Shown: piece after piece, positions 1 to 26,859 of the stretch
Position numbering within the stretch: position 1 is the stretch's first letter
How the letters are laid out: each line of letters starts with the position of its first letter
Virus record (IMG/VR): IMGVR_UViG_3300017713_000067
Coordinates: 1-26,859 of that record
Direction: 5' to 3' (one strand)
DNA from: a virus
Lineage: Duplodnaviria > Caudoviricetes
DNA length: 26,859 bases
Position numbers and translations under genes: made by a program
The notes under the pieces: generated by a model
Database searches by the model: none
What the model was told of the DNA's origin: nothing
The model's input: only the letters and a program-made list of their open reading frames with translations

Positions 1-131
1 ATGGAGATGATCACGTCAGATATAGTGGAAAAACTTACCACAGAAAGAACGGTAAAATAAAGTATAACGGAAAGTGGCACGAAGAGGGGAGCAAAGCGTT
101 TCCTTGGGAAAAAGCTGCTTATAAAAAATAG
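1..131 (+). CDS. 3' end of a truncated gene; possible zincin-like metallopeptidase
   Basis: Frame starting at nt 3 is open: GDDHVRYSGKTYHRKNGKIKYNGKWHEEGSKAFPWEKAAYKK, TAG at 129-131. The terminal PWExxA resembles the Glu-bearing C-terminal helix of phage zincin-like proteins. Any HExxH motif would lie outside the window. Confidence 0.45.
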   Translation, partial: GDDHVRYSGKTYHRKNGKIKYNGKWHEEGSKAFPWEKAAYKK

Positions 132-135
132 TAAC

Positions 136-435
136 ATGGGATATAAAATGAAAGGCTGTATGTACTCTAAAAAATCACCTTTAAAACAAAAGAAAAAAAC
201 AGTTGTAGGTGAAAACACTGATGAGTTAAAAAGAGATAAAAAAGGTAATAGCTATGCATTAAACATGTATGACCAAGCTGATGGTATAAATAAAGGTGAC
301 ACTATATTTGCTCCTGATTACAAGATACCAACTAGCTATGGTTATATAGAGGGTGGAGATTATGACGCTACGGAAACTAAAAGTAGTAAAAAAAGAAAGA
401 AAGGACCTAGATCTTACAATATAAAAACAAAATAA
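136..435 (+). CDS. small basic hypothetical protein with N-terminal YKMKG...KSPLKQ motif
   Basis: 99-aa ORF tightly packed between neighbours; its first 18 aa align with those of the next ORF. Confidence 0.8.
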   Translation: MGYKMKGCMYSKKSPLKQKKKTVVGENTDELKRDKKGNSYALNMYDQADGINKGDTIFAPDYKIPTSYGYIEGGDYDATETKSSKKRKKGPRSYNIKTK

Positions 436-436
436 T

Positions 437-733
437 ATGACGTTTAAAATGAAAGGGTTTTTATACCCAGGGAAATCCCCGTTAAAACAACAAGGACCTA
501 TACCTGAAAAAAATCCAGATTTAATGAAAGGTGAAATGGAAGGAACGTGGGTTTACAAGGGTAAAGATAAAAACGAAAGAATTATTGATTTAGAAGATAG
601 AGCTGAGTTTGCTTCAAGCGATGCTGAAGGTGCTGAGGGCAAAGAAAAGAAGAAACACTTGGCTAATGCTAAAAAACTTCAACACGAGGCTGATATTATT
701 AGAAACAGAAAGCCAGATAAAAAACAAAAGTAA
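437..733 (+). CDS. small charged hypothetical protein with N-terminal FKMKG...KSPLKQ motif
   Basis: 98-aa ORF; TAATG stop/start overlap with the holin-like gene; shared N-terminal motif. Confidence 0.8.
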   Translation: MTFKMKGFLYPGKSPLKQQGPIPEKNPDLMKGEMEGTWVYKGKDKNERIIDLEDRAEFASSDAEGAEGKEKKKHLANAKKLQHEADIIRNRKPDKKQK

Positions 734-1125
734 TGAGTATATTAACAAAAATATTTTCTTCTGGAGCAACAGAGCTTATAAAGGGTGTTGGTGGTGTTAT
801 AGACAATCTACACACGTCGAAGGAAGAAAAGCTAGCTGCTGAACTTAAGGTTAAAGAGCTTATAGCTAGTTACGAGGCTGAAATGCAAAAACAAGTTACA
901 GAAAGATGGAAGATGGACATGCAGTCAGACTCTTGGCTGTCCAAAAATATAAGACCATTAGTATTAATTTTTTTAGTAGTATCAACAGTGTTATTAGTTT
1001 TTATAGACGCTGGTGTTATAGCTTTTGAAGTTAAAGCTTCTTGGGTAGACTTATTACAATTAGTATTAATAACCGTGATCGGTGCCTACTTCGGAGGACG
1101 TTCACTTGAAAAAGTAAAAAAATAA
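733..1125 (+). CDS. holin-like membrane protein (GTA-type 3TM holin family)
   Basis: Amphipathic N-terminus, coiled segment, DSWLSKNIRPL motif, two hydrophobic helices, and GAYFGGRSLEK C-terminus typical of this family. Confidence 0.75.
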   Translation: MSILTKIFSSGATELIKGVGGVIDNLHTSKEEKLAAELKVKELIASYEAEMQKQVTERWKMDMQSDSWLSKNIRPLVLIFLVVSTVLLVFIDAGVIAFEVKASWVDLLQLVLITVIGAYFGGRSLEKVKK

Positions 1126-1128
1126 ATT

Positions 1129-1728
1129 ATGGCAACAAATTACAACTTTGATCCGTTAGGATCTATGGGTAGCGTTTATACTGACGCTAATAGCGCTGTT
1201 ATACCGCCGCAGGGAATGGTTATTACAGCTATACAATTTTTAGCAGACAATATATTAACTGAGTTACTAGCAGAACAACACCCAGCTGGCGTAGCCGCTG
1301 GACCAAAGTATATTAGTACAACTGTCGCTCATGCGGCTGGTGACGCTAGTCAAGCTTGTGGTAATGGTAATTCAGTTGGGCCAACAATAACAATGACTGG
1401 TACTAATGCAGCTGTTAAAGTAGGACAAAGAGTTACAACAGCAACACCAAGCGCTACATTTCCATCTCACCACGATTATGCCACAGGTATTGACCCTGTT
1501 TTTATTACAGCAATATCAGCTAACGGTTTAGTTTTAACACTATCTAGAAACGTTGCACTTTCTAATGGTACTAACATGGAGTTTTCAGCTCCTCTTGGCA
1601 CTGGTCACGGTGGTATAGAAACTGACAATGCTGTTTTTCCAAAAGGTTTAACTATATATGGTAGATGGACAAGCGTTAAAGCTACACCTGATGCAAATGG
1701 TGGTATAATCTGTTACTTCGGAGTTTAA
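1129..1728 (+). CDS. putative virion structural protein
   Basis: 199 aa, Gly/Thr/Ala-rich and beta-like; ends FPKGLTIYGRWTSV...IICYFG; carries an internal VKVGQRV...ITAI...LTLS module. Confidence 0.6.
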   Translation: MATNYNFDPLGSMGSVYTDANSAVIPPQGMVITAIQFLADNILTELLAEQHPAGVAAGPKYISTTVAHAAGDASQACGNGNSVGPTITMTGTNAAVKVGQRVTTATPSATFPSHHDYATGIDPVFITAISANGLVLTLSRNVALSNGTNMEFSAPLGTGHGGIETDNAVFPKGLTIYGRWTSVKATPDANGGIICYFGV

Positions 1729-2144
1729 TGTTAGGCTTAAGTTTAAATGGACAAGCTTCACGCTCTTCAGCCGTAGTTATAGAAGATTATTTATGGTCTT
1801 CCGTGACAGCTGGCGAAATAACACCTAGATTTAGTGACGTTAGACTAAGCAATGTTCAAGACTTTAATGATGCTTGGGATATAGGCGAAGTAGGTAATTC
1901 CACTGGTGGTGACGCTGGTGGAGGGATGTTTAGTACTGCTTCAAGAAATCACATGATGCCAGCAACAGACCCAAACCCAAATTACTTTTCTGATGACGAA
2001 GGTTATTGGGTTGTTACAGAGGCAAACAACTTAGCGATGACTGATGCTGAGGACATGAGGGTTGGTCAAGACGGGGATAGTGATACAGAGTTGACACCAA
2101 TAGCTGTAGGAAACTTCCCTATTGGAGATGGAAATTACGTATAA
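1728..2144 (+). CDS. putative tail-associated protein (MLGL N-terminus), acidic
   Basis: 138 aa, TAATG-coupled to the upstream gene; MLGLxL starts are common among small phage tail-associated proteins. Confidence 0.5.
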   Translation: MLGLSLNGQASRSSAVVIEDYLWSSVTAGEITPRFSDVRLSNVQDFNDAWDIGEVGNSTGGDAGGGMFSTASRNHMMPATDPNPNYFSDDEGYWVVTEANNLAMTDAEDMRVGQDGDSDTELTPIAVGNFPIGDGNYV

Positions 2145-2165
2145 AAATAAATAAAAAAATAAGAT

Positions 2166-2669
2166 ATGGCAACACCAAGTGTAGTACCTAGAGCCGACGG
2201 CGAGGGTAAAATAGGAACATCAATAAAAAGATGGTCTGAAGGTCACTATGACCAGTTAGAGTTAGGACATCCAACTAGACCTATAACAGGTTACGAGTCT
2301 TTTATAATATGCGCGTCAGACGAAACAACAGCTATAACAACTGGAGATGACAAAGTTAGGTTTACAATGCCTTACTCATTTCACGTAGAGGAAATAAAAG
2401 CAACACTAAGCGCGACTAGTACTAGTGGTAATGTTACTGTTCAGGTTACTGAAAACGGTGCTGCAAATAACATAACATCAGCGGCTATATCAATAACTGC
2501 AGGCGCGGTATTAGGAACTACTACTACTTTTGGTAGTGGCGGTGGAACAAATCCAGATGCAAATATACCAGAGGATGCTGTTGTAGGTGTAAATATAGAT
2601 GGCGCTGGAACAGCTGCTAAAGGTTTAAAAGTAATGATAATAGGATACAGAAGTAATCACACTTTATAA
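2166..2669 (+). CDS. putative tail fibre/adaptor protein
   Basis: N-terminal VPRADGEGKIGTSIKRW fibre-like segment; C-terminal beta-sandwich-like domain (ASDETTAITTG...FTMP...AKGLKVMIIG). Confidence 0.55.
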   Translation: MATPSVVPRADGEGKIGTSIKRWSEGHYDQLELGHPTRPITGYESFIICASDETTAITTGDDKVRFTMPYSFHVEEIKATLSATSTSGNVTVQVTENGAANNITSAAISITAGAVLGTTTTFGSGGGTNPDANIPEDAVVGVNIDGAGTAAKGLKVMIIGYRSNHTL

Positions 2670-3481
2670 TGAGTAATATAATTATAAATCCATTTGCTTT
2701 TGGTGGCTTTCACAACACCACAACTAACACTCAATCATTTTCGTTTGATGGGGCGGGTGATTTTCTCTCTCGTGCAGATGATAATAACTGGGATTTTATA
2801 GATGGCAGTGCTACTGGCACCGATAACGAGAAGCATAGTTTTTCTTTTTGGATGAAGAGAAACGTGGCTAATGGTACTTATGGTATAATTTCAAAATATA
2901 GCGGAGGTGCTAATAATTCTTATAGACATTTCTACCACACCAGTGGGAGTGGTGGTTTATTCTTAGATACTTATCAGGGGTCTGGTAGTGCTTACAAAAG
3001 AAGAGTTATTGAAAATCAATTTAACACCAATTGGGAGCATCACGTTTGGGTTCACGATGGAAATCCTACAGGTTGGAAACTTTACATAAATGGAGTTCTA
3101 CAAACTGACACTAATAATACGGGTGGTACTGGTGGTGAAATGGTTGATACAGCTGCTGCTGTTTATATTGGAAAAGCAAGTGGCTTGTCTGATTTAGCTG
3201 GTAAGATGTGTCAGTTCATGGCTTGGAAAGGTATTGAGTTAGACCAAGCAGCAGCGACATATCTGTATGCCGGCGGTACAGCAATGAGAAACCCAACGTT
3301 AGCAGGTAATCAAGGAACTGGAGTTTACACACAAACACAAGCAGACGGTTTGTTAGTTTGGTTACCCATGGACGATGCTAATGGTGCTGATGATCACTCG
3401 GGGTCAACTCATGGAACACATAATTTTACAAAAAACGGTAACTGTGACGTTACAACAGGAGCGGGTAACGTACCATTCTAA
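2669..3481 (+). CDS. LamG/concanavalin A-like lectin domain protein, putative receptor-binding tail tip
   Basis: SFSFDGAGDFL, SFSFWMK, WEHHVWVHDG, WKLYING, VYIG and GLLVWLPMDD are LamG-like signatures; short IINPFAF N-terminal peptide. Confidence 0.75.
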   Translation: MSNIIINPFAFGGFHNTTTNTQSFSFDGAGDFLSRADDNNWDFIDGSATGTDNEKHSFSFWMKRNVANGTYGIISKYSGGANNSYRHFYHTSGSGGLFLDTYQGSGSAYKRRVIENQFNTNWEHHVWVHDGNPTGWKLYINGVLQTDTNNTGGTGGEMVDTAAAVYIGKASGLSDLAGKMCQFMAWKGIELDQAAATYLYAGGTAMRNPTLAGNQGTGVYTQTQADGLLVWLPMDDANGADDHSGSTHGTHNFTKNGNCDVTTGAGNVPF

Positions 3482-3498
3482 TAAGTTATCTACAATAC

Positions 3499-3518
3499 GT
3501 GTAACTATATAGTTACAA
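3499..3518 (+). promoter_or_regulatory. palindromic promoter/operator-like box
   Basis: Perfect 18-bp palindrome TGTAACTATATAGTTACA at 3500-3517 in an intergenic gap; 16/20 identical to 22721-22740. Confidence 0.55.
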
Positions 3519-3539
3519 AATAAACTTAAATTAAATATA

Positions 3540-3836
3540 ATGTCAAAAAACACAAGTAAAATGATAAAAGAACTTAAAGGTATTAAACCTGAAATTATCA
3601 AAAAAGAAGAATTAACTAGATTAAGAGAAATAGTTGGGGCTATAAACGAAAACAAAATGGGCATAGGAACGCTTGAAGCCCAAAAACATAGTCTAATACA
3701 CCAGTTAGCTGCGATAAACGAAAGATTAACAGTTATGCAAGATGAACTAATGAAAGAGTATGGTACTCTAGATATAGACATAAACACTGGTGAAATAAAA
3801 TATAATGAAAATGACGAAGCTAATAAGAAAGATTAG
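3540..3836 (+). CDS. small coiled-coil protein (possible fibre assembly chaperone)
   Basis: 98 aa with heptad pattern ending EYGTLDIDINTGEI; located after the fibre genes. Confidence 0.6.
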   Translation: MSKNTSKMIKELKGIKPEIIKKEELTRLREIVGAINENKMGIGTLEAQKHSLIHQLAAINERLTVMQDELMKEYGTLDIDINTGEIKYNENDEANKKD

Positions 3837-4032
3837 TATAGGTAAAGACTACAAAAATGATGCTATGCATTATGCTGTTGGTCAAGAAGTATACGGTGGA
3901 CATAAAATATGTGATATAGTAGAAGAGGAAACTAAGTTTTCTGTTTACATAACAAAAAACAAAGAGGTTTTACCTTGGAAAGACTTCAACAAGAACATGG
4001 CTGTATCTGTAGAGTATAACTTACAATATTAA
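3805..4032 (+). CDS. small phage hypothetical protein
   Basis: IRKISIGKDYKNDAMHYAVGQEVYGGH...PWKDFNKNMAVSVEY; the true start may be the ATG at 3811. Confidence 0.7.
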   Translation: MKMTKLIRKISIGKDYKNDAMHYAVGQEVYGGHKICDIVEEETKFSVYITKNKEVLPWKDFNKNMAVSVEYNLQY

Positions 4033-4037
4033 AAATT

Positions 4038-4241
4038 ATGGCATATAAACAAGCAGGGTGGTCTCCATTTACAAAGCTAGATGATAAGGCTAGAAAGAAA
4101 GAAATAAAAACTTTCATAAAAAACAACATGGATAAAATGTCTGACGCTGAAATGATGAAAGCTGTTAGATCAAAATCTGATAATAAGACTGAGTACAATT
4201 GGAACGTTAAAACCAAAGAAGTAGAAGCTCATGATTTATAA
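4038..4241 (+). CDS. small hypothetical protein with N-terminal YKQAGWSPFTK motif
   Basis: 67 aa; A-rich leader; TAATG coupling to the next gene; N-terminus is a variant of the motif in ORFs 136 and 437. Confidence 0.7.
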   Translation: MAYKQAGWSPFTKLDDKARKKEIKTFIKNNMDKMSDAEMMKAVRSKSDNKTEYNWNVKTKEVEAHDL

Positions 4242-4831
4242 TGAAAAGCGTTTATAACTTTGTTGTTGAGCCTATTGGTGGTAGATATAATAATACTAAA
4301 AATGTTGGTGATTCTGAATTGATATTAAACACAGAAATGTACAATCACAAGTATGTTAATAGAGAAGCCAAAGTATTATCATCGCCTATAATAACTAATA
4401 GTAATATAAAAGTTGGTGATAAGGTTATATTACATCACAATGTTTTTAGAAGGTGGGAAAATCAGTATGGTGAAGAGAAAAACAGCAGAAGCTATTTTGA
4501 AGAAAATAAATATTTTGTAAATGAAGATCAAATATTTTTGTACAAAAGAAATAAAGATTGGATAGCACCAAAAGAATATTGTTTTATAAAACCAATCAAA
4601 AGCATAGACAACTACGATAATAACAGTGAAAGACCTTGTATAGGTATAGTTAAGTATTCTGTAGAAAAAAGTTTAATTGGTTGTTTAGTTGGTTTTCACC
4701 CTGGTTCTGAATACGAGTTTGTTGTGGACGGACAAAGACTATATAGAGTTTTATCAAATTTAATTACAATAAAATATGAATATCAAGGAAACGAAGAAGA
4801 ATATAATCCTAGCTGGGCAGAAAGCAGTTGA
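4241..4831 (+). CDS. GroES/Cpn10-like co-chaperonin, apparently two tandem domains
   Basis: Domain 1: FVVEP...AKVLSSP...IKVGDKVILH...YFVNEDQIF. Domain 2: YCFIKP...GIVKY...VGFHPGSEYEFVVDGQRLYRV, matching the GroES pattern KVGDxV...EIxIDGxxYLI. Confidence 0.65.
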   Translation: MKSVYNFVVEPIGGRYNNTKNVGDSELILNTEMYNHKYVNREAKVLSSPIITNSNIKVGDKVILHHNVFRRWENQYGEEKNSRSYFEENKYFVNEDQIFLYKRNKDWIAPKEYCFIKPIKSIDNYDNNSERPCIGIVKYSVEKSLIGCLVGFHPGSEYEFVVDGQRLYRVLSNLITIKYEYQGNEEEYNPSWAESS

Positions 4832-5051
4832 AGAGCTAATTAAAGTAGCTAAAGAAGCAATCGTTGATTCAGACGATGATATATCAGCAGATAGACTTAA
4901 AAATGCAGCTGCGACAAAGAAACTCGCTATATTTGATGCATTTGAAATACTTAACAGAATCCAAGAAGAAGAAAGCTTACTTGAAGGTAGATCACCTGAG
5001 AAAAACAAAGAGCAAGTCTTTAAGGGTTTCGCAGAAGGTAGATCAAAATGA
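4776..5051 (+). CDS. terminase small subunit (putative)
   Basis: 91-aa helical protein immediately upstream of TerL with an ATGA overlap. Confidence 0.6.
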   Translation: MNIKETKKNIILAGQKAVEELIKVAKEAIVDSDDDISADRLKNAAATKKLAIFDAFEILNRIQEEESLLEGRSPEKNKEQVFKGFAEGRSK

Positions 5052-7267
5052 AGTACGAGCAAACACTAGTAAAAACGATAGATCCTGTTAAAAAAACAAC
5101 AATAAGCAGGCTTAATAAAAACAAAAAATGGGAATATGGATACAATAAAGAGCATGATATCGTGGTTATCTCTAAAACTGGAAAAATTGGACAAGTGGTG
5201 GAGATTCAAAATTTGCGAATTGGGTTGCCGCTTGAACCGAAAACAGTGTACGTGCACCCTAAAAACAAATGGGTAAAATTAGATCAACCACAAGAATTAA
5301 GTAGGTTAAAAAATATATTCGACTGGAGAAGTTATCCTGAAGAGCAAAAAGAGCAGTGGTTTGATTACATAGACGAAGAGTTCAAGAGAAGAGACGAAGG
5401 TTTTTGGTTTACTAACAATGGTAAGCCAACATACATAACAGGCGCTCACTATATGTATTTGCAGTGGAGTAAGATAGATGTAGGCGCACCGGATTTTAGA
5501 GAGGCAAATAGATTGTTCTTTATATTTTGGGAAGCTTGTAAAGCAGATAAAAGATGTTATGGGATGTGCTATCTTAAAAACAGACGTTCTGGATTTTCTT
5601 TTATGTCGTCAGCCGAAGCGGTTAATCAAGCCACTATATCAAGTGATAGTAGATATGGTATATTATCAAAAAGTGGAGCTGATGCTAAAAAAATGTTTAC
5701 AGACAAGGTAGTACCTATTAGTATAAACTATCCATTTTTCTTTAAACCTATTCAAGATGGTATGGACCGTCCTAAATCCGAGCTCGCTTATCGTGTACCT
5801 GCTAGTAAGTTTACTAGAAAAAAGATAACAACAAACGAAAAGCTAGAGAATATAAAAGGCTTAGATACAACTATAGATTGGAAAAATACTGGAGACAATA
5901 GTTATGACGGTGAAAAACTAGCGTTACTAGTACATGATGAAAGTGGTAAGTGGGAAAGACCTGACAATATATTAAACAACTGGAGAGTTACAAAAACATG
6001 TTTACGATTAGGTAGTAGAATTATAGGTAAGTGCATGATGGGTTCAACATCTAACGCTTTAGATAAAGGAGGCGATAACTTTAAAAAACTATACAATGCA
6101 AGCGATGTCTCAAAAAGAAATAGAAATGGTCAGACAAAGTCTGGTTTATACTCTTTGTTTATCCCAATGGAATGGAACTACGAAGGATTTATTGATGAGC
6201 ACGGAGTTCCAGTTTTCACTACTCCTGATGTCGACGTGTTTGCCCCAGACGGTGAACTGATAGATGTAGGCGTAATAGATAACTGGCAAAACGAGGCTGA
6301 TGGTTTGAAGGGTGATCCGGATGCTTTAAATGAGTTTTACCGTCAATTTCCTCGAACTACAGAGCACGCTTTTAGAGATGAGGCAAAAAACAGTATATTT
6401 AATTTAACAAAAATATACGAGCAGATAGATTACAACGAAGAGCTTGGTAGAAGTTTGGGTATAACAAAAGGTAATTTTCAGTGGGTAAACGGGGTAAAGG
6501 ACTCTAGGGTTATATTTTATCCAGACATAAATGGTAGGTTTAACATATCTTGGGTTCCACCTCAACCAATACAAAACAATGTAGTTATAAAAAATGGTAT
6601 ACGATACCCTGGAAACGAGCATGTTGGTGCTTTTGGTTGTGATAGTTACGATATCAGTGGTACTGTAGATGGTCAAGGTTCAAAAGGAGCACTACACGGA
6701 TTAACAAAATTCTCCATGGAAGACGCTCCGGCTAATAGTTTTTTTCTTGAATACTTAGCTAGACCGCAAACAGCTGATATGTTTTTTGAGGATGTTTTAA
6801 TGGCTTGTGTTTTTTATGGCATGCCTTTGTTAGCTGAAAATAATAAACCAAGATTATTGTATTACTTTAGAAGAAGAGGTTATAGAGGTTTTAGTATGAA
6901 CAGACCTGATAAAGTTTGGAACAAGCTATCTGTAGCGGAAAAAGAAGTAGGTGGAATACCAAACTCTAGTGAAGACATTAAGCAGGCTCATGCCGCTGCT
7001 ATCGAGATGTATATACAAGATCACGTTGGTATGAAGCAAGATGGGACACATGGTGGTATGTATTTTAACGTAACACTTAACGACTGGAGTAGGTTTGATA
7101 TAAATAGAAGAACCAAGTATGACGCTTCTATAAGTTCTGGTTTAGCTATAATGGCTTGTAACAGACATTTGTACAGACCTAACCCAAGATTAGAAAAACA
7201 AGAGTTAAACTTAAATATTTCTAAGTATAACAACAAGGGAGTAAATTCAAAAATAATTAAACGATAA
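5048..7267 (+). CDS. terL: terminase large subunit
   Basis: Variant Walker A (LKNRRSGFS), Walker B (LLVHDESG), motif III-like GSTSN, RNase H-like nuclease motifs (AFGCDSYD, LAENN, YDASISSG); sits directly before the portal. Confidence 0.92.
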   Translation: MKYEQTLVKTIDPVKKTTISRLNKNKKWEYGYNKEHDIVVISKTGKIGQVVEIQNLRIGLPLEPKTVYVHPKNKWVKLDQPQELSRLKNIFDWRSYPEEQKEQWFDYIDEEFKRRDEGFWFTNNGKPTYITGAHYMYLQWSKIDVGAPDFREANRLFFIFWEACKADKRCYGMCYLKNRRSGFSFMSSAEAVNQATISSDSRYGILSKSGADAKKMFTDKVVPISINYPFFFKPIQDGMDRPKSELAYRVPASKFTRKKITTNEKLENIKGLDTTIDWKNTGDNSYDGEKLALLVHDESGKWERPDNILNNWRVTKTCLRLGSRIIGKCMMGSTSNALDKGGDNFKKLYNASDVSKRNRNGQTKSGLYSLFIPMEWNYEGFIDEHGVPVFTTPDVDVFAPDGELIDVGVIDNWQNEADGLKGDPDALNEFYRQFPRTTEHAFRDEAKNSIFNLTKIYEQIDYNEELGRSLGITKGNFQWVNGVKDSRVIFYPDINGRFNISWVPPQPIQNNVVIKNGIRYPGNEHVGAFGCDSYDISGTVDGQGSKGALHGLTKFSMEDAPANSFFLEYLARPQTADMFFEDVLMACVFYGMPLLAENNKPRLLYYFRRRGYRGFSMNRPDKVWNKLSVAEKEVGGIPNSSEDIKQAHAAAIEMYIQDHVGMKQDGTHGGMYFNVTLNDWSRFDINRRTKYDASISSGLAIMACNRHLYRPNPRLEKQELNLNISKYNNKGVNSKIIKR

Positions 7268-7268
7268 T

Positions 7269-9671
7269 ATGGCTGAGTCAGTACATGCAAATTTTCCTTC
7301 ACAAGTAGTTAGCGACCTAGAAAAATCAACTAAGGAGTATGGTTTAAAGGTAGCAAAAGCTATACAGAATGAGTGGTTCCACGGAGCTCACTCAAATAAA
7401 TATCTTCATTCTCAAAACAAGTTTCACAATTTAAGACTTTATGCTAGAGGAGAACAATCAATACAAAAATATAAAGATGAGTTATCTATTAATGGTGACT
7501 TAAGCTACTTAAACTTAGACTGGACACCAGTACCTATTATATCTAAATTTGTAGATATAGTTGTGAATGGTATGGCTCAAAGAACTTTTGATTTGAAATG
7601 TTATTCTCAAGATCAATATGGTGTTAGCAAAAGAACTGAGTACATGGAGACTATCATGCGAGACATGAGAACTAAGCAGTTTAACGAGACAGCAAAGCAA
7701 CAGTTAAACATGGATCTTTATAAGTCTGATCCAGACAAACTACCAGAAACAGAAGAAGAACTAGCATTACACATGCAGTTAACATATAAACAGCAGGTTG
7801 AGTTAGCTAACGAGCAGGCTATAAATACATTGTTAGAAGGTAGTAGGCATGAGCTTATAAACAGAAGAGTTTTGCAAGACTTAACTGTATTAGGCATAGG
7901 GGCAACTAAAACGTCATTTAACTGGTCAGAAGGTGCTAAAGTAGAATATGTTGATCCCGCTAATTTAGTTTATTCTTACACTGAGTCACCTTATTTTGAA
8001 GACATATATTATGTTGGTGAGGTTAAGACTATACCTATAAACGAGTTAGTTAAAGAGTTTCCTCACTTAAACCACGATGATTTATTAAAAATAAACAAAA
8101 CAGCAAAAAGAGGTACTAACAGGTATGCTGCAACATCTACTAATGATATAAATAAAGTTCAAGTTCTTTACTTTAATTATAAAACGTACATGCACGATAC
8201 TTATAAGGTTAAGACTAACAACGCTGGTGGTCAAAAAGCTATAGCTAAAGAGGATACTTTTAAACCACCAAAAGACGCTACGGATTATTCTAGAATACAA
8301 CAGGTTATGGAGTGTTTATACGAAGGCGCTATGATACTTGGTACAAACAAGTTGATAAAATGGGAGAAAGCTAAAAACATGATGCGTGATAAGAGTGATT
8401 TTAACAAGGTTAGAACTAACTACTCTATAGTTGCGCCTAGAATGTATAATGGTAAGATAGAATCACTTGTAAGCAGAATAACAGGTTTTGCTGATATGAT
8501 ACAGCTTACTCACCTAAAAATACAACAGGTATTATCTAGAATGACTCCTGATGGTGTTTATTTAGATGTAGATGGTTTAGCTGAGATAGATCTTGGTAAC
8601 GGAACAAACTACAACCCGCAAGAAGCTTTAAATATGTTCTTTCAAACAGGTTCAATACTAGGTAGGTCAATGACTCAAGATGGTGATCAAAATCCTGGAG
8701 CTGTTCCTATAAAAGAAATTAATAACGGTCAAGGCGCTGGTAACAAACTACAGGCTCTTATAGGTAACTACAACTATTACTTACAGATGATAAGAGATGT
8801 AACCGGACTTAATGAGGCTGCTAGCGACACACCGGCTGTAGACTCTTTAGTTGGCATACAAAAGATGGCGGCCGCAAACTCAAACACCGCTACAAGGCAT
8901 ATACTTCAAGCAAATCTATTCTTAACAGCAGAAACTTGCGAAGCCTTGTCCCTTAGAATATCTGACATACTAGAATACTCTCCAACAAAGGACGCATTCA
9001 TACAGGCTATCGGCGCTCACAACATAGCGACTTTAGAAGAAATGAAAGAGTTGCATTTATATGATTTTGGTATATTTTTAGAGTTAAAACCTGATGACGA
9101 AGAAAAACAAGTTTTAGAAAACAATATACAGATGGCTTTGTCACAAAAACTAATAGATCTAGATGATGCTATAGATCTTAGAGAGGTTAGAAACTTAAAG
9201 CAAGCTAATCAACTCTTAAAGCTAAAGAGAAAGAAGAAAGCTGAAAGAGACCAGAAAATGCAACAACAGAACATAGAAGCTCAAGGTAAGTCTCAACAAG
9301 AAACTCAACAAGCTGCTGCTCAAGCTGAAATAGGAAAACAACAAGAGATGAACAAGTCAGCTATGGAGTTAGAGAAAACAAAAAACCACTTAAAAATAGA
9401 GTACATGAAACAAGAGGCTATGTTAAAAAGAGAGCTAATGGATCATGAGTTCGAAATAAACATGAAGCTTAGACAAGCTGACAACCAATCAGCAATGAGT
9501 AAAGAAAAAGAAAAGGACAATAGAAAAGATCAAAGAACAAAAATACAAGCTTCTCAACAGAGTCAACTTATTGATCAAAGAAAAGGTGAAAAAGAACCTA
9601 AAAACTTTGAGTCAGCAGGTAATGATAGTATGGGTGGAGGAGTTGAGATGGGAGGATTAACAAATAACTAA
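7269..9671 (+). CDS. portal protein
   Basis: 800 aa between TerL and the scaffold/MCP; PIISKFVDIVVNG, EYVDPANLVY and IRDVTGLNEA segments; long Gln-rich C-terminal coiled coil like a podoviral portal barrel. Confidence 0.85.
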   Translation: MAESVHANFPSQVVSDLEKSTKEYGLKVAKAIQNEWFHGAHSNKYLHSQNKFHNLRLYARGEQSIQKYKDELSINGDLSYLNLDWTPVPIISKFVDIVVNGMAQRTFDLKCYSQDQYGVSKRTEYMETIMRDMRTKQFNETAKQQLNMDLYKSDPDKLPETEEELALHMQLTYKQQVELANEQAINTLLEGSRHELINRRVLQDLTVLGIGATKTSFNWSEGAKVEYVDPANLVYSYTESPYFEDIYYVGEVKTIPINELVKEFPHLNHDDLLKINKTAKRGTNRYAATSTNDINKVQVLYFNYKTYMHDTYKVKTNNAGGQKAIAKEDTFKPPKDATDYSRIQQVMECLYEGAMILGTNKLIKWEKAKNMMRDKSDFNKVRTNYSIVAPRMYNGKIESLVSRITGFADMIQLTHLKIQQVLSRMTPDGVYLDVDGLAEIDLGNGTNYNPQEALNMFFQTGSILGRSMTQDGDQNPGAVPIKEINNGQGAGNKLQALIGNYNYYLQMIRDVTGLNEAASDTPAVDSLVGIQKMAAANSNTATRHILQANLFLTAETCEALSLRISDILEYSPTKDAFIQAIGAHNIATLEEMKELHLYDFGIFLELKPDDEEKQVLENNIQMALSQKLIDLDDAIDLREVRNLKQANQLLKLKRKKKAERDQKMQQQNIEAQGKSQQETQQAAAQAEIGKQQEMNKSAMELEKTKNHLKIEYMKQEAMLKRELMDHEFEINMKLRQADNQSAMSKEKEKDNRKDQRTKIQASQQSQLIDQRKGEKEPKNFESAGNDSMGGGVEMGGLTNN

Positions 9672-9686
9672 TTTATATTTTATATT

Positions 9687-10814
9687 ATGGAAGAAAACAA
9701 AGACAACGTAGTTGAGGAAACTACACAAGAAAAACAAACAGAAGAGACTCCTAAGATTGATGAGTCTAAGTTTGATAGCGCTGGAGATGACAGTGTTATT
9801 AAAATTGATTTAAGTCAACCACCACCTTCTAGTAAAGAAGAGGTTGTTGAAGAAGAAGTCATTGAAGAAACAGCAGAAGTTGATTCTGTTTTAGAAGAGA
9901 TATCAGAAGATTCTACCGAAGAAGAAGTTGCTGAAGTAGAAGAGCAGATTGAGGAGGTTGTAGCTGAAGCAGAAGCAACGGGTAAACCTTTACCGGAGAA
10001 TATAGAAAAACTAGTAAACTTCATGGAGGAAACTGGTGGTGATTTAACAGACTACGTTAAGTTAAACGAAGACATCAATGAGATGGACGACTCGGAAGTT
10101 TTACACAATTATTATAAAGAAACAAAACCTCACTTGGAAGATGAGGAGATTAATTTTTTGTTAGAAGACAACTTCTCTTTCGATGAAGAGTCTGATGATG
10201 ACAAAGATATTAGAAAGAAAAAAATAGCGTTAAAAGAGCAAGTTGCCAACGCTAAAGCTCACTTGGAAGAGCGTAAATCCAAATACTATGAGGAAATCAA
10301 GGCTGGAAGCAAACTTACGGGCGAGCAACAGAAAGCAATTGATTTTTTCAACCGTTACGAAAAAGAGTCTGAACAAGCGATGGAAGTTCAACAAAGTCAA
10401 GTAGATACTTTTTTAAATAAGACTAATAATCTTTTTAACGACAAATTCAAAGGTTTTGAATATAACGTCGGTGAAAAAAAGTATAGGTTTAATGTTAACA
10501 ATAGAAACGAAGTAAAAGACAACCAAAGTGACATCAACAATTTTGTCAAAAAGTTTTTGAACAAAGATGGTATGATGGATAACGCGGAAGGTTATCATAA
10601 GTCTCTATTTACAGCTATGAACCCTGATGTTATTGCAAACCACTTCTATGAGCAAGGTAGAGCTGATGCTATCAAAGATGGTGTATCAAAAGCCAAGAAC
10701 ATAGACACTAGTGCTAGAGGATCTCACAACGAGATTGAAGTTGGTGGTATGAAATATAGAATTTTAGGCGATGACTCAAACTCTTTAAAAGTAAAAATGA
10801 GAAGTAAAAAATAA
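9687..10814 (+). CDS. capsid scaffolding protein (putative)
   Basis: Very acidic, low-complexity N-terminus and helical core; position between portal and MCP. Confidence 0.7.
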   Translation: MEENKDNVVEETTQEKQTEETPKIDESKFDSAGDDSVIKIDLSQPPPSSKEEVVEEEVIEETAEVDSVLEEISEDSTEEEVAEVEEQIEEVVAEAEATGKPLPENIEKLVNFMEETGGDLTDYVKLNEDINEMDDSEVLHNYYKETKPHLEDEEINFLLEDNFSFDEESDDDKDIRKKKIALKEQVANAKAHLEERKSKYYEEIKAGSKLTGEQQKAIDFFNRYEKESEQAMEVQQSQVDTFLNKTNNLFNDKFKGFEYNVGEKKYRFNVNNRNEVKDNQSDINNFVKKFLNKDGMMDNAEGYHKSLFTAMNPDVIANHFYEQGRADAIKDGVSKAKNIDTSARGSHNEIEVGGMKYRILGDDSNSLKVKMRSKK

Positions 10815-10841
10815 ATTATTAACCCATTAAAATATTAAAAA

Positions 10842-12287
10842 ATGGCAATTACAGGCGTACCGGCTACTGGATATACTCCAGCGCCAATCAAACACGCTGT
10901 TACCCAAAACTATATTGACTTCGCTACATTAGGCGCGTCAGATGGTTGGGCACAGCAATACTTACCAGATCTTATGGAAAAAGAAGCTGAGGTTTTTGGA
11001 AACAGAACTATCTCAGGATTTCTTTCTCAAGTAGGAGCTGAAGAATCTATGACTGCTGACCAAGTTGTTTGGTCTGAGCAAGGTAGATTACACTTAGCAT
11101 ACACAGCAACAAGATCTGCTGATGTTGTTACAATTGTTAACGATGTTGACGGAAACGCTGTTGGTGTAAACCACGCAGTACGTGCAGGTGACATGGTTTT
11201 ACTTTCTGACAATAACACTACGGTTAGAGCTTACGTTATCAACGTAGACCCAACTGCTGGTAACTATGCTGAAATTACAGTTAAACCTTATGCTACTATG
11301 GCTGGTGGTGCTGCTGCAAACATGAATGCTACTACATTAGGAACTGCTGGAATAACTTGTTTAGTTTATGGTTCTGAATATGTGAAAGGTTCTGTTGGTA
11401 GAGGCTTATCTAACGAGCCACAATTCAAATCTAGAACTAACAAACCAATCATCTTGAAAGATCAGTACAGCGTGTCTGGATCTGATGCTTCTGCGATCGG
11501 TTGGGTTGAGGTTTCTGGTGAAGATGGTCAAAATGGATACCTATGGTACTTAAAAGCTTCTGGAGATACTAGAGCTCGTTTTTCTGATTACTTAGAAATG
11601 GCGATGTTAGAGTCTCAAAAAGCTGCACAAACTATCACTGCTGCTCAGGTTGGAGCTACTGGTACTATATCTGGTACTGAAGGTTTATTCTCTGCTTTAA
11701 CTACTAGAGGTAATCAAACTTCAGGTATTACTGGTGTTCCGTTAACTGATTTAGCTGAGTTTGACTTAATGTTAGCTGAGCTTGACAAAAACGGTGCAAT
11801 TGAAGAGAACATGATGTTCTTAGATAGAACTACTGCTTTAGCTGTTGATGATATGTTAGCTGCTATGAATTCTTATGGTGCTGGTGGTACTTCTTTTGGA
11901 GTATTCAACAACTCTGAAGACATGGCTTTAAACTTAGGTTTCTCTGGTTTCAGAAGAGGTTCTTATGACTTCTACAAGTCTGACTTTAAATACCTTAACG
12001 ACAAAGGTACAAGAGGTGGTTTAAACGATGCTATCAACAACGTTAGAGGTGTAATGATTCCTGCTGGTGTATCTTCTGTATACGATGAGCAATTAGGTAA
12101 AAACCTAAAACGTCCATTCTTACACGTGAGATACAGAGCTTCTCAAACAGATGACAGAAAGCTAAAAACTTGGACTACTGGTTCGGTTGGCGCTACTACT
12201 TCTGATTTAGATGCGATGGAAATGCACTTCTTATCTGAAAGATGTTTAGTTGTACAAGGAGCGAATAACTTCTTTATGTTAAACTAA
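10842..12287 (+). CDS. major capsid protein
   Basis: 481 aa after the scaffold; visibly biased codon usage (GCT/GGT/ACT/TCT); followed by a strong terminator; WSEQGRLH and GTEGLF segments consistent with an HK97-fold MCP with an insertion domain. Confidence 0.85.
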   Translation: MAITGVPATGYTPAPIKHAVTQNYIDFATLGASDGWAQQYLPDLMEKEAEVFGNRTISGFLSQVGAEESMTADQVVWSEQGRLHLAYTATRSADVVTIVNDVDGNAVGVNHAVRAGDMVLLSDNNTTVRAYVINVDPTAGNYAEITVKPYATMAGGAAANMNATTLGTAGITCLVYGSEYVKGSVGRGLSNEPQFKSRTNKPIILKDQYSVSGSDASAIGWVEVSGEDGQNGYLWYLKASGDTRARFSDYLEMAMLESQKAAQTITAAQVGATGTISGTEGLFSALTTRGNQTSGITGVPLTDLAEFDLMLAELDKNGAIEENMMFLDRTTALAVDDMLAAMNSYGAGGTSFGVFNNSEDMALNLGFSGFRRGSYDFYKSDFKYLNDKGTRGGLNDAINNVRGVMIPAGVSSVYDEQLGKNLKRPFLHVRYRASQTDDRKLKTWTTGSVGATTSDLDAMEMHFLSERCLVVQGANNFFMLN

Positions 12288-12300
12288 TAGTTAGTTTTTA

Positions 12301-12338
12301 AAAGAACCGGGGCTTCGGCCTCGGTCCTTTTTATTTTA
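12301..12338 (+). terminator. rho-independent terminator after MCP
   Basis: Stem ACCGGGGC / GCCTCGGT (one G-U pair) with C(UUCG)G tetraloop at 12313-12318, followed by a T-rich tract. Confidence 0.88.
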
Positions 12339-12361
12339 TTAATTTTATTATATATTATATT

Positions 12362-13216
12362 ATGGCAAAAAAACAAGAAACAAAAAAAGAAAAGGTTGAA
12401 TCGGTAAAAGTTGAAACTGAAACTGTTACTGTAGAAAAACCAAAACCAGTTGTAGAAAAACCTGCACCTGTTATTAAAAAACAAATAAAACCTGAATGGG
12501 AAGTAAAAGATCGTATATACGAGTTGAAAGGAGCTAGACCGTTAATGAAGGCTATTAAAACTCACAGTATATATTACTTTGACGAGAAAAAAGGTTTTGA
12601 AAGAGAATTGAAACACACTACAAATCAAAAAACTTGTTTTGTTGATGAGTTTCCAGAAGGATCTAGACAAGTGTTAGAGCACATTATATTTAGAAATGGT
12701 GTGTTAGCTGTGCCTAGAAACAAAGTAACGCTACAAAAGTTACTATCACTTTACCACCCAGATAGAGATAGATTGTGGTTTGAAGTAAATAAAGTTGAAG
12801 CAGCTAGAGAAGAAATACTAGATTTAGACCTGCAGTTAGATGCGATGAATATAGCTAGAGACATGGAGATTGATGACGCTGAAGCTATACTTAGAGCTGA
12901 GAAAGGTTCTATGGTGTCTAAGTTGAGTTCTAAGGAGCTTAAAAGAGATTTGCTTATATTTGCTAGAGAAAACGCACGTCTGTTTATAGAGTTAGCCTCT
13001 GACGACAACGTTTACTTGAGAAATATTGGTGTTAAAGCTGTTGAGGGAGGTATACTAAGATTATCTCCAGACAATAGAGCTTTTTACTGGGGTTCTAATG
13101 ATAGAAAACTATTTGTAGTTCCTTTTGATGAGCATCCTTACTCAGCGTTAGCCGCTTGGTTTAAAACTGACGAAGGCATGGAAGTATTCAAAAGTATTGA
13201 AAAAAGGTTAAATTAA
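12362..13216 (+). CDS. phage hypothetical protein downstream of MCP
   Basis: 284 aa; K/E/V/P-rich flexible N-terminus followed by a globular/helical region. Confidence 0.7.
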   Translation: MAKKQETKKEKVESVKVETETVTVEKPKPVVEKPAPVIKKQIKPEWEVKDRIYELKGARPLMKAIKTHSIYYFDEKKGFERELKHTTNQKTCFVDEFPEGSRQVLEHIIFRNGVLAVPRNKVTLQKLLSLYHPDRDRLWFEVNKVEAAREEILDLDLQLDAMNIARDMEIDDAEAILRAEKGSMVSKLSSKELKRDLLIFARENARLFIELASDDNVYLRNIGVKAVEGGILRLSPDNRAFYWGSNDRKLFVVPFDEHPYSALAAWFKTDEGMEVFKSIEKRLN

Positions 13217-13221
13217 TTACC

Positions 13222-13266
13222 TTTCATATTCCCCGGTGATTTTAAAGTCACTGGGGTTTTATGAAA
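13222..13266 (+). terminator. hairpin / probable terminator
   Basis: CCCCGGTGATT pairs with AGTCACTGGGG (two G-U pairs), followed by TTTT; outer arms TTTCATA/TATGAAA are also complementary. Confidence 0.65.
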
Positions 13267-13283
13267 TAAACTAAAAAAACATC

Positions 13284-13991
13284 ATGGCAATAAGTGTAGA
13301 TACAGTATATCAAAGAGTGTTAGCGTTAGCTAATAAAGAACAGAGAGGTTATATAACCCCTCAAGAGTTTAACTTACTAGCTAATCAAGCTGAACTTGAA
13401 ATATTTGAAATGTACTTTTATGACATGAACATAAGAGAAAGAGTAGATGTAGAGAGAGACCCGCATACTACTGAATCTGATATATCCCAATTGATAGGTT
13501 TAAAACTAAAGCCTTTCACTACTGTAGCTACCGTTACTGGTGGTGACACATTCCCCGCTGCATACATGATAGGTAGAATATTTTTCAACAATAGGCTTTG
13601 TAAAAAAGCAGATAGAAACGAAATAAGAAATATACTTGATTCAGTAAGACATAATGTTATATTAAAAAGAGATCCAATGTACTGTGAGTCTCTTACGAAC
13701 GGTGATGACATAGAGGTATACGGCGCAACAAACGGTGCCAAAGCAACAACAGGTGTTACTTGTGAAGTTATAACATCGCCTACTGGCAACGTAGCTTGGG
13801 GTTATGTTGTGGTAAATGAAAAAGCTCTTTACAACGCGAACACTTCTGTTAACTTTAACCTACATGACTCTGAAGAAACAAATTTAGTTATGAAAATTGC
13901 TGAGATGGCTGGTATAGTTATAAACAAAGCTGGTTTTGCTAGTACGTTTGCTAGTAGAGATCAAAACGAATTACAAATTAAAAAACAATAA
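13284..13991 (+). CDS. head-tail adaptor / tail ring protein (putative)
   Basis: N-terminal VYQRVLALANKEQRGYITPQEFNLLANQA helices typical of ring/adaptor proteins; synteny. Confidence 0.6.
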   Translation: MAISVDTVYQRVLALANKEQRGYITPQEFNLLANQAELEIFEMYFYDMNIRERVDVERDPHTTESDISQLIGLKLKPFTTVATVTGGDTFPAAYMIGRIFFNNRLCKKADRNEIRNILDSVRHNVILKRDPMYCESLTNGDDIEVYGATNGAKATTGVTCEVITSPTGNVAWGYVVVNEKALYNANTSVNFNLHDSEETNLVMKIAEMAGIVINKAGFASTFASRDQNELQIKKQ

Positions 13992-13994
13992 AAC

Positions 13995-14900
13995 ATGGGA
14001 TTAGGATTACCAGGAGCTAATGATAGCGCTTACTATGTTGCTAATGGAGCGCATGGAGAATACCAGTATTTAACACTAGAAGATATAGTTGAAGCTTTTG
14101 TTGCGACGTATATAGGTAAAGACAAGATATGTGAAGGTGTCAATGTGTCTGACGTGCACTTCCACGCTACAAGAGCTTTGCAAGAATTAAGCTACGATAC
14201 CTTAAGATCTATAAAATCTCAAGAGTTAGAAATACCACCCTCACTACAAATGTTACTACCAAGAGACTTTGTTAACTATGTTAAATTTACTTGGAGTGAT
14301 TCTGGAGGAGTTGAACATGTTATATATCCTACTTCTAAAACTTCAAACCCAACAGATATTGGCTATACCGCTTCTACCGACACTTATGCTTTTACAGGTA
14401 GCGTTTTAAACTCAGACGAAGTGTCTGATACTGTTACAAACTTTAAGTCAGCTACACCTGTCGACAATCAAAACAACTCAGATGATGATGATTACGATTT
14501 ATTAAATGGTCAAAGGTTTGGTTTAGACCCACAGCAAGCTCAGGTTAATGGTTCGTTTTTTATTGACTACGCTACAGGAAAAGTTCACTTTTCATCTAAT
14601 ATTGCTGGAAAAACTGTGATTATAAAATACATAAGCGATGGGCTTAGTACTGGATCTAAAACTGATGGTGACATGACGGACGGGGCTGCTGTTGTTCATA
14701 AGTTTGCAGAAGAGGCTATGTACAAACATATACTTTATGCTTGCTTGTTAGCTAGAAAAGACAGCTCACCACCAACATTACAGTTGATAAAAAAAGAAAG
14801 GTTTGCAGCTATTAGAAATGCAAAAATAAGATTATCAAACATTAAAATTGAAGAGATTACACAGGTACTTAGAGGTAAATCTAAAATTATAAAACACTAG
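13995..14900 (+). CDS. tail ring / tubular structural protein (putative)
   Basis: RALQELSYD...LLPRDFVNYVK...IKYISDG...AEEAMYKHI adaptor-like pattern; synteny. Confidence 0.6.
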   Translation: MGLGLPGANDSAYYVANGAHGEYQYLTLEDIVEAFVATYIGKDKICEGVNVSDVHFHATRALQELSYDTLRSIKSQELEIPPSLQMLLPRDFVNYVKFTWSDSGGVEHVIYPTSKTSNPTDIGYTASTDTYAFTGSVLNSDEVSDTVTNFKSATPVDNQNNSDDDDYDLLNGQRFGLDPQQAQVNGSFFIDYATGKVHFSSNIAGKTVIIKYISDGLSTGSKTDGDMTDGAAVVHKFAEEAMYKHILYACLLARKDSSPPTLQLIKKERFAAIRNAKIRLSNIKIEEITQVLRGKSKIIKH

Positions 14901-14903
14901 AAT

Positions 14904-17900
14904 ATGGCTGAAATCAAAAGAACATTTTCTCAGAAAGGATTTATGAATAAAGATTCTGACGAGAGAATTGTCCCGCCCGGGCAATACAGAGACGCGAATA
15001 ACATACAGGTTTCTACTTCTGACGGTTCTAATGTTGGTACAGCGCAATCACTACTTGGTAACATTGACGTGTCGGGGGATGTGGTTCCCGATAATTACAG
15101 TAAATGTGTTGGTGCTATTGCTAAACCAGAGTCTGATTTAATATACTATTTTGTTTTCTCAGGTGGAAACAATTATGGTAATGTTAATTTGACGCCTAAT
15201 ATAATGAAAGATTATATTATAGAATACAACACTAATAGTAAATCTAGTAAGTATGTTTTTGTTGACATACATAGCGTCGTTGGATCTGTTGTAGAAAACT
15301 CACCCGCACCTTACAATCACTTTATAATTGACGAATTATCTAACGCTAACATCAATGTTACTGGTGTTAGAATAGGTATGACTGTTTTTGGTACTTTCAC
15401 AAACTCTACCGGTGGTAATATAGCTCACCCTATAACTGGTGCTGCTGTAGCTAACGGCGCTACATACTCTATAAGTACTTTTGATGGGGTTACTGTTACT
15501 GACATAAAACAAGAAGGAGGAGCCCCAGCTGGTTGGGAAATATGGACTAGCTTAGGTAGTGGTCTTCCCGCTACAACAGGAGATTTAATTAGATTTGTAG
15601 CTCCTAAGGTTTTAAAGTTTGGTCCTAATAATTTTATACCAGCTATAAATGTGTTAGATGATATGTTGTTTTGGACAGATAACTTAAATGAGCCTAGAAA
15701 AATAAACATAACACGCTCTCTACATGGTACTGGGGGTATAGCATACCTTCACAATGGTGGTGTAGCTGGTTTTTCCGCTGGTGCACCAACAGACTCTACT
15801 ATGTCTAACATAGCAAATAACAATGATCATTTTCACACTAGGTTAGTAACCAAAGAAAATTTCCAATACAAGGTTTGTACTAACCCGGCTGGTAACAAAG
15901 CTAGATATATAGAAGAAGCTGATATCACTGTTATAAAGAGAAATCCAACAATGCCTTTAGAGTTGGAAATGTCAACTACTGAAATATCAAGAGAGAGCAG
16001 TGGTACTGCTAATCCTATATTTGCTAACTTATCGGGTGTTCCTTTTCACGATGGTACCGACCCATACACGGTTGGCCAAACGCTAACAGTTACCTTTGAC
16101 TCTGTAGTTGACTTTAGAGAAGGTGATGTTTTAATATTTGTGCAAAACGATCCCGACAACGATCCTTCAAATTTTCCAACAGAAGACGCTTTGGTAAGAG
16201 CACTTGTTACATCTGGTAATACTGGTGGGCCTGCCAACGGTGGTATAACCGGCCCATATACTATAGAGATGCAAGCCGTTGACCAAACTCTTGGTAACAC
16301 AGATATAAACTGGTATTGTAGATTAGAGCAAGCTAAACCTCTTTTTGAGTACAAGTTTCCTAGATTCTCTTACAGATGGAAGTACGTTGATGGTGAATAC
16401 TCTACTTTTGCACCTTGGTCAGAGATAGCTTTTTTACCTGGAGATTTTGATTACCTACCTAAAAAAGGTTTTAACCTTGGTATGACCAATAACGTTAGAT
16501 CGTTAAAACTTAAAAGATATTTTCAAGAGTTCAGCAATGTGCCTGGTGATGTAGTGGCTGTTGAGCTATTATATAAAGAAACAAATAAAGCAGTATGTTA
16601 CACGGTTAAAGAAATAAAAAAATCAGACGGAGCTCCCCTTTGGCCAGACATGGCTGCCAACTGGAATAATAGAGGTGAATATACTATATCTTCAGAGCTG
16701 ATACATGCCGCTGTTCCTGCTAACCAATTATTAAGACCTTGGGATAATGTCCCTAGAATCGCTAGAGCTCAAGAGATAACAGCTAATAGAGTTGTGTATG
16801 GTAACTACGTACAGAACTACGATATAGATGAAGCTATAGAGATTGATGTAGATTACGTTTCTACTGACATAGATAACTCTGGTAACGTTGATGGTATAGA
16901 AACACCAACACTATCCTGTAAGACTCTTAGAAACTATCAGGTTGGAGTTGTTTTTAGTGATTTTTACGGAAGAGAAACGCCAGTACAAGTACCTAAAAAA
17001 GGTGGTTCTGTAGCTATACCAAAAGGAGCTTGTATTACGTCAAACCAACTAAGGGCTCGCTTGATATCAGATCCACCTTCTTGGGCTGAAAAAATGAAGT
17101 GGTATATAAAAGAAACCTCTAACGAATATTACAACGTTGCTATGGATCGTTTTTACGATGCTGAAGATGGTAATGTTTGGATTAGTTTCCCTTCTGCTGA
17201 AAGAAATAAAATAGCAATAGATACATATTTAATACTTAAAAAACAACATGACAACCAAACAGCTGTTCTTGATAGAGCTAGATATAAATGTATAGCTGTT
17301 GAAAACGAGCCGCCTACATTTATAAAGAAGAATAGAAAATCTTATGGTATGGCTCAGGTTGATTTTACTACTGCTGGAAAACCTGAAATAGATAAAACCT
17401 TTATAATCGTTAGAAGGTCAGATTTTGAAGCAAACTTTAGTAACGCTGTTGATAAAGACGATTTAGAACTTAGAATTGGTGGTGTTGATGGTGGTACGGT
17501 TTTTACTAGTAACTTTTACGATGTAGCTGGTATAGCTCTAGGTGGTGGTACTTGGGCTAAAATAACCATAAAAGGTAAGTTTGAAAACGACGTTGCATTT
17601 GCCGCTGGCATGGACCCTAGCAATGAGATAAAATTAGAAATAGTTGAAAATCAAATAAAACATAAACCAGAGTTTGATGGAAGGTTTTTTGTTAAGATAT
17701 ATAAAGATTTAGTTTTAGAAAACGAACTCTTAACAGCTTTTAACGACACGTTGATTTATGCTGTTGTTGACACTATGCAGGTTGGTTATAGAAATGATCA
17801 CGGTGGCTCAAACGAATCCACATGGACATCATGGAGAAACAATCACACAGGAGATCAGTACTCTACAAACAATAGGTGGTACTATGATTGTGAAGGTTCT

Positions 17901-20279
17901 CAAGATCAACAGAGTGGACAAACCTATGATAGCTCTCAACGTGGAGGTTGTTTTAACAGTGGTGGTGTTGGTTATTTTGAATTAGGATATTCTAATTTTA
18001 ATCATAGTGGCGGTGTGTCAAGTCAGGGTAGTAAGTTTACAGTACCTTACGATAGACTTAAAAATGTTGGTGGATTAATAAGATGGTCACAAGACCCAAC
18101 TCAAACTATATACACAATAGATGGTATACGTGGTAAAATTGCTTCAACTATAGGTGCTGGAATGAATTTGTTTGGCGGTGAAAGTGGTAGTAGTAGTAAG
18201 CCTTTAGTTGGTGGTGCTGGTGATACAAAGTGGAATTATAGTAACGCTACTACTGACGATGATAATCAAAAAGTTGCTTACAGAATACGTTTAGGCTCTT
18301 TCAACGGTGGTCCAAACACATGGTTTCACGGTGGACTTGATGTTTCTACAGGTCCTAACGCGCCAACAAATCATAATTGGTGTCCGCTAGCATCTGATCA
18401 GTCAACATTTAATAATATGAACGCTGCTAACGAACTTTACACAGCTACAACTTATGGTACTGGTTGTAATCACTTTGGCGGTTATACGGGTAGGTTTTTA
18501 GATGGCTGGACTGACAATTCTAAGTGTATAAGTACTATAGAGTTTTTAGAGCCATTTATAGTAACAGACACAGAGGGTGGTCAAACTTTTAGTAGTGACA
18601 ATCCAGCAATATGGGAAACAGAACCTAAAGAAGATGTGGGTCTAGACATATATTACGAGGCTTCGGGATGTATACCTATAAACTTTTCACATGTTACAAA
18701 TGAAGAGTTAATACCTATTGGTAGTACGTTTAGTTTTCCTGGTCACTCAGCAGTTCACACGATTTCAGCTTTAAACGATGACGTCATAACATTTACACCT
18801 TTAGCCAACATAGCGGCTGCTGACGAGTCTTCTATAGTTATAACTAGATATGATAACTCCAAGATAACAGGTGTTATAAATAAAAGTGGTGGTGTTTCTA
18901 TTGGTGATCAGATAACAGGTATATATATGGGTAGATTTCCAAAAAAACACAACAACACTTCAAAGCCACAGTATGCCACACACCACCAACAGTTTTCTCT
19001 AGGGTGGTTTAACTGCTGGGCCTGGGGTAATGGTATAGAGTCTGATAGAATAAGAGATGATTTTAATGCAGCTCAAATAGATAACGGTGTAAAGGCTTCT
19101 ACAACAATAGCTGAACCTTATGAAACAGAAAGAAGAGGTAGTGGTTTTATATGGTCTGGAATATACAACTCTACTAGTGGTGTTAATAGACTAAACCAAT
19201 TTATACAAGCTGAACCGATAACTAAAGATTTAAACCCAGATCACGGTACTATACAAAAGCTTTTTACAAGAAACACAGATACACTTTGCTTCTGTGAAGA
19301 TAAAGTGCTAACTATATCTACAAACAAAGACGCGTTATTCAATGCTGACGGCTCTTCTAATGTTTCGGCTAGCAACAACGTTTTAGGTCAAGCTATACCA
19401 ATAAATGGAGAGTTTGGAATATCTACAAACCCAATGAGTTTTGCAGCAACGCCAAGCGGAGCTTATTGGTGTGATCAAATGAGAGGCCAGGTATTAGCGT
19501 TAAACGGTAAGAGTGTTATGTCTATATCTGACATTGGCATGAAAGATTACTTTAACGACGAGTTGAGGGGAAGTGCAAATTGGTTTATTGTTGGAACTTA
19601 TGATGGTAAGAAAAATGAATATAACTTAACGTTTGGTAAAAAATATAACAAAACACAGTTTACTCCTACCTCACAAACAGTTAGTTACAGTGAAATGGTT
19701 AAGGGTTGGTCTAGTTTTAAGAGCTTTAAACCGGAGGTTGGTATAAGCTTAAATAACGAGTACTACACTTGGTATGAAGGGGAGATGCATCAACACCACA
19801 TGGAAAACGATCTACTTGGAAACGCTCACCCTAGAAATAACTTTTACGGTCTTCAGTACTACTCTGATTTTACCGTGATATTTAATGATCAACCAGGTTC
19901 TGTTAAAAGTTTTAACACTATTAACTATGAAGGTACCCAGGCTCGTATAACACCTTTTGTAACCGCTAACGTCACTGACGCTGCTGGTAACAATTTTACT
20001 ATAGGTGATAGGGAGTATTATAATTTAAACGTTAAACAAGGTTGGTATGTTGATAGTATGATAACAAACCTACAAACTACAGATGATTTAGAGTTTAAAA
20101 ATAAAGAAGGCAAGTGGTTTAGTACTATAAAAGGAGAAGCCACTACATTAAGTAACTTAGACGAAACAGAGTTTAATACACAAGGTATAGGTATAGCTAA
20201 TATAGTGACATCTGGAGTTAGAAACTCAACTAAAAGAGAATTTACAATAAGAGACTACAGTGGCGGTGGTTGGGATTAA
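14904..20279 (+). CDS. tail stabilisation/nozzle (P22 gp10-like or crAss muzzle-like) protein
   Basis: 1791 aa; begins with MNKDSDERIVPPGQYRDANNI; contains LFWTDNLNEPRKIN, FGISTNPMSFA, GWSSFKSF and KEGKWF beta-propeller-type segments. Confidence 0.72.
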   Translation: MAEIKRTFSQKGFMNKDSDERIVPPGQYRDANNIQVSTSDGSNVGTAQSLLGNIDVSGDVVPDNYSKCVGAIAKPESDLIYYFVFSGGNNYGNVNLTPNIMKDYIIEYNTNSKSSKYVFVDIHSVVGSVVENSPAPYNHFIIDELSNANINVTGVRIGMTVFGTFTNSTGGNIAHPITGAAVANGATYSISTFDGVTVTDIKQEGGAPAGWEIWTSLGSGLPATTGDLIRFVAPKVLKFGPNNFIPAINVLDDMLFWTDNLNEPRKINITRSLHGTGGIAYLHNGGVAGFSAGAPTDSTMSNIANNNDHFHTRLVTKENFQYKVCTNPAGNKARYIEEADITVIKRNPTMPLELEMSTTEISRESSGTANPIFANLSGVPFHDGTDPYTVGQTLTVTFDSVVDFREGDVLIFVQNDPDNDPSNFPTEDALVRALVTSGNTGGPANGGITGPYTIEMQAVDQTLGNTDINWYCRLEQAKPLFEYKFPRFSYRWKYVDGEYSTFAPWSEIAFLPGDFDYLPKKGFNLGMTNNVRSLKLKRYFQEFSNVPGDVVAVELLYKETNKAVCYTVKEIKKSDGAPLWPDMAANWNNRGEYTISSELIHAAVPANQLLRPWDNVPRIARAQEITANRVVYGNYVQNYDIDEAIEIDVDYVSTDIDNSGNVDGIETPTLSCKTLRNYQVGVVFSDFYGRETPVQVPKKGGSVAIPKGACITSNQLRARLISDPPSWAEKMKWYIKETSNEYYNVAMDRFYDAEDGNVWISFPSAERNKIAIDTYLILKKQHDNQTAVLDRARYKCIAVENEPPTFIKKNRKSYGMAQVDFTTAGKPEIDKTFIIVRRSDFEANFSNAVDKDDLELRIGGVDGGTVFTSNFYDVAGIALGGGTWAKITIKGKFENDVAFAAGMDPSNEIKLEIVENQIKHKPEFDGRFFVKIYKDLVLENELLTAFNDTLIYAVVDTMQVGYRNDHGGSNESTWTSWRNNHTGDQYSTNNRWYYDCEGSQDQQSGQTYDSSQRGGCFNSGGVGYFELGYSNFNHSGGVSSQGSKFTVPYDRLKNVGGLIRWSQDPTQTIYTIDGIRGKIASTIGAGMNLFGGESGSSSKPLVGGAGDTKWNYSNATTDDDNQKVAYRIRLGSFNGGPNTWFHGGLDVSTGPNAPTNHNWCPLASDQSTFNNMNAANELYTATTYGTGCNHFGGYTGRFLDGWTDNSKCISTIEFLEPFIVTDTEGGQTFSSDNPAIWETEPKEDVGLDIYYEASGCIPINFSHVTNEELIPIGSTFSFPGHSAVHTISALNDDVITFTPLANIAAADESSIVITRYDNSKITGVINKSGGVSIGDQITGIYMGRFPKKHNNTSKPQYATHHQQFSLGWFNCWAWGNGIESDRIRDDFNAAQIDNGVKASTTIAEPYETERRGSGFIWSGIYNSTSGVNRLNQFIQAEPITKDLNPDHGTIQKLFTRNTDTLCFCEDKVLTISTNKDALFNADGSSNVSASNNVLGQAIPINGEFGISTNPMSFAATPSGAYWCDQMRGQVLALNGKSVMSISDIGMKDYFNDELRGSANWFIVGTYDGKKNEYNLTFGKKYNKTQFTPTSQTVSYSEMVKGWSSFKSFKPEVGISLNNEYYTWYEGEMHQHHMENDLLGNAHPRNNFYGLQYYSDFTVIFNDQPGSVKSFNTINYEGTQARITPFVTANVTDAAGNNFTIGDREYYNLNVKQGWYVDSMITNLQTTDDLEFKNKEGKWFSTIKGEATTLSNLDETEFNTQGIGIANIVTSGVRNSTKREFTIRDYSGGGWD

Positions 20280-20294
20280 TAAAAACAATATAAT

Positions 20295-22346
20295 ATGGCA
20301 GACTTTATAGTACAGCAGGCTACCTCAACTCACGTCGAGGCGTCTGCTATACCAGCAGATTTTAAAGATTTAACAATAACAAACGTGGCTAATAGCGTTA
20401 ACGGTGTTTTAGAGTATTCTGGTTTTGACTTAGAGGCTTCTAATTTTACTGTTGGTGGAGACGTTACTATATCAAACCCAGGTGGTTTAAGAACTATAGT
20501 TGAAGGTAGTGGTGAGGGTGACAGTTGGAACGCTAGCTCTGGTATACTAAAGGTAGAGCTAAGTGACAATGGAACCCCTGGTGATCCTTCTAACACTATA
20601 AATGCTAGAGTTCACCACACTTCTTTTACTATGCCAACTGCCGATGTTATACTTAACGTAGATTTTGATGCTGTAGCAACACCTGGTCACGGCCCAGGTA
20701 AAAGACCGGTTCATGTTATAACGCAAACAGCAGTTAGTGGTTCGGATCACGTTACAGTGGCAACACATGATATTGCTGGTATAACAGAAACATCAAAACC
20801 ACACTTAGCAGATGCTGGTCATCAGGTTATTAGTCATTCTGGTTTTGTAGATGATAACGTGTCTACTCATATTAGCACAACAACAATAACAGCTGATTCA
20901 GGTTATTATTTAGTTAACAAAACTAGAGATGGTAAGGCTGCTAATGCTTTTTATAGAATCAGAAGTATTGGTGGTAAAGAAGATGCTGCTAGAGGTGGTT
21001 ATATAAATCTACCTTGGAGAGATTACTGGAGCATACAAGTTTATGACACTAAAAATGCAGAGGGACAAACAACAGTAACTGAGGTAAAAACTTTCTATAC
21101 ACCTCCACAGGAAGAAGCTTTAAATCCAGATCCTTATCCACCAACAAATGATTTTTGTGACTGGGGTCAAGAAGTGTATATAGATTATGAGGTTGCTACT
21201 ATAGCTGGTAGTAAGACTAATGCGAATATTACAGCTGCAGCTACATCTGTCTCGATATCACAAGCGGAAGAACAGGGTTCTGTAGCTTTTGAGCAGGTTA
21301 TAGCCATTAATGCTAATAAACCTGGAAGAGTTCGTTTAATAGTTGTTGAGGTAGACGCTAGTAATGCTATACAAAAGTATTATAACTTCACGACAGTTAA
21401 TAATGACAGCGCTGATACTATTGGTGCTTTTCAAGTTGGAACAGCTGCTAAGGATATAGTCTTTACAGCAGCGACAGGTAACAGAATATTAGAGACTGTT
21501 CGTATACCAGAAACTACTACCGATAAAATATACTCTGTTTACTTAAATGAACTAACGTCTGGTGGCGCGCCTTATTTAGATGTGCCGACTGGTCAATCTA
21601 ATATTCCAGACGCTCACGGTGAAATGATATTCCATCATAGAGCAGCTGTCGCGGCAAACAAGGTTACTATAGACTCTCGTAACGTTACTAACGCAACTTA
21701 TGGTGGTAGCGCTGTTAGTTTTCCACCTGGAAGACAGTTGACGGGTCCTTTACCGACAGCAAGTAGAGCTCAAAGAACAGCAACGTTTACACACACCGCT
21801 AGTGGTGGTAAGACTTTAAGTTTGACAAGACAACCTTACACTAACAATAAACAATCAACCGCACTCGGCTTAACTAATAGAGATTTTAGAGGTTGGAATC
21901 AACTTGCAACTCTATCGACAGCTGCAAACGCACTTGCAACCAGCATAGTACTAGCGGCTACAGACAACGCTATAGGTTTAAAGGTTGGTATGAAGGTATC
22001 TGACACACATTTCCCTGGAACATTGAGGAAAGATGGAACATCTGGAACACCAACTACAGCTGCTGGACAGGCTATCCCTGGTATTAGGGTCGCTAACAAC
22101 ACAAAAATAACAGCTATAAACGGTAGAACATTAACTATATCACCAGGTCTTGTGGCTAGCATACCAGTTGGTGACAAGCTTCAGTTTGATACCGACTATG
22201 CTTACACTGTTGACGAGGCTGTAGCTACTATAAATGGATCAAACACTGTTGTTACTACTGTGTGTAAGATAACAATAGATGCGTACGGAGAAAACACGCC
22301 AGACGGAAATATAACACTTCAACCTAACTATATAACATCAACTTAA
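20295..22346 (+). CDS. putative tail-associated structural protein
   Basis: 683 aa, Thr/Ala/Gly/Val-rich and beta-like; follows the nozzle-like gene. Confidence 0.55.
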   Translation: MADFIVQQATSTHVEASAIPADFKDLTITNVANSVNGVLEYSGFDLEASNFTVGGDVTISNPGGLRTIVEGSGEGDSWNASSGILKVELSDNGTPGDPSNTINARVHHTSFTMPTADVILNVDFDAVATPGHGPGKRPVHVITQTAVSGSDHVTVATHDIAGITETSKPHLADAGHQVISHSGFVDDNVSTHISTTTITADSGYYLVNKTRDGKAANAFYRIRSIGGKEDAARGGYINLPWRDYWSIQVYDTKNAEGQTTVTEVKTFYTPPQEEALNPDPYPPTNDFCDWGQEVYIDYEVATIAGSKTNANITAAATSVSISQAEEQGSVAFEQVIAINANKPGRVRLIVVEVDASNAIQKYYNFTTVNNDSADTIGAFQVGTAAKDIVFTAATGNRILETVRIPETTTDKIYSVYLNELTSGGAPYLDVPTGQSNIPDAHGEMIFHHRAAVAANKVTIDSRNVTNATYGGSAVSFPPGRQLTGPLPTASRAQRTATFTHTASGGKTLSLTRQPYTNNKQSTALGLTNRDFRGWNQLATLSTAANALATSIVLAATDNAIGLKVGMKVSDTHFPGTLRKDGTSGTPTTAAGQAIPGIRVANNTKITAINGRTLTISPGLVASIPVGDKLQFDTDYAYTVDEAVATINGSNTVVTTVCKITIDAYGENTPDGNITLQPNYITST

Positions 22347-22347
22347 T

Positions 22348-22710
22348 ATGGCAGCATCAGTAATGACATTTTCTAACCCACTAAACGTTTCTGTTCAAAT
22401 AGGAGACACCGCTTACTACGTTCCAACAACTTCTAGTGGTAATTTTACAGTAAACAGTAGTGCGGTTGTTGAAATAGGTATAATTTCAGCCATAGATATA
22501 AGTAACATAAATGCACCGATAATAACAGTTGGTAACTCTCAAATTGCGAACGGTACTATTAATAATGGTTTTATATTATTTAGTAAAGATAATAAAGCTA
22601 ATCTAAGTTCTTTGTTAGGTTATTACTGTGAAACAAAGGTTAAAAGTAATTCAACTGTTGAGGAAGAGTTGTTTTCAATAGCTGTAGATACGTTTGAAAG
22701 TAGTAAATAA
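22348..22710 (+). CDS. small structural protein
   Basis: 120 aa; NVSVQIGDTAYY...FILFSKDNKANLSSLLGYY...ELFSI. Confidence 0.6.
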   Translation: MAASVMTFSNPLNVSVQIGDTAYYVPTTSSGNFTVNSSAVVEIGIISAIDISNINAPIITVGNSQIANGTINNGFILFSKDNKANLSSLLGYYCETKVKSNSTVEEELFSIAVDTFESSK

Positions 22711-22720
22711 CGATAAAAAA

Positions 22721-22740
22721 GTGTGATTATTTAGTTATAA
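22721..22740 (+). promoter_or_regulatory. second copy of promoter-like box
   Basis: GTGTGATTATTTAGTTATAA, intergenic, 16/20 identical to 3499-3518; both copies are followed by TTAAATTAAATAT. Confidence 0.5.
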
Positions 22741-22751
22741 TTAAATTAAAT

Positions 22752-23204
22752 ATGAATAAAGATATAAAGTTATCTTCAAGAAAGAAAATCTTAGATTTTC
22801 AATCGATGTTAATCAGTGATGCTGATGAGGTTAACATTGTTACTCATCAAGACTCAAAGATATTTCCATTAAAGCATACGTTTGCAGATGGGATATATGT
22901 TAGACAAATGTCTATGAACCCAGGATCTGTAGTTGTTGGAGCAATACACAAACACTTACATGTTTGGTTTTTGTTAACCGGGCATATTTCAGTTGTCACA
23001 GAAGAGGTTACAGAAGATTATATATCACCATGCTACGTTGTTGCAACACCAGGAACTAAAAGAGTTATATACGCGCATGAAGAAAGTATATTTGTAAATA
23101 TACATAAAAACCCTACTAATTCTCAAGATATAGAATGGTTAGAAAAAGAAATAGTAGCTAAAGATTTTAAAGAATATGAAGAATACATTAATCAAAACAA
23201 ATAA
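22752..23204 (+). CDS. cupin-fold protein
   Basis: HTFADGIYVRQMSMNPGSVVVGAIHKHLHVWFLLTGHISV (cupin motif 1) and PCYVVATPGTKRVIYAHEESIFVNIH (motif 2). Confidence 0.72.
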   Translation: MNKDIKLSSRKKILDFQSMLISDADEVNIVTHQDSKIFPLKHTFADGIYVRQMSMNPGSVVVGAIHKHLHVWFLLTGHISVVTEEVTEDYISPCYVVATPGTKRVIYAHEESIFVNIHKNPTNSQDIEWLEKEIVAKDFKEYEEYINQNK

Positions 23205-23207
23205 GAT

Positions 23208-23903
23208 ATGAGTTTTTTACTAGTAGGTGCCGCGGCTGTCGGTGTTGGCGCTGGTGTAGCTAAAGCTATATCTGGTGGTAAAGCCAAGAAAGCTGCAAGA
23301 AAAGAAGCTGCCGCCGCAAAGGCAAGGCTAAACGCTCAAAAAGAAAAATTTAAGCAGTTGGACACGTCTAACCCATATAAAGATCTTCAAAATACTATGG
23401 AGGATCTAACCGTAAACACTCAGGAAGCTGAGTTCGCGGCACAACAACAACAACAAAACCAAGCAAACATATTGCAAAACATGAAAGGGTCTGCTGGTAG
23501 TTCTGGTATTGCTGGTTTAGCGCAGGCTATGGCTAACCAAGGTTCTATGGATGCTCAGAAGTCTGCAATATCAATAGGTAAGCAAGAGTCTCAAAACCAA
23601 ATGCAAGAGAGAAGTATGGCTAGTCAAATACAAAACCAAAAAGCTCAAGGTGATATAATGTCTCGTGACATGGAAAGAAACAAAATATCAACACTAATGG
23701 GTATGGAAGCTGGAGATGTTAGTGCTGCTAACGCAAAGGTAGCTGCTGCTGATCAGAAAATGTGGTCGGGTATAACTGGGGCTGCCGGAGCTGTTACGGG
23801 TGCTTTGACTGGTGGAATGGGTGGTGCAGCTGGCGGGGCTGGTGGAATGCCTCAGATGGATTTCCAAAATCCTTTCTGGAAACAACAACCAGCAACATCA
23901 TAA
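23208..23903 (+). CDS. putative internal virion / DNA pilot (ejection) protein
   Basis: Hydrophobic Gly/Ala N-terminus, Gln/Ala-rich coiled coil, Gly-rich hydrophobic C-terminus; position and composition like P22 gp7. Confidence 0.6.
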   Translation: MSFLLVGAAAVGVGAGVAKAISGGKAKKAARKEAAAAKARLNAQKEKFKQLDTSNPYKDLQNTMEDLTVNTQEAEFAAQQQQQNQANILQNMKGSAGSSGIAGLAQAMANQGSMDAQKSAISIGKQESQNQMQERSMASQIQNQKAQGDIMSRDMERNKISTLMGMEAGDVSAANAKVAAADQKMWSGITGAAGAVTGALTGGMGGAAGGAGGMPQMDFQNPFWKQQPATS

Positions 23904-23916
23904 TAAAATATAAGAT

Positions 23917-25179
23917 ATGAAAAAGAAAACACCTTTAAAACAAATGGATTCTGGTTTAGTAAACGCTTATAAAGAAGCTATGATGTCTGAAGTTCCACGT
24001 GGAGATGCTATGGGTAAAGGAATGGATGCCATAATGGATATGGCTAGTGGAGTTGTAGACAAAGCTTGGCAAGATAAGAACGCTGCTAGGGACAAAGAAA
24101 AAGAAAGAGTAAGACTAGCCAAGGAAAAAGGAGATAAAGTTGCTCAAGCTACTTTAGATATGGGAGGTTCTTTGGGTAAAAGTACTTTTGATAGTTGTTA
24201 CCCAGCTGTAGAGTCTATTCAAGCTGAGTACGATGAAGCGGTTAAAAACAACGATAAAAAAGCTATGGCTATGGCTATGCAGAAACTAAACGAGTTTAGC
24301 GCTACAACAGGTAGTTTAAAAGAGCTTAACAGTGATGTCGCTTTAGCTAAAAAAGAAAACGATTTATCAGCTAATTGCAAGCCAGGTGGAAGAGAAGATA
24401 CTATACTCACGAGTTTTTTAGATGATTCTACGAAAAAAAGAGTTAGTGCCAACGATGATGGAATGCAGATGTTTGAGTATGAAGTCGAGATTGATGGTAA
24501 GAAAGAGTGGGTTACACACGACGATGTTAGCAACATACTTGAGAAAAATAGAACTGACCACGAATCTATAGCTGATGTTAGGGATTTAATAATACAAGCT
24601 GGAGATGCTGCTGATGATGAGAATAGAGCTGGAAAAGAGTTCAATGATTATGACGAGGTTAGGACTACCTCTAAGATGAATACTATAATAAAAAAGGGCA
24701 AACTAAACTCTTTGTTGTATGATGATGTTTTAGAAAATGGAGAGCCTTTTGTTGATGCTATATATGAAAATCCAGAGATAAAAGGTATGACTTACGAGTC
24801 TCTTGGATTAACGCAAAAAGATATTGCTGCTAAGGTTGATACTAATAACGATGGTGTGATACAGGAAAATGAAGCTCAAACATTGCTAGAGCTTGGTCAT
24901 AAGGATATGATTGTTGACGCTTTAATTAACTCTGACAACCCTAACTTTGATGAAGAAAGAACTAGAGGCGTTATGGCTAACTACTTTAGCACGGCTGTAA
25001 AGCAACAATATGGAAAAAATAAAAACAAAGGTAAACAAACAACACAGGTAGATAATGCGGCTGATGGAACTATGTATCAAAAAAATAGTGATGGATCTAT
25101 GTCACCGATGAGCCCAGCAAGCGATCAATTTAAAAACATGACAACAGAAGAGTTGTTAGCTATGTATCCAACAAACTAA
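23917..25179 (+). CDS. putative internal virion (ejection) protein with EF-hand-like loop
   Basis: 420 aa, helical; lies between the pilot-like gene and a very large gene; starts MKKKTPLKQ; contains DTNNDGVIQENE. Confidence 0.55.
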   Translation: MKKKTPLKQMDSGLVNAYKEAMMSEVPRGDAMGKGMDAIMDMASGVVDKAWQDKNAARDKEKERVRLAKEKGDKVAQATLDMGGSLGKSTFDSCYPAVESIQAEYDEAVKNNDKKAMAMAMQKLNEFSATTGSLKELNSDVALAKKENDLSANCKPGGREDTILTSFLDDSTKKRVSANDDGMQMFEYEVEIDGKKEWVTHDDVSNILEKNRTDHESIADVRDLIIQAGDAADDENRAGKEFNDYDEVRTTSKMNTIIKKGKLNSLLYDDVLENGEPFVDAIYENPEIKGMTYESLGLTQKDIAAKVDTNNDGVIQENEAQTLLELGHKDMIVDALINSDNPNFDEERTRGVMANYFSTAVKQQYGKNKNKGKQTTQVDNAADGTMYQKNSDGSMSPMSPASDQFKNMTTEELLAMYPTN

Positions 25180-25186
25180 ATTAAAT

Positions 25187-26859
25187 ATGACTAGAGAACA
25201 ATTAGGAGAGGTACTTCAAAAGATGGCTGCTGATGGACAGCCAAAAGAAAACATGGATAAAGTCGCTGCTCATTACCAGGGCGTTATAGCGAAGTCAAAA
25301 GAAGCAGAAGAAAACCCTCACAAAAACTCAGATGGCACTTGGAAAACAGTTGCCCAAATAGAAGAGGAACAGTTTGGAACAAAAAAAGAAAAAGGCTCTC
25401 AGACGACCGATGCGACTGTAGAGCCTCAAATAGTATCCGAAGGTACGGAATCACCATCGGAAGATGGTTCATCGGAATCACAACCTCAAGGTTATCAGCC
25501 TAATACCCCAATAACAGATGGTGGTTACGAATATAAGTTTGATGTAAACAAAGATGGCTTAGGTGTTTACTATACTAGAAAGGTAGGTGAAAATGACTGG
25601 ATAAACGTTTCTGAAACTCAACCTGGTAGTGCGGCTGAAGTTTCTATAGCTAGTGAGTTTGGGCACGCTGATTTTGATAAGTCCGCATACTTCAAACAAA
25701 AGAAAGAAATAGAAAAGCAAAAAGAAGAGGAGGAAAGAAGAACATCAAACCCTACGTCATTCGCTGATATAGGTATGACTAAAGATTTAGATGGTAGTTT
25801 ACTACAGGGAGATTTTAGGTACGTTTTTGATAAGAATGATCAGAAATGGTACAAACAACCTAAGCATGGTATACCTGTAATGGCTGTTAATCAAAAAGGA
25901 GATGAAGTGTCTGAAGAGCTAGTAAGCCAAATAAACTCTTTACATAATGATGGTCAAGCTTCTTCTATAGGTATTAAAAAAGAGGGTGATATGTCTAGCT
26001 ACCTGTATGCGCCGATACCTCCAATGCCTCTCGATATAGACTTAAACGTTACTTCTAAAAACGATTGGGAAGGAGCATTACACACCCAAATGAGTGGTGA
26101 TGATGCTAACAGGGAATCTATTAGAATAAAATCGTTAGGTTATGATGATGAGTTTGATATAAGAAACACCAAGACTTGGGTTAACATGGAAGAAAGCGCT
26201 TTTGAATCTGCTATTGAAAATGCTTACCCAGGTATTTCTGTAGAACAAACTGGAGCGGGAAACGCTGCTTATATATCGGTTCCTTGGAGTGATAAAAAAA
26301 TATACGTAGATTTAAAACCAGAAGATGGTTTGTTTGGTAGTTCTAATGATGAGGTAGACAAGGTGTTAAGAAATTTTAAAAGAAGATACTTAGAAGAAGT
26401 AGAGTCTGGTAAGATAAATAACTCTTTGTCACAATTACTAAACACTAGAGGCACGGGTGATACATTTGTTGAGAGCGATGTTGTTAAGTTTAATGATATG
26501 GCTAAAGAAATAGATGGTTTAAACTTAAGCGTAACAGAAAAGTTTCAGTACGATGGCGCTGGTGATATGATTGCTGGTTATGAGGTTTTTGCTGGAGGTG
26601 AGACAAAATGGTTTGAAACAGCACCTGAGGTAAACAATTTTATATACGAAAACATGTCTAGCGAAGACGTAGCAGCTATACATGCTCACGAGCTGAAATT
26701 AAAAACAAGCTTAATAAAAGAAAGAGAAACTTATGTAGATGATAAGTACGAAAGCCTTGAAAGAGAAGAAGTTTTAGAGACGTTTTACAAAGACTCATTA
26801 CTACCAACCATGATGTTTGACCTTGGAGAAAGTGGCAACCACAGCGGTATGTCTCAAGA
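25187..26859 (+). CDS. large putative internal virion protein, 5' part (truncated by window end)
   Basis: Absent from the ORF track because no stop is reached. ATG at 25187 follows TAAATTAAAT and reads MTREQLGEVLQKMAADGQPKENMDKVAAHY...GTESPSEDGSSESQ...; the frame appears open to the window end (about 557 codons). Confidence 0.7.
   Translation, partial: MTREQLGEVLQKMAADGQPKENMDKVAAHYQGVIAKSKEAEENPHKNSDGTWKTVAQIEEEQFGTKKEKGSQTTDATVEPQIVSEGTESPSEDGSSESQPQGYQPNTPITDGGYEYKFDVNKDGLGVYYTRKVGENDWINVSETQPGSAAEVSIASEFGHADFDKSAYFKQKKEIEKQKEEEERRTSNPTSFADIGMTKDLDGSLLQGDFRYVFDKNDQKWYKQPKHGIPVMAVNQKGDEVSEELVSQINSLHNDGQASSIGIKKEGDMSSYLYAPIPPMPLDIDLNVTSKNDWEGALHTQMSGDDANRESIRIKSLGYDDEFDIRNTKTWVNMEESAFESAIENAYPGISVEQTGAGNAAYISVPWSDKKIYVDLKPEDGLFGSSNDEVDKVLRNFKRRYLEEVESGKINNSLSQLLNTRGTGDTFVESDVVKFNDMAKEIDGLNLSVTEKFQYDGAGDMIAGYEVFAGGETKWFETAPEVNNFIYENMSSEDVAAIHAHELKLKTSLIKERETYVDDKYESLEREEVLETFYKDSLLPTMMFDLGESGNHSGMSQ

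Follow-up and report, generated by a model that had tools for sequence, protein, structure and literature searches.

The window, by which we mean the whole 26,859-nucleotide stretch of IMG/VR virus record IMGVR_UViG_3300017713_000067 analysed here, has the gene content of a podophage late module, with PHROG matches to terminase, portal and, at the capsid position, a virion structural family, and with the crAss muzzle family found on ORF14904. The features on which this analysis rests are as follows, where h stands for a hydrophobic residue and the two halves of the shared leader are termed head and site.

3 to 131, plus strand: 3' end, cut by the window start, of an HExxH...WE zinc-metallopeptidase-like gene, a candidate processing protease.
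136 to 435, plus strand: ORF136, a basic tagged protein of 99 aa, whose body is a module found in relatives behind other leader versions.
136 to 156, plus strand: head element of ORF136, MGYKMKG, a likely virion-loading signal.
175 to 189, plus strand: site element of ORF136, SPLKQ, a likely cleavage site.
437 to 733, plus strand: ORF437, a tagged protein of 98 aa, whose body is a mobile module inside polyproteins of relatives.
437 to 457, plus strand: head element of ORF437, MTFKMKG.
476 to 490, plus strand: site element of ORF437, SPLKQ.
4038 to 4241, plus strand: ORF4038, a 67-aa protein with a variant head at 4038-4058 and a site at 4062-4076.
9687 to 10814, plus strand: putative scaffold protein, between the portal and capsid genes, with a C-terminal h-K-h-K strand resembling the head core.
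10842 to 12287, plus strand: putative major capsid protein, matching phrog_13704 (virion structural protein), with the capsid role assigned from position and size.
23208 to 23903, plus strand: putative ejection protein 1 (ORF23208), which has no site here, with its role taken from synteny with phi13:2 and elemoA.
23917 to 25179, plus strand: putative ejection protein 2 (ORF23917), with a site (TPLKQ, 23929-23943) but without a head, its role again taken from synteny.
25187 to 26857, plus strand: 5' part of a giant putative ejection protein; the sister-clade gene at this position has a C-terminal peptidase fusion.

The window phage is a podophage related to crAss-like phages and is probably flavobacterial. 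Its TerL is 64% identical to that of MW202828, 45% to Elemovirus, 39% to Cellulophaga phi13:2 and 37% to phi38:1, and the genomes of near-complete relatives measure ~60-68 kb. It probably falls within group 2 of the putative Flavobacteriaceae phages of Nishimura et al. 2017, which are described in the accessible part of that paper as having structural proteins homologous to those of Cellulophaga phi38:1 and as often carrying GroEL (PMC5332604). Chaperonin-like genes were likewise seen by eye in relatives of the window phage, including a separate gene pair that is annotated in MW202828 and elemoA, and the window itself has a GroES-like gene (phrog_13932, 4241-4831) directly upstream of the terminase genes. 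Two other neighbours are a three-transmembrane holin (phrog_3427, PF11351; 733-1125) right behind the tagged genes, and a 150-aa protein (22752-23204) with PHROG tail-fibre labels, at whose position the relatives' gene is annotated as, or resembles, an acetyltransferase.

The first-pass annotation of the window had proposed that ORF136 and ORF437 share an N-terminal peptide, and this proved correct, with 12 of their first 18 residues being identical. Over these 18 codons 9 are identical, 3 differ synonymously and 6 change the amino acid, and the leader DNA is identical at 39 of 54 nucleotides compared with 11 of 30 just upstream. When residues 2-18 were compared across all 325 pairs of the 26 plus-strand ORFs, this pair had 11 identities and the runner-up 5. 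The bodies behind the Q gave no local alignment at E<=100, which bears out the claim that they are unrelated and rules out full-length paralogy of the two proteins. The pattern [ST]P[LF][KT][QK] occurs four times in the six frames of the window, in ORFs 136, 437, 4038 and 23917, each time 4-13 residues past the first Met of the ORF. The last two had been put forward as distant variants; ORF4038 is one, as a homologue with 67% identity over 66 aa begins MAFKMKG, while for ORF23917 only the second half of the leader, TPLKQ, could be upheld and the head is absent. None of the four ORFs had a match in Pfam or PHROG, ORF437 retrieved only unnamed viral clusters under 0.9 from the ESM Atlas, and in the main texts of the accessible literature we found no description of the tag under MAFKMKG, FKMKG or DUF6321 and only unrelated occurrences of SPLKQ. 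Alike N-termini also arise by paralogy, since 5 of 7 sister genomes hold a single ORF pair with 8-15 identical N-terminal residues, which inspection by eye puts down to paralogues or to a contig end that is repeated; by itself the window pair is therefore no proof, and the case rests on relatives.

Among the relatives the head has the consensus M-x-[FY]-K-[ML]-K-G. The exact DNA pattern for MA[FY]KMKG was found in at least 140 IMG/VR stretches (~430 estimated), and the loci among the matches listed encode 162 different proteins with the motif at the first Met in 157, a figure that is partly built into the search pattern. In an unbiased test on 80 loci fetched through a neighbouring gene and not through the tag, with peptidases counted, there were 52 heads in the first 12 residues (11,988 aa) and 6 elsewhere (166,350 aa), which shows that the motif is almost entirely restricted to N-termini in relatives, and 39 of the 80 loci had a tagged ORF. 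Three or four codons are in use for Ala2 and Gly7 of the head across 78 tagged genes (21 genomes), and four-fold sites vary, with no conserved motif beyond A-richness in the upstream DNA. This, along with the synonymous divergence within the window leaders and their poor upstream identity, agrees with the earlier suggestion that selection acts on the peptide and not on the DNA, and a shared DNA or RNA element behind the leader is ruled out. The 20 clade genomes examined have between 1 and 8 heads each, and sister genomes without the peptidase have none. We also observed a second leader type, M-A-Y-[IV]-Q-x-N-N-P-F, before some of the same modules (L127:13031-14703, L134:6323 and L139:5027), which is probably a variant of head plus site, and a small Cys-pair protein of the replication module with a head-like start (G014:63176, minus strand; G009:12113), which is either an exception to the late-gene rule or chance.

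The site has the consensus [ST]-P-hydrophobic-[KN], and its Ser codons are TCN in 38 of 46 cases and AGY in 8. Unlike the head, which is N-terminal, the site recurs within proteins. The body of ORF437 was found in 31 longer homologues, all with a head in the first 30 residues (starts at a second Met included), and these contain 54 internal sites and no internal heads. In 26 of them the body is internal, in 22 distinct contexts, and in 21 of the 22 it follows a site within 12 residues, compared with 1.8 expected at random positions, although the search query included the site, which is a small bias in this count. For 14 hand-picked modules a site was present at 23 of 39 joints against 6.1 ± 2.2 expected, with anchors chosen after the data were seen. 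An automated test over all alignment boundaries gave a weak result that counts against the joint reading (24 of 112 vs 17.2 ± 3.4), many of these boundaries having fallen inside modules, and the first strict joint test had too few joints to be informative (3 of 4 with a site). Overall, 83 internal sites were counted against 35.7 ± 6.2 after shuffling. That the same leader precedes unrelated modules in relatives supports the proposal of a modular tag on interchangeable, variable bodies. Two modules also exist as stand-alone proteins starting M-G, and in polyproteins the same G stands directly after SP-M-K or TP-M-K; as the stand-alone starts coincide with the end of SP-h-K, the predicted cleavage bond lies after the K, give or take one residue.

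Sites are unevenly distributed among the late proteins. In 20 clade genomes, tagged cargo has 16 strict sites against 1.2 expected, while the capsid, portal, ring, ORF12362-like and muzzle proteins together have 1 against 8.7. Opposite-strand genes (2 vs 6.0 expected) and the giant proteins of the stand-alone clade (3 vs 6.0) show no enrichment, scaffolds are at expectation (1 vs 0.8) and none of the 20 major capsid proteins has a strict site, so that in these sequences the shell and scaffold, unlike those of T4, give no sign of cutting at the site motif. A relaxed site within residues 5-40 was found in only 115 of 211 head-tagged cargo proteins.

The gene that ends at position 131 is represented in the window by its last 42 codons, which align with the C-terminus of a peptidase family, including its PWE motif (E 3.9e-16 against the family profile). 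Members are proteins of 100-145 aa encoded by a single-copy gene, and of 94 distinct peptidases 91 have HExxH and 82 a head at the start; only 2 of 68 free-standing peptidases have a leader site. Residues E56, H59 and E97 are invariant and H55 is nearly so. The structural model (pLDDT 81.7) places helices 46-65 and 95-108 behind three strands, and the family therefore has the HExxH helix, the Glu third ligand on a later helix and the preceding small beta sheet expected of a zincin. The nearest PDB sequence is that of the minigluzincin MJ1213 (4qhf; selecase), at a remote similarity (E 5e-4 over 53 profile columns) that does not allow its substrate specificity to be transferred to the clade peptidase. 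Fold neighbours of the model are predicted SprT-like viral models (TM 0.64-0.66) and a sole, weak MPTase-labelled one (E 0.09); NCBIfam returned only two single weak matches for 91 peptidases. By motifs and predicted fold, the gene is predicted to encode a minigluzincin-like peptidase, which shares size, HExxH...E ligands and predicted fold with MJ1213, SprT-like proteins and Wss1 (PMC4559962, accessible part).

Of 31 records from tag or neighbour-gene loci 27 have the peptidase, as do all 21 of those at least 90% complete. It is missing from all 15 sister records, 7 of them near-complete, in agreement with a six-frame profile scan. A quick version of a TerL tree and a FastTree tree from capsid and portal, the latter without phi13:2 and the near-duplicate G034, are both midpoint-rooted and do not show the direction of change. 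The capsid-plus-portal tree has three groups, without peptidase (8), with a fused peptidase (5) and with a free-standing peptidase and tags (21, including the window), for which two changes suffice. Because tag and peptidase coincide with a branch of the tree, their co-occurrence counts in these sequences as one or two evolutionary events and not many. We found the tag in no cultured phage, and the cultured relatives checked (MW202828 as a whole, 50 kb each of phi13:2 and elemoA) have neither tag nor peptidase.

The fused form of the peptidase was examined using a profile search that yielded 664 representatives. Among the best 150 of these are 37 proteins longer than 700 aa, which align with the giant protein closing the structural module. 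Where more than 100 residues precede the peptidase domain (45 distinct cases, most of them with the giant putative ejection protein), a strict site lies no more than 20 residues upstream in 29, with 0.7 expected, and none has a head; where at least 50 residues follow the domain (28 cases), a site lies within 28 residues downstream in 17, with 0.8 expected, although these fusions are related by descent, which limits the weight of the counts. Fusion loci were retrieved by DNA pattern, single-protein queries having given none, and the fusion is present in 25 IMG/VR loci, in one of which it is split over two frames by a frameshift or assembly error (L503; G050:C1:2953-3229, minus strand). In all five near-complete fusion genomes the fused peptidase is the sole copy and there is no ORF with a head. 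In the sequences compared, the peptidase thus comes either with a head or as a fusion, and where it is fused, sites separate it from its surroundings. The equivalence of the gene at 25187-26857 to the fused giant protein rests on gene position and not on direct alignment. As a separate observation, an HExxH string not matched by the profile of the small peptidase was seen in giant putative ejection proteins of the stand-alone clade (G003, G007 and G014); it may belong to another, unrelated zincin domain or be chance.

The giant gene and its two upstream neighbours probably encode ejected virion proteins, a role assigned from where they lie, from labels as structural proteins in phi13:2 and elemoA, and from the crassvirus cargo proteins (PMC10172136, accessible part). 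Of 20 homologues of putative ejection protein 1, five are extended at the N-terminus by a stretch that closes with a site, just ahead of the hydrophobic segment that begins the others and within one residue of the predicted bond. The site of putative ejection protein 2 is present in one of its three homologues.

The tagged cargo set of 211 non-peptidase head-tagged proteins, taken after clustering, has a median length of 106 aa, 17% Lys and a median net charge of +10 per 100 aa, and is low in complexity. Only 1 of 19 tagged or related proteins passed the Pfam cut-off, as DUF6321. The same modules occur without a tag in relatives: the sister genomes G036 and G037 have DUF6321-type ones, and the tag-bearing G009 has two others. 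The suggestion that the cargo consists of host-takeover or anti-defence factors is not borne out, as the bodies are lysine-rich, match no functional family and are also present without a tag in other phages; we saw no indication of anti-defence functions, which single modules might nevertheless have.

Outside the clade, 502 phage records matched the DUF6321 module, mostly T4-like cyanophages, and 10 T4-like and 6 smaller phages were compared. In the T4-like phages Glu stands directly ahead of one module in 6 of 7 cases and within three residues of another in 5 of 5; in P-TIM40 a module follows a CTS-like start, and P-HM1 had no recognisable module start. The six smaller phages have the module beginning at Met without a leader, as the untagged modules of G036, G037 and G009 also do, and the modules therefore do not need the tag. 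Prohead protease gp21 of T4 cuts after L/I-X-E (PMC9026906), and the module starts that follow Glu in T4-like phages, as gp21 sites would, support the site of the clade as a processing boundary. We also noted a DUF6321-type gene between the scaffold and major capsid genes of Pelagibacter phage Ran (L536:392-631).

The putative scaffold and capsid proteins were considered as possible partners of the head. Scaffold tails bind coat protein in other tailed phages, and the C-terminus of the window scaffold (10782-10811) consists of alternating hydrophobic and Lys residues. Scaffolds end in F-K-h-K in 104 of 121 clade sequences and 0 of 34 sister sequences, 32 of these 34 having L-K-h-K/R instead; the F-K-h-K tail resembles the head core, although this link is short and confounded by ancestry. 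When alignments of the capsid protein and of a 32-residue leader were co-folded, the score was 0.00 against a mark of 0.32, which is evidence neither way. The capsid protein N-terminus (10842-10910) has a P-x-P-x-[KQ]-Q/H stretch that resembles the site and is kept in relatives that lack the peptidase. As evidence for a processing site this stretch is ruled out by its presence in peptidase-less genomes, and it may be an older structural motif ancestral to the site, or chance.

What sequence comparison establishes is two elements that differ in position, shuffling of modules, sites at their joints, the motifs and predicted fold of the peptidase, and two forms of its gene. We lean towards the explanation that the leader is in two parts, with the head serving as a virion-loading signal and the site as the cut site of the clade's small predicted zinc peptidase. 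Of its components, proteolysis at the site seems quite likely and the presence of the tagged proteins in the virion likely, whereas a loading function of the head is only mildly favoured, and whether most cargo binds DNA or balances charge is an even call. The head would dock late proteins, the peptidase included, into the assembling prohead, where cutting by the peptidase after SP-h-K would take off the leaders and divide polyproteins into small basic modules, which would stay with the packaged DNA or leave with it. Given a single head on each chain and a site at each joint, several modules could be delivered in one loading event. The predicted products of ORF136 and ORF437 would begin at Q18, and ORF23917 would be trimmed at its site after loading by the ejection-protein route. 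Activation of the peptidase by DNA, as for Wss1 (PMC4559962), is speculation.

This load-and-trim reading is favoured because the head is N-terminal, the leader is under peptide-level selection and the site marks joints; because the fused peptidase lacks the head and has flanking sites; because the free peptidase and heads are present together in the clade and both absent from near-complete sisters; and because sites are enriched in cargo and depleted in shell and tail proteins. It is weakened by the occurrence of modules without a tag and by the lack of a site in many cargo leaders.

We consider it unlikely, though the best of the alternatives, that the site is cut by the peptidase while the head is not a capsid address but a strand that associates with itself or recruits the protease, bringing substrates to the peptidase either in the cytoplasm or once they are ejected. 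The peptidase is where the head varies least (82 of 94) and is the sole tagged ORF in G002, G004, G009 and G011, and cargo heads are confined to the clade with the free-standing peptidase, as this alternative would have it; likewise, the accessible text of Iyer et al. 2017 leaves the timing of processing open between before packaging, in the head and after injection (PMC5512222). However, the head is lost exactly upon fusion to a putative ejection protein (0 of 45), as expected if both deliver the peptidase, and its core matches the F-K-h-K end of the clade scaffolds that the sister scaffolds do not have. Both points speak against this alternative.

A second alternative leaves SP-h-K uncut and treats it as a binding or modification motif, namely an SPKK-like DNA-binding turn, a phosphorylation site or an inner-capsid docking element. 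The histone SPKK DNA-binding motif has basic residues at both positions after S-P. In the leaders the residue after S/T-P is basic in only 1 of 103 and hydrophobic or small in 83, with the next residue mostly K, and the SPKK pattern is thus not seen. The basic, low-complexity cargo, near-tandem site copies a few residues apart in some proteins and the similar stretch at the capsid N-terminus would all suit such a motif, but the site also stands on both sides of the peptidase domain, in acidic linkers as well, and at module starts, which in T4-like phages is the position of Glu, and the capsid stretch is found in peptidase-less genomes too. We therefore regard this second alternative as improbable. 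Least credible, and given only a slight chance, is that the leader is a gene-capture or translation-start cassette recombined from the peptidase gene for strong late expression without sorting, since the clustering of tagged genes around the peptidase gene (in the window as well), the A/T-rich first codons and the existence of untagged modules are outweighed by synonymous divergence alongside amino-acid conservation in the leader, by the retention of the site with loss of the internal head in all 31 longer ORF437 homologues, and by a site on the fused peptidase that the free-standing form lacks.

The proposed load-and-trim leader has its closest likeness in T4, as the first-pass annotation had suggested. 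The T4 CTS is borne by IPI, IPII and IPIII and removed by gp21 (PMC9026906, PMC3012670), and it is bipartite, with an N-terminal targeting part and a C-terminal processing part (PMC9026906, accessible part); the clade leader has two separable elements for which such functions are predicted. A short N-terminal peptide on small, basic, variable and otherwise unrelated proteins is common to both. The two have no sequence similarity, however, with a site of SP-h-[KN] in the clade and L/I-X-E in T4, and the serine protease gp21 has its counterpart in a candidate HExxH metallopeptidase of 100-145 aa. No gp21-type protease was found among the 25 window proteins using PHROG and Pfam, and the scaffold gene follows directly after the portal gene. 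The clade virus is a 60-68-kb crAss-related podophage, and its capsid proteins lack strict sites. Targeting and cleavage have been demonstrated for T4, and here we infer them from sequence. Of the proposed T4-like system, the modular N-terminal tag, the likely processing site and the CTS-like logic stand, while the tag is divided into two separable signals and a gp21-type enzyme gives way to the candidate HExxH peptidase; the leader system works like T4 CTS and gp21 and is not a member of that system, as motif, enzyme class and shell processing differ.

Phages phiKZ, 201phi2-1 and SPN3US likewise use one protease and one short motif for many internal substrates with repeated sites (PMC9026906, PMC7411985), but their enzymes are gp21 homologues cutting after Glu, and the accessible text of PMC9026906 describes no comparable N-terminal head. 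Zincin-like MPTase domains are reported in P1 DdrB and the N4 virion RNA polymerase (PMC5512222) and in phi14:2 gp65 (10.1101/2020.03.07.982082). These have HExxH and a downstream Glu, are fused to large virion-delivered proteins and have been proposed to act in processing (PMC5512222), so that metallopeptidase processing of virion polyproteins is already predicted, although neither source, in its accessible text, describes a recognition motif or a free-standing tagged peptidase. In the clade, by contrast, a motif flanks the peptidase domain and is common to many small proteins. Crassvirus cargo proteins C1 and C2 are comparable in their related tail architecture and in the three-gene block at the ejection-protein position, but the main text of PMC10172136 describes no tag or processing.

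A wider scenario, which we put forward tentatively and think somewhat doubtful, is that the clade independently evolved a complete T4-like load-and-trim system, in which a minigluzincin of roughly 110 aa, having entered the virion at the end of the giant ejection protein, became a gene of its own, the head was copied from the scaffold's capsid-binding tail and then spread to basic modules that other phages load by their own signals. In that scenario, tailed phages would have a maturation metalloprotease with a readable cut motif, forming a minimal, portable tag-plus-protease pair. If the load-and-trim reading is true, capsid addressing with proteolytic trimming would have arisen again outside the T4 and phiKZ lineages using another enzyme class, and sequence alone would reveal which internal proteins are carried by a marine phage group that is abundant and uncultured. 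The site would offer a testable substrate motif for zincin domains long suspected of virion polyprotein processing (PMC5512222; phi14:2 gp65), and the findings suggest a place inside the virion for DUF6321 and related orphan modules, as proteins common to several phage families.

No virion-proteome support for the shared modules was found, the accessible text of PMC12801897 naming no such module, and a module gene of RN05-S is labelled 'structural protein' with the basis of the label not stated. In T4-like cyanophages, polyproteins with phrog_727, phrog_3477 and other labels, function not known, consist of the same basic modules with Glu-ended linkers (L219-L221, L529-L535), and some adjoin ORFs with CTS-like starts; they are probably unrecognised internal proteins. 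Within the clade some tagged proteins are made of many tandem A/S-M-K-L/M-K repeats (L094:10020, minus strand; L148:816 and L154:874, plus strand; G014:9304), often together with K-P-D-x-x-D-x-D-G-D-G, which resembles a calcium-binding loop, and these could be core or scaffold-like material.
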